Positions 1 through 64,000 of a stretch of DNA of 64,000 bases are shown here, in pieces (within the stretch, counting starts at the first letter, position 1; the number at the start of each line of letters is the position of its first letter). The notes under the pieces were generated by a model. It searched no databases, had not been told where the DNA came from, and saw only the letters and a program-made list of their open reading frames with translations. Origin of the DNA: Candidatus Nomurabacteria bacterium. GTDB taxonomy: Bacteria > Patescibacteriota > Patescibacteriia > HK-STAS-PATE-3. Location of the stretch: contig CP060223.1 in the NCBI GenBank assembly GCA_023898465.1, positions 384,001 through 448,000 on the forward strand, written 5' to 3'. The translations under genes and the position numbers were made by a program.

Positions 1-905
1 TGATCTAAGCCTCGGAGTAAGGCGCCGCCACCAGAGAGGATAATACCTCGCTCGTAAATATCAGCTACTAACTCAGGCGGAGTACTTTCAATCGTAGTTT
101 TAATTGCATCGATAATCATACGCACAGAGCGTTGAGTAGCTTCTAAAATATGTTGACTACTTACAGTGACCTCGCGAGGTAATCCACTAATCAAGTCGCG
201 TCCCCGCATTTTTGTTTCTCGCTCTTCCACCTTCTCATTTGCTGCGCCAATGGCAATTTTAATATCCTCAGCAGTTCGTTCACCGAGAAGCAGATTAAAA
301 TGATCGCGGGCGTAATTAATGATGTTCTCATTTAGTTCGTCGCCGGCTATACGCAGAGATTTCCAAGCCACCACACCACCTAGCGCAATGACTGCAATCT
401 CCGTAGTTCCACCGCCAATATCGACGACCATATTTCCCGAAGGGTCTTGTATAGGCAGTCGTGATCCAATCGCTGCCGCCATTGGTTCTTCAATAAGATA
501 CACTTCACGTGCGCCAGCTGAGAGAGTGGCGTCTTCAACTGCTTTACGCTCCACTTCTGTTACACCGAGCGGAATGCCAATAACTACGCGTGGGCGCGGT
601 AAAAGCCCAGAGTTTTCTCGGTGCACTTTTTGGATAAAGTGCTTTAACATTTTTTCAGTAACTTCGAAGTCGGAAATTACACCGTCAACCAGAGGCCGAG
701 TAGCTACAATGTGCCCAGGTGTTTTTCCTACCATTTTACGCGCCTCATCACCTACAGCAAGAATTTGATCGGTGCGGGTGTTGATGGCAACTACCGAAGG
801 TTCGTTGATGACAATTCCCTTGTCTCGTACGTACACAAGCGTATTTGAGGTGCCGAGATCGATTCCCATGTCGCGGGAAAAACGACCAAAGATTCTATTG
901 AGCAT
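1..905 (-). CDS. mreB: Rod-shape determining actin homolog MreB (copy 1), partial; C-terminus runs off the window start
   Basis: Reverse-complement translation from about 905 reads MLNRIFGRFSRDMGIDLGTSNTLVYVRDKGIVINEPSVVAI..., with the actin-fold phosphate-1 motif DLGT. Plus-strand ORFs 319..768 and 772..1116 are typical antisense shadow ORFs of mreB. They match the shadow ORF 7554..7880 opposite the second mreB. Confidence 0.8.
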   Translation of the reverse strand, partial: MLNRIFGRFSRDMGIDLGTSNTLVYVRDKGIVINEPSVVAINTRTDQILAVGDEARKMVGKTPGHIVATRPLVDGVISDFEVTEKMLKHFIQKVHRENSGLLPRPRVVIGIPLGVTEVERKAVEDATLSAGAREVYLIEEPMAAAIGSRLPIQDPSGNMVVDIGGGTTEIAVIALGGVVAWKSLRIAGDELNENIINYARDHFNLLLGERTAEDIKIAIGAANEKVEERETKMRGRDLISGLPREVTVSSQHILEATQRSVRMIIDAIKTTIESTPPELVADIYERGIILSGGGALLRGLD

Positions 906-907
906 GC

Positions 908-2191
908 TTATCCTTTCTCCCCACTCAAGGTGTGCAAGATGTCCTGTGGCGAGAGAAGTTGACTGTCTTTCTCATCACGTTTTTTTACCTCGACCTTGTC
1001 ACCTGTCTTTGCTGAAACGAGTAATCGATATGGTATCCCCAGCAGATCCGAATCATTTAACTTCTCGCCGGCCGATGCATTGCGGTCATCATAGAGGACA
1101 GTTTTACCTGCATTGAGAAGTAAGGTAATGAGGGTTTCCGTTGCAGAGTTAATCTCTGGTGTATTGCCTAATTGCACAACGTGGAAGTCAAAAGGTGCTA
1201 CGGACAAGGGCCAGCGAATACCTTTTTCATCATTGTGTACTTCAACAATGGTCCCAATTAAACGCGAAACGCCAATACCATAGGAAGCCATGATAATAGG
1301 CATCTTTTTACCTTCCTCATTCACGAAATGAGCTCCGATGCCATCGCTGTATTTTGTGCCAAGCTTGAAAATATTACCTACCTCAATAGCTCGGCTAATC
1401 TGGATGCGATCCTCTGGATTATTTGGACAAGGATTACCCTCTTTTACCTTTGCGATTTCTTTATTTTGCGCAAAAGTACAATTAGGGCAGTAAAATATAT
1501 GATCTTCACCTGCTTCGGTGAGCACCTGGAACTCGTGTGAGTATTCTTTAGTAAAGTCACCGCCGGATGCTTCAACAATTTTTGCATCCAGGCCACATCG
1601 GGTAAACACATTGAGATAAGCAGTTTTCACTCTCTCATAGTATGCATTCATATCATCTTCACTGGTATGCAAGCTATAGAGATCCTTCATGCTAAATTCC
1701 CTGCCACGATTCAAACCAGACTTTGGTCGAGCTTCGTGACGAAACTTTGTTTGAATCTGATACAGCGCAACAGGTAAATCCTTATATGATTTTACAAATT
1801 GCCGAGCGAGTTCAGCAATGACTTCCTCGTGTGTTACACCTAGGCCTACGTGCTTTTCAGAATGATCGAGGAACTGATACATGACAGGTTTCAGTCCTTC
1901 CCATCGACCAGTTTTATCCCACAGCTCTTTTGGTTGAAGGGCCGGCATGAGCACTTCTTGTCCATCAACCGCATTCATCTCTTCTCGGATGATGGTTTCA
2001 ATCTTCCGAAGCACACGCAAACCAAGCGGAAGATAGCTATATGCTCCAGCCATGTGCTTGCGAATAAAAGCTCCCTGCTCTAGCAAGCGGGCATTAATAC
2101 TTTCCTCGCCTCTTGGCGCTTCACGTAATGTGGTGCCAAAGAGTTGAGACTGTCGAACAAGGTTAGGAACCGAAGCTTTGGAAGAAATCAC
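908..2191 (-). CDS. proS: Prolyl-tRNA synthetase, short bacterial form without INS editing domain (427 aa)
   Basis: Class II aaRS motifs are present (FRHEARPKSGLNRGREFSMKD, GIGVSRL). The N-terminus MISSKASVPNLVRQSQLFGTTLREAP is typical of ProRS. Confidence 0.85.
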   Translation of the reverse strand: MISSKASVPNLVRQSQLFGTTLREAPRGEESINARLLEQGAFIRKHMAGAYSYLPLGLRVLRKIETIIREEMNAVDGQEVLMPALQPKELWDKTGRWEGLKPVMYQFLDHSEKHVGLGVTHEEVIAELARQFVKSYKDLPVALYQIQTKFRHEARPKSGLNRGREFSMKDLYSLHTSEDDMNAYYERVKTAYLNVFTRCGLDAKIVEASGGDFTKEYSHEFQVLTEAGEDHIFYCPNCTFAQNKEIAKVKEGNPCPNNPEDRIQISRAIEVGNIFKLGTKYSDGIGAHFVNEEGKKMPIIMASYGIGVSRLIGTIVEVHNDEKGIRWPLSVAPFDFHVVQLGNTPEINSATETLITLLLNAGKTVLYDDRNASAGEKLNDSDLLGIPYRLLVSAKTGDKVEVKKRDEKDSQLLSPQDILHTLSGEKG

Positions 2192-3281
2192 GGACGCGAT
2201 CTCCGATGTTAAAACGATTAATGTCTTGAATGCTAATAACTAGAATAAAAAGAATGAGGGCATAAAAACCTATCGTATGCACTAGACCCTCAACTTTTGG
2301 ACTGACTGCTTTGCCACGCACTTTTTCGAGAAGAACAAAGAAAACTCTTCCACCGTCTAAAGCTGGAATTGGAAGAATATTCATCACTGCTAAGCTAAGC
2401 GATAGCACCGCAGTGAACTGAAGGACATAGACGAAACCAAGTTTAGCTACCTGCCCAGTCACAACAGCGATACCAATCGGGCCTGCCACGTCAGGTGAAA
2501 CCATTCCCTGAGTAAATAGGAGCTTAAAGAGCTCAAAAAGCGATACGATAATTAGCCAGAGCAGCTGTAGCGTATACCAAGGACCCAACCAAAGTGCTTG
2601 ATACCATGGGTAGCGTACGAGACCGGTTTCGGCGGCCGCTACACCAATCTTCGGCGTCGTATCACCCTCGGCGATCTCAGGAGTTACCGTGAGTGTTTTA
2701 CTTTCATTTTCATGCGAATACTGCAGTTCGAGCGCTTCAATAGGTTCTTGTGAGGTGGCGGCCTGGAGATCGCTCACCGTGCGTATTTCCTGACCGTTAA
2801 TTTTTTCAATAACGTCATTCACAGCTAAGCCAGCTTTTTCGGCTGGTGATCCTTCGACTACCGTCACAATCTGTAGCTTATGATCAGAAACCTGACCACC
2901 TGATGCGAGCTGGTCTTGATCTAAAGCGGATGGAATACCAATCCCAAAGGCTATACTGAGTAATACCGCCGCAGTAATTACGTTCATGAGTACGCCCGCC
3001 GAGAGGATGACGACGCGTTTCCAAGGTGCTTGGGCTACGAAGCTATCAGGATCGACATTTTCGCCAGACTCCCCTTTTAAGCGTACGAAGCCACCAAATG
3101 GTATCCAGTTAATCGAATAAATAGTATCGCCACGTCGGATTCCGGCAATGCGAGGCGGGAAACCAAAACCAAATTCCTCAACCTTTACACCTAGTTTACG
3201 AGCAGCGCTGAAGTGTCCAAATTCATGAACAAAGACGACTACACTAAATACGACGATAAATACGATGAGGGTAAGTAACAT
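2163..3281 (-). CDS. rseP: Site-2 protease, RseP-like M50 zinc metalloprotease with PDZ domain
   Basis: HEFGH zinc motif near the N-terminus, multiple TM segments, an internal PDZ-like segment and the LDGG motif. Confidence 0.8.
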   Translation of the reverse strand: MLLTLIVFIVVFSVVVFVHEFGHFSAARKLGVKVEEFGFGFPPRIAGIRRGDTIYSINWIPFGGFVRLKGESGENVDPDSFVAQAPWKRVVILSAGVLMNVITAAVLLSIAFGIGIPSALDQDQLASGGQVSDHKLQIVTVVEGSPAEKAGLAVNDVIEKINGQEIRTVSDLQAATSQEPIEALELQYSHENESKTLTVTPEIAEGDTTPKIGVAAAETGLVRYPWYQALWLGPWYTLQLLWLIIVSLFELFKLLFTQGMVSPDVAGPIGIAVVTGQVAKLGFVYVLQFTAVLSLSLAVMNILPIPALDGGRVFFVLLEKVRGKAVSPKVEGLVHTIGFYALILFILVISIQDINRFNIGDRVRDFFQSFGS

Positions 3282-3284
3282 AGC

Positions 3285-3830
3285 TTATACAGTCATTATT
3301 TCTTCTTCTTTTGCTTTGGCTAAGTCGCGTAATTGCGTGTGAAATTTTTGCAGTGATTCTTGCAGCTCTTTTTCCTGCCGTTCAACAATGTCTTCTGAGA
3401 GTGAACCCTCTTTTCCTTGATCACGCCAAGTTCGCAATACTTCTTCGCGGGTTTTTTTCATTGCCACCTTTGCCTCTTCTTCAAACTGCACCACAACTTT
3501 CAACAGCTCTTTACGACGCTCTTCAGTTAATTCAGGTAATGGTAAGCGAATAGTTGTGCCATCGAGGCTAGGTTGTAGCCCAAGCGGTGAAGCCTTAATG
3601 GCCTTTTCAATTTCCTGGACCATTGAAGCATCCCAGGGTTGGATGACTATTAAACGAGGCTCAGGCGCGGAAATATTTGCCAATTGCTGCAGAGGCATAT
3701 TTGAACCGTAAGCTTCAACTTTTAGATTTTCCACTAGGGCCGGATTTGCTCGGCCGGTTCGCAATGTTGCTAATTGCGATTTATAGAAATCAAGTGCTTT
3801 TTGAAATTTTTCTGTATAGGTGTCGGACAT
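3285..3830 (-). CDS. frr: Ribosome recycling factor
   Basis: 181 aa with RRF-like sequence throughout (LRTGRANPALVENLKVEAYGSNMPLQQLANIS...). Confidence 0.9.
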   Translation of the reverse strand: MSDTYTEKFQKALDFYKSQLATLRTGRANPALVENLKVEAYGSNMPLQQLANISAPEPRLIVIQPWDASMVQEIEKAIKASPLGLQPSLDGTTIRLPLPELTEERRKELLKVVVQFEEEAKVAMKKTREEVLRTWRDQGKEGSLSEDIVERQEKELQESLQKFHTQLRDLAKAKEEEIMTV

Positions 3831-3831
3831 A

Positions 3832-4899
3832 TTATTTCTCTACAAAAAGTGTACCAATAAAGTGTTGATCTGGACGTTGAGGATGAATCGCATATACCGT
3901 GACAAGTCGACTGGTGGGAATAGTAACTACTTCCCAAGTAGCTCCGGCGTCTTTGCTGATATGCAATTTATTTTCTGTTGTGAAGAAAATATTATTTGAG
4001 TTGCGCGGGTCAACATGCACAGTACGTATCACCAGTGTGTTATTAGGCACCAAAGTTTGCATTGCCTCCCAATTACTACCAAGGTCATTTGAACGAAGCA
4101 GGCCATAGTTGGTAGCGATATATATGCGTGATGCTTGTTGTGTGTCGAATGCTAATGCGTTTACCACATTTGCACCGTTAAATTGCATTAGGTTTTCTTG
4201 CAAAGGAGTCCAGGTTAATCCTGCATCGCCGGAACGTTGTAGATACTTCTTATCCACAATAGCCATGAGTATTGTTGCATCATTTGGATGCATGTAGAGC
4301 TGATTAACTGCGCTTTGGAAAATGTGAAGCACGTGCCAGGTCTGACCACGATCGAGACTTTCAAGAATCACTCCACCCGTGTTGCTGGCGTAGATGTGAT
4401 CGGCATTATTTGGTTCAATAACAATGCTGGTAATAACAAGCTGCTCACGTGATTCTGTATACACGCGATCCCAGGTAATTCCACCGTCAAAGCTTTTTTC
4501 AATATGAGGTCCGTAGCCAGCATAGAGGACTTCCGGCTCCTCCGGGTCGATTGCTAAGGCAATAACGTTACCATCTTGGCGTCCAGTTACCTGCCAGCGC
4601 TCGCCTGCATCTTCAGTTCGATAAAGACCGTTTCCACGGGTGCCATAGTAAATGGTGTCTGGGTCAGATGGGTGAAAGACAAATATGCCGCCATTCGCTT
4701 TCTCAATGGTGACCAGCTTTTTATCAACCGTGCCGATGATGGCTTTTTGCTCCCAAGTTTGACCCTGATCATCGCTACGAAAAGCTCCACCGTCTGCTTG
4801 TTTTGAGGGTCCAAAAATTGTGCAACTCTGTCCAGTGAGTGCAATAATGGAAAGTAATCCAATAGAGAGAAGTGTGGTGCGTAGTAGAGATTTAGACAT
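3832..4899 (-). CDS. Secreted or lipoprotein-like BNR/Asp-box repeat beta-propeller protein (sialidase / Ycf48-like fold)
   Basis: Seven S-x-D-x-G-x-T-W repeats: SDDQGQTW, TEDAGERW, SFDGGITW, SLDRGQTW, SGDAGLTW, SNDLGSNW, SKDAGATW. N-terminal hydrophobic signal MSKSLLRTTLLSIGLLSIIALTGQSC. The start is chosen at the internal Met; the ORF track extends to 4983. Confidence 0.6.
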   Translation of the reverse strand: MSKSLLRTTLLSIGLLSIIALTGQSCTIFGPSKQADGGAFRSDDQGQTWEQKAIIGTVDKKLVTIEKANGGIFVFHPSDPDTIYYGTRGNGLYRTEDAGERWQVTGRQDGNVIALAIDPEEPEVLYAGYGPHIEKSFDGGITWDRVYTESREQLVITSIVIEPNNADHIYASNTGGVILESLDRGQTWHVLHIFQSAVNQLYMHPNDATILMAIVDKKYLQRSGDAGLTWTPLQENLMQFNGANVVNALAFDTQQASRIYIATNYGLLRSNDLGSNWEAMQTLVPNNTLVIRTVHVDPRNSNNIFFTTENKLHISKDAGATWEVVTIPTSRLVTVYAIHPQRPDQHFIGTLFVEK

Positions 4900-5863
4900 A
4901 GGTGAGAAGTAAATCCTCGAGTAAAAGTGCTGCTTGAGTGTTTTGTCGTAATAGTTTTTGACCCTGAAGCGCTTTGCGCACATGTTTCACTCGATGTGCC
5001 TGAAGTTTTTGTCCAGTCTGGTCTTTTTGAAAGAGTCGATTTTTTTCGTCGAGTACGAGATAGTGGAGAAATCGTGCAGCAATCTCTTGCTTTTCAGAGA
5101 ATTCTTTCACGCCCTTGAAAAGAGTCGTAACAAATTGGTGTTTTTCATGAAGCGACTGAGTGCGTAGTTGGCGAATATTCTCGAGCAGTTGTTCAGCTGC
5201 ATCTAGTGCCTCACTGTCATTTACCCAGTCGGTAAGTAGTCCAGGACGACCTTCTGCTAAAGCGACAATATCACGCGTGCGCTTCTTCTCAGAGAAATGT
5301 TCAAGTAAATGTTCTTCAAGTTGAGCATCTTTACTTCCCTGCAAAGGAATTTGCTGACAGCGAGATCGAAGCGTGCTAAGGAGGAGCTGTGGGTGTGAGC
5401 TAGTGCAGAGAAAAAGTGTTTTTGGCGGCGCATCCTCAAATGCCTTGAGTAATGCATTCATAGCCGATTCAGAAAGTGCATCTATATCACTCATGAGTAC
5501 AACACGGTGTTTTGCTCGTAAGGGACTTTGTTGTGCTGCTTGCACTATTTTTCGTACATCTTCAACACCTGAAAACTCAGCAGCAGAAAATCCAACAAAG
5601 TCAGTGTGGGAACTTAATTCTGTTGAGCTTACGATTGGCCATGGTAGCGTAGCCTCCATATCGTTAAGGATATGATGGGCAAAGATTTGAGCTAGCGTGG
5701 TTTTGCCTACTTGAGCGGGTCCGGTAAAAAGGTAGGCGTGATGTAAGGAGCCTGACTGCTGGACATTTTGCAAATACTGACAAACCTGCTCGTTCCCTAT
5801 AAAGTGCGGGAATGACCAGTTGGCGTTTTTTTGCGCCCGCTTAGGAGTTTTTTTCTTCATCAA
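4892..5863 (-). CDS. holB: DNA polymerase III delta-prime subunit (AAA+ clamp-loader)
   Basis: Walker A GPAQVGKTT, an SRC-like motif LRSRCQ and about 320 aa length. Confidence 0.7.
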   Translation of the reverse strand: MMKKKTPKRAQKNANWSFPHFIGNEQVCQYLQNVQQSGSLHHAYLFTGPAQVGKTTLAQIFAHHILNDMEATLPWPIVSSTELSSHTDFVGFSAAEFSGVEDVRKIVQAAQQSPLRAKHRVVLMSDIDALSESAMNALLKAFEDAPPKTLFLCTSSHPQLLLSTLRSRCQQIPLQGSKDAQLEEHLLEHFSEKKRTRDIVALAEGRPGLLTDWVNDSEALDAAEQLLENIRQLRTQSLHEKHQFVTTLFKGVKEFSEKQEIAARFLHYLVLDEKNRLFQKDQTGQKLQAHRVKHVRKALQGQKLLRQNTQAALLLEDLLLTYV

Positions 5864-5902
5864 AGCGAATCGACTCTACCATATCAGGGGCTTTTTCGCA
5901 AG

Positions 5903-7087
5903 CTACATTTGCTCAATTAGGTCTCGTATTTGTTGACCTGTTTTTTGCCAGCTAAAGCCTTTTACTTGTTGGAACCCCTTTTCACGCAATTGTTCGCGCA
6001 GCTCGCTTGAACCATTCACATCCTTTAGTGCCTGGGCGATGCTCTCTGGTGTATCATCTCTCAAATAGTAAGCTGCATTGCCAGCCACTTCAGGCAAAGA
6101 CGCAAATTTTGAGCATATCACTGGCACGCCGAGCGCCATGGCCTCTAAAACCGGTAATCCAAAGCCTTCGTATTTACTTGGGAAAAGGAGCATGCGGGCT
6201 CCAGCCATAATTTGCGGAACTTCCTCGTGTACTCGCTCAAGTAAAAAGATTTGTTTCCGCGTTTCTTCATCAAGTGCAGCCCAGGCTTCGTCAAAGCCCG
6301 TACCCGGCTTGCCAATCAAGACAAGATGCTGATCTTTGTTTTCTTTTTGAAATTGTGCAAAACCGCGCAAAAGTCCATCTATGTTTTTTTTCTTTTCCCA
6401 ACGCCCAATAAAAAATACATATGATTCAGGAAGCGCATATGTGTGACGCGTTTGCGCAATCTCTTCTTCTGAATAAGTCTTTGCGTAATCAGGGTGTAAG
6501 CCATTATGAATAACCCGAATGCGCTCTTTAGGAAAAGGAAAAAAGTGGCAAATTTCATCGCGGGAGAAATTCGAAACGGTCAGGATCTCGCCTCCATGTT
6601 GTAACGCCATGCGGACACTAAAGCGGTGATAATCTAGCTCGTTGTTTCCGTAGCGTCCTAGTGAGAAAAGTCGCACAAAAAAACTAAAGAGGTAGCGCAA
6701 TACTCCTCTTTTTGGCCCAATGGGATGCTGCGCATAAAGTTCTGGAAAGCGTTCAAATCCCACGTCATGAATAGTCGTGATAAGTTTTTTGGGATGGATA
6801 AACGGAATTGTATGAGCAGGTACAAAAAGTATCTCAGGTTTATTCCAAAACATTTCCCAAGATAGCCGGAAGAGATTCCAAAGAAATTTTGGCGGCCATT
6901 TTAGCACTCGTATCTCAGCTTTTTCAGCCAGATAGTGCATATCAGCAACTAGGGGCTCCTTCACATACAGTACGTAGCTATTTTTTGTATCTTGCTCAAG
7001 TAACTCCTTGATAACAAAAAACGAGTACCATTCTGTGCCGGTACGGTGGAGCGTATTGGCGCGAGATGCATCAATACCGATTCGCAT
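5903..7087 (-). CDS. Glycosyltransferase family 4 (GT-B)
   Basis: C-terminal EX7E-type motif FPSKYEGFGLPVLEAMALGVPVI. Confidence 0.8.
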   Translation of the reverse strand: MRIGIDASRANTLHRTGTEWYSFFVIKELLEQDTKNSYVLYVKEPLVADMHYLAEKAEIRVLKWPPKFLWNLFRLSWEMFWNKPEILFVPAHTIPFIHPKKLITTIHDVGFERFPELYAQHPIGPKRGVLRYLFSFFVRLFSLGRYGNNELDYHRFSVRMALQHGGEILTVSNFSRDEICHFFPFPKERIRVIHNGLHPDYAKTYSEEEIAQTRHTYALPESYVFFIGRWEKKKNIDGLLRGFAQFQKENKDQHLVLIGKPGTGFDEAWAALDEETRKQIFLLERVHEEVPQIMAGARMLLFPSKYEGFGLPVLEAMALGVPVICSKFASLPEVAGNAAYYLRDDTPESIAQALKDVNGSSELREQLREKGFQQVKGFSWQKTGQQIRDLIEQM

Positions 7088-8101
7088 TTACTTTGTCATT
7101 AAAATGCTGCGCTTGTAGGATTCGAGGTTTTCTAGAGCAACTCCGGTGCCGCGAGCAACACAGAGACGGGTATCATCAGCCACATAGGCTGGCACACCGG
7201 TAGCTTGAGACATGAGTCGATCAATGTTGCGTAGCTGTGAGGATCCGCCACTAAGTACCATGCCTTTATCAATGACGTCGGCAGAGAGCTCAGGAGGAGT
7301 TTCCTGGAGCACTGATTTGACTGCTTGGATAATCCCAGCCAGCTCATCTTGAATTGCCTCAGTCACATCGTCAGACAGCACGGTAATGGTTTTTGGTAGA
7401 CCGCTAATAATATCGCGTCCGCGAACTTCTAGAGCCAATTTCTCATCCATTGGTAAAGCAGACCCGATCATTATTTTGACTTGCTCGGCTGTTTGCTCGC
7501 CAATTGCTAGGCCATATTTTTTGCGTATGTATTCCTGAATTGCGGCATCTAATTTGTTTCCTCCAATGCGCACTGAGGTATTTGCCACAATACCACCCAG
7601 GGAAATGACAGCAATTTCTGAGGTACCACCGCCAATATCGATAATCATGTGCCCAGAGGCAGATCCGATCGGGATATTTGCACCAATAGCCGCTGCAATA
7701 GGCTCTTTGATAATATACGCGGCCTTTGCTCCAGCGGCTAAGGTTGCGTCGACCACAGCTCTTCGTTCAGTTGAGGTAATGCCGGCCGGTACAGCAATCA
7801 TAACTTCAGGGCGGAAAAAGCGGACACCGCCAGAAGCTTTATTAATAAAATACCGCAGCATTGCTTCAGTCGTGCGATAGTCGGCAATTACTCCATCGCG
7901 AAGTGGTCGATATGCCACAATAGTGTCAGGGGTTCTTCCTAACATTTCCTTTGCTTCATCACCCACTGCGAGCACCTTCTTGTCCATCAATGAGACTGCC
8001 ACCACAGACGGTTCATTAATCACAATACCACGCCCGGGCACATGGACGAGCGTTGACGTGGTACCAAGATCAATCCCCAATCGTTTCAAGAAAAAAGCCA
8101 T
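7088..8101 (-). CDS. mreB: MreB paralog (copy 2) embedded in the glycan locus
   Basis: 337 aa with GIDLGTTSTLV, DIGGGTSEIAV and LSGGSSQL actin-fold motifs. It is clearly a paralog of the partial copy at 1..905. Confidence 0.85.
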   Translation of the reverse strand: MAFFLKRLGIDLGTTSTLVHVPGRGIVINEPSVVAVSLMDKKVLAVGDEAKEMLGRTPDTIVAYRPLRDGVIADYRTTEAMLRYFINKASGGVRFFRPEVMIAVPAGITSTERRAVVDATLAAGAKAAYIIKEPIAAAIGANIPIGSASGHMIIDIGGGTSEIAVISLGGIVANTSVRIGGNKLDAAIQEYIRKKYGLAIGEQTAEQVKIMIGSALPMDEKLALEVRGRDIISGLPKTITVLSDDVTEAIQDELAGIIQAVKSVLQETPPELSADVIDKGMVLSGGSSQLRNIDRLMSQATGVPAYVADDTRLCVARGTGVALENLESYKRSILMTK

Positions 8102-8102
8102 G

Positions 8103-10043
8103 CTATTTCTCCAGGATGAAGGTCAGGTCGTGTGATAATGGACCGCTTAAATATACGCCATCGTTTTCACTTTGCAGATACTCGAGTGGTGTAATGGTGT
8201 GCGACTTATATCCAGGGTGGATACGTATTTCTAAGCTATGTGGCTCTGTGCCTGGCTGCTTCTGCACATCAAGCTGATAGTCACCCTTCTTTAGAGTATC
8301 TGTAATAGCTTTTGGTAGACGATATTGGATGTGTAAGTCCCCTTCTTCAAGTGGCTCAATCGAAGTGAAGCCTTGAATAACTGTTTTGCCTAAGTCTTCG
8401 TCAAGAGTGGGTTCAGTTGCTTTACCATTCTGAATTTTATCGTTGGTCAGGAAACCCTCTGCACTAATGAGCTCACTGCCAAGCGGGACGTAGATGCGAG
8501 TGTAGGTTCTATAGCGGGTAGACTTCCAGGTAATTGTCCCCTCGTTGCGGTAGTGCACGTTAAGCGTAGCAATAGCCTCACCATCAACCATTTCAACTGA
8601 GTAGCTAATAGTTCTCTTTACTCCCGGGTCACTCTTAAGCGAAGCCATGTTTGCATCAACAACATACAGGTAGTCATCTTCTGTTTCCTTTACTTCTCCA
8701 CCCCAGTTTTCGTCCTGAATAATCGCCTGCAGTTCAGGATCCTTGAGATAGAGCAGAATTTGCTTTTCCTCAACATTTTCTAGGAAGGTTGACCAAAGTC
8801 TATTCCAATCCGATTGAGGGAGCGCTAAAAGACGATCCATGAGGATTTGTGACATCTCGCCGATGATTTCTTTACGTGCTAATTCGTCTATACCTTGTTG
8901 ATAATATCCCTGTTCAACTTGGTACTGTAATGTGTCAACGAAGTTGTCACGTGTAAATTCGATATTTTGAACAGTTATACTGCCGGTTAGTTCGATCAAT
9001 GACTCAATAAAACTTGGAGTAACCGCGATTACTCCATCAAAGGATTTTACTGGACCGCGTTCTTGCTCATAAAACCAGAGGGCTTGCTCAGCAGCTCGTG
9101 GAAAATGTGGTGACCAGTTAGAGTCTCGTAAAAACCATTGCGTACTTCGTAAATATTTTTGCAGCGGCTCGGGTGGGTCAATATCCAGGAACTTTTCAGC
9201 TGGAACGTCGAGATTATAAATGTTATCTGTGGTAAAAGTCTCAATTTCGCCAGCATCAACCTTTAAGACGCCATAGGTGCCGATAAATCCACCGGTTGGA
9301 CGGAGTTCAGTATTATTCTGCAGCAAGAATAAGTAGGTTTGCTTATCAGGATAGCCGGCTAAAACTGGAATAGTGCGCGCTAGAGATGAAAACTGAGCCA
9401 CCGCGCTCTGCACCAAAGGAAGCTTTTCGCTAATGGGGTCAATTGCGCTTTGTAGTGGGCCAACTAAGCCCGTCTTCGGCACCTTGTTAAACTCCTCCAC
9501 TGATTGCGTAATTTTGGTTTCAGCATCACGTAGGACAGGATCAGCGTCATGTAGTTTACCTAAAAGCACTCGCTTATCTTGCGGTGTTAAACTCTTTAAG
9601 CTTAATTGCCCAGAAGCGTTTTGAAATGGAACAATCGTAGTATTCGCAAAATCTGCAATTTCATGAATTGCTTGACTGCTGGTGATTGCGGCTTGAATCA
9701 GATGATCGGCTGCTGTGTATTGACGTGCAGCATATGGCAAAACGCGAAGCCAGGCTAGCCCTCGCAGAGCGCTATCCGCTTCTTCAAACTTTCCAATCGC
9801 ATCGTTTAAGGAAATCGTGGCAGCAGAAAAATCCTGTGCCTCAAAATGTTCCTGGGCATTGAGAAGCGCGTTTTGACCGTCCTTGGCAGCTCGAGCAACC
9901 TTCACAGCAGATGGATACGAGAAAGCACCTAGAATAGCGATGATGATGATAAGACTGCCTAAAACAATCCCGAGGACCTTAGGCCACCGTCTCTTTTGCT
10001 TACCCTTCTTATGTAGATTTATAGATGTTGCGCGTTCTGGCAC
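8103..10043 (-). CDS. DUF4012-like membrane-anchored protein, commonly found in cell-envelope polysaccharide loci
   Basis: N-terminal basic segment plus one TM, followed by the characteristic segment LLQNNTELRPTGGFIGTYGVLKVDAGE. The family assignment is from memory of DUF4012 signatures. Confidence 0.5.
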   Translation of the reverse strand: MPERATSINLHKKGKQKRRWPKVLGIVLGSLIIIIAILGAFSYPSAVKVARAAKDGQNALLNAQEHFEAQDFSAATISLNDAIGKFEEADSALRGLAWLRVLPYAARQYTAADHLIQAAITSSQAIHEIADFANTTIVPFQNASGQLSLKSLTPQDKRVLLGKLHDADPVLRDAETKITQSVEEFNKVPKTGLVGPLQSAIDPISEKLPLVQSAVAQFSSLARTIPVLAGYPDKQTYLFLLQNNTELRPTGGFIGTYGVLKVDAGEIETFTTDNIYNLDVPAEKFLDIDPPEPLQKYLRSTQWFLRDSNWSPHFPRAAEQALWFYEQERGPVKSFDGVIAVTPSFIESLIELTGSITVQNIEFTRDNFVDTLQYQVEQGYYQQGIDELARKEIIGEMSQILMDRLLALPQSDWNRLWSTFLENVEEKQILLYLKDPELQAIIQDENWGGEVKETEDDYLYVVDANMASLKSDPGVKRTISYSVEMVDGEAIATLNVHYRNEGTITWKSTRYRTYTRIYVPLGSELISAEGFLTNDKIQNGKATEPTLDEDLGKTVIQGFTSIEPLEEGDLHIQYRLPKAITDTLKKGDYQLDVQKQPGTEPHSLEIRIHPGYKSHTITPLEYLQSENDGVYLSGPLSHDLTFILEK

Positions 10044-10092
10044 GTTGCACTTTCAACTAGGCAATGGAGCTTCAAATTCTACTGAAAAATGC

Positions 10093-10923
10093 TTACTCCG
10101 TCAAGCCTGGAATAGGATGTGAGGATGGCGTGTTTTGCCGAAAATATTTGGCAAAGTAGCGAATACCGGAATGAATGTGAATTCGGGTGGCTGCAGTAAA
10201 TATGCCACTAAGGCCCGGACTCTCAGCAGATAAACGACGATGATAATGCACTAAGGCTGCTTCTGGATAATAGTAGACCGCATAGCCTGCCGCCCAAAAG
10301 CGTCTGCACCAATCCACATCTTCAAAATAAAGGAAGTATCGCTCATCCATTTCACCAATCTGCTCATAGGCTGACCGTCGTACGAGCATACAGGCACCTA
10401 ATACCCAGTCCACTGGCTGCGTGTGCGTCTTTTCGGTATCACGCATGATGTAGTGGCGAAGTGCCTTTTTTGCCCAAGGCAAATTACCCAAAGGTGTACG
10501 GCGATAGAGAGGAATCATCATGCCAGGAAATCGATACATTGATTCCTGGACAGTTCCATCAGGATTGGTAAGTTTTGGAGCGAGTAAAGCAATTTGCGGA
10601 TTTTTTTTCATGAAATCGAGCATCTTCTCGATCATGTTTTCAAAAATGGCAATGTCAGGATTGATGATAAGGAAAAACTGACCTTGCGCGGCTCGCATAC
10701 CCACATTATTTCCAGATGCTAAGCCCCTGTTTTCATTAAGTTGAATACCTTTGACGTCTGGAAAACGCTCCTGCAGCATTTCCATTGTGCCGTCATTGGA
10801 ATTATTATCTACGACGATAACTTCATATGAACAGCGCAAATGAGATTGTTCAATACCACGCAAGCAGGTTTTTACTAAACCGCGCGATTTATAATTTACG
10901 ATAATTATTGATAGTTCAACCAT
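10093..10923 (-). CDS. Glycosyltransferase family 2
   Basis: LSIIIVNYKS ... VDNNSNDGT ... a DxD-type GT-A N-terminal domain. Confidence 0.8.
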   Translation of the reverse strand: MVELSIIIVNYKSRGLVKTCLRGIEQSHLRCSYEVIVVDNNSNDGTMEMLQERFPDVKGIQLNENRGLASGNNVGMRAAQGQFFLIINPDIAIFENMIEKMLDFMKKNPQIALLAPKLTNPDGTVQESMYRFPGMMIPLYRRTPLGNLPWAKKALRHYIMRDTEKTHTQPVDWVLGACMLVRRSAYEQIGEMDERYFLYFEDVDWCRRFWAAGYAVYYYPEAALVHYHRRLSAESPGLSGIFTAATRIHIHSGIRYFAKYFRQNTPSSHPIPGLTE

Positions 10924-10924
10924 A

Positions 10925-11947
10925 CTATTGAAACCATTTACGAAGTGATTGTTGGGAAACGCGAGCCTTATGCATGAGGGCTTTTTTCTTTTTCCGCATT
11001 AGGGGCATTAATTTGAGAGCAGCGATACTCTGCCGCAGAACTGAAGGCTGAAAGAAAAGCAGGTAAATAAACTTTTTCAGTTCATAGCTTAGTATCCAAG
11101 GAGCGCTAAGAAGAAAACTTGCGATACTTTCATTTTTTGCAAGCATGAGCAAATGATTTCGGTACGAGAGTGCGTTAATCACCTTTGCTCTATGTCGATG
11201 TTCAGCAACAACCTGTCGGGTGCTTTCACTATCACCTCGGGCACTTCGATGGTGATATGCCAGCGCCTGTGGTATGCACCATGCTTCCCAACCAAGTCGC
11301 TGTAAGCGCCAGGCCATATCCACATCTTCTTTGTAGGCAAAGAATTCCTCATCAAAGTACTCATCTTGGTAACGAACATCTTCTAGGGCCTGTCGTCGGT
11401 ATACTACTGCAGAGCCGCTTATGCCAAACACTGGGGTAGGAGCATCGAATTGACCTCGATCTCGCTGACCCTCCCCACGATCGACCACTCGCCGGCTACG
11501 CAGACCCTGTAAACCGACCGAATCAATCCTATCAGACATATCTACTTGCTTCAAATCCCCTTCCGCAAAGGCGAATCTTAGCGTTTTTCCGCCAATGCTG
11601 CCGCATTTGGGCTTGCTTTGTATGCCATGCATCAGAGTTTCCAGGAATGTAGATGTGGCGATGATATCCGGATTAAGCACAAGGACAAATGGTGAGCTGG
11701 AGAAATGAATACCTTGATTATGTGCTTTTGCGAAGCCCAGGTTTGTACGATTTTTTATTACCTGAATTTGTGGATAGTTTGCGCTAAGAATTGCAAGCGT
11801 GTCATCAGTAGAATTATTATCGATAATTAACACGCGGAAGTTTTGGTAGCTTTGTTTTTTTAGCGATTCCAAGCAATGCTGAATAAAAATTCCACTATTC
11901 CAGGTGACAATATGAATACTTAATTCTGGCGTTTCAGGATTCTGCAT
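10925..11947 (-). CDS. Glycosyltransferase family 2
   Basis: LSIHIVTWNS ... IIDNNSTDDT. The probable start is the internal Met (MQNPETPE); the ORF track extends to 12004. Confidence 0.75.
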   Translation of the reverse strand: MQNPETPELSIHIVTWNSGIFIQHCLESLKKQSYQNFRVLIIDNNSTDDTLAILSANYPQIQVIKNRTNLGFAKAHNQGIHFSSSPFVLVLNPDIIATSTFLETLMHGIQSKPKCGSIGGKTLRFAFAEGDLKQVDMSDRIDSVGLQGLRSRRVVDRGEGQRDRGQFDAPTPVFGISGSAVVYRRQALEDVRYQDEYFDEEFFAYKEDVDMAWRLQRLGWEAWCIPQALAYHHRSARGDSESTRQVVAEHRHRAKVINALSYRNHLLMLAKNESIASFLLSAPWILSYELKKFIYLLFFQPSVLRQSIAALKLMPLMRKKKKALMHKARVSQQSLRKWFQ

Positions 11948-13505
11948 GAGTATTTGGAACAAGCGTGAAAATGAGAGCGCACATGAGTATCGCGCTAATA
12001 CCAAGCGGATGGTTTAAATATGGTGTAAAGGCGTGAGCAGCGAGTAAGGAAAGTAATGCGCTGAGCGTACCAAGTTTAATAATCAGTTCATATTGGTTTT
12101 GTACCTTCCACTGAAATCCTTTCCGAAAGACACTTCCCAAAAAGATGAGATAGATAAGTAAGCCAATACCTCCTAGTTTTACTAAAAGGTCTAAGTAGCC
12201 CCACTCATACACATAGACCGCTACAGTTTCTACCTCGTCGGTCCCGGCTACCAGTGAACGATATCGAACAAGTGTTCCAAAGCCGGATCCAATAAGAGGC
12301 GCCTCTTTTATTTTTTCAACAACATTGGGCAGTAATTGTAAACGGTTCGATGCGGCAAGCTCGGTGTTAGGTTGAAAAAGTGATTGCAGGCGTCCCACGC
12401 TGGCATCCCAAGCACCCGGCACAATTGCTAAAGCTCCTAGCATAACAACAAGCACAGTCAGCGAGGTAAGGAAAAGGCGTAACTTGAATTGCTTTGGTAA
12501 TATGGCAAAAAGAAAAAGTATTCCGACAGCTAACCCAAACCAAAAGCTACGTGAGAATCCGATAAACAGTGCTGCGCCAAGTAAAAAGAGGCTAAGTACA
12601 CCGATGTATCGCGAGCTGCTCCACTTACTTGTCTGTAAGAGAAAAAGCAGGGCTGGAAAAAGTAGTAATAAAATGTAGAGATGGCTTATTACAAAAACCC
12701 GGAAAATTCTTCCACTAAAGTATGATATTTCAGCCATGCCGGTATCTCTTGCCCAGCGATAGACACTTGGACGATCTTGAGTTATCTCACTGCGGTCAAG
12801 TTGAATTTTTGAAGCATCGAGCTTTGTAGTCTGGCCAAGTCGGGCTGGCTCACCACTATCCTCATCCAACTTTGCCAGTTGTCCTGAATCAACCTGGGTG
12901 GCACTTACAAAATTTGGACGATAATAGACCGTGGCAAAAAGTGTGCTTAAGAAGAAGGTAAAAACTATTAGGGCCAAGGTTGCGGCAGCGCCCCAGTAAG
13001 CAAGACTACGCAGCTGCCCTATATTTCGTATACTCTGGAACAACGGGAAAACAAAAAGAAAATAAATATAGCCATTGAGGTCAAAAAACCATATCTCGTG
13101 CGGATTTTTTGCATAGCCCAGCATAGCTGCGAGGAGGATCCAGAGCGCCAAGCTGAGTAATGGCCAGCGAAATTGGCTTTGCCATACCGTTATTCTTTTT
13201 TCACGTATGACTTGCCAAAGAAAGACGAGACCGAGAATGCCGAAAATGGCGTAGCGAATGGGAATAGCCTGACCAAAAGCGACAATAGAAAAAATGTAAC
13301 CCTTGCCGCCAATAATAAGTTCGCTCAGAGCTATATAAATTCCATACTCCGGTGCTCGAAAGCTAAGGTAAATGGTACACGCAACAATGAGGAAAAAAAG
13401 CGTGGTATTTATCCAAGGGTAGAGAAAACCAAGATACGCTAATCCGTAAAGCGCTAAACACACACTAGAGAGCAAGGAAACTTTCTTCAGCACAGTATTA
13501 GTCAT
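11934..13505 (-). CDS. O-antigen ligase / Wzy-like polymerase family polytopic membrane protein
   Basis: 523 aa with at least 10 predicted TM helices and a large extracytoplasmic loop; it sits in the glycan locus. Confidence 0.5.
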   Translation of the reverse strand: MTNTVLKKVSLLSSVCLALYGLAYLGFLYPWINTTLFFLIVACTIYLSFRAPEYGIYIALSELIIGGKGYIFSIVAFGQAIPIRYAIFGILGLVFLWQVIREKRITVWQSQFRWPLLSLALWILLAAMLGYAKNPHEIWFFDLNGYIYFLFVFPLFQSIRNIGQLRSLAYWGAAATLALIVFTFFLSTLFATVYYRPNFVSATQVDSGQLAKLDEDSGEPARLGQTTKLDASKIQLDRSEITQDRPSVYRWARDTGMAEISYFSGRIFRVFVISHLYILLLLFPALLFLLQTSKWSSSRYIGVLSLFLLGAALFIGFSRSFWFGLAVGILFLFAILPKQFKLRLFLTSLTVLVVMLGALAIVPGAWDASVGRLQSLFQPNTELAASNRLQLLPNVVEKIKEAPLIGSGFGTLVRYRSLVAGTDEVETVAVYVYEWGYLDLLVKLGGIGLLIYLIFLGSVFRKGFQWKVQNQYELIIKLGTLSALLSLLAAHAFTPYLNHPLGISAILMCALIFTLVPNTHAES

Positions 13506-14430
13506 GCGCGGTTGGAGTTTTAAGCTTTAGCATGCTAAGCGGAGCGGCCAGCGCGGCCAGAAAAAGACTAAGAGGTCGAGCGAGTCTAAGAACTATAGTA
13601 TCCCATCGTGAGCCATGTTTGGCAAAATAGATTTGCATGCTGTGAATAAAATAGCGCTGCTTGGTAATACTGAGCACTTGCCTGAAGCTCTCACCTCGAG
13701 CATGAAATACTTCTGCCTGTGAGGTATAAAAGACTTTAAGTCCGGCCTTTTTTACACGATAGCAATAATCAACTTCTTCAAACCATATAAAATAGTCCTC
13801 ATCAAGTAGGCCCACTTGTTCAATTGCATTTTTGTGTATAAGAAAAAATGCTCCTTTTACCTGATCCACTTCCCCATCCTGCGTATAATTCCAACTCGAT
13901 GCGTAGTACCTTTTCAAGGCAGGAAAACGAGGGAAAAATCGATGCAGTTTAAGCATGATGAGTAACTGATCGCTTAGCTGAGGAAAAGCTCGAATACTCT
14001 CTTGCGTTGTTCCATCTTCATTTACGAGACGGCATCCGAGCACGCCAATATTTTCTTCCTGTTCCAGCACTTGTTTTACCTTACTTAACGTATCTATTTT
14101 GACAATTGCATCTGGGTTAAGGAGTAGCATGTGGCCGGGTTTTGCAGCACGTATGCCTTGATTTACCGCCTTTGCAAAGCCTACATTTTTACTATTGGCA
14201 ATGAGAGTAATGTTTGGATACTTTTCTTTTAGCGACCTAAGCGAGCCATCTTGGGAGGCGTTATCGACAACGATAATATCTTCTGGATTTTGCCTGCTCT
14301 GCAAAAGCGCGGCTATGCATTGGAGTACTAACTCCCTCACATTCCAGCTCACAATTATTACGGTCATAGGTGTTTGAGACATTAGCGTACTGGGTGCAGA
14401 AGCCGATAAATCGTAAAGGAGATTTTCCAT
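13498..14430 (-). CDS. Glycosyltransferase family 2
   Basis: MTVIIVSWNV ... VVDNASQDGS. An alternative start is the internal MSQTPM near 14382. Confidence 0.75.
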   Translation of the reverse strand: MENLLYDLSASAPSTLMSQTPMTVIIVSWNVRELVLQCIAALLQSRQNPEDIIVVDNASQDGSLRSLKEKYPNITLIANSKNVGFAKAVNQGIRAAKPGHMLLLNPDAIVKIDTLSKVKQVLEQEENIGVLGCRLVNEDGTTQESIRAFPQLSDQLLIMLKLHRFFPRFPALKRYYASSWNYTQDGEVDQVKGAFFLIHKNAIEQVGLLDEDYFIWFEEVDYCYRVKKAGLKVFYTSQAEVFHARGESFRQVLSITKQRYFIHSMQIYFAKHGSRWDTIVLRLARPLSLFLAALAAPLSMLKLKTPTAHD

Positions 14431-15107
14431 ACAAGACTCTTCAATGCGCCGCCTTTAGGGAGTTGATGCTTTTGAGACAGGTACGCCTTAGCCTCGGCCC
14501 GCAACTCACTACGAGTGCTAATTGCACTGCGCTGATGTGCTAAGGTCTGAAAGAGTTGAGGTGCTACAGCGACTCCCCTGCCTCCTTTTTCCACCACACT
14601 TAACCAGAGATCCCAGTCTTGGAAGCGCTTCAGGTGAGTATCAAAGCCCGGGAAATGTGCACGGCGGATGAGCGACATCGTGGAAATAAAGTTTAAGCGT
14701 TGTAGCCAGTAGTGGCTGAAATGTACTGCTGGCATTGGCCGCTCATCAAACACAAAGCTACCATAAGCAAAGGCGGCCTTAGTATTTTTTTGAAGTGCAG
14801 TGAGTAAGGTGTGAAGCGCATTCGGCGCTAACTTCACATCTGCATCGCAAAAGTAAAGATATGCACCTTTACTGAGTCGTGCTCCAGCGTTGCGAGCAGC
14901 TGGTGCGCCTTGAGCTTCCTGTTGAAGTACTTGGATATTTTCTTTAGCTAAATCCTGGGCAATATGCAAAGTATCTTGAGTTGCTCCGTCGCAGACAATA
15001 ATAATTTCTACATTAACACTTTGCTGCTCCTGAATACTTTGTACAGTAGTGCGTAGAGTCTCCGCATCATTTTGACACGGGATGATAACACTAATAAGCT
15101 CATTCAT
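14382..15107 (-). CDS. Glycosyltransferase family 2
   Basis: MNELISVIIPCQND ... IVCDGATQDT. The start is chosen at the internal Met; the ORF track extends to 15173. Confidence 0.75.
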   Translation of the reverse strand: MNELISVIIPCQNDAETLRTTVQSIQEQQSVNVEIIIVCDGATQDTLHIAQDLAKENIQVLQQEAQGAPAARNAGARLSKGAYLYFCDADVKLAPNALHTLLTALQKNTKAAFAYGSFVFDERPMPAVHFSHYWLQRLNFISTMSLIRRAHFPGFDTHLKRFQDWDLWLSVVEKGGRGVAVAPQLFQTLAHQRSAISTRSELRAEAKAYLSQKHQLPKGGALKSLVWKISFTIYRLLHPVR

Positions 15108-16224
15108 GAAGGAGCTCCTCCATTGTGCGCTTCCAGGTAAATTCAGTTTGCACACGAGTATAATGCTTCTCACCTAATTGTTGTGCCCAGGTTTGGTCAC
15201 CCATAAGCTCTTTTATGGCTCTAGCTAACTCCTCTGGATTTCCCGGATCAACTAGTAGTCCGCTTTGCGCGGGTAGCACAATATCCTCGGCTCCACTTTG
15301 CCTTGTGGCGATAACAGGTAGCCTATAACGAGCAGCTTCTAAGAGTACTATTCCGAAACTTTCTGCGTGTCCTCTCACTGGGCGACTAGGTAGTACAAAC
15401 ACATCAGCTTGCGCATACCATTTAGCTTTTTCTTCAGCATTGTCTGGTATTGCTCCGATGAAATGTACTTGCTCAAGTATGCCTAATGTATTGGCGAGTT
15501 GTTTGAGGGCGCCCATTTCGGGACCATCACCAACGACAATGTAGCGAACAGGTGCTTTTAGCAATGCTAAAGCGTGAAGCATGACATCAATCCCCTTCAT
15601 TGCTACTAGTCGACTTATTGTGAGGACGGTAAAACCTTCAGTTGATGTTCTCTGTGGTAATTCCGGAAAATCAGCAAAATCAATCCCAGGGTGTGCAATG
15701 CGAATTTTTTTCTGAAGCTTTGGGTCTGTACCAAAATGCTTTGCGGTCTGATTGCTGTTTGCATAAAGAGTGTCGGCAAAGCGTAAGGTCAACCGGTAAA
15801 AAAATGCATGCACTGGATTTTGTTGCGGCAACACAGCATCAATGCCGTGAGACATAATATCGTAGCGGATTCCTAAACAGAGACGCATGAGTGGCGCAAG
15901 GATAGCGTATTGCGCATAGTGGCCAAATAAAATGCGATGTATTTCAAAGCGACGTATATACCGTGGAAGTCGCCAAAGCATAGGAAGCCAGCTTGGCTTG
16001 CACCAAGACCAGGCAAAAAGCTTTTGACGAATTACCCGGTGTGGAATGTTGTCATCATTCGCGTCTACTTCTTTATCCGTCCAAATAATCAGCGAATCCT
16101 CTGGCCATCGTCTCGTTACCTCAGACCAAAAATGCTCTAAACCTCCAAGTTTAGGCGGAAAAAAAGCGGTAATGAGTAATGTTTTATTCTGCCGTTGCGC
16201 CATTTCTTCGTCGAATAATCCCAT
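15100..16224 (-). CDS. Glycosyltransferase family 4
   Basis: ESFGIVLLEAARYRLPVIAT, the GT4 EX7E region. Confidence 0.8.
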   Translation of the reverse strand: MGLFDEEMAQRQNKTLLITAFFPPKLGGLEHFWSEVTRRWPEDSLIIWTDKEVDANDDNIPHRVIRQKLFAWSWCKPSWLPMLWRLPRYIRRFEIHRILFGHYAQYAILAPLMRLCLGIRYDIMSHGIDAVLPQQNPVHAFFYRLTLRFADTLYANSNQTAKHFGTDPKLQKKIRIAHPGIDFADFPELPQRTSTEGFTVLTISRLVAMKGIDVMLHALALLKAPVRYIVVGDGPEMGALKQLANTLGILEQVHFIGAIPDNAEEKAKWYAQADVFVLPSRPVRGHAESFGIVLLEAARYRLPVIATRQSGAEDIVLPAQSGLLVDPGNPEELARAIKELMGDQTWAQQLGEKHYTRVQTEFTWKRTMEELLHE

Positions 16225-17653
16225 AAAGTGTTTGTATGTCTGTACGGGTTATCCCTCCAACTAGGAAGAAGGCAATGGCATAAATAATCGCGGCGATCGG
16301 TAGCAGGGCAAAGACAGACAAGCTAGAACCAAGCGCTAAAAGAATCCCTACCATAATCGCAGAAGCAATGAGGCTGCGAGCCCAACGTCCGAGGAGCCAA
16401 ACGATGCGATACTTCGCCACTTTCCATGACCAGATTGTGCTGAGCACAAAGAGTACTAATGCACTAAGGAGCGCTGCTGCACTTGCTCCAACATGCTGCC
16501 ATTGTGGGATAAGAATAACATTCGCCACGATGTTAACAATGGTTGTAATCATTATATTAATCGTGTGAATTTTCTGTTTATTACATGCTCCAAGCAAGGT
16601 TCCGGCAATGAGATTAATGAAAATAAATGGAAGGCTAAGGATGGAAACCTGCAAAGCTGAAATACTCTGGGCGTAGGTTGGCCAAAGATTTGGGTTGGTG
16701 ATCAGAGGACCAGCGAGGACAAAAACACCAGCCGCAATTGGTGTGCCAATACTGAGCATGAAAAAATATGATTGTTCAAGCAAGCGTCGCAGCTTATCCT
16801 GTGAGCTAAGATAAAGCTCACTGAAGGCCGGAAAGACACTATTAGAGATTGCTAAAGGTAAAAACTGAATAGCATACGTAAGCTTGTAGGCAACACTGTA
16901 CCATCCCACATGTGCGTCATCCGTCATCTGTTTAAGTAAGACAATATCAACGTAGGCATAGAGCTTCGTGAAGATGCCAGCCAGGAAAAACGGTGTTGCC
17001 CACTTAGCAAATTGCTTGATAACCGAAAGATCAATCCGAGGAGTAACTTTGAATTTCAGCGTCCTGACCATATGCCAAAGTGCATAGGAAAAGTTTGCCA
17101 AGGCGCCGAGCATCACGGCAATACCCAGGATAATCGGACTAGGGTTAATTACTAAGCCAACAATGCCGAAACCTAGCACAAAGACTTGGTGAATAATCGT
17201 TCCAGTGGCTTCGTAGCGGAAGTTTTGATACCCACGAAAAATGCCATACAGCGTAACGCTGAAGGATTCGATAACCATTGAGATTCCAGCCAGCCAAAGC
17301 ACTTCTTGGGTAAGAATATCGTATCCTAAAATGAGTGCGGTAACCCAAATTCCGGCATAGGCCAGCACCGCCAAGAAAATTTTAATCGCCAGTATGGTGG
17401 AAAGATAACTTTGCGTTTTCTCTTTTGCTCGAGCGACTTCACGAATAAGTACTGGGTTAAGTCCCAGATCAATACCAATGCTAAAGATCGTGACAAAAGA
17501 AATAGCAAAGACATAAATACCCGTATGCTCAGGTGAAAGTGTGCGAGAATAAAAAACAAAGTACCCAAATGAGAGCACTTTTTGTGCAATATACGCGGCC
17601 GTGAGATAGGTCGAGTTTCTAAGTACTTTTCCTGAACTTTCGGAAGGTGACAA
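16184..17653 (-). CDS. wzx: Polysaccharide biosynthesis protein / Wzx-type flippase (MOP superfamily)
   Basis: 489 aa with about 12-14 TM helices and a Wzx-like N-terminus. Confidence 0.65.
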   Translation of the reverse strand: MSPSESSGKVLRNSTYLTAAYIAQKVLSFGYFVFYSRTLSPEHTGIYVFAISFVTIFSIGIDLGLNPVLIREVARAKEKTQSYLSTILAIKIFLAVLAYAGIWVTALILGYDILTQEVLWLAGISMVIESFSVTLYGIFRGYQNFRYEATGTIIHQVFVLGFGIVGLVINPSPIILGIAVMLGALANFSYALWHMVRTLKFKVTPRIDLSVIKQFAKWATPFFLAGIFTKLYAYVDIVLLKQMTDDAHVGWYSVAYKLTYAIQFLPLAISNSVFPAFSELYLSSQDKLRRLLEQSYFFMLSIGTPIAAGVFVLAGPLITNPNLWPTYAQSISALQVSILSLPFIFINLIAGTLLGACNKQKIHTINIMITTIVNIVANVILIPQWQHVGASAAALLSALVLFVLSTIWSWKVAKYRIVWLLGRWARSLIASAIMVGILLALGSSLSVFALLPIAAIIYAIAFFLVGGITRTDIQTLYGIIRRRNGATAE

Positions 17654-17699
17654 GTCGGAACCCTCTCACGAAATTATGATAAATCTGACGGAGTGCGAA

Positions 17700-18179
17700 C
17701 TAGCGCTTTTGCCACTGCGGTGCACGTCGAGCACGCTTCAGACCTGGCTTCTTACGCTCCTTCACGCGGGCGTCACGAGTAAGCCACCCAGCTTGTTTGA
17801 GAGCTTTACGATGCTCAGGGTCAGCCACGAGCAGGACGCGAGCAATGCCATGTCGAACTGCTTCAGCCTGACTGTGCTTACCACCACCCTGCACTTTTAC
17901 GGTGTAAGCAAAGCGCTCATCAGCTGCAACAAGATCAATCGGTGATTTCACGATGGTATGCAATTCCGGTTCTGGGAAGTACTCATTCAGTGGCTTTTCA
18001 TTCACTGTAATCTCCCCTACACCACCGGCTAAGCGGCGGACGCGAGCGACTGCGGTCTTACGTCGACCCACAGCATATAAGTAGTCTCGCTTCTTTGGTG
18101 CAGATTTTTTAGGTGCAACACCACGAGCTTTTCGTTCTCGGGCAACCTTTTGCTTTACCGTTGTCTTGCTTGTAGCCAT
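17700..18179 (-). CDS. rpsI: 30S ribosomal protein S9
   Basis: Ends ...GGGKHSQAEAVRHGIARVL...ARVKERKKPGLKRARRAPQWQKR. Confidence 0.9.
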   Translation of the reverse strand: MATSKTTVKQKVARERKARGVAPKKSAPKKRDYLYAVGRRKTAVARVRRLAGGVGEITVNEKPLNEYFPEPELHTIVKSPIDLVAADERFAYTVKVQGGGKHSQAEAVRHGIARVLLVADPEHRKALKQAGWLTRDARVKERKKPGLKRARRAPQWQKR

Positions 18180-18185
18180 AACTCG

Positions 18186-18560
18186 TTAAACTATATGAAG
18201 ATTCTTAAGTAGCTTTGCTTGAAGTCGATTCTTAGGCAGCATACGGCGGACCGCATCACGCAATACCTTTTCAGGAGATTTTGTAAATGCTTGACGCAGG
18301 GTTTGTTGCTTTAAATTACCAGTGTAGCCGGTATGCTTGTAGATTATCTTGTTATCCAGTTTATTCCCGCTAAAACTCACCTCGTTAAGGTTTTTTACAG
18401 TAACCTGAACAGGTGCAACCAGGTTTGGTTGATATGTTGCCTTATGCTTGCCTTGGAGATAGCGCGCGATTTCAGATGACATCCGTCCAAAGGTTTTGCC
18501 TTTAGCATCAAGCGTAATATGTTCGATTTGCATTTCCTTTGTCATACGCTTATTCAACAA
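18186..18560 (-). CDS. rplM: 50S ribosomal protein L13
   Basis: LDAKGKTFGRMSSEIARYLQGKHK is L13-like. The start may be the internal MTKEM. Confidence 0.85.
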   Translation of the reverse strand: MLNKRMTKEMQIEHITLDAKGKTFGRMSSEIARYLQGKHKATYQPNLVAPVQVTVKNLNEVSFSGNKLDNKIIYKHTGYTGNLKQQTLRQAFTKSPEKVLRDAVRRMLPKNRLQAKLLKNLHIV

Positions 18561-18903
18561 ATTCTAAACTGACAATTGCAGCACCATCACCTTGGCGCTG
18601 ACCAAGTTTGATAATTCGAGTGTAGCCACCATTGCGCTTGGCAAAACGTGGGCCGACTTTGGTGAGTAGCTTATTCGCATTGCGTTCGTTACCAAGCAGA
18701 GAAATTAGGCGTCGGCGCTGTGCTAGGCTAGAAGTTTTACTGGCAGTAACCAGCTTTTCTACAAAGGGCTTAATATATTTTGCCCTTGCTTCTGTGGTCG
18801 TGATCCGCTCATGCAGAATAAAACTATTTGCCAAGGCCTTTTTCAAAGCTTCTCGGTTAGCCTTTGGGCGATTAAGTTTTTTTGTCGTTAATCGATGCCG
18901 CAT
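18550..18903 (-). CDS. rplQ: 50S ribosomal protein L17
   Basis: MRHRLTTKKLNRPKANREALKKALANS... canonical L17. Confidence 0.9.
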   Translation of the reverse strand: MRHRLTTKKLNRPKANREALKKALANSFILHERITTTEARAKYIKPFVEKLVTASKTSSLAQRRRLISLLGNERNANKLLTKVGPRFAKRNGGYTRIIKLGQRQGDGAAIVSLEFVE

Positions 18904-18907
18904 GGAC

Positions 18908-19660
18908 TTATTTGCTTTCCTTAACCTCTTCTTCTGCTTCCTCAGCTACTTCTTCTTTTTCAGCTTCCTTCTCAGCGAGAGGTGCTTTTAACAAGTCAAA
19001 GTGAGCAAAGAGTACTTCGGCAGCATCACGGAAGGCTTGTTCAGGGTCAATAGTTCCATCAGTGGTAATATCCAGCTTCAACTTATCGAAGTTTGTCATT
19101 TGACCAACACGAACGTGCTCAGTTGAGAAGTTGACTGTGCGTACAGGTGTGTAAATAGCGTCGATAGCAATTTGACCGATTTCACGCTCTTCTTTTTCTC
19201 GTGTTTCAACTGGAATGTAGCCACGACCAGGAGCAACTCGTGCCTCTAGTTCAAATTCAGCATCTTTATCGGTTAAGGTGGCAATCACCTGTGAACCATT
19301 TACGATTTCTACCTGACTTGGAACAGTGAAATCTTTCGCTTTTACCACTTTGTCACCCTTTACCTTCAGGGTAATGGTCATTGGTTCGTCGCCTTGGAGC
19401 TTCAAGCGAACTGATTTGAGATTCAAAATAATGGTAACCACATCCTCTTTCACATTTGGAAGAGTGGTAAATTCATGATCAGCACCCTTAATTTTGACGT
19501 CTGTAATTGCAGCGCCAGGGAGTGAGCTTAAGAGCACGCGTCGCATAGCATTACCCAGAGTTGTACCGTAGCCTGGATAGCACGGGGTAACCGTGATGGT
19601 AGCGCTCTGAGCGTCTTTGCGCTCGACGTCGATGCTTGATGGAAGAGGAATGTTCTCCAT
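18908..19660 (-). CDS. rpoA: RNA polymerase alpha subunit, N-terminal domain only (250 aa, acidic C-terminal tail, no alpha-CTD)
   Basis: TLGNAMRRVLLSSLPGAAIT... aligns to the alpha-NTD. The protein ends about 25 aa after the NTD with AEKEAEKEEVAEEAEEEVKESK. The next gene, rplQ, starts 5 nt downstream. Confidence 0.85.
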   Translation of the reverse strand: MENIPLPSSIDVERKDAQSATITVTPCYPGYGTTLGNAMRRVLLSSLPGAAITDVKIKGADHEFTTLPNVKEDVVTIILNLKSVRLKLQGDEPMTITLKVKGDKVVKAKDFTVPSQVEIVNGSQVIATLTDKDAEFELEARVAPGRGYIPVETREKEEREIGQIAIDAIYTPVRTVNFSTEHVRVGQMTNFDKLKLDITTDGTIDPEQAFRDAAEVLFAHFDLLKAPLAEKEAEKEEVAEEAEEEVKESK

Positions 19661-19689
19661 AATCGTGTGAGGGTAAAAAACGGAACTAA

Positions 19690-20301
19690 TTATCGTGAAT
19701 AAAATTCGACGATCTGTGGCATTTCGATGCCAAGCTTCAAATCGTCCTCAGCCGGCAGTCGCTCTACACGGCCTTCAAGTTTATCTACATCTTGAGTAAG
19801 CCAAGATGGCAAAGTAGTATTTTTGGTAAGGAGTTTTTTCACATCCTGCCAATAGGCTGATTCTTTGCGGTTTTCATGTACGCTGATAAGGTCATTCACT
19901 TTTACTTCGTAGGAAGGAATAGTGAGTTTGCGACCGTTTACCAAGAAATGTCCGTGACTGATTAACTGACGAGCAGTGTCACGACTTGGCGCAAAACCAA
20001 GGCGGAAAACAACATTATCGAGACGGGTTTCTAAAAGCTGCAATAGAATTTCACCAGTATTACCTTGCTTGCGGATTGCTCGTTCGTAATATTTAACGAA
20101 TTGACGCTCTAAGAGACGATAAATCGCCTTTGCCTTTTGCTTCTCGCGTAGCTGAGTGCCGTAGGCTGAAACACGGCGATTCACACGTTGTCCGTGCATT
20201 CCTGGTGGATAATTTCGCTTTACCAGGATTTTTGACTTGATGCCGATATCTGCACCGGCTCGTCGAGATTGCTTTGCTTTAGGTGAGAGATTGCGTGCCA
20301 T
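19690..20301 (-). CDS. rpsD: 30S ribosomal protein S4
   Basis: 203 aa with an S4-like N-terminus and an S4 RNA-binding domain. Confidence 0.9.
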   Translation of the reverse strand: MARNLSPKAKQSRRAGADIGIKSKILVKRNYPPGMHGQRVNRRVSAYGTQLREKQKAKAIYRLLERQFVKYYERAIRKQGNTGEILLQLLETRLDNVVFRLGFAPSRDTARQLISHGHFLVNGRKLTIPSYEVKVNDLISVHENRKESAYWQDVKKLLTKNTTLPSWLTQDVDKLEGRVERLPAEDDLKLGIEMPQIVEFYSR

Positions 20302-20302
20302 A

Positions 20303-20773
20303 TTAGACTCTGCGTACTTTACGTGGACGACAGCCGTTATGTGGGGTTGGGGTGATGTCCTTGATGGAGTTGATGGTGAAACCTTGGGCGCTTAAGGCTC
20401 GGATAGCAGCCTCACGACCAGAACCAATACCCTTCACAAAAACGTCAAGCGTTTTTAAGCCGGTGTCGCGTACTTTTTCAGTAACATTTCGCACAATAAT
20501 TCCAGCTGCGTATGGGGTAGCCTTTTTCGGGCCCTTAAATCCAGCCATTCCGGATGATCCCCAGGCTAATGCGTTACCGCTTCCATCAGTCAAAGTGACA
20601 ATGGTGTTGTTATAGCTGGCTTGAATATGAGCTTGTCCATGTGTGACAAACTTCTTTTTCTTCTTTTTCTTACCTCGAGAAGATTTCACCGCTGGCGCAG
20701 CCGAAGTACTTGCTTCAGTGCTTTCAGCGACTTTTTCCTCTTTCTGTTCTGCTTGTGTTGCTTCTTCGCTCAT
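20303..20773 (-). CDS. rpsK: 30S ribosomal protein S11 with a roughly 40-aa N-terminal extension containing a K7 run
   Basis: The C-terminal 115 aa are canonical S11 (...GFKGPKKATPYAAGI...RPRKVRRV). The N-terminal extension is acidic, then poly-Lys. Confidence 0.9.
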   Translation of the reverse strand: MSEEATQAEQKEEKVAESTEASTSAAPAVKSSRGKKKKKKKFVTHGQAHIQASYNNTIVTLTDGSGNALAWGSSGMAGFKGPKKATPYAAGIIVRNVTEKVRDTGLKTLDVFVKGIGSGREAAIRALSAQGFTINSIKDITPTPHNGCRPRKVRRV

Positions 20774-20776
20774 AGT

Positions 20777-21169
20777 TTATGTCTTTTCAGCTGCTGGTTT
20801 GCGACCTGAACCCATCGTACGTCGGACGTTACCGCGAACTGTACGTGAATTTGTCTTGGTTCGTTGCCCGTGGACTGGTAAGCCCTTTGAGTGGCGGGAT
20901 CCACGATACGCGCCAATATCCTTTAAACGCTTAATATTTGCGCTAATTTCACGACGAAGTTCACCTTCGACGCGGAATTCTTTTTCAATAAATTCGCGGA
21001 GTGTATTTGTCTGCTGCTCATCAAGGGCTTGCGTGCGCAAATCATTGCTAATTTTAGCCATTTCAAGAATTTTTTTGGCACGAGTCCGACCAATACCGTA
21101 AATGTAGGTCAGAGCAATTTCAATGCGTTTGTTGTTTGGGAGTGTTACTCCAGCGATACGAACAGCCAT
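20777..21169 (-). CDS. rpsM: 30S ribosomal protein S13
   Basis: [27 protein letters not shown]... Confidence 0.9.
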
Positions 21170-21171
21170 AA

Positions 21172-21285
21172 TTATCCTTGACGTTGCTTATGTCGTGGGT
21201 TTTCACATATCACGACAAGTCGCTTCTTTCTACGAATTAAGCGACATTTTAAACACATTTTTTTTACTGATGGACGTACTTTCAT
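21172..21285 (-). CDS. rpmJ: 50S ribosomal protein L36 (37 aa; below the ORF-track length cutoff)
   Basis: Reverse-complement translation gives [37 protein letters not shown]. The start ATG overlaps the infA stop in TAATG. Coordinates were inferred to be frame-consistent with the flanking ORF-track genes. Confidence 0.75.
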
Positions 21286-21536
21286 TAGTGTCGATAGGTA
21301 ATGCGACCCTTGGTTAAATCGTATGGCGTCATTTCAAGTGTCACCGAATCGCCTGGTACAATACGAATTTTGAACATTCGCATACGGCCAGACAGGTGGG
21401 CAAGCACTTCTTTGCCGTTTTCGAGCTCCACCCGAAACATTGCGTTTGGAAGTTGCTCGGTTACGGTGCCGATCAGCTCAATAAAACCCTTTTTATTTTC
21501 GCTGACATTGAGTTGTTTCTTTGGGTCTTTCGCCAA
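21285..21536 (-). CDS. infA: Translation initiation factor IF-1
   Basis: 83 aa IF-1 (S1-like OB fold; ...[20 protein letters not shown]...). By my reading the start codon is TTG. Confidence 0.85.
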
Positions 21537-22003
21537 AATAGAAAGTTGAACTAGGCGTTGTTATTGTGCACGCCTAACCCTGGTAAAAGCATCAGATCTA
21601 TTTCCAGATACGTCAGGGTCAATCACAAAGTCGTGCACACTGGCGCAACTATAACGGATGTGGCTTTTCTCGTCAAGAGTAAGCATGTTTTCTTACATAT
21701 TGAATATATTTGGCTAATATTAGCAAAAAGACAAAGACTCCTGCCCGGAACTCGATTCGAGCGCATCAATGAGTTCTCGCCTGTATGCAATGTCCCAGAC
21801 TTGTGGAGTACAGCGCCTCTCAACTCTGAAACTGGAAAAATATGACTTGTCGCGAGCTTTTGATGACAGTCCGAGCAGGAGCCTTTGCCCAAGTGCAACA
21901 ATACAAGGCTCTGCTGATGCAGCTACCTTGTAAAAAACACTCCTTGTGACAACGTGTACTCCCCTGCTTCCTTAAGCTAAGTGTACGCCGCTATCTTGTC
22001 ATG

Positions 22004-22408
22004 TCAAGCATTTTCCCGAACTTCCAGTTCGTCAAAGCCGGTTTCTTCGCTAAATACACGCTGGTACTCCACATCCTCAAATATGCCAATAACAATTTCG
22101 GCGGTAAATTTTACCTTACAACCATCGCGCAAGTGTCCACCTATGACATTTCCTTCCTTGTCGGATATAGACACATGAATGTGACACCCCTTTGATGAGA
22201 TTGTTCCGGTGCCGGAAACAATTTCAAATGGACCATCCCATTCTTTCACTGCTTGGTTGTTTGCCTCGGATCCCGCCATACGCAGGACAGCATTTTCTAG
22301 ACCACCTACGATGGAGAGTAAAACACCAGCCGAAACATTTTGCGTCCGCGCTTCAATCTCTTCTTTAAGGAGTTGTCCTGGCCGTAAACGAAAAGTAAGT
22401 TGTTTCAT
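22004..22408 (-). CDS. PPC / DUF296 domain protein
   Basis: 134 aa; the KGCHIHVSISDKEGNVIGGHL segment resembles PPC (plants-and-prokaryotes conserved) domain signatures. The family assignment is from memory. Confidence 0.45.
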   Translation of the reverse strand: MKQLTFRLRPGQLLKEEIEARTQNVSAGVLLSIVGGLENAVLRMAGSEANNQAVKEWDGPFEIVSGTGTISSKGCHIHVSISDKEGNVIGGHLRDGCKVKFTAEIVIGIFEDVEYQRVFSEETGFDELEVRENA

Positions 22409-22839
22409 AGTACTTGAATTAACTCTATCACACCGCTAAGTAGATTACTTTCGCCGAGAGCATCGTCTCTATTAAACCAGCGTACCTCCGCCACTTTTTT
22501 GTCTTTGGCCACTGGCGTGCCTGATTCGAGGCGGCATTCATACGGGATAAGAATTACTTGCCAATCCACACCCTCATTTGTTCGCCACATTTTGGTTTGA
22601 ACAAGCGGAAGTAAACGAGTAATGCTTACTTCACAATCAATTTCTTCCTTTATTTCGCGATGAAGTGCTTGTTCAACTGTTTCATTTACTTCAATCTTTC
22701 CACCAGGAAATTCCCACTTGGCATCAGCCTCTGGAATAAGCTTATCAATTCGGCGTTGTAATAAAAGTTCACCGTTTTCGTTTGTAATGAGTCCGACAAC
22801 GATGATAATTTGCTTAACGTTATTTACGCTTGCATTCAT
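22405..22839 (-). CDS. NUDIX hydrolase, MutT-like
   Basis: Nudix box GGKIEVNETVEQALHREIKEEIDCEV. The overall architecture resembles E. coli MutT. Confidence 0.8.
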   Translation of the reverse strand: MNASVNNVKQIIIVVGLITNENGELLLQRRIDKLIPEADAKWEFPGGKIEVNETVEQALHREIKEEIDCEVSITRLLPLVQTKMWRTNEGVDWQVILIPYECRLESGTPVAKDKKVAEVRWFNRDDALGESNLLSGVIELIQVL

Positions 22840-23306
22840 GTTAGTTCATTACGGATTTCCATCCAGATTTTACCAATCATATTCAGGCCTGTTTTTTGAG
22901 GTCCGTTACCCCAAAAATCATCGACAGGAGAGTTCTCAATAATTTCTTTATCACCTGTTTTCTTAAGAACCTCCATTACATCAGGATTTTGATTTACCTT
23001 AGCGCAAAAAATTTCCTTCATAATGCGCACTTTTTCAGAATGCCACTCCTTGTATATTTTTTCTTTATGTTTTTGTGCAAGTCGGTGAGCCATTTCCGGA
23101 CTTCGTGAAGCAAGTATTTCTTGTTTGACTTCAGGGTAGTCGCGAAATTTTTGCCATTGATATGCGTGCTCAGCAGTAGGAAAGCTTTGTCCCCATATGT
23201 CAATTCTATGGGCTGAAAAAGAATCGAAAACATGAAAGGCTGGAGTAAAAAAATATATTTCATCCCCGCTTTCCATATTTAGATCTTTACTTGAGCTTGG
23301 ATACAT
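22836..23306 (-). CDS. NADAR / YbiA-like (DUF1768) domain protein
   Basis: FFTPAFHVFDSFSAHRIDIWGQSFPTAEHAYQWQKF plus a C-terminal DDFWGNGPQKTGLNMIGKIWMEIR, which is characteristic of the YbiA/NADAR family. Confidence 0.65.
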   Translation of the reverse strand: MYPSSSKDLNMESGDEIYFFTPAFHVFDSFSAHRIDIWGQSFPTAEHAYQWQKFRDYPEVKQEILASRSPEMAHRLAQKHKEKIYKEWHSEKVRIMKEIFCAKVNQNPDVMEVLKKTGDKEIIENSPVDDFWGNGPQKTGLNMIGKIWMEIRNELT

Positions 23307-23367
23307 ATACTAGAATACTATTTTATAAAACCGAACAGCTGAACTTTATTTCTAGTAGAGTTTGTAT

Positions 23368-26061
23368 TTATGCCCCGTGACACTTTTTATACTTTTTGCC
23401 TGAACCGCAAGGACAAAGGTCGTTACGACCCACTTTTGGTAAGGCGTTTGTGGTTTCTTGCGCGCTTGGTGCTTTTGCAGCCGGAGTATTTGGGTCTGAT
23501 GGTGAAAAAGCCGACTTAGCATCTTGTTGCACCTTAGCCGGCGCGGTCATAGTAAGTACTCGTCGCTGCATTGGAGTTGCTTGCGCAATATTCTGCGTCT
23601 GAGACATGCGGAAGAGGGTGAAAACTATGGAATTGTTTACTGAGTCAATGAGTTGCGTAAACATGCCATACGCCTCTTTTTTGTATTCCACTAGAGGATC
23701 GCGCTGTCCATAGCCACGCAAGCCAATTCCTTGGCGCAATCGGGTCATGTTGTCGAGGTGCTCAATCCAAAGCGTATCAATAGAGCGTAAAGCTACTCCT
23801 CGCTCTACTTGGCGCATCCTCTCAACGCTAATATGTTCCTCAATGCGGGCGTACTCTGTTTGCGCTAAATCAACTAAGTAGTGAATGATAGCTTGTCGCG
23901 CCGCTGCATCCGCAGCAGTATCCCCTGCTTGGGCACGTAATTCATCAAGCTTAATTCTTTTTTCAATGGCAATTGGAAACATGGAATCCACAATTTCGTA
24001 TATTTCTTCAATATCCCAGGCGTGCTCATCCTCAGAAGCGGTGTGAAAAGAAACTGCTTTAGTAATCTCTTCCTCAATCGATTTCAGTACGATTTCGCGT
24101 AATTTTTCCGGCTCAGCTGACAGGTATTCGTTTCGCTTGCGATAAATGACTTCGCGATGTTTATTCATCACGTCATCGTATTCAACTAAATGCTTACGAA
24201 TATCAAAATTATGACCTTCAACTTTTTTCTGCGCTTGCTCGATTGATCTGGAGATAAGCTTATTTTCGATTGGCATATCCTCAGGCAAGCCAAGACGTTC
24301 CATAATACTCTTCATGCGATCAGAGCCGAAGATGCGCATGAGATCATCATCCATGCAGACAAAAAATTGTGTCGAACCTGGATCGCCCTGACGCCCGGCT
24401 CGCCCGCGGAGCTGATTGTCAATCCGACGTGATTCGTGTCGCTCAGTGCCGATAACGTGCAGACCGCCAACTGAACGTACAAATTCAGCTTCCTGCTCTT
24501 GATAAGGCGCTCCACCGAGGATAATGTCGACGCCGCGACCTGCCATGTTTGTTGCAACGGTGACCGCACCTTTGCGGCCGGCTTGTGCTAAAATCGCCGC
24601 TTCTTTTTCGTGGTTTTTTGCGTTCAATACCTCGTGCGGAATCCCTTCGCGCTTGAGTAATTCACCTAAAATTTCATTCTTTTCAATCGATATAGTGCCG
24701 AGCAACACTGGTTGTCCCAGCTCATGACGGCGCTTTACTTCTCGCACGACGGAAAGAAACTTCCCTTTTTCGTTTTTATAAATACTGTCAGGCAGGTCAA
24801 CGCGGGCTAAGGGTTTATTTGTTGGAATAGTTACAACCTCGAGCTCGTATATTTTTGAAAACTCTTCCGCTTCAGTCATTGCTGTGCCAGTCATACCGCT
24901 TAACTTATCGTAAAGTCGGAAGAGGTTTTGGAAAGAAATGGTAGCGAGGGTTTCGCTTTCCTTCTTAATCTCCACTCGTTCTTTTGCTTCAATGGCCTGA
25001 TGCAAGCCCTCAGAATAACGGCGGCCAAACATTAAACGACCAGTAAATTCATCGACAATAACCACCTCACCATCTTTTACCACGTAATCTTTATCTCGTT
25101 GGAATAATGCGTGCGCTTTTAGAGCTTGTTCAACTCGATGAACTGTCTCAATTCCACCCGCCTCATACATATTTTCAATATGCAAAGCTTGTTCAATTTT
25201 AGCGATTCCTCCCTCGGTTAAGGTGGCGCTACGCATTTTCTCATCAACGTTATAGTCAGCTCCTTCGCTTAGGCGTTGGACTAAGTCAGCATAACGATAA
25301 TTTTCTTCACCAGAATCTTCAGCAGGGGCGGAAATGATAAGCGGAGTGCGAGCTTCGTCAATTAAGATGGAATCAACTTCGTCGACAATGGCGTAATGTA
25401 ATGCCCGCTGTACTTTCAACGAGGCATCCGGCACCATATTATCGCGCAGATAATCAAAGCCAAATTCATTATTAGTTCCATAAGTGATATCAGCTGCGTA
25501 CGCGTCTTTACGCTGAACTGGTCGCAAATTATTCCATTGCGGATCATCTGATTGAAACTCAGGGTCGTAAAGAAACGCAGCCTCGTGCTGAATAGAGGCC
25601 ACGCTGAGGCCTAGGGCGTGGTAAACCGGGCCCATCCACTGTGCATCACGTTTGGCGAGGTAGTCATTTACCGTAACCACATGTACGCCTTTACCGCTGA
25701 GAGCATTTAATGTTACCGGTAAAGTGGCAACTAGGGTTTTTCCTTCACCAGTTTTCATTTCAGCAATCATGCCCTTATGAAGGACCATGCCACCAATTAA
25801 CTGCACATCAAAATGGCGCATGCCAAGTTTTCGCTTGGCCGTTTCTCTGACTATCGCAAAAACCTCAACCAAAAACTTTTCCGCAGTAGGTGTTTCCTGC
25901 TCTCGGAGCTCGGATTGAATTTCTTGCACGCGCTGCAAAATAGCGGCATCGTCCATGCCTTGTATCTTCGCCTCTAGCGCCGAAATCTCGTCAACTGTCT
26001 TCTGCAGTGACTTCACGGTGCGGGCGTTTGCATCTCCAAACAATTTCGTCAAAACCGACAT
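23368..26061 (-). CDS. secA: Preprotein translocase ATPase SecA
   Basis: 897 aa with DEAD-like motor motifs and a C-terminal zinc finger [14 protein letters not shown]. Confidence 0.95.
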
Positions 26062-26116
26062 AATCGTGCGAACCGTACTCTACCCCGCTGAGCAGGTTCT
26101 GTAAAGGTATTAGTTG

Positions 26117-26401
26117 TTAATGGCGCTTTCTCAATTGAGTTTCAAGCATATCTTGGACAATATCAATTGCCGCGTAGAAGTCCTCATGCTCAGTCTCTGC
26201 GTAGATATCTGGTCCAGAAACCTGCATTTGGGCTTTTACGGTGCAAATTTTGCCGTGACGATGATGAAAATTACGCTCGAAAGTAAGAGAAAGCTGCGTA
26301 ATATCCTTCGCATACTTTTCTAAACGCTGCATCTTATCTTCCGCATATTCACGCAGCGCGTCAGTTGTGTCGATATTTTGTCCGTGGATGATTATATTCA
26401 T
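26117..26401 (-). CDS. hpf: Ribosome hibernation promoting factor / RaiA, short form
   Basis: MNIIIHGQNIDTTDALREYAEDKMQRLEKY... The start is chosen at the internal Met; the ORF track extends to 26455 and would overlap murB. Confidence 0.75.
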   Translation of the reverse strand: MNIIIHGQNIDTTDALREYAEDKMQRLEKYAKDITQLSLTFERNFHHRHGKICTVKAQMQVSGPDIYAETEHEDFYAAIDIVQDMLETQLRKRH

Positions 26402-26402
26402 A

Positions 26403-27299
26403 CTAGAATCCAATATACCGTATTTCCTCACGGAGTTGAACCCCATAAGAATCACGGATTTGCTGTTTAATGTAGCTAATGAGCATAACTATATGTTCGG
26501 CTTTTGCTTCTCCGGTGTTCACAATGAAATTTGCATGCTGGGTAGACACTTGAGCGCCTCCGATTTCCTTACCTTTTAGTCCGGCTTGATCAATGAGTCG
26601 ACCAGCTGACTGGCCAGGAGGATTGGTGAAAATACAGCCAGCCGAAGCGTTTTTTAGTGGTTGCACTTCCTTTTTTCGAAGCAAGTTTTCGTTTATTCGA
26701 CTGCGGATTGCCACCGGATCGTCACTTTGCAATGGAAACCAAGCTCGTAAAACCACACCGCCCTGTTGTTTAAATACGCTTGTACGGTAGGCAAAGGCGC
26801 ATTCTTCCGGGGTAAAAAGCTTTACCGTACCACCTGTATCAAGTCCCTCAACCTTACTACTCTTATTTCCCAGTCCATATTCCGAATTTCCGGCATTGCC
26901 AAATATCCCACCACCCACAGTACCCGGTATGCCGGCTAGGAATTCCATACCACTTAAGCCATGCTGCGCTGCGCTGTTCATAAGTAAACTGAGTGGAACG
27001 TCAGCCTCTGCTTCTAAAACACTATCCTCAAGTAAAGTAATTTGCTTTCCACCTGATCGAATAACCACCCCATCAAAACCCTGATCAGAAATAAGCACAT
27101 TTGCCCCAGAGCCTAGGACAATAAAAGGAAGTGCTAATTCCTGAACTGCACGTAATAAGGAAAGAAACTCTTGCGCGGTCTGTGGGTGATAAAACAACTT
27201 TGCGGGACCACCTACTTTAAAATACGTGTAGGGTGCTAATATCTCGTTCTCTTTCCCGTTTGGGAAGCGGCGTAATAGCTCTTGTAGCTTATCTTGCAT
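26403..27299 (-). CDS. murB: UDP-N-acetylenolpyruvoylglucosamine reductase
   Basis: FAD-binding domain YFKVGGPAKLF...LGSGANVL. Confidence 0.85.
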   Translation of the reverse strand: MQDKLQELLRRFPNGKENEILAPYTYFKVGGPAKLFYHPQTAQEFLSLLRAVQELALPFIVLGSGANVLISDQGFDGVVIRSGGKQITLLEDSVLEAEADVPLSLLMNSAAQHGLSGMEFLAGIPGTVGGGIFGNAGNSEYGLGNKSSKVEGLDTGGTVKLFTPEECAFAYRTSVFKQQGGVVLRAWFPLQSDDPVAIRSRINENLLRKKEVQPLKNASAGCIFTNPPGQSAGRLIDQAGLKGKEIGGAQVSTQHANFIVNTGEAKAEHIVMLISYIKQQIRDSYGVQLREEIRYIGF

Positions 27300-28656
27300 T
27301 GTCGTGTTGCTCCTTAGCTAAGATTTTTTGCATAAGGGCGTGCACTGAACCAGCACCCAAGCAAAGCACAACCGCATTACTTGAAATGTGAGTATGGAGT
27401 GACTTATCTAAGACCTCTTCAGTGTCACAAAGTTCTACATTTTTCTTTTTCTCCTGCAATTGAGCATACAAATCTTCCAAGGTAAAAACGTTTGCTTTAT
27501 TTTGTTCGCGACCAAGTACTTCGTAGGTGTGATATAAGAGTATCGTATCAGCTGGTACAAGTGCTTCAGTGAATGCTGAGCCAAAGGCGTTTAATCTTTG
27601 TTGTTGGTGCGGCTGAAATACCACGATGAGTTTTTTATCAGGAAATATCTGCTTGGCAGCTTGTAGTGTCGCGGCAATTTCCGTGGGATGATGGGCATAA
27701 TCGGAAATAAACTCAGTCCCAAAATACGTCCCTAAATGTTGGAAGCGTCGTTCTATGCCTTGTAAGCGAGAAAAGCCAAGCTCTATCGCTTCCTTTTTGA
27801 CTCCTAGGTGCTGTGCAACGGCAATAGCGCCCAGCGCGTTGCTTATCATATGCTCGCCAGGAAGCGGCACGTGAATAGTTCCGAATTCGGATGAGACAAG
27901 CGTACTACCATTTATGTCGTGTGAAATCTGTAGATCTTGCTTTGCGTTATTTAAGCTGAACCAATGCGCTCGATCACGAATATGCTGAGGTAGTTGCTGA
28001 ATGCCTGGATCGTCGGCATTTAAAAAGTATGTACCTTTCGTTTGTCCTAAAAACTGGGTGAAAGTATCAAGAACATCCTCAAAATGAGCATAGGTATCAA
28101 CGTGATCATGCTCAATATTTGTGACAACACTTATTTCTGGATGATAGTTAAGAAATGAACGATTAAACTCATCTGCTTCCAACACAAGATATTTTCCCTT
28201 TCCAGCCCGGAAATTGCCGCCCCAGTTTTTTACGCGACTGCCTACTACAACGATTGGATCAAGCTGAGCAGCCTCGAGTAGCATACCAAGAAAAGTAGTT
28301 GTGCTTGTTTTACCATGCGTTCCACTGACGGCAATTACCTGAAGCCCCTCACTCATTTGCGCTAAGGCCTCTGGATAGCTTAACACAGGGATATTTTTCC
28401 TTGCCGCTTCCTGACGTTCTGGATGTGTCACTGCTATTGCCGGACTATACAGCACAACTTCGCTTGCTTCCGGCAAATGCGATTCACCTATGCGCACCTC
28501 AATTTTTTCATCACGGAGTTGACGTATATTATCTGAGTCAGCTGCATCGCTGCCGCTCACGCTGATTCCCTCGCTGCGAAGCCAACGGGCAAGTGCGCTA
28601 ATACCTATGCCACCGATGCCTATGCAATGCACATGTTTTGCTTTGAGAAGCTTCAT
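27289..28656 (-). CDS. murC: UDP-N-acetylmuramate--L-alanine ligase
   Basis: HCIGIGGIGISALA... and GTHGKTSTT, the Mur ligase P-loop. Confidence 0.9.
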   Translation of the reverse strand: MKLLKAKHVHCIGIGGIGISALARWLRSEGISVSGSDAADSDNIRQLRDEKIEVRIGESHLPEASEVVLYSPAIAVTHPERQEAARKNIPVLSYPEALAQMSEGLQVIAVSGTHGKTSTTTFLGMLLEAAQLDPIVVVGSRVKNWGGNFRAGKGKYLVLEADEFNRSFLNYHPEISVVTNIEHDHVDTYAHFEDVLDTFTQFLGQTKGTYFLNADDPGIQQLPQHIRDRAHWFSLNNAKQDLQISHDINGSTLVSSEFGTIHVPLPGEHMISNALGAIAVAQHLGVKKEAIELGFSRLQGIERRFQHLGTYFGTEFISDYAHHPTEIAATLQAAKQIFPDKKLIVVFQPHQQQRLNAFGSAFTEALVPADTILLYHTYEVLGREQNKANVFTLEDLYAQLQEKKKNVELCDTEEVLDKSLHTHISSNAVVLCLGAGSVHALMQKILAKEQHDNAR

Positions 28657-29735
28657 TATTCTACCTTCCCAGTAATTCGTAAAATTTCCTGAGCAATTTT
28701 TTTTGTTGCATCTGGACGAGCAAGTTGCTGCATATGCATAGCTAACTCGCTTCGAACATCGGCATTACTCATGAGTTGCTCAACTTCAGCCAAGAGTCTG
28801 CTGGCCTGCAAGGATTGTTCAGGGAGGACTTTAATAGCGTCGTGTAATTTAAAATACTCAGCATTTCTCACTTGATGAGATCCTGGAATTGGCACGATGA
28901 TACTTGGTTTTCCTAGGAGTGACAACTCGGTTAAGGTTGATAATCCAGCACGACTGATGACAATGTCAGCTACAGCGTACGCATGAGGCATTTCAACCGT
29001 AAGAAACTCATAGGTGTGGTAGTTTGGATGCGGCACGCTAAATCCACCCTTCCCCTTACCGGTGAGATGGAGAATTTGAAAATGTTCAAGCAAGCGAAGT
29101 GAGGCTGAAGCGATAAGTTGGTTTAAACGCAGTGCACCAGTGCCGCCGCCCATAACTACAATAGTTGGTAAATTACTTCGCAGATTGAACAGCGACCGCG
29201 CTTCCTCAACGCTTCCTTTTAGTATCTCTTTTCGGTATGGATTTCCGGTTACGAGTGCTTTAGATGTTTCGAGTTGTTGTCGCGTCTCTTCAAAACCAAG
29301 TGTGAGTCGGCTGACGCTCGGCAGAACAAGTTTATTTGCTAAACCAAGGTCAATATCAAGCTGATGCGCAAGACTAGGGATGCGTAACATTCTACCCGCC
29401 CACATAACTGGCACACTTACAAAGCTACCCGTACCTACGATAATATCCGGCTTCAAATCTCTTAAACGTGCCAAGGACTGCATCGTACCGCCAGCAATTT
29501 TAAAGAGATCAAAAAAGTTATGGAATGAGAAGTATCTTCGGAGCTTTCCCGCATGAATACTGGTAAATTCAATTCCACTTTGCTCTACTAATTCTCGCTC
29601 AGGGCCATCATCAGTGCCGATAAAAGTGAAACGAATTTTAGGGTCTTGCGCTTGTAATTCTTCTGCAATTGCTAAGAGACTGGTTACTGAACCGCCTGTT
29701 CCCCCGCCTGTTAACACTACATGCAAGGACTTCAT
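28656..29735 (-). CDS. murG: Undecaprenyldiphospho-muramoylpentapeptide beta-N-acetylglucosaminyltransferase
   Basis: LTGGGTGGSV, the GT28 N-terminus. Confidence 0.9.
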   Translation of the reverse strand: MKSLHVVLTGGGTGGSVTSLLAIAEELQAQDPKIRFTFIGTDDGPERELVEQSGIEFTSIHAGKLRRYFSFHNFFDLFKIAGGTMQSLARLRDLKPDIIVGTGSFVSVPVMWAGRMLRIPSLAHQLDIDLGLANKLVLPSVSRLTLGFEETRQQLETSKALVTGNPYRKEILKGSVEEARSLFNLRSNLPTIVVMGGGTGALRLNQLIASASLRLLEHFQILHLTGKGKGGFSVPHPNYHTYEFLTVEMPHAYAVADIVISRAGLSTLTELSLLGKPSIIVPIPGSHQVRNAEYFKLHDAIKVLPEQSLQASRLLAEVEQLMSNADVRSELAMHMQQLARPDATKKIAQEILRITGKVE

Positions 29736-30850
29736 AGTGATCGAAAAGATTTAACTTCTTTTTTTTGGCGACTAATGCTGAGCAGTATACCTGCGGCGGC
29801 TAAGTTGATAACTAAAGCAGTACCACCGTAGCTCACAAAAGGCAAAGGAATGCCAGTCAAAGGTAGGATTCCTGAAAGCGCACCGATATTTACAAAGGCC
29901 TGCAAACCAAGCCAGGCGGTAATACCTGCGGCGAGTAACCTACCAAAGTCGTCAGGGGCTTGTCGGGCAGTTTGAAAACCGCGGTAAATAAGGAAGGCAA
30001 ACACTGCGAGAAGTGCGACCACCATGAGGAAGCCAAGCTCTTCAGCAATAACGGCAAAAATCGAGTCACCAGCAGCCTCAGGAAGATAATTAAACTTTTG
30101 CCTAGAATGTCCAAGTCCAACACCAAAGATGCCACCTGTCCCAATAGCCAGAAGTGCTTGATTAATGTGATAGCCGATTCCCTGCGGATCAAGGGCTGGG
30201 TTAAGAAAAACAGTTAATCGAGCAGCCCGGTACGGTGCAATTTTGATAAAAATGGCAAAAAGCGAAACAGCTATGGCCGTGATCCAAGCAAAGTGCTTAG
30301 CCGGAGCGCCAGCTACAAAATAGACAATAACCGCAATAAGTCCAATGACGGTCATGGTTCCTAGGTCTGGCTGAGCCATAACGAGTAATGTGATAATTCC
30401 CAGGATAACCATAAATGGGACAAAGCTATATATCGGTTCTCGAAATCCTTCTCGTCGCTTTTCTAACCAAGAGGCTAGGTAAACTAAGAAGGCTAATTTA
30501 ACAAGCTCGGTAGGCTGAAACTGCACGCCTAAATTAATCCATCGACGAGCGCCGAGGTATTCTTCTCCAATTCCAGGAACAAAAACCATGATGAGAAAAA
30601 CTATACTGAGGAAAAGCAAAAGTACGGCAAACTTTTTCCATAAATGATAATCAAGCCGCTGAATAATAAAGAAACCAGCCAGGCCGAGGACGGCGCTGAT
30701 AATTTGCCGTCGAAGTAAGGCATTCGAATCACCATATTGCTGAAAAGAAATCACCGAGGAGGCTGAGGAAAGCATGATCAGACCAAAGAGAACTAAACCA
30801 ACAATGGTGATAAGTAATGCGTAGTCAGCTTGTCGTAATTGATGGCGCAT
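29732..30850 (-). CDS. ftsW: SEDS-family peptidoglycan glycosyltransferase (FtsW/RodA)
   Basis: 372 aa with 10 TM helices, in a conserved position between murD and murG. Confidence 0.8.
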   Translation of the reverse strand: MRHQLRQADYALLITIVGLVLFGLIMLSSASSVISFQQYGDSNALLRRQIISAVLGLAGFFIIQRLDYHLWKKFAVLLLFLSIVFLIMVFVPGIGEEYLGARRWINLGVQFQPTELVKLAFLVYLASWLEKRREGFREPIYSFVPFMVILGIITLLVMAQPDLGTMTVIGLIAVIVYFVAGAPAKHFAWITAIAVSLFAIFIKIAPYRAARLTVFLNPALDPQGIGYHINQALLAIGTGGIFGVGLGHSRQKFNYLPEAAGDSIFAVIAEELGFLMVVALLAVFAFLIYRGFQTARQAPDDFGRLLAAGITAWLGLQAFVNIGALSGILPLTGIPLPFVSYGGTALVINLAAAGILLSISRQKKEVKSFRSL

Positions 30851-32289
30851 TAGTGCTTCTTTAGTAAGTGATGGACCGCTTTTCGAAAAGCATCGCCTCG
30901 GGCGTACGCATTAGTAAAGCTCGTGAAGCTGGCAGCAGCTGGAGAAAGTAAAACACTTCCCTTTTTTGTAAGAAGCTTGTTCGCAACATGCACTGCAGTG
31001 GGCATAGTATCAACCGGGCCATGCACTTTGGTGTAAGAAATATGTCGCAAACGCTCATGTAATTTTTCACTTGCTGGACCAGGCAAAAGTACTACATGGG
31101 CAATTTCCTGCTTAATTTTTTGCGCCAAAACGCTGAAATCTAGACCTTTATCACTTCCCCCGGCAATCAGCACCCTTGGTTTAGGAAATGCGTCTAAGGC
31201 TGCTAGTACAGCCTCTGGCGTTGTTGCTGTTGTATCGTTGATGTAGGTTATTCCCTTTACTTTTGCAATTACTTCTTGGCGGTTTTTTACTCCTTGGAAG
31301 CTGCGTAATCCTTTGCTGATTTTCGCACTCGGTACACGCAGTGCATCGGCAACCGCGATTGCCGCTAATGCATTCATTTGTGAGTGTTGACCGGGTAGTT
31401 GCAGATCATTGAGTTGAGCCAGTGTACGAGTCCCTGATCCGGGTGCTAGAAAAGCTTTTTGGCTCAAGCGGTAAATATTTTTTCCTTTTTTGGAGGCGCT
31501 GTACCATTGCACTGGTACCTTTGCCTTACGCAAAATTATTTTCAGCAGTTCATTATCTTGATTTGCAATAAGCACGTCACCCTTTTTCTGAAAAGCGGTC
31601 AGGAGTGATTTTGCCTGAATGTAGGCTTGCATGTTGGGATAATGATCTAGGTGATCCGGATAAATATTTGTGAAAACCGCCAGATGAGGACTCCACCCTA
31701 AATGAGCAACTGATTCCAACATCCAACTCGAGAGTTCAAGTACTACTGGATCATTTTCCTTAATCTTAAAAAGGAAATTTAACGGCGATACTCCAATATT
31801 TCCACCTAAAAAGACATTTGCATACTGTGTCTGCAGTAAAGTGGCAATTAAAGACGTGGTAGTTGATTTGCCGCGCGTTCCAGTAACGCCAATAGTGAGT
31901 TTTGATGGGCAATGCTGCACAAAAAAACTGATGTCGCTTTCTGTGGCAATGTTCTTTTTCCGTGCCGCTTGAAGAAAGGGTGAATCCTGCTGTACTACAG
32001 GGTTATAGATAACCAGATCCGTTTGTGTAAAATCACGCAGCTCATGTTTGCCAAATACATAGCGCGGCTTAAATTTCTGTAGCGCTTTTTTTGCAGCCTG
32101 GAAATGAGCAGGTGACTTTTCGTCAGTCACCGTTACTTTTGCACCAAGCTCACTAAAAAATTTCACCGAGGACCAGCCACTCCCCTGTTGAAACTGCCCT
32201 AAACCCATGACAGTCACGCGTTTTCCAGCCCACTCTTTCTTAAGTGCTTTACGTAAATCAGTTGCCTTTGTCAGCATTTTATTGGACAA
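30850..32289 (-). CDS. murD: UDP-N-acetylmuramoylalanine--D-glutamate ligase
   Basis: GVTGTRGKSTTT P-loop and the Mur ligase domains. Confidence 0.85.
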   Translation of the reverse strand: MSNKMLTKATDLRKALKKEWAGKRVTVMGLGQFQQGSGWSSVKFFSELGAKVTVTDEKSPAHFQAAKKALQKFKPRYVFGKHELRDFTQTDLVIYNPVVQQDSPFLQAARKKNIATESDISFFVQHCPSKLTIGVTGTRGKSTTTSLIATLLQTQYANVFLGGNIGVSPLNFLFKIKENDPVVLELSSWMLESVAHLGWSPHLAVFTNIYPDHLDHYPNMQAYIQAKSLLTAFQKKGDVLIANQDNELLKIILRKAKVPVQWYSASKKGKNIYRLSQKAFLAPGSGTRTLAQLNDLQLPGQHSQMNALAAIAVADALRVPSAKISKGLRSFQGVKNRQEVIAKVKGITYINDTTATTPEAVLAALDAFPKPRVLIAGGSDKGLDFSVLAQKIKQEIAHVVLLPGPASEKLHERLRHISYTKVHGPVDTMPTAVHVANKLLTKKGSVLLSPAAASFTSFTNAYARGDAFRKAVHHLLKKH

Positions 32290-33325
32290 AGAGATAGAAG
32301 CTTAATCCTAATACAGCCATAACTGCAGTAAGTACCCAGAAACGCATTACAATCTTTGTTTCAGGCCAACCAATTGCTTCGAAATGGTGATGCAGGGGGG
32401 TGGAAAGAAAGACTTTTTTCTTTCGAATCTTTTTTGAGCTTAATTGGATGATGACGGAAAGCGCCTCAGCAACAAACACAAAGCCAATAATTGGCAAAAT
32501 GTATACAGCGTTAGTAAGTATTGCCACTATTGCGAGTGTGGTACCAAGCGACATTGATCCCGTATCGCCCATGAAAAAGCGGGCCGGGTGGATATTAAAC
32601 CAAAGAAATGCAAGTAAGGCCCCGGAAATAACTGCGCAAAATGTTGCCAAATCAACACTACCCTGGCTAAAGGCAATTAGTCCGAAAACCGCAAAACAAG
32701 CAAGAAGCGTGCCGCCAGCCAAACCATCCAGCCCATCCGTTTCATTTACCGAAAATGACGTTGCCACAATCAGGAACACGATAATCGGTGCAAACCACCA
32801 GCCCAGGTCATAGTTCCCAAGAAAAGGAACATACATAGTGGTCCAATCAAGCTTAGCAACAAACCACCAGGCGCCAACAATAGCGATGGCGGTATAAATA
32901 ATGAGCTTGTGCCGGACGCGTAATCCACCTCCATTTGCGCCCATTTTACGCACATTATAGTAATCATCTAGCAACCCAACTAGTGCGGTAGCGATTAATG
33001 CACCGAGAGGTAAAAGGGTTTCTGAACGAGTAAGGAAATTGAGCTGTTTAAAGAAATCAAAGTCGCTTAAGAGTGCTATCCAAGCAATAACTAGCGCAAT
33101 AACTAAAGTAGTTACCCAGATAAGCATCCCACCCATAGTAGGGGTGCCTGACTTAGCTTGGTGCATTTTTGCGTAAATCGGTGCAGAATCTTCGCTTCGA
33201 ATTTGCTTACCTAACTTGTGACGATAGAGAAAGCTTGTCAGAAGTGGTGTCCAAAGTATCGTAACAATAAAAGCAAGTGTCGCGAGCGAGAAAACTTTGA
33301 GTACGGAAAAAGTATCGTGAAACAT
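32279..33325 (-). CDS. mraY: Phospho-N-acetylmuramoyl-pentapeptide transferase
   Basis: 348 aa polytopic protein with the DDxxN-like motif LLDDYYNVRKM. Confidence 0.9.
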   Translation of the reverse strand: MFHDTFSVLKVFSLATLAFIVTILWTPLLTSFLYRHKLGKQIRSEDSAPIYAKMHQAKSGTPTMGGMLIWVTTLVIALVIAWIALLSDFDFFKQLNFLTRSETLLPLGALIATALVGLLDDYYNVRKMGANGGGLRVRHKLIIYTAIAIVGAWWFVAKLDWTTMYVPFLGNYDLGWWFAPIIVFLIVATSFSVNETDGLDGLAGGTLLACFAVFGLIAFSQGSVDLATFCAVISGALLAFLWFNIHPARFFMGDTGSMSLGTTLAIVAILTNAVYILPIIGFVFVAEALSVIIQLSSKKIRKKKVFLSTPLHHHFEAIGWPETKIVMRFWVLTAVMAVLGLSFYLFVQ

Positions 33326-33697
33326 TTAAAAGAAGTTATAAAGCAAAAATCCTGTGCTGAGTGTAAGCATCACTTGTAGTAAAAACGCTCCACTCATAAG
33401 CACATCGGGCACAATTCGTTCGCGTCGAAAAAGAACACTAAAAAGAAAGTGCAAGAGAATAACAAGTAGCCCGATCGCGGGCATGTAGAAGAGCTGCTCC
33501 CATTGGCCGATTCTATCTATACCTAGCACAGTGCTATAATGCAGCGGCACAAAGTCGTCACTTGATTGGGCAAAGCGATATATAGCCAGCCAAATCGCTA
33601 TATTGAGCAAAAAGCTAAGCAACAGAAAAAGAGTTGCCCAACGATTTTTCCCAAATAATCGGATATTCGTTAGTATAGGAGAAAGTATTGGAACCAT
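33326..33697 (-). CDS. Hypothetical small polytopic membrane protein at the head of the dcw cluster
   Basis: 123 aa with 3-4 hydrophobic helices and no recognisable family. Confidence 0.4.
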   Translation of the reverse strand: MVPILSPILTNIRLFGKNRWATLFLLLSFLLNIAIWLAIYRFAQSSDDFVPLHYSTVLGIDRIGQWEQLFYMPAIGLLVILLHFLFSVLFRRERIVPDVLMSGAFLLQVMLTLSTGFLLYNFF

Positions 33698-35500
33698 ATG
33701 CAGGCAAGCTCACACAAATATCGCATAGCGCTGATAGGCGTGCTCCTCATCGTTGCGATCTTACAAATCTTTGGCGCTCTAGGTGATTCGCAAACAATTG
33801 ATGAAGGCGCCCACCTTGCCAGTGGTTATTCCTATTGGAAAACTGGCGATTTTCGTTTAAATCCCGAGCATCCCCCTCTCAGTAAGATGCTATCTAGCGC
33901 ACCGCTTTTACTGCTAAATCTGCAATTTCCAAGCGATGCACAAAGCTGGATCGATGCTAATCAATGGGACTTTGCTCGTGATTTTTTATACCATAATTTA
34001 GCTAATCCGCAAAGCCTCTTCTTTCTCGGTCGACTACCCATCATCGGACTCTTTTTGCTTTTGATCGCAGTTTTCTATTTCTTCTGCGAAAAACTTTTTT
34101 CACCGAGGGCCAGTCTTTTAGCGAGTATACTTTTTTCACTTGATCCAACCCTGCTTGCCCACGGCAGACTGATCACAACGGACGTGAGTCTTACTGCTTT
34201 TTATTTTTTCAGCACTATTGCTTTACTTGGATTTGTACAAAAACCAAATCTGCGACGCTTTTTCCTTTTTGCCTTTACTTTTACTATTGCTCAACTGGTG
34301 AAGTTCTCTGCACTTTTTCTATGGCCAATTTTTCTTACCTTAGTGCTCATTGCTCTCTTTATCAAAAAATACAACCGTAGCTACATTAGTGAAAAATTTA
34401 CCGCAAAGCGAGCTTTATTGTTATTACTTGGTCTTATACTTTTGTTTGCAATAAGCACATGGACAATATATGGTTTCGAGCTGCGAACGATTAGCACTAT
34501 ACCAAGTGTTGAGGGGTATTATGATCTAGTTGATATGAAGGGCTTTGAAGAGGCTTCCGGGGCACTTGTTGGTATCCCTTTTTGGGAAAATGTGCTTAAT
34601 CCTACACATTCATCGTCTCAATCCATACGAAATTTTGTTCATACCGTGCCAATCCCCGCCCTCCACTACTTTGACGGTATTATGGAGCTGGCATTGCATA
34701 ATTATTATGGTCACGGCACGTATTTATTAGGAAAAACCTCTAATTTAGGCTGGTGGTATTACTTCCCCATCGCCCTTATTATTAAACTACCAGCAGTAAT
34801 TTTGTTGCTCTTCCTGCTTTTCTTGTTTTGGCAAGCTCGTCAAGCTTGGCTACAAGTACAGACGAGCGCGGAAACACACCCCTTTTTCACTAGGGTGTGG
34901 CACTTTTTCCGCTCACGTAGTTTTTTAAGTTACTTGCTAGTTTTACCGCCGCTCATATATTTCCTCGTAAGTCTCACAAGTCATATTAATCTTGGCGTTC
35001 GGCATCTCTTACCTATCTTTCCTTTTATTTATCTTGCTGTTGCATTTATGCTGGATCGAGTGTTGCTGAGATTTTTTTATGGAAAAATAATTACCGGGAT
35101 ACTTTTTGGCATAGTACTGATTATGGCTGTACTTACCTACCCAAATCATCTTTCGTATTTTAGTGAGATAGTCGGCGGTGAACGTAATGGGCCAAAATAT
35201 TTACTTGATTCAAACCTTGATTGGGGTCAGGGGTATTATGATCTCAAAGAATATATGGATGAGAAGCAGATCGACGCAATCCGCGGCGTATTTTTCTTCT
35301 CTGGTGATCTCGATGTCTTAGGCATTCACCTTCTCCATCTGCCCACGAATGACGAAGTTGCGCAACAGGGTGCTCCATCTGGAATTTTAGCCATAGACGT
35401 TGGCACATTAGCGAATCCGGATTACCCATACACTTGGCTTTGGCAGTATCAACCGGTGAAAAAAATTCGCGGATCAATATTTATCTACGAGCTACCTTAA
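33698..35500 (+). CDS. GT-C fold glycosyltransferase (PMT_2 / ArnT-like, dolichyl- or undecaprenyl-phosphate-sugar dependent)
   Basis: The N-terminal DEGAHLASGYSYWKTGDFRLNPEHPPLSKML motif is typical of the GT39/GT83 family. There are more than 10 TM helices. Confidence 0.7.
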   Translation: MQASSHKYRIALIGVLLIVAILQIFGALGDSQTIDEGAHLASGYSYWKTGDFRLNPEHPPLSKMLSSAPLLLLNLQFPSDAQSWIDANQWDFARDFLYHNLANPQSLFFLGRLPIIGLFLLLIAVFYFFCEKLFSPRASLLASILFSLDPTLLAHGRLITTDVSLTAFYFFSTIALLGFVQKPNLRRFFLFAFTFTIAQLVKFSALFLWPIFLTLVLIALFIKKYNRSYISEKFTAKRALLLLLGLILLFAISTWTIYGFELRTISTIPSVEGYYDLVDMKGFEEASGALVGIPFWENVLNPTHSSSQSIRNFVHTVPIPALHYFDGIMELALHNYYGHGTYLLGKTSNLGWWYYFPIALIIKLPAVILLLFLLFLFWQARQAWLQVQTSAETHPFFTRVWHFFRSRSFLSYLLVLPPLIYFLVSLTSHINLGVRHLLPIFPFIYLAVAFMLDRVLLRFFYGKIITGILFGIVLIMAVLTYPNHLSYFSEIVGGERNGPKYLLDSNLDWGQGYYDLKEYMDEKQIDAIRGVFFFSGDLDVLGIHLLHLPTNDEVAQQGAPSGILAIDVGTLANPDYPYTWLWQYQPVKKIRGSIFIYELP

Positions 35501-35505
35501 TTTAC

Positions 35506-35534
35506 TTTACGTTTCAGCACTTCTCTGGTATAAT
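35506..35534 (+). promoter_or_regulatory. Sigma70-like promoter for the type IV pilus operon: -35 TTTACG, 17-nt spacer, extended -10 TGgTATAAT
   Basis: Read directly from the sequence: tttacg-N17-tggTATAAT, followed by an AGGGGG Shine-Dalgarno about 8 nt before the pilB ATG. Confidence 0.55.
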
Positions 35535-35581
35535 CAAAAGCGCAAAATCTAAACACAAGAGGTACTTAGGGGGTCAGGGGG

Positions 35582-37309
35582 ATGTCACACGAAGAAAAAC
35601 TCAAAGAAGCGCTGACGAAAGGAAAAATACTCAGCGTAGAACAAGTAGAAAAAGCCACGCTCGACGCTCGTAATAAGAACGCCGATCTTCGTGATTGGTT
35701 AGTGCAAGAAAATCTAGTTTCCGAGGCGATTTTATATGAAGCTTTAGCAAAAACCTACAAGCTTCCTTTTGTTGACCTGAAAAACCAAGTAGTTCGCGGA
35801 GATGTTTTGCACTTAATCCCCGAGCCTTTTGTGCAGATGCATAACGTTGTGGCTTATGATCGAAGCGGCGAAGTACTTAAAGTTGCCATGCTTGATCCAG
35901 ATGACCTACAGATTACTGAGTTCCTAAAACGCCGCATCCAGCAGCGTATAGAAATTGCGATTACCACACCGAGTAGTATTCGGGAAATACTAAAACAGTA
36001 TCATCGTGGACTTCGAGCGGAGTTTAAAGACATTACCAAGGTTGATGAGAAAGATGTTAGCTCGGAAAAGGACCTAAAAAAGCTTGCTGAAGACCTGCCA
36101 GTTGTACGGATTGTTGATACCTTACTCGAATACGCGATTTTTGAAGGCGCTTCTGATATTCACATCGAGCCGACTGAGCACGATACCATAGTACGCTATA
36201 GAGTTGATGGTATTTTGCGCGAAGTAATGACCCTGCCGAAAACAATACATAATGGCGTGGTAGCTCGCGTAAAAATCTTGTCAGATCTCAAAATTGACGA
36301 GCACCGTTTACCACAAGACGGTCGTTTTAAAATAAATACTGACGATCACAAAGTTTCCTTTCGTGTCTCCATTTTACCTGTGTATGATGGTGAAAAAATC
36401 GTCTTACGTATTCTGCACGAGTCAGCTCAGGTACTTACTCTTGAGCAGCTCGGTCTGCAGCAAAGTGCGTTAGAGCTTGTTAAGGCAAATATTAAAAAAC
36501 CGCACGGCATGATTCTGGTGACCGGACCGACTGGGTCAGGAAAAACCACCACGCTTTATACGATTCTCAACATATTAAATACGCCCAAGGTAAATATTTC
36601 CACTGTCGAGGATCCTATTGAATATCGCATGCCCCGGGTAAATCAAACCCAGGCCAACTCTCGAATCGGTTTAACTTTTGCTAATGGTTTACGTGCTCTG
36701 CTGCGTCAGGATCCGAATATCATCATGGTTGGTGAAATTCGCGATAATGAGACTGCCAATATGGCGACACAGGCTGCTCTAACTGGACACTTAGTACTCT
36801 CCACTCTGCACACCAATGATGCGGTTACCGCACTTCCCCGTCTCATTGAAATGGATGTGCCAACTTTCTTAATCGCCTCAACCACAAACGTCGTGATTGC
36901 ACAACGTTTAGTAAGAAAAATTTGCCTAAACTGTATTGAGAGCTACACCTTAACCAAGAAATCTATCGAGGAGCTAGAAAAGCAAATTAATGTTGAATTT
37001 ATCCTCAAAGCATTGCAAGCCGAGGGAGTTATTATGTCGAATAAGCAGTCCTTTGATGAATTACTTTTCTATCGAGGGAAAGGATGTAAACAATGCAATT
37101 CTGAAGGTTATAAGGGTCGTATAGGTATCTACGAGGTGCTGCAGGTATCTGATACTATTTCACGACTGATCATGGAGCAAGCAACGGCTGATCAAATACG
37201 CAAAGCAGCAATTGAGGAAGGCATGTTGCTTATGGTGCAAGACGGATTTATTAAGGCAAAAATGGGACTTACTACTATTGAAGAGGTGCTTCGAGTTACT
37301 AAGGAATAG
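35582..37309 (+). CDS. pilB: Type IV pilus assembly ATPase PilB (GspE family)
   Basis: N-terminal GSPII_E_N-like domain, Walker A GPTGSGKTTT, and a C-terminal CxxC...CxxC tetracysteine (CLNC...CKQC). Confidence 0.9.
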   Translation: MSHEEKLKEALTKGKILSVEQVEKATLDARNKNADLRDWLVQENLVSEAILYEALAKTYKLPFVDLKNQVVRGDVLHLIPEPFVQMHNVVAYDRSGEVLKVAMLDPDDLQITEFLKRRIQQRIEIAITTPSSIREILKQYHRGLRAEFKDITKVDEKDVSSEKDLKKLAEDLPVVRIVDTLLEYAIFEGASDIHIEPTEHDTIVRYRVDGILREVMTLPKTIHNGVVARVKILSDLKIDEHRLPQDGRFKINTDDHKVSFRVSILPVYDGEKIVLRILHESAQVLTLEQLGLQQSALELVKANIKKPHGMILVTGPTGSGKTTTLYTILNILNTPKVNISTVEDPIEYRMPRVNQTQANSRIGLTFANGLRALLRQDPNIIMVGEIRDNETANMATQAALTGHLVLSTLHTNDAVTALPRLIEMDVPTFLIASTTNVVIAQRLVRKICLNCIESYTLTKKSIEELEKQINVEFILKALQAEGVIMSNKQSFDELLFYRGKGCKQCNSEGYKGRIGIYEVLQVSDTISRLIMEQATADQIRKAAIEEGMLLMVQDGFIKAKMGLTTIEEVLRVTKE

Positions 37310-37311
37310 TC

Positions 37312-38514
37312 ATGTCGATTTTTACGTATACTGGAGTAAAAGCGGGTAAAAAGGTAAAAGGCAGCGTTGTTGCTGATACTCAAGAGCAAGCAAAGGCGCA
37401 AATTGAGACCAAGGGCTTGCAAATCAATGGCTTGAAAGAAGAAGCGCCTAAATCAGGTGTAATGGATAGGCTTTTGAACCGAGTTTCGATTGTTCAGAAG
37501 CTTTTTTTCACACAAAACCTTGAGGTAATGATACGTACGGGCTTTTCTCTTAGTCTTGCCCTGCAAACTCTCGCGCAGCAAATTAGCAATAAGCGCTTTC
37601 AGTGGATTATTGCGCAGATGACCAGCGATGTCCGGTCTGGAAAAACCTTTGCCTCAGCCCTAGAAAAGCACAAAGATGTGTTTAGTGAAGTTTTTGTGAG
37701 CATGATTGCAACTGGTGAATCGAGCGGTAAATTGCAGGAGGTCCTGAAACGACTTGCGGTGCAGCTAAAGAAAGATCATTTGCTTGTTGCAAAGGTAAAA
37801 AACGCGCTCACCTATCCTGTTATTGTCGTGGTTGCTATGGTCGCAATAGGCATAGCGGTAACTGTCTTTGTTGTACCTAAATTGGTCACTGTTTTTGAGG
37901 AAAGTAATGTAGAACTTCCACTTCCGACAAAAATTCTCATCACAACAAGCGACGTATTGATTCATTACGGATATCTCATCGCAATTGGCGTAGCACTCGC
38001 CGTTGTCGGATTTTTACGCCTCCTAAAGCTGAATAAAGTGCGCTATACCATGGATCGGCTTATTTTGAAGTTACCCATAGCTGGTCAAATAGTGAAAAAA
38101 ATTCACTTGGCTCAACTTACTCGTACTCTCTCTTCACTACTTGAGACTGATATACATATTGTTGAGAGCTTTCAAATTATTGCTCGGACAATGTCAAACA
38201 GTCAGTATCGCTTAGCCATAGAACAAGCAGCTGAAAAACTAAAAACTGGCTCAACAATTGCTACTGTGCTTGGCGAGCATCCTGATTTATTTACCCCGAT
38301 TCTCATACAAATGGTAACAGTTGGAGAACAAAGTGGATCTCTTGATCAAATCGCCAACGAGGTTGCTGACTTCTATGAATCAGATGTAGATGACACGATG
38401 AGTAATTTATCGACTATCATTGAGCCAATACTCATGCTCTTGCTGGGTGGCGCGGTCGCGCTTCTCGCGGTGTCGATTATTCTCCCCATCTATCAACTCA
38501 CCGAAGCCATTTGA
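37312..38514 (+). CDS. pilC: Type IV pilus platform protein PilC (GspF family)
   Basis: 400 aa with duplicated GspF-type domains and three TM segments. Confidence 0.85.
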   Translation: MSIFTYTGVKAGKKVKGSVVADTQEQAKAQIETKGLQINGLKEEAPKSGVMDRLLNRVSIVQKLFFTQNLEVMIRTGFSLSLALQTLAQQISNKRFQWIIAQMTSDVRSGKTFASALEKHKDVFSEVFVSMIATGESSGKLQEVLKRLAVQLKKDHLLVAKVKNALTYPVIVVVAMVAIGIAVTVFVVPKLVTVFEESNVELPLPTKILITTSDVLIHYGYLIAIGVALAVVGFLRLLKLNKVRYTMDRLILKLPIAGQIVKKIHLAQLTRTLSSLLETDIHIVESFQIIARTMSNSQYRLAIEQAAEKLKTGSTIATVLGEHPDLFTPILIQMVTVGEQSGSLDQIANEVADFYESDVDDTMSNLSTIIEPILMLLLGGAVALLAVSIILPIYQLTEAI

Positions 38515-40718
38515 AGTCAGCGCGAACAAAAAACAAAAAAACTCCTAAAGGCTTCACTCTGATTGAGGCTTTGGTTGGCTTAGGCATACTTTCTATTATT
38601 CTTGCGGCCGTTTTGAGTATGTATTACTCAAATTTACAAGCCCTTGGCATTGCGCGCGCCCGACTAACTGCTTCTAGCTTAGCAAGTGAGGAAATTGAAA
38701 TCATCGAAAATCTTCCTTACGCAGATGTCGGCACAACAACTGGCTGGCCTCTCGGTGTGCTGCCTAGCTCTCGACAAGTGAATCGTAATGGTCTGACATT
38801 TACGGTTAGTGTGTACCCTAAATACGTTGACGATCCTTTTGACGGAGATGCATTTGGCACTGTGGCGGGTAAACCTACTGATACGCAACCGAGCGACTAT
38901 AAATTTGTCGAGGTGAGGGTTTGCTGGAGCCATTATCCGTGCAACACGCCTGTCAGTTTAAGCACGCAAATTGTACCGAATGGTGTTGAAACAGATGACG
39001 GTACTGGATCTCTCTTCATTGAAGTATTAAACGCCCAAGGTCAAGCAGTGGGTCAGGCTGATGTAAACGTAGTAAATACAACCACCGTTCCAGTAATAAA
39101 CATTAGCAGCAGCACTGGAACGAATGGGCGCTTACTTTTATCCTCTCTCCCCCCTGCCCTAGACAGCTATCAAATTACAGTTTCAAAAACAGGCCATAAC
39201 AGTGACTATACGGTTACGCCGAGTGTAGCTAATCCCAATCCTACTCGACCTGATACGTCAATTATTGCTGGTGATGTAACTGAATCAACCTTCTTTTTGG
39301 ACCATACGGCAAATCTCGAGCTTTACACTGTAGATGACACATGCACGGCGGTTTCAAATGTGCAGCTGAACCTCCGTGGTGCTTGGTTGGACGGCACATC
39401 ACCTGATGTATATCGCTATGATCAAGCACATACCACGGACGCGCTAGGACATTTGAGTTTGTCGGATTTGCAATGGGATTATTACACGCAGCTAATTGAT
39501 CCAAGTGAAGGACTGGATGTCGCCGGAACAACGATTAGTCAGCCTTATAATGTATTACCAAGTAGTAATCAGACGGTTTACGTCCATCTCGTACCCGATT
39601 CAGCAAATACCCTACTCATCACAGTGAGAGAGGCAGGCACTGCAACACCTCTCTCCGATGCAAGTGTACACGTAGAAGATGGCGTTGACTTTGACGAAAC
39701 AAAAACGACTGGACAAGGCACCTTAACGCAAAGTGACTGGTCAGGTGGATCAGGTCAAGCCGACTATAGTGACGAAACAATGTACTTTAGTCAGGATGGA
39801 AATATTGACGACACAAACGCGGGAGATATTACCCTTGTACAAGATCCCGGCAACGGAAATTTTAGTGAAGATTTTACCACTGACGTATACAAGGATCCGG
39901 TAACTAGCACAGCTAACTGGGATACGGTGAGTAATCGCGGCGAGCTTAGTTTCGACTTAGGAAATTATCAAAGTCCCGGCACTCTAGCATCGCTACAGCT
40001 TAACAGTGAGGAAGGTATTATCACGAGCGCCACGCTCACTGTTACCGAAGAGCTAAATAGTCAGTCAATTAGTTACGAGCTATCGGCCGATGGTGGTGCA
40101 CACTTTGAGGCGGTTACTCCTGGGATAAATCACACCTTCAGCACCCAGGGCACTGACTTACGCTGGCGAGCAACTCTTAGTACCACAAATACAAGTGTGA
40201 CTCCTCGAATTTTAGATCTTTCCCTGAGTTATAATTATTTAGCGTATCGAGTAAGTGGAACACTCATCTCTTCTACTTTTAATTTTGGACCGGATAGTGC
40301 GTTTGATAATATAATTTGGGCTCCACTTGCACAGCCGAGCGAGGTTGGTAGCACAAGTGTAAAATTTCAAATTGCCACAAACACTGATAATGCAACATGG
40401 AACTATGTAGGCCCTGATGGTACTGCAGGCACATATTACACGACCAGTGGTGACTCACTGTGGTCTGGTCATACCGGTGACCAGTATTTGCGCTATCAAG
40501 TTATACTGAGCACGGCTAATCAAAGCGCTTCTCCAACACTGAGCTCCATATCATTGGTGCATAGCGCTGGTTGTATTCCTCCGGGACAGGTATTTTTTAG
40601 CAGTCTCGATCCAGATACCTATCAAATAACCGTTGATAGAAGCGGGTATCAGCAATTTCTTTCCTCAGTCGATGTGTCCGGCGATACCGTATATTATGTT
40701 GACCTCGATCCATCATGA
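38511..40718 (+). CDS. Giant prepilin-like protein (735 aa) with an N-terminal class III signal G|FTLIE
   Basis: MKSARTKNKKTPKGFTLIEALVGLGILSIILAAVL is a canonical type IV pilin leader plus hydrophobic helix with Glu at +5. It is followed by about 690 aa of T/S/N/D-rich extracellular domain. Confidence 0.6.
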   Translation: MKSARTKNKKTPKGFTLIEALVGLGILSIILAAVLSMYYSNLQALGIARARLTASSLASEEIEIIENLPYADVGTTTGWPLGVLPSSRQVNRNGLTFTVSVYPKYVDDPFDGDAFGTVAGKPTDTQPSDYKFVEVRVCWSHYPCNTPVSLSTQIVPNGVETDDGTGSLFIEVLNAQGQAVGQADVNVVNTTTVPVINISSSTGTNGRLLLSSLPPALDSYQITVSKTGHNSDYTVTPSVANPNPTRPDTSIIAGDVTESTFFLDHTANLELYTVDDTCTAVSNVQLNLRGAWLDGTSPDVYRYDQAHTTDALGHLSLSDLQWDYYTQLIDPSEGLDVAGTTISQPYNVLPSSNQTVYVHLVPDSANTLLITVREAGTATPLSDASVHVEDGVDFDETKTTGQGTLTQSDWSGGSGQADYSDETMYFSQDGNIDDTNAGDITLVQDPGNGNFSEDFTTDVYKDPVTSTANWDTVSNRGELSFDLGNYQSPGTLASLQLNSEEGIITSATLTVTEELNSQSISYELSADGGAHFEAVTPGINHTFSTQGTDLRWRATLSTTNTSVTPRILDLSLSYNYLAYRVSGTLISSTFNFGPDSAFDNIIWAPLAQPSEVGSTSVKFQIATNTDNATWNYVGPDGTAGTYYTTSGDSLWSGHTGDQYLRYQVILSTANQSASPTLSSISLVHSAGCIPPGQVFFSSLDPDTYQITVDRSGYQQFLSSVDVSGDTVYYVDLDPS

Positions 40719-41317
40719 TAAATAGACAAGGGTTTACCATGCTTGAAGTGACGGTTACCATTGCGATATTTAGTTTTATTATGGTTGGAGTACTTTCTTT
40801 TATTGCCTCAAGCTACCAATCCTATTTTAAACTTAACGATCGCACCTCAACCTTGAGTAAAGGTCGGAGTGCAATGGAACGTATGTTAAAAGAAATTCGA
40901 GGTGCGCGTGAAAGTTCCCTTGGCGCTTATCCAATTAATTCAGCTACGGCAAATGAATTCATCTTTTACGCAAATATTGATAGCGATGATCTCACTGAGC
41001 GTGTTCGCTACACGCTGAGCGGAAGCACGCTATCACGTGGTGTTATCAAGCCTGTCGGCACTCCTCTCCAGTATCTCCCTGCAAATGAAGTTGTGAGTAA
41101 TCTCGCGACTGATATTTATAACGGCGCAACGCCAACCTTCGCCTATTATGATGACACCTATACCGGCAGTGAAGCTGCACTTAGTTTTCCAGTAACTGCA
41201 ACAAATGTGCGTTATGTGCAATTTACCTTAAAGGTTGATGAAACGCCCGGTTCACCTCCCGAAGCTGTTGAATTAGTCTCCTCGGCAACTATTCGAAATT
41301 TAAAAGATAACCTCTAG
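40715..41317 (+). CDS. Pseudopilin / minor pilin (200 aa)
   Basis: MINRQGFTMLEVTVTIAIFSFIMVGVL is a prepilin peptidase motif. Confidence 0.65.
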   Translation: MINRQGFTMLEVTVTIAIFSFIMVGVLSFIASSYQSYFKLNDRTSTLSKGRSAMERMLKEIRGARESSLGAYPINSATANEFIFYANIDSDDLTERVRYTLSGSTLSRGVIKPVGTPLQYLPANEVVSNLATDIYNGATPTFAYYDDTYTGSEAALSFPVTATNVRYVQFTLKVDETPGSPPEAVELVSSATIRNLKDNL

Positions 41318-43176
41318 TGAAAATTCCTCGATTACAAAATCAGAGCGGAGTTGAACTCATCATGCTGATTGTGATGAGCGGTGTGTTGCTTTCCATTTTC
41401 ACGGCTGGATTTCTCCTAATTAATGCAGAAAAGCGTTTAACTATCCGATCAGCCGATCGTGAACGAGTGCACGCTATTGCGGAGGCGGGTATTAATTATT
41501 ACCGTTGGCATTTAGCACATAGTCCAGAGGACTATACCGATGGCGATGATATTTTACTTGATGATATTTCTCGGGCAGGATATACCGAAGCCTATCTCGA
41601 CCTTGGCTCTCAATACTATAGCGATGCCACATCCACATTACTTAGTATTCCCGCCTCTCTCGACCAGGCTCTCTGGTTAAGGACAAAACAAGCTGATGCT
41701 GCAGACACATCTGATTCCTTTTTGAGCTTTTGGGTAAATCGACCAGTTATTGTCTCTATTGGTTACGATAATCGTGGTACGGCTCCAACTTGGCTAAGCG
41801 GATCATTCACCGACTCTGGCCAACAAATCCAAGTAAGTGATGCTGGGGCATCTCCGCTGCGTGTTTGGCAAAAACAATTCTCAGCTGGCTCCAGCGTACT
41901 TTTAGGTGGTAATCTAGCCTCTGGAGCAAGTGGCGCACTCTCCATGTACACGATTACACTCACTCCAGTCGATTCAAGCGGTCCGTTTATTCATCCCTAT
42001 ACTGATTTTGATGGAAATGTGATTGGAAGATATAGCATCACTGTGACACCACCTAGCCTAGGTAGCACGATTACCACCGTGAGCTCTACAGGCTACTTAT
42101 TAAGTAGTGAAAAAAGTACACGAACGATAATTGCGCGTTTTGGCATCCCCTCTTTATCTGAGTATGCAGTTGTTGCCAACGATGTTATGCGTTTTGGTGA
42201 AGGCACAGAAACCTTTGGCAAGATACATTCTAACTATGGCATTCGCTTTGATGGACTCGCGCATGGACTTATTACGAGCGCATGCAGCACTTATGATGAT
42301 CCAGATCATAGCGGCCCACAGGAGGATTGCGTACATACTCATCAGCCAAATCCTAATACTGTTTTTGAGGGTGGACGTGAATTTCCCGTTGCCCCAGTAG
42401 ACTTCAATGGCATCACGGGTGATTTAGCAACCCTGAAGACTGCTGCACAAGAACCAAGCGGCGTATACTTATCCCCCTCAGGAGTCCAGGGCTATCATAT
42501 AACACTAAAAACGAACGGGACAATGGACATGCGCCGTGTAACATCTCAAGCGAGCTGCTTATACCGCAGTGGATCATGGCATGCCTATCCTGATGTATTC
42601 TCAATTGGAAATCAAAGTAATTTTACTTACGAAGGTGGGAGTTCTCTCAATGTACCTTTCCCGGCTAATGGAATAATTTTTGCTGAAGATAATATTTGGA
42701 TCGATGGAAGTATTGATAATGCAAAACTTACTATTGTTGCCGCAGAGGAGCCTCTGGCCAGTGGAAATGCAAACATTATTGTAAATAATGATCTCCACTA
42801 CACAAATGAAGATGGCACGGATACCATAGGGCTTATTGCTCAAAATGACTTTCATATTGGCTTCTACAGTGAGGATAATTTAGAGATTGATGCTGCGATT
42901 ATCGCCCAAAAAGGACGGGTGGGTCGTCCCTACTATGCCGACTATGGTTTGCCAAATAACCGCTATAGTCCAAATGCATGTGGAGACTATGTCCACAGGG
43001 ATACCGTCACACTTGATGGCTCAATCGCTACTAATGAGCGATATGGATTTGCCTACACTGACGACACTGGATATCAAAACCGAAATTTGTATTTTGACGA
43101 TAATCTCATTTTTGGTCCTCCCCCCTTATTCCCGACAAGCGGAGAATACGTTATGATTAGTTGGGAAGAACAATAG
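41317..43176 (+). CDS. Large pilus-associated protein (619 aa) with a non-canonical N-terminal anchor; candidate tip adhesin or PilX/PilY1-like
   Basis: The N-terminus QSGVELIMLIVMSGVLLSIFTAG is pilin-like, but the Glu is at +2, not +5. The call rests on position in the operon. Confidence 0.35.
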   Translation: MKIPRLQNQSGVELIMLIVMSGVLLSIFTAGFLLINAEKRLTIRSADRERVHAIAEAGINYYRWHLAHSPEDYTDGDDILLDDISRAGYTEAYLDLGSQYYSDATSTLLSIPASLDQALWLRTKQADAADTSDSFLSFWVNRPVIVSIGYDNRGTAPTWLSGSFTDSGQQIQVSDAGASPLRVWQKQFSAGSSVLLGGNLASGASGALSMYTITLTPVDSSGPFIHPYTDFDGNVIGRYSITVTPPSLGSTITTVSSTGYLLSSEKSTRTIIARFGIPSLSEYAVVANDVMRFGEGTETFGKIHSNYGIRFDGLAHGLITSACSTYDDPDHSGPQEDCVHTHQPNPNTVFEGGREFPVAPVDFNGITGDLATLKTAAQEPSGVYLSPSGVQGYHITLKTNGTMDMRRVTSQASCLYRSGSWHAYPDVFSIGNQSNFTYEGGSSLNVPFPANGIIFAEDNIWIDGSIDNAKLTIVAAEEPLASGNANIIVNNDLHYTNEDGTDTIGLIAQNDFHIGFYSEDNLEIDAAIIAQKGRVGRPYYADYGLPNNRYSPNACGDYVHRDTVTLDGSIATNERYGFAYTDDTGYQNRNLYFDDNLIFGPPPLFPTSGEYVMISWEEQ

Positions 43177-43177
43177 T

Positions 43178-44227
43178 ATGCCACTACCTAATTTCTCAAA
43201 TGCCTTTGGTTTAGAAATACGTGACACGGAAATACGCGTGGCACAGATTCACCGTCATGGAAAAAAGCTCTCTCTTTCTTCTTATGGTTTTTCGCAAATA
43301 CCAAACGGCGCAATGGAGCGAGGAGAGATCCTTAAATCTGATCAAGTAAAGTTAGCTATCCTCAACGCGCTTAAGTCACCTGTTGGGAAAAATTTTAGCA
43401 GTCAGTATGTAGTATGCGCTATTCCTGAGCAGCACGTTTTTACCACAGTCATCACTCTGCCGGCAAAAAAAAGTATTGAGAAAGACGACGTACAAGCTGC
43501 TGCACTACAGCAAATCCCCTATCCATTAGAAGATATTCAACTTGACTGGACTTTGGTAGATAAAGACGCAAAAACAAATTATATCCTTGTAGGGGCTGCC
43601 CCAAAAAACATAATTGCTGCGTATACTCAGGTACTTCGATCGGCGAATCTTATTCCAGTCGCTCTAGAGCCTCAGTCATCATCCATAGCGCGCGCTCTAC
43701 TGACCTCACATGACGCACAAACCCCAACCATGGTGCTGCACTTTGGACAAAAGCTCCTTACTATCTTTATCGTAAATAAAAACGTAGTATATTTTTCATC
43801 CTCTACGCCTATTTTTTCAGGTGAATCGATTATCAGTCTACTCAGTAAAAAGCTTGATTTAAATGCTGATAAGGCACGGAAGGCTGCTCAGTTATTCGGA
43901 TTACAAGCCAAAGAAGGAAAAGGCGAGGTGCGACGCGCACTTCTTCCTGAAATAAGTGCCTTAATGGAACATATTGAACAAATAAAAGAGTACTCAAGTA
44001 GCCACTTACCCGCTCCGGTGCATAACATCAGCACCATGCTAGTAACCGGAGAAATGAGCTCACTGCCTGGCCTAGCTGAATACCTACAGGAAGAGCTGCG
44101 CATACCAATTCAGCCAGGCTTACCTGGTGAGCGATATCAGCTTGAGATACCACAGAAGGAGCTTACATCGCTTGATCTGCAGTCCTCTGCTACGGTCTTA
44201 GGATTAGCTTTGCACGAACTCGCATGA
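43178..44227 (+). CDS. pilM: Type IV pilus assembly protein PilM (actin-like)
   Basis: 349 aa with the N-terminal FGLEIRDTEIRVAQI motif, the expected length, and position ahead of pilN/pilO. Confidence 0.7.
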   Translation: MPLPNFSNAFGLEIRDTEIRVAQIHRHGKKLSLSSYGFSQIPNGAMERGEILKSDQVKLAILNALKSPVGKNFSSQYVVCAIPEQHVFTTVITLPAKKSIEKDDVQAAALQQIPYPLEDIQLDWTLVDKDAKTNYILVGAAPKNIIAAYTQVLRSANLIPVALEPQSSSIARALLTSHDAQTPTMVLHFGQKLLTIFIVNKNVVYFSSSTPIFSGESIISLLSKKLDLNADKARKAAQLFGLQAKEGKGEVRRALLPEISALMEHIEQIKEYSSSHLPAPVHNISTMLVTGEMSSLPGLAEYLQEELRIPIQPGLPGERYQLEIPQKELTSLDLQSSATVLGLALHELA

Positions 44228-44784
44228 AATCACTTAACTTTCTATTTCAAGAAGATCGCCAGGCCCTCCAAAGAGCTTATCAAGAGTTGCGTTTTCAGCA
44301 CACGTCTCTGCTTATTGTATTAAGCGTTGGACTCATTTCCGGACTTGTTTGGGGTACCAACCAGCTCCTTCATGTACGCATTCAACAACTTGACGATGAA
44401 ATCCAATCCACCCAGCAAACCGAACTCGTGCAGCAAACTACTGCCGCTGAATCAAAGGTGCGTGAGTTTAATACTCTAGTAAAGTTTTTTAGTGAAGAGA
44501 CAGAACTCATCTTTCCCCTCAGTGATCGTGTTGCTGAAATTAGTAAGATAATTCCCACAGGAATAAAAGTAGATCAACTTAGCTTAAATATGAATGCAAA
44601 ACAGCTTACCTTAGCTGGCAGCGCAAGCAACCGTGATAGTTACCTTTCCCTACGTGATGCACTAGCAAACACTGGATGGTTTGAGAGCGTGGAATTACCA
44701 ATTACAGATCTACTTAGCCGGGAAAATATCCGCTTTACGCTGCAGACTGATTTAACCGATGAGTTTTTTAACATAAGCAAATGA
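44224..44784 (+). CDS. pilN: PilN-like bitopic membrane protein
   Basis: 186 aa with a single N-terminal TM, then a coiled-coil; translationally coupled to pilM. Confidence 0.5.
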   Translation: MKSLNFLFQEDRQALQRAYQELRFQHTSLLIVLSVGLISGLVWGTNQLLHVRIQQLDDEIQSTQQTELVQQTTAAESKVREFNTLVKFFSEETELIFPLSDRVAEISKIIPTGIKVDQLSLNMNAKQLTLAGSASNRDSYLSLRDALANTGWFESVELPITDLLSRENIRFTLQTDLTDEFFNISK

Positions 44785-45332
44785 AACTAGCCGGACAAAA
44801 AACTCGAGTTTTCATTATAGTCGAGCTTGGTATTTCACTCGCCTTGCTGCTACTCATCATTTTACCAAGCTGGCAAAATATTGAAGGAAGTAAAAAAACA
44901 ATAACAGAACGTCGCGTCACTCAGGCTGAGACAAATCAACTCACCGAGCGATCCAATGATCTTATCCAACGTAGCGGAGAGCTAGAGGGCAAAATTAATA
45001 CTCTGCAGGATCGCCTTATCAGCCCTGCCACTGCACTTGATTTCCTCACCCAGCTAGAATCTACCGCCTCCGCTTCAAACGTTGTATTGGATGTAAAAAG
45101 CTTTGACCAGCCTAGCGCACAAAAAAAGGAAGGGGCGCTTAGCTTGTCAGCCATTGGCAGCTTCAGTGAGGTGCTTGGCTTTATTCATGAAATTGAACGC
45201 TTAAATTGGCTCCTTCAGATAGAGAACGTCAGCTTCTCCCCTAGTGCGGCTAATAACCGCAGCCAATCAGATACAGACACGGGTAACGCAGTGACGCTCA
45301 GTCTCGAGGCGTCTACCTTCTGGAAGGAATAA
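44781..45332 (+). CDS. pilO: PilO-like bitopic membrane protein
   Basis: 183 aa with an N-terminal TM and a coiled-coil; translationally coupled to the upstream gene. Confidence 0.45.
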   Translation: MKLAGQKTRVFIIVELGISLALLLLIILPSWQNIEGSKKTITERRVTQAETNQLTERSNDLIQRSGELEGKINTLQDRLISPATALDFLTQLESTASASNVVLDVKSFDQPSAQKKEGALSLSAIGSFSEVLGFIHEIERLNWLLQIENVSFSPSAANNRSQSDTDTGNAVTLSLEASTFWKE

Positions 45333-45336
45333 TACT

Positions 45337-45612
45337 ATGACACTTTCTCTCTCCTCACTCTCACAAGCCACAAAACGTTTCCACGGTCTCTTACTGAGTC
45401 TTTTTGTCCTGGTGCTGGTAGGCGCACTTGGTTTCTTCCTCTATAGCAACATTTATCAAACCCTTATTCAACCTCAATCGCTTGACTCTATTCTCACTGA
45501 ACGAAAGCAAACCAAGATTCTAACGAGTGAATACGACGACCTTATTATCAGAGATCAAGAATGGAGAGCGGCCCCTAAGCCCGCAAACGCGGTTGATATA
45601 TTTCATCGTTAG
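45337..45612 (+). CDS. Small bitopic membrane protein at the end of the pilus operon
   Basis: 91 aa with one TM; no family recognised. Confidence 0.35.
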   Translation: MTLSLSSLSQATKRFHGLLLSLFVLVLVGALGFFLYSNIYQTLIQPQSLDSILTERKQTKILTSEYDDLIIRDQEWRAAPKPANAVDIFHR

Positions 45613-45676
45613 GAAAACTTGACGAAAATACAGTATATGTGATAGTTTCCCTCAAGTTAGCACTTATTTGTGACCT

Positions 45677-45955
45677 ATGGCCCATACTAAATCTGGAGGT
45701 TCCACTTCGCTAGGACGCGATTCCGCTGGTCAACGACTAGGAATGAAGCGTTTTAGTGGACAGCGTGTCCGTGCTGGTGAAGTACTTGTACGTCAACGTG
45801 GCACTCACCTCCGCCCTGGAGTAAACGTCCGACGAGGCAATGATGATACTCTGTACGCTGTTACCAGCGGAACAGTGCAAGTAAAACAGCGCAAAGTCCG
45901 CCTGTTTAATAACAAGTTAGTTGCTCGACGTTACGTTTCTATTCAGGCTGAATAA
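45677..45955 (+). CDS. rpmA: 50S ribosomal protein L27
   Basis: [31 protein letters not shown]... canonical L27. Confidence 0.9.
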
Positions 45956-45971
45956 CTGATAGCAAAAGCAA

Positions 45972-46000
45972 AGGTAGTCCGACGGGCTATTTTTGTTTTG
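45972..46000 (+). terminator. Weak rho-independent terminator after rpmA: 6-bp stem with two G-U pairs, then TTTTGTTTTG
   Basis: Read as gtagtc-cgacg-ggctat-ttttgttttg. It overlaps the pyrG stop codon. Confidence 0.35.
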
Positions 46001-47630
46001 CCAAGCATGCCCGGACAAACGCTGCGAACAAGGGGTGAGCCTGGGTAGGTCGAGTCAGAAATTCTGGATGAAATTGCACTCCAACAAAGAATGGGTGCCC
46101 GGGTAATTCTACAATCTCTGCCAAGTCCTTTTGCGTATAGGTACCAGAGACAAGCAATCCAGCTTTCTCTAATTCAGGTCGGTATTCATTATTCAATTCG
46201 TAGCGATGACGATGTCGCTCAAGTATTTTTTGCGTTCCATACGCTTTTGCCGCTACGCTATCCTTTTTTAGCTTACAAGGATATTCACCCAAGCGCATTG
46301 AACCGCCGTAATCCTTGTGTTTTAGCTTTTCCTCTTGCTCCGGCAGTATATGAATGACTGGATGTGACGTTTTTGGATTAATTTCCGTGGTATTTGCATC
46401 CTTCCACCCTAATACGTGGCGAGCAAATTCCACTACAGCTAATTGCATGCCATAGCAAAGACCAAAATACGGGATTTTATGCTCTCGAGCATATTGAATC
46501 GCTTTTATTTTTCCCTCAATACCCCTACTGCCAAATCCACCCGGAACAATTAATCCATCAAGCTTATCAAGTCCACGCAGTTTTGAGCTATTTTTTTCAA
46601 ATTCGCTCGAATCTATCCAAACAATTTCAGGCTTGGCATGTACTGCCCAAGCGGCATGCTTAATTGACTCAATAACTGATATATATGCATCGAGCAGGGT
46701 GAAATCGCCGCTACCAAAGTACTTACCAGCTATACCAATTCTCACCTTTTTCTTCGGATTCTCGATTTTTCGATTTAGGGACTTCCAATCTGCTAAATCA
46801 TTCTTGCGGGCTTTTAAGCCAAAGTTATTTAATATCTTATCTGCCAAATGCTCCTTTTCGAAATTCAAAGGAATCTGGTAAATACTCGATACATCAGGCG
46901 CGGAAATGATATCCTTGGCCGGAACGCCTGTGTTCATGGCTATGCGCTCTCTGCGTGGAGCATCAAGTGCATGTGAGCCTCGAGCCAAAATAAAATGCGG
47001 CTGTATACCTGCTGAATTAAGCGTTCTCACCGCATATTGCGTTGGCTTCGTCTTCATTTCTCCTAGATTTCCAGGAATAGGGAGATAGCTTACTAGTACG
47101 TACTGCACATCACCTGGCTGCAATTGGCTTAACATGCGAGCAGCTTCTAGGAAAAGCAAATTCTGATACTCGCCAACTGTTCCGCCAATTTCAATAAGTG
47201 CAATCTCAGCCTTACTCTTCTTCACTGCTTCACGGATGCGGCGAATGACCTCATTTGGAACGTGTGGCACAACCTCTACCTGCTTGCCTCCAAAAGCCAA
47301 ATTACGCTCAGCCTGGATGAGTGACAGGTAAACCGAGCCCGTGGTCATGTAGTTTGTCTTGGTAAGCTCAGTATTCAAAAAACGTTCGTAATTTCCAATG
47401 TCCTGATCCGTTTCCATGCCATCCTTGGTAACAAAAACTTCCCCATGCTCAGTCGGATTCATAGTACCTGCGTCAACATTAACGTAGGGATCTATTTTAA
47501 GTGAGGTAACGCGATAACCCTTACGCTGCAATAAAAGTCCGATCGATGAGGTGGCAACACCTTTACCTAAGCCAGAGAGCACGCCTCCCATTATAAAAAC
47601 ATACTTGGTGGATTTTTTTGATGTGCTCAT
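45987..47630 (-). CDS. pyrG: CTP synthase
   Basis: 547 aa with an N-terminal synthetase domain and a C-terminal GATase domain (GLCYGMQL, HPEF). Confidence 0.95.
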   Translation of the reverse strand: MSTSKKSTKYVFIMGGVLSGLGKGVATSSIGLLLQRKGYRVTSLKIDPYVNVDAGTMNPTEHGEVFVTKDGMETDQDIGNYERFLNTELTKTNYMTTGSVYLSLIQAERNLAFGGKQVEVVPHVPNEVIRRIREAVKKSKAEIALIEIGGTVGEYQNLLFLEAARMLSQLQPGDVQYVLVSYLPIPGNLGEMKTKPTQYAVRTLNSAGIQPHFILARGSHALDAPRRERIAMNTGVPAKDIISAPDVSSIYQIPLNFEKEHLADKILNNFGLKARKNDLADWKSLNRKIENPKKKVRIGIAGKYFGSGDFTLLDAYISVIESIKHAAWAVHAKPEIVWIDSSEFEKNSSKLRGLDKLDGLIVPGGFGSRGIEGKIKAIQYAREHKIPYFGLCYGMQLAVVEFARHVLGWKDANTTEINPKTSHPVIHILPEQEEKLKHKDYGGSMRLGEYPCKLKKDSVAAKAYGTQKILERHRHRYELNNEYRPELEKAGLLVSGTYTQKDLAEIVELPGHPFFVGVQFHPEFLTRPTQAHPLFAAFVRACLAKQK

Positions 47631-48073
47631 TGCTGGACCTTAATAATAATATGAAGCGACCCTTTGAGGGAGTTAATTTGCCAATCAATATTTTGCTCGC
47701 CAGCATTTTTAAGATGCTCTGGAGTAATACGGAAATGTTCAGGCACCCGAAGAGTAAGCTTTTCTTGTAAAGCCTTACGTATATCTTGTGCCCCTAAGCT
47801 GCCGTATAAAGTGCCGTCGCTATTTCCTTTTGCAAGCAGTTCAAGGGAGCTTTTTTCTATGGCCTGCTGGAGCTTTTTCAGTTGAGCATGGTTTTTTACT
47901 TCCTCATCTTTTTGCTTCTTCGCCTTCTCCTTTGCTTGAGCAATCGCTTCTGGTGATGCCACCTTGGCTAAATTCCTCGCAAACAAAAAGTTGCGGGCAT
48001 ATCCGGGCTTCACATGGTGAATTTCCCCGGCTTTTCCAAGCCCTGGTACTGAAGCTATGAGGATAACGTCCAT
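47627..48073 (-). CDS. rplI: 50S ribosomal protein L9
   Basis: MDVILIASVPGLGKAGEIHHVKPGYARNFL. The start is chosen at the internal Met. Confidence 0.8.
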   Translation of the reverse strand: MDVILIASVPGLGKAGEIHHVKPGYARNFLFARNLAKVASPEAIAQAKEKAKKQKDEEVKNHAQLKKLQQAIEKSSLELLAKGNSDGTLYGSLGAQDIRKALQEKLTLRVPEHFRITPEHLKNAGEQNIDWQINSLKGSLHIIIKVQQ

Positions 48074-48155
48074 ACTTGAATTCATGCGCATTTTAGCACA
48101 TGATGTGCAATCTGAAAAAGCTTCGCGCTATTTAGGCTATTTCGCAGCCTTTTTA

Positions 48156-49391
48156 CTACTCACTAGGAAAAAGTGTCTGGAGGGCCGCCTCTAATTGCGG
48201 ATCCCGGTCATTATCATAATCGTCCTGGGTGAGCTCAACGTTTTGATCAGGATCTAGGCCTGATTGATCAATCGAGGTCCCATTCGGAGTTAACCAGCGT
48301 GCAACCGTAATCTTTACACTTGCCCCGTTCTCTAACTGGATAAAGTCCTGGACAGAGCCTTTTCCAAAAGTAGTAACACCAACCAATTGAGAGCCGTCAT
48401 CATCCCGTAATGCCCCGGCAACAATCTCAGCCGCTGAGGCTGTACCTTCATTTACCAAAACGACAACAGGGAGGTCTTTTAATTCATGCTTACCAGTGGT
48501 CGAATAACTTATGCGCTGGCCATCCCCTTTTTCTTCAAAAAGCACTGTATCGCCTTCATTGAGAAATACGCTCGCGACATCTATCCCTGCCTGTAAATAA
48601 CCACCCGGGTTATTGCGTAAATCAAGCACTATGCCATCTGGAGAGTCTAATATCATATCGCTAATCGCCTCGTGCAGCTCAGCTTGCGTTGTGTCAGAAA
48701 AACTGGATATGCTTATGAATGCGTATTCTTTACCATTCTCAAGCGTTTTGCGCTCAGCTTTAACGCTTTTTACACTAATTGCATCACGAGTAATTGTTAG
48801 CGTTCGTGCATCCTCATCACCATTCTGCACAGTAACCTGAACAGTGGTATCTTTAGCGCCACGCAACATATCTACCGCTTGGGTTAAAGTAAGAAAGTCA
48901 GCTGGCTGATCATCAATAGCCAAGATAACATCCCCAGCTCGTACACCAGCTTTTGCTGCTGGTGAGTCTGGTAAAGGAGCGATAACAGTTAGTCTGTCTT
49001 TTTTAATGCCTATTTCGGCTCCAATACCTTCGAAATTTCCCTGGATGTCGCCTAAAAAGTCCTTTGTTTGTTCTGAGCTCAAATAAATCGTGTAAGGATC
49101 ACTTAAGCTATTCACCATTCCAGCAATTGCGCCCTCGATTAACTCATCATTCGTTACTGGCTGATGTAGGTAATCCTGCTTTATCGTGTTCCAGACGCTT
49201 TCGAATACTGCTGTACTACTCTTTGATCCAGAAACGCGCTCTAAAGCGCCTAGGAAGCCTTCTAGAGTGTCTGGATGGGGCGTGCGAAGCCACCAGCCAA
49301 GCCCAAAGCCAATAACAAGCAAAAGTAGCCCTCCAATGAAGCGCCGCTGCCGTGTTTGCAATGATTCACTACGGAAACTATACGGATCCAT
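48156..49391 (-). CDS. ctpA: Carboxy-terminal processing peptidase (S41) with PDZ domain
   Basis: N-terminal TM, PDZ domain, and S41 catalytic region VVLVNEGTASAAEIVAGAL...TFGKGSVQ. Confidence 0.85.
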   Translation of the reverse strand: MDPYSFRSESLQTRQRRFIGGLLLLVIGFGLGWWLRTPHPDTLEGFLGALERVSGSKSSTAVFESVWNTIKQDYLHQPVTNDELIEGAIAGMVNSLSDPYTIYLSSEQTKDFLGDIQGNFEGIGAEIGIKKDRLTVIAPLPDSPAAKAGVRAGDVILAIDDQPADFLTLTQAVDMLRGAKDTTVQVTVQNGDEDARTLTITRDAISVKSVKAERKTLENGKEYAFISISSFSDTTQAELHEAISDMILDSPDGIVLDLRNNPGGYLQAGIDVASVFLNEGDTVLFEEKGDGQRISYSTTGKHELKDLPVVVLVNEGTASAAEIVAGALRDDDGSQLVGVTTFGKGSVQDFIQLENGASVKITVARWLTPNGTSIDQSGLDPDQNVELTQDDYDNDRDPQLEAALQTLFPSE

Positions 49392-50644
49392 TACTCGACC
49401 CTCTCAATCTGCGCACCAAGCTCACGTAAACGCTGATCAATTCGTTCGTAGCCACGATCCACCTGTTGTACATTATCAATAACGCTTTTTCCTTTTGCGA
49501 TAAGAGCGGCGATAACCAAAGCCATACCAGCTCGAATGTCAGGTGACTCCATTTTTTTCGCAACCAGTGGCGTAGGACCTTCGACCACCACACGGTGGGG
49601 ATCAGCCATAATGATTTTTGCACCCATACGATTCAAAATGTCGGTGTAGAAAAGTCGGCCTTCATAAATAACTTCTTGAACAAGGCTCATTCCGCTAGCC
49701 TGAGTAAGTAAAACAGTAAATGGCGGCTGTAAATCAGTATTAAACCCTGGATGTTCACGAGTTCGTAATTCAAGAGCTTGCAAGTGCTTTGCTTTATGTA
49801 CAAGTACCGTGCTGTCATTTATTTCATAATTCCCACCAGCTCGCTTTAACATCGTCCAAAAGGTCGCTAAATCCTCTGGTTGCGTATCAGTAATGGCTAT
49901 TTCTTCGCCAATAAGGTTTCCTAGTACTGCGAAAGTGCCTGTTTCAATACGATCAGGCATAATTCGAGTTTTTCCTCCACCTAAGCTATCGACGCCGTGA
50001 ATTGTTAAGGTGTGATGTCCCACATTTTCTATCTTTGCGCCTAGGCTATTCAACCACTCACAGAGTGAAGCCACCTCAGGCTCCATAGCAGCGTTAATTA
50101 TCTTGGTGGTGCCCTGCGCCATCACCGCCCCTAAAATAAGGCTTTCGGTTCCGGTATGAGAAATCCAGGGAAAGGTAAATTCACCGCCCTGTATTTTTTT
50201 AGCGCTGATATGAAAAACGTCATCTTTCTCTTCGACTTTTGCGCCTAAGGCACGATATCCATCCAAGAAAAGATCAATGGGACGCTTACCAAGAACGCAA
50301 CCACCTGGAAAACTGAAGCGCACCTCACCAAATCGGGCAAGCAGCGGGGCTACACAAAGTATAGATGAGCGCAATTTAGCTGATAAGTCAGCCGGCAGCT
50401 CGCTTGTTTGGACCTCTTTAGCATTAATAACATACGTATTCTCGTGTGGATGTTGCACATCAGCACCAATAGCCCGTAGTAGGTCAGCCAAGTTATGCAC
50501 ATCTGCAATTTCAGGCACATTTTCTAGTGTCCACGTCTCTTTACTCAAAAGCGCCGCTGCCATGAATTTCAGGGCTGCATTTTTGGCACCACTCACTCGA
50601 ATACTGCCAGACAAAGTCCGGCCACCATTAATCGTAAATTGCAT
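49391..50644 (-). CDS. murA: UDP-N-acetylglucosamine 1-carboxyvinyltransferase
   Basis: 417 aa with the MurA/EPSP-synthase fold throughout. Confidence 0.9.
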   Translation of the reverse strand: MQFTINGGRTLSGSIRVSGAKNAALKFMAAALLSKETWTLENVPEIADVHNLADLLRAIGADVQHPHENTYVINAKEVQTSELPADLSAKLRSSILCVAPLLARFGEVRFSFPGGCVLGKRPIDLFLDGYRALGAKVEEKDDVFHISAKKIQGGEFTFPWISHTGTESLILGAVMAQGTTKIINAAMEPEVASLCEWLNSLGAKIENVGHHTLTIHGVDSLGGGKTRIMPDRIETGTFAVLGNLIGEEIAITDTQPEDLATFWTMLKRAGGNYEINDSTVLVHKAKHLQALELRTREHPGFNTDLQPPFTVLLTQASGMSLVQEVIYEGRLFYTDILNRMGAKIIMADPHRVVVEGPTPLVAKKMESPDIRAGMALVIAALIAKGKSVIDNVQQVDRGYERIDQRLRELGAQIERVE

Positions 50645-50682
50645 CTCTTGGTGAAGTATTGTTCAATCTGCTACACTAAATT

Positions 50683-52080
50683 TTGCTATACATACTGTAT
50701 CGTAAAGCCCCCAAACCGTCAAAGATGACCCCTAGGGTACGCCGCCTGTATTTCACTAGTGCAATAATTGCCTTTATTATCCTGGCACCATTATTCGTGT
50801 TTTATGCCAGTGGCTATAGAGTCAATTTTAGCAATTTTTCCATTTATCAGACTGGAATTCTGGTTATTTCATCCCAGCCCAAAGGAGCTGATGTTTTTCT
50901 CAATGATAAAAAACTCCGGGCTACTACCCCTATTCGCTTTAGTACTGTTGCCCCTGGTCAATACAAGCTACGGATAGAGAAAGCGGACTATCTACCTTGG
51001 TCATCGCAAATTCGAATAGCCGGAAAAGCGTCTACGGTTATTTCTGACTTACCACTTTTTTATGCCTCCCCCAAAGAAACACAACTTTGGTCAGGACCAT
51101 TTGAAGCTGGACGTCTTTCAGGGGACCATAAATCAATTGTCTTAAGCACACCGACTGAGGAAGGAAATAACCTTCATGTATTAAGCCTCAATGGTACTTC
51201 ACGGCAAAGTATTCAAAATATCGAGGCAGGAGAAATTAAAGACCTGCAGTGGAGCGCGCAAAAAAATTACATTCTCCTCAAAATGCTCCGGAACGAAAAA
51301 AATATCTGGCTGCTCGTAAACACCAATAGTGCGAGCACACGAGATATAACTGACTTGTTACAACAGGACGTACTGGAGACTTGGTGGAGCAAGCAAAGCG
51401 ACGATTTTCTTTTTTACAAAACCTCAAATGGTTTTTATCGACTTGACATCTTTACCGGAGAATCAGAGCTCATAACGACTGATGTGGTTAGCTCTTTCCT
51501 ACCTAATGCGAACGGCGGCTACTTTATTGCCTCGGATACATTCGGATTTCATATTTTTTCATATGATTCAACTCGAAGCGAGCCTGAACTAATACAAGAC
51601 CTGGATAATGATGCGTACACCTTGCTCGAACAAAAAAACCAATGGTTTGGACTACTTCATACCGGGCGTCTAAGCTTGAGCCTCATTCGCAATACACCTG
51701 GATCCCCCTTACTTACCCTACCGCTTTCTGTTTCCGTGAATGCAATTGCCTGGAACCCAAATAATGATGATGAAATATTAGTAGCAGATGGCTACGAGCT
51801 TAATTTAGTCAACGTGCAAAGCGGACAAGTACAATTACTTACGCGAACAAGTCAAAACTTTGAAGATTTTGGATGGTTGCCCAACACACACATGGCATAT
51901 ACTTCTAACAATGGAAGAATTGAAGTGTACACCACAAAACAAGAATATCCATCACAAAGCACGCTCATTCAGAGCGCGGAGGGAAAATATTTTATAGGCG
52001 CAAGTAATGATGGTAAATCTCTACTCTTCTCTGAATTGAGAAGTGGGCAAATGTTGCTTACGCGCTACGACATTCGTTAG
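50683..52080 (+). CDS. PEGA-domain membrane-anchored protein with a C-terminal beta-propeller-like region
   Basis: N-terminal TM, a PEGA-like segment (SSQPKGADVFLNDKKLRATTPIRF...APGQYKLRIEKADY), then about 330 aa of repetitive beta-rich sequence. Confidence 0.5.
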   Translation: MLYILYRKAPKPSKMTPRVRRLYFTSAIIAFIILAPLFVFYASGYRVNFSNFSIYQTGILVISSQPKGADVFLNDKKLRATTPIRFSTVAPGQYKLRIEKADYLPWSSQIRIAGKASTVISDLPLFYASPKETQLWSGPFEAGRLSGDHKSIVLSTPTEEGNNLHVLSLNGTSRQSIQNIEAGEIKDLQWSAQKNYILLKMLRNEKNIWLLVNTNSASTRDITDLLQQDVLETWWSKQSDDFLFYKTSNGFYRLDIFTGESELITTDVVSSFLPNANGGYFIASDTFGFHIFSYDSTRSEPELIQDLDNDAYTLLEQKNQWFGLLHTGRLSLSLIRNTPGSPLLTLPLSVSVNAIAWNPNNDDEILVADGYELNLVNVQSGQVQLLTRTSQNFEDFGWLPNTHMAYTSNNGRIEVYTTKQEYPSQSTLIQSAEGKYFIGASNDGKSLLFSELRSGQMLLTRYDIR

Positions 52081-52082
52081 GA

Positions 52083-52832
52083 CTAGGCTCCATTCCAGGA
52101 GTGCTGAGGATTTTTTTTGCAATGGTCAGCTACTAACTGTCCCGCCTGAAGTAAGCTGTCGAAGGATTCTCCGCCATCGCCCCACCAACCACGAAGGATT
52201 TGGTAGCTCATAGTCCCCTGCTGTATGTAATGATTATTTACATCGGTGATTTCTAGCTCACCGCGAGCTGACGGCTGCAGGGTTTTGACGACTTCAAACA
52301 CACTACTATCATACATATATACACCAATCACAGCCAAATTAGACTTTGGCTCACTTGGCTTTTCTACTATTTGTACGAGCTTTTCTCCTTGAATTTCAGC
52401 AATGCCAAATGATTGAGGGTTTTCTACTTCTTTGAGGAAAATCTTTCCGCCCTTTTCTTGTGCTTCAAAGTCTTTTACTGCTTCTTGGATAGGATCTTCC
52501 AAAATGTTATCTCCTAGGATGACGGCCACCTTATCACCATCAGCAAAGTGCTCAGCCAAACCTAAAGCCTGAGCAATTCCACCGGCTTTTTCTTGAACTT
52601 CATAGGAAAGCCGCACTCCAAGCTCATCACCCGAGCCAAGTAGCTCTAAGAAATGACCAGCGTGTCCGCGTCCCGAAACAATCAAAATATTTGTCACTCC
52701 AGCTTGCTTCAGCGTAAGTATTGGATAATAAATCATTGGCTTGTTATACACTGCCAATAAGTGCTTATTTGTTACTTTGGTGAGTGGCGCAAGTCGACTA
52801 CCAGTTCCACCAGCTAAAATAATACCTTTCAT
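52083..52832 (-). CDS. rmlA: Glucose-1-phosphate thymidylyltransferase-like sugar nucleotidyltransferase (short form)
   Basis: MKGIILAGGTGSRLAPLT...NKPMIYYP, the G1P nucleotidyltransferase signature. Confidence 0.7.
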   Translation of the reverse strand: MKGIILAGGTGSRLAPLTKVTNKHLLAVYNKPMIYYPILTLKQAGVTNILIVSGRGHAGHFLELLGSGDELGVRLSYEVQEKAGGIAQALGLAEHFADGDKVAVILGDNILEDPIQEAVKDFEAQEKGGKIFLKEVENPQSFGIAEIQGEKLVQIVEKPSEPKSNLAVIGVYMYDSSVFEVVKTLQPSARGELEITDVNNHYIQQGTMSYQILRGWWGDGGESFDSLLQAGQLVADHCKKNPQHSWNGA

Positions 52833-52836
52833 GAGA

Positions 52837-53661
52837 TTATCCTTTCGTGGTCAAATACTCTTGTAAGGCTGCTTCCCAATGCCGCAGAGCAGGGGCTTTG
52901 GTATTTTGCAGTATAGAAATTTTTGGACGTTTGGCTAAGCGAGGAAAATCATTTGTGGCTATTGCCTCAACCGGCACATCAAGTTTTTTATAGGCAAATA
53001 TTTTCTTTGCAAAATCAAACCAAGTAGTGCTTCCACTATTTACCAAATGATAAATCCCAAATGGCGCTTGTTCTCGAACTAAGCGATAAGCTGCATCAGC
53101 TAAATCTTTTGCATAAGTTGGACAACCATGCTGATCATTCACCACACGTAAAACCCTCTTTTCTCGTGCTGCAGTTAACATCATATCTACAAAATTCTTT
53201 CCATTTCTCCCATAGAGCCATGAGGTACGGATCAAATAAAATCGCGTTGTGGCTTCTTGTAATAAACTTTCACCTTGCAGCTTCGTTCTCCCATAAGCGT
53301 TTAATGGGTTGGGAGTTTCGGTCTCAGTATATCCTCCGTCTTTTTCTCCATCAAACACATAATCAGTCGAAAAATGCATCATGACTGCACCAATATCAGC
53401 ACAAGAAGTTGCTATATACCCTACCGCATCTCCATTCACTTTATTAGCAACATCTTCGTGATTTTCACACTCATCAACAGCGGTATAGGCAGCGGCATTT
53501 ACCACTAAATCGGGTTTTAGCTTTTTGAGTTTTTTCTTTACATCATCAGCATCACTAATATCCAGGTCTTCTTTATCCCATAAGGTGCAAGTTTCCGCGG
53601 CGAACGCTCGTTGCAGCTCAAAACCAAGCATACCTTTGGCGCCAAGTATTAAGACCTTCAT
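52837..53661 (-). CDS. rmlD: dTDP-4-dehydrorhamnose reductase
   Basis: 274 aa SDR with MKVLILGAKGMLG and the active-site YxxxK region. Confidence 0.75.
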   Translation of the reverse strand: MKVLILGAKGMLGFELQRAFAAETCTLWDKEDLDISDADDVKKKLKKLKPDLVVNAAAYTAVDECENHEDVANKVNGDAVGYIATSCADIGAVMMHFSTDYVFDGEKDGGYTETETPNPLNAYGRTKLQGESLLQEATTRFYLIRTSWLYGRNGKNFVDMMLTAAREKRVLRVVNDQHGCPTYAKDLADAAYRLVREQAPFGIYHLVNSGSTTWFDFAKKIFAYKKLDVPVEAIATNDFPRLAKRPKISILQNTKAPALRHWEAALQEYLTTKG

Positions 53662-54677
53662 GCTGAGTCTCCTTTAGTATCTCCGTACTGCTTGGCGTAG
53701 TACTCTTGATATTCGCCTGATTTCAGTGGGCGCCACCAGGCTTCATTCTTTTTGTACCACTCTACTGTTTCTTGAATGCCGTCCTGAAAAGTATAGCTTG
53801 GCTTCCAGCCGAGATTTCTCAATTTTTCACTATTTAAGGCATAGCGCAGATCATGACCTGGACGATCTTTTACCCGCTCAATACTTTCCTCACCCTTTCC
53901 TAGCTGCTTCAATAACTCAGAGGTAAGTTCAAGATTTGTGATGCGCTCTCCGGAACCGATATTATATGATTGACCTAAGTCGCCTTTCCGTAATACTAAA
54001 TCTACCGCGCGAGAATGATCGCGTACAAAAAGCCATTCACGAACATTTTTCCCATCCCCATACAGCGGAACCTTTTTACCCTCAAGTAAATTGGTAATAA
54101 AAAGCGGAATCACTTTTTCGGGATAATGATGCCACCCATAATTATTTGTTGCGTGTGTGATAAGTACTGGCGTCTCGTAGGTATGCCAATACGCCATTAT
54201 AAGATGTTCGGCAGCGGCTTTTGAGGCTGAATACGGACTCGTAGGTCGGAAAGGATATTCTTCACTTGCTTCCCCCTCAGCCAGACTGCCAAAAACCTCA
54301 TCTGTTGATATATGCAAGAAACGGGAAACTTTTGATGCACGCATTGCTTCAAGTAGCACGTGTGTACCCATGACATCGGTGCGAAGGAAGGCCTCTGGAT
54401 CATGGATTGAACGATCCACATGTGTTTCTGCAGCATAATTTACTATCACGTCGGGCTGAAAGTCTTGTATTGCCTTCTTTACTGCAAGCGCATCACAAAT
54501 ATCAGCCTGTACAAAATGATAGCGTGAATTATCAGCTACACTCGCTAAATTAGCTAAATTGCCGGCGTATGTGAGTTTATCATAATTTAGCACCTCATCT
54601 TCTGGATGTTCTGACAGCACAAATCGGATAAAATCCGACCCCATAAAACCAGCCCCTCCGGTCACCAATATACGCAT
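53658..54677 (-). CDS. rmlB: dTDP-glucose 4,6-dehydratase
   Basis: MRILVTGGAGFMGSDFIR...YDKLTYAGNL. The YxxxK motif and the overall length fit RmlB. Confidence 0.9.
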   Translation of the reverse strand: MRILVTGGAGFMGSDFIRFVLSEHPEDEVLNYDKLTYAGNLANLASVADNSRYHFVQADICDALAVKKAIQDFQPDVIVNYAAETHVDRSIHDPEAFLRTDVMGTHVLLEAMRASKVSRFLHISTDEVFGSLAEGEASEEYPFRPTSPYSASKAAAEHLIMAYWHTYETPVLITHATNNYGWHHYPEKVIPLFITNLLEGKKVPLYGDGKNVREWLFVRDHSRAVDLVLRKGDLGQSYNIGSGERITNLELTSELLKQLGKGEESIERVKDRPGHDLRYALNSEKLRNLGWKPSYTFQDGIQETVEWYKKNEAWWRPLKSGEYQEYYAKQYGDTKGDSA

Positions 54678-54726
54678 ATGTACTTAGATTAGCCTGATTT
54701 TAGGGTAATTGGCAAGACCTGTTTCG

Positions 54727-54755
54727 TTGACATTACTCAAGCGCTTTTGTAAGGT
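54727..54755 (+). promoter_or_regulatory. Sigma70-like promoter: TTGACA-N17-TAAGGT, upstream of the 54802 ORF
   Basis: Read directly from the sequence. An AGGAG Shine-Dalgarno lies 7 nt before the ATG at 54802. Confidence 0.5.
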
Positions 54756-54801
54756 TTCAACCTCGAGGCCATGTGCACATACTTAGCCCAGGAGAACTGA
54801 A

Positions 54802-55092
54802 ATGCCTGATTGCAATCTCAACGTCCACGGCATCCGAGTACCTGACGAGCGCTGGCGGAAAATGAAAGCAGTTCATGATTCCTGCGAAACTGCAGGTGTC
54901 CAGCTGCCAGAAGAAGTCGAGATCTACTTCGATGGACATGAACCTGATCCGAGCGGAATACTCACTGACCTGGCTGACCCCATCGTCACCAAGTGGGAGC
55001 GCGAGGAAGACGACGATCAGGAAGGTATCGAGATCGACCTGACTCAGCTTCCAGAGGGCGTGACCAAGCTTCGCGTCACCATCAGCTACTAG
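54802..55092 (+). CDS. Hypothetical hyper-acidic 96-aa protein; GC3-rich, compositionally foreign
   Basis: Good Shine-Dalgarno and ATG, with a terminator 20 nt downstream. About 26% of residues are D or E. Codon third positions are strongly G/C-biased, unlike the surrounding genes. Confidence 0.5.
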   Translation: MPDCNLNVHGIRVPDERWRKMKAVHDSCETAGVQLPEEVEIYFDGHEPDPSGILTDLADPIVTKWEREEDDDQEGIEIDLTQLPEGVTKLRVTISY

Positions 55093-55110
55093 CACCCGCC
55101 CTCGACACAG

Positions 55111-55145
55111 AGTCATAGCTCATCAAGCTATGGCTCTTTTTCTTG
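55111..55145 (+). terminator. Rho-independent terminator: 9-bp stem agtcatagc/gctatggct, then CTTTTTCTT
   Basis: Read directly from the sequence. It overlaps the 3' end of the convergent minus-strand ORF. Confidence 0.6.
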
Positions 55146-55485
55146 CTCCTAAAAAGATAAAGACTACTCCAATAGCCAGCGGTACTAGCATGTGCACGGG
55201 AATCTCACCTTCAGCAATGATGCCAATAATGAGACCCACAAACACTGCACCGGCGCTGAGATATCCGCCAAGTCGTTCATATTTCCAACCCAGGGCAAGA
55301 CCAATAAACATTATGGGAAAAACGCTAAGCCACGTGTTATCCCAAAGCGTATAACTCGAGTCAATAAAGGGTAAGGGATTTCCATAGCCAAAGTAGAATG
55401 GAAGTCCAAATGAAATGACTAAAAGGCTGAGAATGCGCATAGTCCAGCGCAGAGCTCTATACTGAGAAGAAGAAAAATGTCTCAT
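55123..55485 (-). CDS. Hypothetical polytopic membrane protein (about 120 aa) with native-like AT-rich composition
   Basis: Three or four hydrophobic helices. The start is chosen at the ATG (MRHFSSS); the ORF track extends to 55521. Confidence 0.45.
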   Translation of the reverse strand: MRHFSSSQYRALRWTMRILSLLVISFGLPFYFGYGNPLPFIDSSYTLWDNTWLSVFPIMFIGLALGWKYERLGGYLSAGAVFVGLIIGIIAEGEIPVHMLVPLAIGVVFIFLGARKRAIA

Positions 55486-55507
55486 GTCTGTAGTATACTC
55501 CCGCCTT

Positions 55508-55527
55508 CCTTGTTTAAACAAACAAGG
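55508..55527. promoter_or_regulatory. Hairpin / inverted repeat CCTTGTTT-AAAC-AAACAAGG in a divergent intergenic region
   Basis: An 8-bp perfect inverted repeat with a 4-nt loop, lying between the minus-strand membrane ORF start and the plus-strand GTG-start ORF. Candidate operator. Confidence 0.3.
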
Positions 55528-55603
55528 CTTGCTTGATTTGCAATATGTTGCTAAGGTCTTTTGTCTAGCTCATTTGCACATTCACTGAACAAGGAGCACA
55601 AAG

Positions 55604-55972
55604 GTGAAGTCCAGGCAAAAAACGGGTCCGATTTCAAGATATCTTGCTTGGTGCACTTCACGAGAGGCCACTGAGCAAGAACGCCGAGACAGGCTAAAGC
55701 AGCGTCTTTCAGGGGCAATCCCACGCGGTACCTGCCAGTGGCTGCGCGAAGAATGCGACATACCGATCGATGGACTCTTCAAGAAAGAAAGCATCACGGT
55801 CCTAATTACTAGAAGAGGTCCTGGAGCAAAAGCTCTTGGTCTCTCGCCTGAACTCAAAGGGACTGATGAGCAACTCAGAGCTCTCCAGGCTGCTTGGCGA
55901 GGCGCAATCACAGTTACCTGGCAATGGACTGAGGATCGAAGCACTCTGCGTATTAGCTTCAAGCGGGCTTAA
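55604..55972 (+). CDS. Hypothetical 122-aa protein with a GTG start preceded by an AAGGAG Shine-Dalgarno
   Basis: The ORF has a consensus Shine-Dalgarno 7 nt upstream of GTG, and the hairpin terminator at 55995 follows its stop. No family recognised. It overlaps an alternative-frame ORF, 55836..56447. Confidence 0.4.
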   Translation: MKSRQKTGPISRYLAWCTSREATEQERRDRLKQRLSGAIPRGTCQWLREECDIPIDGLFKKESITVLITRRGPGAKALGLSPELKGTDEQLRALQAAWRGAITVTWQWTEDRSTLRISFKRA

Positions 55973-55994
55973 TCCTCAATACTCACCACAACAA

Positions 55995-56030
55995 AGACCT
56001 GTTCGACGTTTGTTCGCAGGTCTTTCCTTA
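55995..56030 (+). terminator. Hairpin agacctg-N15-caggtct followed by TTCCTTA; putative terminator
   Basis: A 7-bp perfect stem read directly from the sequence, immediately upstream of a TTGACA -35 element. Confidence 0.45.
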
Positions 56031-56059
56031 TTGACAAAAATGAGGTTTTGGACTATATT
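56031..56059 (+). promoter_or_regulatory. Near-consensus sigma70 promoter TTGACA-N17-TATATT
   Basis: Read directly from the sequence. It lies 60-75 nt upstream of the first of the two paralogous small ORFs. Confidence 0.55.
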
Positions 56060-56120
56060 ACCTCGTTCTTTACATCCGTCTAGTACCGTGCAGGAGGGCG
56101 AACAAGTGCCAGTAAAAAAG

Positions 56121-56447
56121 ATGGTGAAGATTATGAACCACGTTGAAATCCTGAAAAACACTCCGCTCCTTCGGGAGTTCCGCTTGGCAACTGCTGAGGA
56201 TATCGCGCCAGGAGCAGAGCTGTTCGAGGCTGAGGTGGGCTTTGATCTCAGAATTGAACAACCACGTCGGATCCGTCTGGCCGACGAACCGATACAAGAA
56301 GCTTACGGAGAAGATCATGTGGTCTACTCCCAGGCCAATGGCCTGAAGGACCTTACGGTCACCGTACAACGCTTCCTGTCCACCGAAGCAGAACCTGAGA
56401 CCCTCTTCCCACACCGCTACACAATCCTCTACCTCGTCAAGATCTAG
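56121..56447 (+). CDS. Hypothetical small protein, paralog A (about 105-109 aa), GC3-rich
   Basis: Same length as the downstream ORF 56478..56801 and about 30% identity with it, including the C-terminal ...LYLVKI versus ...LYLAKN. The start could be at 56121 or 56133; the ORF-track frame is open back to 55836. Confidence 0.5.
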   Translation: MVKIMNHVEILKNTPLLREFRLATAEDIAPGAELFEAEVGFDLRIEQPRRIRLADEPIQEAYGEDHVVYSQANGLKDLTVTVQRFLSTEAEPETLFPHRYTILYLVKI

Positions 56448-56477
56448 CGCTCACAGGGCTTCCACCAAGGAGGATTC

Positions 56478-56801
56478 ATGTCCACGATGATCAACCGTCA
56501 AGATATCCTGAACCGGGCACCGGATCTTCCGGGTCGCCGCTTGGTCACCCGAGACGAAGTGATCCCGGGCGCGAAGCTCGATATGGTTCATGTTGACCTG
56601 GACGGCAAGGCTCAGTGGCTTCAGCCGATCCAGATCGACGAAGAAGCCACCGGTGAGCGGGTAGGCACGACCTACGTGTTCTACCACTGCGACGGTCATC
56701 CCAGTCAGTGCTTCGTCCCCTTCGATGATTTCGTTGGTGTCGAGGTGGAAGCAGAGAGCTGCGGACCCTTCCTCACCACCCTCTACCTCGCGAAAAACTG
56801 A
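56478..56801 (+). CDS. Hypothetical small protein, paralog B (107 aa), GC3-rich
   Basis: Perfect AAGGAGG Shine-Dalgarno 5 nt before the ATG. About 58-60% GC with foreign codon usage. Followed by two terminators. Confidence 0.55.
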   Translation: MSTMINRQDILNRAPDLPGRRLVTRDEVIPGAKLDMVHVDLDGKAQWLQPIQIDEEATGERVGTTYVFYHCDGHPSQCFVPFDDFVGVEVEAESCGPFLTTLYLAKN

Positions 56802-56810
56802 CCCCCCTCA

Positions 56811-56848
56811 AAGCCGCCAATATCACTTCATGTGTGAGGCGGCTTTTT
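56811..56848 (+). terminator. Rho-independent terminator: aagccgcc ... ggcggctt with an inner tcac/gtga stem, then TTTTT
   Basis: Read directly from the sequence, starting 10 nt after the stop of paralog B. Confidence 0.65.
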
Positions 56849-56860
56849 CATTAAACAAAC

Positions 56861-56892
56861 GACAGGGCACAGAGGCCCTGTCTATCTGTTTT
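56861..56892. terminator. Bidirectional terminator: gacagggc-acagag-gccctgtc, with T-rich tracts on both sides
   Basis: An 8-bp perfect stem. Plus-strand side TATCTGTTTT; minus-strand side GTTTGTTT. It serves the convergent ahcY gene. Confidence 0.6.
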
Positions 56893-56959
56893 ACAAAGTT
56901 ATGCAAATTTAGATTACTGCTTCCGGTCGTAGTGCAGCTTCATTGCTACTCATAACTTC

Positions 56960-59137
<2,178 letters not shown>

Positions 59138-59151
<14 letters not shown>

Positions 59152-59632
59152 GTGCAGTTTCCTTTGACCAATCAAATGCTATTTTTGGATCGTCATACTT
59201 TAGACGTTTTTCATCCGGGTTCGCTGGATTATACGAAGAAGTAGTGTGATAAAACAAAATGACCGGGTCTTGGCTCATCACTTTATATCCATGCGCGACA
59301 CCAATTGGAATAACAATCACCTTATAATCATCCTTGCCTGCAAAAAGGACTTGAGTCTCCCCCTTTGTTGGAGAATCTTCACGTAGGTCATGAAGCACGA
59401 CCATTGCTTTTCCGGTCGCCACAAACCACAAATCATCTTGATGCTCGTGATAGTGAAAAGCTTTAATAGTACCTTCATACGCGACGGTCATGGTGCTTTG
59501 CCCGAAGCGCTGAAGCAACATGTCATCATCACGTAACACTTCCATTAAAAAACCAGGCTTACCCACATCTTCATCCCGGTCAGGTATGTCTTGATGCACC
59601 GTCAATTTTTTTATTTTTACACCTTCAATCAT
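59138..59632 (-). CDS. rmlC: Cupin-fold dTDP-4-dehydrorhamnose 3,5-epimerase-like protein
   Basis: About 165 aa cupin with the His-rich segment KAFHYHEHQDDLWFVATGKAMVV. The rmlC assignment rests on context (rmlA, rmlB and rmlD nearby) and is tentative. Confidence 0.45.
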
Positions 59633-60017
59633 CGTGAGAAATGCTGCGAATATCAGCACTCAGTATACTCCAGGCGAGGATACCGGTCAACGCAGCGACA
59701 ATCCATCCACCCAAGCCAAAATCCTTAAGTAATAACCCAGTAAGAATAAGCGTAACAACACTTCCTAGTAATGGAAACACGATGCGGAGTAAGGTCACTG
59801 AATTTTCTTCTGACTGCTCAAATATATGTGCGTCCTGCGCAATGGTCAGTACGCCAATGAGAATCACTGTCCCAACGAGATAAGGGTAGGAAATAAAATT
59901 CTGAGGGAAATGACTGACAAAGGGATCAATCAATAATAAAATAAAAGTAAAGCAAAGCAGAGCAGCAAAAATATCACGGGCGAGGATATTAAATTTTGGT
60001 TCAGGTGAATGATCCAT
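59625..60017 (-). CDS. Hypothetical membrane protein (130 aa)
   Basis: Three or four TM helices. Confidence 0.4.
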   Translation of the reverse strand: MDHSPEPKFNILARDIFAALLCFTFILLLIDPFVSHFPQNFISYPYLVGTVILIGVLTIAQDAHIFEQSEENSVTLLRIVFPLLGSVVTLILTGLLLKDFGLGGWIVAALTGILAWSILSADIRSISHDD

Positions 60018-60021
60018 GATA

Positions 60022-60864
60022 CTAGTTTAAAACACGTGACCAAAGGGGCGTCTTGGTAAATTGTGTCTGTAACCAATCAAGATTTACCCTACCTGCATCA
60101 GACTGCATAGATGGTGCACGTAGAGAAAAATAAAATCGATTATCGTTTACAAACAAGCTTGGTAGATGGAAAGTCAACTCAGCAACCGACCATTGACCAT
60201 CTGGGATTGGTGGACGATAAGTGCTAAGTATTTCATCATAAGATAAAAGTTCATCGACTGTACTTGGCTCTACCTCTATTCCACTCATCTCAGGAAGTAT
60301 TACTTCGGCTGATAGATCATTCCTTACCTGGCTTAAACCGGGCGCATACCAAGCTAATGCAAGGTTCGGATGATCATCACTTGCAAAAAATTCATCGATT
60401 GTGTTAAAACGTTTTTCTTTTTGCCAAAGTCGTACACTGCCATTGTCTAATACATGCCAGGTAAGATTATCAAGTGCATCACTTTTAATAGGGATATTTA
60501 CTGGCGGGATATCTAGCCTTGTTTGCGGATTAAGAAAAACAATAGGTCGATCTTGATTTTGAAATCGGAGGCGCATCTGAATATCTACAAACGCAACACT
60601 CGGACGTACCGTAAAGCGCAATTCCTGGTCAATAAAATACTGTGGCTTATTGGAGGAGCTGGACTCAGTTAATTGCAGTCGAGTTGGATCATCCACTTTA
60701 ACTATTGACGAGGAATCATGAAAATCTGTCCGGAGTGTTACTACGCCAAAAGCGCCGGTGTACTGTCCGGCTAACCAAATAAGCACTGCGAAAGGTGACA
60801 GCCAAATAAAAATCCGCAAAACAAGGATTGTCTTATTTTTTTTCTCAGCAGGTATTTCTTCCAT
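60022..60864 (-). CDS. Hypothetical membrane-anchored protein
   Basis: N-terminal TM plus a soluble domain of about 240 aa. The start is chosen at the internal MEEIPAEKK. Confidence 0.4.
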   Translation of the reverse strand: MEEIPAEKKNKTILVLRIFIWLSPFAVLIWLAGQYTGAFGVVTLRTDFHDSSSIVKVDDPTRLQLTESSSSNKPQYFIDQELRFTVRPSVAFVDIQMRLRFQNQDRPIVFLNPQTRLDIPPVNIPIKSDALDNLTWHVLDNGSVRLWQKEKRFNTIDEFFASDDHPNLALAWYAPGLSQVRNDLSAEVILPEMSGIEVEPSTVDELLSYDEILSTYRPPIPDGQWSVAELTFHLPSLFVNDNRFYFSLRAPSMQSDAGRVNLDWLQTQFTKTPLWSRVLN

Positions 60865-60868
60865 GTGT

Positions 60869-62476
60869 TTATCTTTCCAGGGTATAGAGACTGAGTCCAC
60901 CCTCCAAGGGACTAACTAAACGCCAGCTGCGTCCAGTCTGCTGCGCATAGGCTTGTAATTGCGCTGCTTCCACCTCGCCCCAAACTATAGCATAGACAGG
61001 TACTTTTTCGACAAGCGCATTTGCCGCACGTTGATGTTCTGCTTGTAATACATTGTATCCAATCACTTTTCGTAATGGCCAAAATACCTTGTCTTGATCT
61101 CGAGCTAGCAATACTCCATTTGAGGGAACTTTTTCCAGCACTGTCTCTTTATTATAGCTTGCAATATTTTCTTGCACCTCGCGATCAAGTGCCAGCCCAT
61201 AGAGAGGATCAGCATAAATTCGTGTCAGGGAAAACAGCATGAGTATGAACAAAAGGAAGAGCGAAATTTTCTTACCAAAACGTATTCTGTGTAAAAGAAA
61301 ATGCAAAGCGACTACCATAAAAGGCACAAGGAGTAGGAGTCCCGGCATAAGGTAACGCAAATATGATGATCCAAAGAGCAATACTGACGGGTCAAGAAAT
61401 TCGCTAAAGGTGAAACTCCCGTAAAGCAACACTAAATAGAGCAAGGAAAAAAGTGTTACCCAAGCAAAGGCAAATGCTTCACGGTTTTGTTTTGCACCAC
61501 GGAAGATGACGAGGAGTAAGCCAATAAGTCCAAGAATAGTCCATACGCCTAAAAAAGATGAGAGGTAATGGACAACAACTTGAGCAATCTGTCTGATTTG
61601 AATACCAAAAGGAAAAAAGAGGTGACCAAGACTTACCCAAAGTGCGGTCAGACTATTTAAGTGAACTCCGTTATTTGTTGCACTATCAGTAATCGTATAA
61701 CCAGTGCTGAGAAAATTGCCAAAGGTGAGCTGCTGGTAATACGCAATCGGAATAAAACACAACACGAAAATTACTGCGATAAGGAAAAGGTGACTCCATG
61801 GAACTTTTTGACGAACTACTATCCAATAGAGAGCAAAAGCTGGTAGCACCCAGACCAATTCCGAGGTTCTTATGACTAGCGTCATACCTAGCATTACCGC
61901 AAAACCAATTGCGTCAACAATCCTCTTCTTTCCTAACCACCTCACAAAGAAAAACCAGGCAATAAATAGGAAGTCAACAAAAATAGTGTTATGCCAAAGC
62001 GGTCGGTGATTATAAAACCAGAAAATCGGATGGATAAGCCACAAGACAGAACTCAACCACCCGACCTGACTATTCCAGATTCGACGAAAAAGCGCAAAAA
62101 CAAAAAAACTTGTGAATATACTTATCGCTGCTGTAAAAAATGGCAACGCTGCTTCACCAAAAATACGAATACCTAGCCCATAGAACAAAGGCAATCCTAG
62201 CCATGAAGCCGGAACAATACTATCCCCGATTGCGCGCATGCTACGTGGATGCAGTAATCCGCCTGCTAAAGACTCAAGCGACTCCTCTATGACAAATGAA
62301 CCTGTGCGAGCATAGTGTCGAGCAAAAAATGCATTAGCCGTCTCATCAGGAGATCCGTATGTTTGCGTGCCGTGTAAACCAAAAGTATAGAGAAAAAACA
62401 TAACAAGCCCAAGAGCTGCTAAAGCCCAAAACGGTCGAGCTGCTTTGTCCTGTAGTACTGAAGTAAATGTCGACAT
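60869..62476 (-). CDS. GT-C fold glycosyltransferase (ArnT / PMT-like)
   Basis: The N-terminal YGSPDETANAFFARHYARTGSF motif (DE in the first periplasmic loop) and at least 12 TM helices. Confidence 0.65.
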   Translation of the reverse strand: MSTFTSVLQDKAARPFWALAALGLVMFFLYTFGLHGTQTYGSPDETANAFFARHYARTGSFVIEESLESLAGGLLHPRSMRAIGDSIVPASWLGLPLFYGLGIRIFGEAALPFFTAAISIFTSFFVFALFRRIWNSQVGWLSSVLWLIHPIFWFYNHRPLWHNTIFVDFLFIAWFFFVRWLGKKRIVDAIGFAVMLGMTLVIRTSELVWVLPAFALYWIVVRQKVPWSHLFLIAVIFVLCFIPIAYYQQLTFGNFLSTGYTITDSATNNGVHLNSLTALWVSLGHLFFPFGIQIRQIAQVVVHYLSSFLGVWTILGLIGLLLVIFRGAKQNREAFAFAWVTLFSLLYLVLLYGSFTFSEFLDPSVLLFGSSYLRYLMPGLLLLVPFMVVALHFLLHRIRFGKKISLFLLFILMLFSLTRIYADPLYGLALDREVQENIASYNKETVLEKVPSNGVLLARDQDKVFWPLRKVIGYNVLQAEHQRAANALVEKVPVYAIVWGEVEAAQLQAYAQQTGRSWRLVSPLEGGLSLYTLER

Positions 62477-62543
62477 AGCTATTTTAGTATACTGGAGGAC
62501 CTATGGCTTTACAATTTAGGGCGAAGGTCCATACAATGCAAGT

Positions 62544-62903
62544 ATGAATACCTACTTACGAGAAATTACCGTTCATGCACTCCTCATATTCATCGCCTCG
62601 TGTATAGTTGGACTCTTTTGGCTAAAAATTACAGAGTCAATCATATTCGGCCTAGGAATCACGGGGGTACTTTTTATTCCTGGTGCCATCTGGCTGGAAA
62701 TTATTACGCAGGGACAACTTCATTCTTTTGTCCGTCTTCTCCTTCGCGTACTACTTTCGGCTATTCTTGTGGGCGTTACCTTGCTAGCGCTGAACAGGTT
62801 GGGAATAGCATTCAGTCAAACAGTGGTCTTACTCAGTTTATCCATACTAAGTGGAATCGGAATACTTATCTTAGTATTACAGCACAGGAGTAAAAAAACG
62901 TGA
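62544..62903 (+). CDS. Small 4-TM membrane protein (GtrA/ArnE-like size class)
   Basis: 119 aa with four hydrophobic helices. Confidence 0.35.
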   Translation: MNTYLREITVHALLIFIASCIVGLFWLKITESIIFGLGITGVLFIPGAIWLEIITQGQLHSFVRLLLRVLLSAILVGVTLLALNRLGIAFSQTVVLLSLSILSGIGILILVLQHRSKKT

Positions 62904-63784
62904 CTTTGGGAATTATTCTCTCTTTTATTGCTGCGATTTTTTGGGCGAGCAGCAATATTATCGATAAAATAGTTATCACGCATCATATCGAACGCCCAGG
63001 ACAAATAATGATCATAATAAGCGGCCTCTATACTGTTATAGGTGGTGGAATATTATTTTTTATCCAAGAGCCTGTTCGGCTAACTCATATGCCTATACTT
63101 CTGGCCTGTGGAGCATTATGGACACTCATGGGATACACTTACTTCATTGCCATTTCCCGAGAAGAAATTTCTCGCGTAGTTCCTCTTTTTGCTTTTATAC
63201 CAGCTTTCACCGCGATGCTCGGTGCTATTTTTTTGCATGAAATTTTTGCCTTCACCACCTATCTTGGCATTGCCGGACTCATCTTCGGGACCTTTCTCAT
63301 ACTTTCCCGCGGCTCACTTGCTTCAGTGTTTAAAAACAAGTCGCTGAGCATAATGCTCCTTAGCTCGTCCTCCATTGCCGTGTACAACATCCTGAGTAAA
63401 TATGTTTTAGATTACTATTCATATTGGACAGTCTTTGCCTGGATAACGCTTTTTACCGCCTTGATTGGATGGATAATATTTTTTCCACATATTAAAGGTG
63501 TACGTGAAAATTTAAAAAAAGGCTGGGATGGCACACTTCTCTATGTTGGGTCAGAAATTATTGCGCACTTTGCAGCACTTATCTACACCGCTGCAATAGC
63601 TGTCTGGTACGTCACTTTAGCGAGTAGCATTATCACCGTACAATATCTCTTCCTTTTTCTTTTCACGATCCTTCTCGCAAAGTGGAAACCCAATTTAGTA
63701 CCTGAATTGCTCAATCGCAAAATAGCCGCGCAAAAAATAATTGCGATCCTTTTCATAATATTGGGCGTGGTGCTAATTAGTTAG
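62900..63784 (+). CDS. DMT-superfamily (EamA-like) transporter
   Basis: 294 aa with 10 TM helices and duplicated EamA-like halves. Confidence 0.5.
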   Translation: MTLGIILSFIAAIFWASSNIIDKIVITHHIERPGQIMIIISGLYTVIGGGILFFIQEPVRLTHMPILLACGALWTLMGYTYFIAISREEISRVVPLFAFIPAFTAMLGAIFLHEIFAFTTYLGIAGLIFGTFLILSRGSLASVFKNKSLSIMLLSSSSIAVYNILSKYVLDYYSYWTVFAWITLFTALIGWIIFFPHIKGVRENLKKGWDGTLLYVGSEIIAHFAALIYTAAIAVWYVTLASSIITVQYLFLFLFTILLAKWKPNLVPELLNRKIAAQKIIAILFIILGVVLIS

Positions 63785-64000
63785 CCTTTAACTACAGACC
63801 GCAATGCCTGAGCAAAGCCCTCAGCCATTCTTTCGTAGCTGAAGTTTACGATGCGCTCCTTTGACGCACGACCAAATTGCTCACGCAGACTTGATTGACT
63901 TGCTAAGGTATCAAGTGCGCGAGTAAGTGTGTTGGTATCCCCTGCTCTCACTATAAAGCCGTTCACATCGTCTTGCACAAGATCATTTGCTGATCCGACC
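63781..64000 (-). CDS. Glycosyltransferase family 4, C-terminal part (gene continues beyond the window end)
   Basis: ...VQDDVNGFIVRAGDTNTLTRALDTL... is the typical GT4 C-terminus. The reading frame stays open to position 64000. Confidence 0.5.
   Translation of the reverse strand, partial: VGSANDLVQDDVNGFIVRAGDTNTLTRALDTLASQSSLREQFGRASKERIVNFSYERMAEGFAQALRSVVKG

Follow-up and report, generated by a model that had tools for sequence, protein, structure and literature searches.

A gap between sugar-pathway genes of Candidatus Nomurabacteria holds small accessory genes, among them a phage-family member and a paralog pair of a rare family

In the genome of a Candidatus Nomurabacteria bacterium, a member of the CPR, a 2.3-kb gap between sugar-pathway genes is occupied by small accessory genes. 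The gap separates ahcY from rmlB and, as a first-pass annotation of this DNA had pointed out, it splits the rml genes, with rmlA, rmlD and rmlB on one side and rmlC on the other, beyond ahcY and pfkB (gene names follow Pfam labels). The window, i.e., the whole stretch of DNA analysed, is 64 kb long with a GC content of 44.6%, and the features of the islet, in window coordinates, are as follows.

54727 to 54755, plus strand: putative promoter of gene A, TTGACA-N17-TAAGGT, read from the sequence
54802 to 55092, plus strand: gene A, 96 aa, acidic (pI 4.3), GC3 0.62; NCBI H6760_02125
55109 to 55137, plus strand: terminator hairpin of gene A, 12-bp stem followed by TTTTTCTT; fold z = -4.96
55123 to 55521, minus strand: DUF7670 membrane-protein gene (PF24709, E = 1.7e-12), GC3 0.39
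55604 to 55972, plus strand: ORF B, 122 aa, GTG start with AAGGAG 7 nt upstream, pI 10.3
55993 to 56025, plus strand: hairpin 3' of ORF B with a weak U-tract; fold z = -3.0
56031 to 56059, plus strand: promoter of the C-D unit, TTGACA-N17-TATATT, 11/12 match to consensus
56121 to 56447, plus strand: gene C, 108 aa, GC3 0.62
56478 to 56801, plus strand: gene D, 107 aa, GC3 0.71, AAGGAGG Shine-Dalgarno; NCBI H6760_02140
56810 to 56846, plus strand: terminator of the C-D unit, hairpin followed by TTTTTCATT; fold z = -4.2
56861 to 56882, no strand assigned: second GC-rich hairpin, placed to end minus-strand ahcY transcription; fold z = -4.35

Genes A, C and D (GC 0.53-0.58) are set apart from their surroundings by their GC3, listed above. 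The window has 50 ATG-initiated ORFs of 150 aa or more, and all of them fall between 0.30 and 0.46; the three genes deviate from these with z = 6-9, and no other coding-like ORF of 60 aa or more in the 64 kb reaches a GC3 of 0.55. In the three genes combined, C-ending codons make up 0.79-1.00 of those for Phe, Tyr, Asn and Ile (native genes: about 0.2-0.35); neither GGG nor AGG occurs, and the codons for Ala, Gly, Asp, Glu and His show no shift to G/C. The GC-rich, codon-atypical patch recognized by the first-pass annotation is therefore real for A, C and D, but it is not uniform, since the DUF7670 gene inside it (120 aa from ATG 55485, or 132 aa from TTG 55521) is native by composition. Its protein is identical in L002, one of two close relatives (L001 and L002) that both carry the islet. 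Because a gene of native composition lies between the GC-rich units A and C-D, the islet is best read as a mosaic that took two or more insertions to build, and not as the single inserted 2.2-kb cassette originally proposed. Insertion is deduced here from composition and gene distribution rather than from an empty site; a scan of the genome collection with RmlB returned only distant, mostly archaeal loci and no close relative. Consistent with the earlier observation that nothing of the kind flanks the patch, no tRNA was detected in the 64-kb window with ARAGORN, no direct repeats were found around the patch, and no integrase or transposase domain was found among the neighbouring genes.

ORF B is a different case. 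It is basic, its composition is intermediate as first described (GC 0.526, GC3 0.46), its coding statistics are weak, and relatives were found neither in phages nor in IMG/VR or JGI contigs. It is an orphan and a putative coding sequence. A hairpin and a promoter separate it from gene C. The weak statistics of B, together with the mildly stable fold of its region (z about -2; -2.05), could be taken to mean that the GC-rich stretches are no protein genes at all but structured RNA, DNA in decay or the product of a chimeric assembly, a reading that is given next to no weight. Rfam yielded no match at the gathering threshold anywhere in the window and none that is credible at E <= 1, the only match being a spurious snoRNA (E = 0.3), and with ARAGORN likewise negative, structured RNAs such as RNase P, tmRNA or a riboswitch are rejected as the cause of the GC peak. 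Moreover, A, C and D show the coding-type pattern GC1>GC3>GC2 and have protein homologues, substitutions in D are dominated by third positions, and the patch is present in three independent assemblies and is thus not an assembly artefact. For A, C and D, the non-protein reading is refuted.

Autonomous expression of the A and C-D units is predicted from consensus matches only. Near-consensus promoters had been claimed for both, which holds well for C-D; the A promoter has a perfect -35 but matches at only 3/6 positions of its -10 (TATGGT in L002) and was not reported by the consensus scan. The claim of clean terminators also stands in part, in that stable hairpins follow A, B and D (z = -5.0, -3.0 and -4.2), but the U-tract after B is poor. 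The hairpin of A extends over the final 5 codons of the DUF7670 gene, which converges on A. Across the region, neither promoter-like sites (5 vs 2.6 expected from shuffling) nor terminator-like sites (5 vs 3.0) are in excess.

The four proteins had been thought to match no recognizable family, but A and C/D each belong to one, both unnamed. Relatives of A were found solely in phages and viral contigs, and include gp43 of Bacillus phage Shbh1, a protein of LR745208 (a 485-kb uncultured phage) and A-like genes at 8 IMG/VR loci (30-44% identity) on contigs identified as viral by terminase and PHROG matches. A aligns over its full length with Shbh1 gp43 and the large-phage relatives at 31-44% identity, the proteins are equal in length, and they have in common the motifs V-G, P-x-E-x-W-K-K-M-K, A-C-E-A-A-G and P-x-E-V-x-x-F-F-D-G-E-x-P-D as well as a C-terminal L-P-x-G-V-x-x-I-R-F-x-x-S-Y. 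Judged by these alignments, gene A is a member of a small, unnamed phage protein family. The GC3 of A-like genes in phages matches that of the phage itself, and the composition of A fits phages of about 53-56% GC and not its present host. Unlike its phage relatives, A is a monocistronic unit in a bacterial chromosome. Its relatives and phage-like GC, along with the third-position changes in D, bear out the earlier view that these are real genes of foreign or accessory character and not decaying DNA. The AF2 model of A, built on a 2-sequence alignment, reached a pLDDT of 44, and similarity between A and C/D is at chance level. A TerD domain (PF02342) was rejected for A, as the match scored 17 bits against a Pfam gathering cut-off of 25.3, covered 30 residues only, was confined to two Nomurabacteria alleles and was lost with the family profile.

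The phage neighbourhoods of A-like genes invite another thought, namely that A is tied to nucleotide-sugar or glycosylation chemistry, as an accessory subunit or regulator, and that its place beside rmlB is not accidental. On phage contig L028, an A-like gene comes immediately after a PfkB-family kinase gene and before one for a HAD-like hydrolase; at L027, it lies amid genes for an AsnB-like amidotransferase, a GT-like protein and an NDP-sugar epimerase; at L031, it lies upstream of a GT4 glycosyltransferase gene; and in the window, A adjoins rmlB and is 3 kb from pfkB. Such a link is nonetheless unlikely. The kinase, sugar or glycosyltransferase association holds for only 3 of the 8 viral contexts, and the others have RNase HII or unknown genes; the window pfkB and the L028 kinase are related at the family level only; and A has its own promoter and runs antisense to the rml operon. 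In Shbh1, the A-like gene is located amid small early genes.

Between strains, hypervariability is limited to A and part of D. The L002 allele of A has 81% protein identity in a setting where the flanks retain about 99.4% DNA identity, 39 of the 42 differences fall within the A ORF, and dS is 0.32 compared with 0.012 for the adjacent gene. In D, the comparison with L001 gives a dS of 0.15, with clustered changes. These lie mainly at third positions, a substitution pattern that shows purifying selection acting on D and hence argues for a real protein. Since the divergence of A and D includes synonymous sites, whole alleles or tracts are being exchanged, through homologous recombination from a diverged allele pool. 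A diversity-generating retroelement was considered and rejected: the changes in A and D affect each of the four bases, many of them are synonymous, and no repeat of the variable tract lies nearby.

Genes C and D are distant paralogs (30% identity; Smith-Waterman score 105, z = 17.6 by shuffle test), a clear relationship that pairwise BLASTP did not report. The Cys motif is missing from C. The AF2 model (pLDDT 87.5) confidently predicts D to be a small beta-barrel. No sequence similarity to solved structures was found for D, its scores against SH3/Tudor/chromo/WYL-like barrels and CarD/CdnL, Mfd and UvrD were weak, and Foldseek returned nothing at E < 0.01. Unlike these barrels, the Tudor-like RNA-polymerase-interacting domains of CarD/CdnL, Mfd and UvrD among them, the C/D proteins carry an additional helix at the N-terminus, with a His/Cys motif in one subfamily, and their evolution is far too rapid to suit a core factor in transcription-repair.

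A profile search matched 34 proteins among 1.84 billion representatives, and C and D belong to a rare, uncurated and undescribed family of small beta-barrel proteins of about 108 aa (100-130 aa). Two long, multi-repeat matches, P0027 and P0028, were treated as spurious Ig-like or Calx-beta repeat proteins. Relatives were found neither in phage, IMG/VR and plasmid collections nor in a family pattern scan of JGI metagenome contigs. The nine genomic contexts have no conserved synteny, no conserved partner gene and no B-like ORF nearby, and their gene lists point to CPR-like, small-genome hosts with genomes of 35-55% GC. Of 10 C/D-family transcription units, four carry an 11/12 promoter match and three more a 9/12 match, most are followed by a hairpin-plus-U terminator, and most members examined also have their own Shine-Dalgarno. 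Tandem divergent copies occur in this window and at L018.

It is scarcely credible, in light of these relatives, that the patch is a single cassette from a high-GC actinobacterial host of an episymbiotic CPR cell, an origin that had been floated on GC content, which is all that speaks for it. A native-composition DUF7670 gene sits in its middle, the relatives of A are phages, and those of C/D stand beside CPR-type gene sets in 35-55% GC genomes. The exhaustive profile search turned up just 34 small proteins of the family, and none of the nine genomic contexts looked up among them suggests an Actinobacteria-type genome. Finally, the Ala, Gly, Asp, Glu and His codons lack the G/C shift expected from a high-GC donor.

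The composition of the C/D family is itself unusual. The GC3 of the homologue exceeds the median of its neighbours in 9 of 9 contexts, by +0.20 on average, and ranks first in 7 of 9; it also tracks the GC3 of the host (r = 0.75, slope 0.65). At the fusA-X-uvrB locus of L024 and L036, the C/D member is syntenic and only 49% identical (93-94% for the flanks), with the promoter core and terminator conserved and the GC3 excess kept. The first-pass annotation had proposed looking for genes of the same composition across the lineage, and this comparison cuts against part of its own reading: as C/D homologues are GC3-rich in every host, recent HGT is weakened as the sole explanation for C/D. The host-wide excess and the syntenic locus are explained at least as well by long residence with a gene-specific bias as by repeated recent transfer.

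C and D may accordingly be long-resident genes whose GC3 excess is a property of the family. It would be upheld either through GC-biased gene conversion, the locus being a hot spot of recombination or allele exchange, or through selection for an mRNA that is stable or escapes A/U-specific cleavage. This is considered a serious but less than probable account. To our knowledge, +0.2 in GC3 is far more than the effects that GC-biased gene conversion is reported to have in bacteria. The excess of only +0.05 at L019, a 55% GC genome, would also fit a GC-rich source lineage, and A has a like composition with phage relatives that do not share it, such that A at least needs transfer. Favouring long residence are the excess in every context and its correlation with host GC3, its retention in the syntenic L024/L036 pair, recombination tracts that coincide exactly with these ORFs, and the higher GC3 reported for recombining bacterial genes (PMC4450053).

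A further and slightly more tentative proposal is that the C/D family represents undescribed, autonomous single-gene units of Patescibacteria, each made up of a near-consensus promoter, a strong Shine-Dalgarno, a beta-barrel ORF of 100-130 aa and a terminator, and shaped by a gene-specific process rather than by ordinary recent HGT. Under this proposal, the ends would be conserved, the ORF would turn over about 10x faster than its neighbours, and GC3 would lie about 0.2 above that of any host. One candidate process is that alleles are swapped like cassettes by way of the conserved ends, combined with GC-biased gene conversion; in another, the product would be a factor in an arms race, and selection would act on its mRNA.

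Translational selection offers another route to C/G-ending codons, if A, C and D were native and very highly expressed. It would suit the strong consensus promoters, good Shine-Dalgarno sites and terminators, as well as the preference for C-ending Phe, Tyr, Asn and Ile codons. It is, however, very improbable, given that two ribosomal protein genes of the window, those for S9 and L9, are unremarkable in GC3 (0.43 and 0.42) and that the base enriched at third positions, C3 or G3, varies between loci. In L024, the G fraction at purine-ending codons is 0.38 in EF-Tu and 0.92 in the C/D member; the C/D bias is therefore not that of the host's optimal-codon set.

Among known systems, the closest are phage morons and the small islands of Patescibacteria, in which HGT islets and single-gene transfers have been documented (PMC12455944). 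Like them, the islet consists of units that are independent by prediction, with a putative promoter, Shine-Dalgarno and terminator of their own, has deviating composition, lies between host genes with no obvious role in the surrounding operon, and includes one unit (A) with phage relatives only. Composition deviates for A, C and D, weakly for B and not for the DUF7670 gene, and mobile-element relatives were found for A and none for C/D and B. Unlike morons and islands, there is no prophage, integrase, tRNA or att repeat here, and the units flank a native gene; C/D, moreover, has no phage relative, and it keeps its GC3 excess across all hosts and at a syntenic locus, which is unexpected for a simple recent import. 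Likewise, orphan immunity and antitoxin-like proteins resemble the islet proteins in being small, acidic, fast-evolving and strain-variable with tandem divergent copies, but C/D has no cognate toxin or conserved neighbour in nine contexts.

Two other classes were rejected. A type II toxin-antitoxin or toxin-immunity pair is at odds with the absence of a conserved adjacent partner across the nine contexts and of any TA or defence profile match. PADLOC matched none of the five proteins at E <= 1, and the suggested defence or immunity module thus found no direct backing. An integron cassette is contradicted by the lack of a GTTRRRY/RYYYAAC-bounded site downstream (by eye) and of an integrase, by the units having their own promoters, and by downstream hairpins that lead into U-tracts.

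Taken together, the islet is probably an ordinary horizontal acquisition, a kind of feature that is already known, and the C/D family is its interesting residue. The favoured account of the whole, judged somewhat better than an even bet, is that at least two insertions flank a resident DUF7670 gene, bringing in a phage-family gene (A) and a C-D paralog pair beside the orphan B. The first unit would be gene A, of a family otherwise found in phages only, and the second the C-D pair, whose family seems to occur as stand-alone promoter-Shine-Dalgarno-ORF-terminator units at unrelated positions in CPR-like bacteria. Both insertions would lie antisense to the host rml/ahcY operons, and the genes may have entered by phage- or transformation-mediated transfer, with no dedicated integrase. 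To go by their consensus signals, they would be constitutively expressed, and their products may work singly, binding proteins in a conflict between phage and host or between cells. A conflict-type role for the products of A, C and D is weakly favoured, and it would explain their acidity, small size, very fast evolution and lack of a conserved partner. If so, they would be additions to the very thin CPR catalogue of such functions.

The analysis ties one hypothetical protein (A) to a phage family and defines a rare, uncurated family of predicted small beta-barrels in which strong signals for autonomous expression go together with extreme divergence at fixed loci and a GC3 excess that does not depend on the host. 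This family is a compact test case for whether recombination drives GC bias in ultra-small bacteria and for which conflict genes they carry. Finally, the public annotation is corrected at two points. ORF B is uncalled by NCBI, and the 193-aa call for gene C, H6760_02135, is over-extended; an alternative start for C at GTG 56106, with AGGAGG 8 nt upstream, would give a protein of 113 aa.

The gap between ahcY and rmlB appears to hold a small accessory islet, built from at least two foreign units that flank a resident gene, and this is the best-supported account of a region that the first-pass annotation had described as one GC-rich 2.2-kb cassette. The compositional anomaly lies far beyond chance, but it does not form a uniform block; rather, the patch is a mosaic with a native gene inside it. 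Against a window GC of 44.6%, sliding GC reaches 0.55-0.58 at 54800-55100 and 56150-56900 and 0.51-0.52 at 55550-56000, and falls to 0.43-0.45 at 55100-55550. This mid-patch dip is explained by a DUF7670 membrane-protein gene, which was missing from the earlier list of ORFs.

Features of the patch (GC1/GC2/GC3 by codon position)
54802-55092: ORF A; 0.67/0.35/0.62
55123-55521, minus strand: DUF7670 membrane-protein gene (PF24709, E = 1.7e-12); GC3 0.39, native
55604-55972: ORF B, GTG start with AAGGAG 7 nt upstream; 0.57/0.55/0.46, intermediate
56121-56447: ORF C; 0.65/0.33/0.62
56478-56801: ORF D; 0.65/0.39/0.71

Elsewhere in the window, all 50 ATG-initiated ORFs of at least 150 aa have GC3 values of 0.30-0.46 (median 0.39, sd 0.036), placing C and D 6 and 9 sd out, respectively, and nowhere else in the 64 kb does a coding-like ORF of 60 aa or more have a GC3 of 0.55 or above. 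The coding score of ORF B is weak, yet positive. Further GC peaks occur at 24351-24650 (0.56-0.575 in 200-bp windows), within an 897-aa ORF at 23368-26061, and at 17650-17950, which is the gene for ribosomal protein S9, with high GC1 and ordinary GC3.

The patch is not an assembly artefact, since it recurs in contigs from other assemblies: a Logan contig (L001) carries the region at 99.2% identity over 15.3 kb, and an 811-bp ENA contig (L002) includes A and the adjacent membrane gene. Pfam labels on the Logan contig give the minus-strand order rmlC-pfkB-ahcY, patch, rmlB-rmlD-rmlA. Protein A has the same sequence as USN53944.1 (H6760_02125) from a Candidatus Nomurabacteria bacterium MAG, while NCBI names a 193-aa ORF at 55866-56447 H6760_02135 and D H6760_02140. 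Searches for a tRNA, an Rfam family or flanking repeats gave nothing for the patch; the lack of any Rfam family disfavours an RNA gene, and with integrase, tRNA and repeat all absent, the mechanism of entry is not visible. Among GTDB species representatives, where the source species was not found, the best matches to RmlB, from the rmlA, rmlD and rmlB stretch at 52083-54677, are archaeal MAGs of Methanosarcinales, Woesearchaeota and Iainarchaeum, at 50-58% identity.

The C-D pair is preceded by a predicted promoter, TTGACA-N17-TATATT, with a consensus score of 11/12. The near-consensus promoter previously credited to A has a perfect -35, but its -10 agrees at only 3/6 positions and was not called by the scan. 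An unusual -10-like hexamer, TAAGGT, is common to the putative promoters of A (54750-54755) and B (55552-55557), in both cases 17 nt after a TTG-type -35; that of A reads TATGGT in the ENA contig. The hairpins that follow A, B and D, like the one at the ahcY end, are more stable than shuffled sequences (z -3.0 to -5.0). The hairpin of A (55109-55137) runs into the convergent DUF7670 gene, sharing its last five codons, and the Arg-Lys-Arg codons of that gene supply the complement of the U-tract, such that the terminator of a foreign gene is partly made from native coding sequence. Finally, the NCBI model of C, which begins at 55866, spans both the B hairpin and the 11/12 promoter. The N-terminal extension of this model lacks a coding signature, and the start of the 108-aa form coincides with that of every homologue, so that C is 108 aa long, or 113 aa from a GTG at 56106 with AGGAGG 8 nt upstream. 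H6760_02135 is thus over-extended, masking B, a free and unannotated 122-aa basic ORF with a good Shine-Dalgarno sequence.

A belongs, by homology, to a phage protein family. A word-index search returned only the self match and one 81% allele; however, tblastn against GenBank phages recovered full-length matches to gp43 of Bacillus phage Shbh1 (33%, E = 1e-7) and to an uncultured 485-kb phage (38%). A profile of four sequences then identified eight IMG/VR loci at 30-44% identity, on contigs marked as viral by strong PHROG matches and, in L031, by a large terminase, and conserved motifs run along the entire aligned protein. The A-like phage genes have a GC3 equal to or lower than that of their own phage, indicating a family without intrinsic GC bias, so that the 55% GC of A, against 45% for the genome, marks it as foreign; its GC is also near that of its best viral relatives (53-56%). 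A itself had no match in PHROG, Pfam, NCBIfam, PADLOC or PDB, and an AF2 model built before the phage homologues were known gave no confident fold (pLDDT 44). A resemblance to TerD was rejected as a sub-threshold match that only the two Nomurabacteria alleles give. The A-like gene of three viral contigs adjoins sugar-activation or glycosyltransferase genes: in L028 (5065-7146) it has a PfkB kinase and a HAD hydrolase next to it; in L027 (3961-9741) its neighbours include an AsnB-like amidotransferase, a GT-like protein and an NDP-sugar epimerase; and in L031 (4089-7801) it lies between a GT4 glycosyltransferase and the large terminase, which is two small ORFs upstream. The position of A in the window, abutting rmlB and near pfkB, echoes this setting.

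C and D are members of a rare, undescribed protein family. They align at 30% identity, full length and without gaps (Smith-Waterman 105 versus 25 +/- 4.5 for shuffles). With the C/D profile, HMMER was run exhaustively over 1.84 billion representatives and yielded 34 proteins at E <= 1e-3, almost all of 88-141 aa and none of them named; three long multi-repeat matches (Ig-like, Calx-beta or unannotated) look spurious. No relatives were detected in phage, IMG/VR, JGI-contig or plasmid collections. The consensus reads FRLAT-x2-DI-x-PGAEL-x-M ... YVFYHC ... QCFVP ... CGPY-x-TTLYL-x-K, with a His/Cys motif, His70/Cys71/Cys78/Cys95 in the D subfamily, that is kept in D and lost in C, and the AF2 model of D is confidently all-beta (pLDDT 87.5, pTM 0.80). 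Because D shares more identity with members in other genomes (47-49%) than with C, a recent duplication does not account for the pair.

Nine independent genomic contexts of the family were retrieved, which, judging from neighbouring genes, seem to be of the small CPR-like genome type. They share no conserved neighbour, and housekeeping genes are mixed with small hypothetical ones. L018 (7900-16400) has two diverged copies 1.1 kb apart with a DKNYY-domain gene between them; around them are some 15 small hypothetical genes, and lexA is nearby. The copy in L035 (829-2197) directly adjoins an IS481-type transposase. That in L020 (9098-10366) has a hicAB toxin-antitoxin pair 425 bp upstream and, after it, a series of small ORFs that are spaced apart and slightly elevated in GC3. 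Promoters score 11/12 in four of ten transcription units and 9/12 in three more, and most units have a strong Shine-Dalgarno sequence and a GC-rich hairpin with U-tract 3' of the gene, suggesting that the autonomous unit is common in the family.

Both the GC3 excess and the evolutionary rate of this family are unexpected. Homologue GC3 exceeds the neighbour median in all nine contexts and is the neighbourhood maximum in seven (mean excess +0.20; sign test p = 0.002). Translational selection is disfavoured, as the bias does not follow the host's optimal codons: S9 and L9 of the window have ordinary GC3, EF-Tu in L024 favours A-ending purine codons where the family member is 92% G-ending, and the enriched third base varies by locus. 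The main rival to transfer holds that the excess is a stable, gene-specific property rather than a scar, produced by gBGC at an allele-exchange hot spot or by mRNA selection. Homologue GC3 does rise with host GC3 (r = 0.75, slope 0.65), and two related genomes, L024 (1873-2438) and L036 (4915-5570), carry a family gene, X, at the same fusA-uvrB site, and both points favour this rival; the size of the excess speaks against it. At that site identity is 94% for EF-G and 93% for UvrB, and 83% in DNA and 94% in protein for the flanks, whereas X retains only 49% protein and 52% DNA identity between a recognisably conserved promoter core and terminator. The part that merits following is this combination of a family-wide excess with hyper-divergence restricted to the ORF, between regulatory ends that stay conserved.

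The same contrast in rate is also seen within the window's own population. Compared with the ENA contig, 39 of 42 differences over 811 bp fall inside ORF A (dN 0.107, dS 0.32), compared with dN 0 and dS 0.012 for the membrane gene beside it. A and C are identical between the window and the Logan contig, and D differs at 17 sites within 130 bp, mainly third codon positions (dN 0.029, dS 0.15). Omega is 0.2-0.3 for the strain-variable proteins A and D. The simplest reading is that diverged alleles or tracts were brought in by homologous recombination, with the proteins under purifying selection; since synonymous sites are also hit, hypervariability by point mutation is a less simple fit. A diversity-generating retroelement (DGR) is unlikely, as the substitutions in A and D are not adenine-specific.

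In the islet account, A would have been drawn from the phage gene pool and C-D from fast-evolving small-barrel genes that circulate or persist as a pool in Patescibacteria, the genes having presumably entered by recombination that followed DNA uptake or transduction. The account fits the published finding that single-gene transfers into Patescibacteria mostly have other Patescibacteria as their source, and that islands are common there (PMC12455944). The Actinobacteria donor once speculatively proposed is disfavoured, as are an integron and a toxin-antitoxin pair. A small accessory islet in a CPR genome is a kind of feature already known; the new details are the phage link of A, the corrected gene model and the delineation of C/D as a family. 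The role favoured for A, C and D, at low confidence, is that of stand-alone protein-binding factors in a conflict-type interaction, given that they are small, acidic (pI 4.3-5.0), partnerless, strain-variable and very fast-evolving, with strong expression signals.

The L024 contig additionally holds two unannotated genes without a Pfam match at 7822-9352, between rpsJ (S10) and rplC (L3), which are normally closely joined. One has 58% GC and an unusual GC1/2/3 of 0.46/0.55/0.72, and the other is 35% GC.
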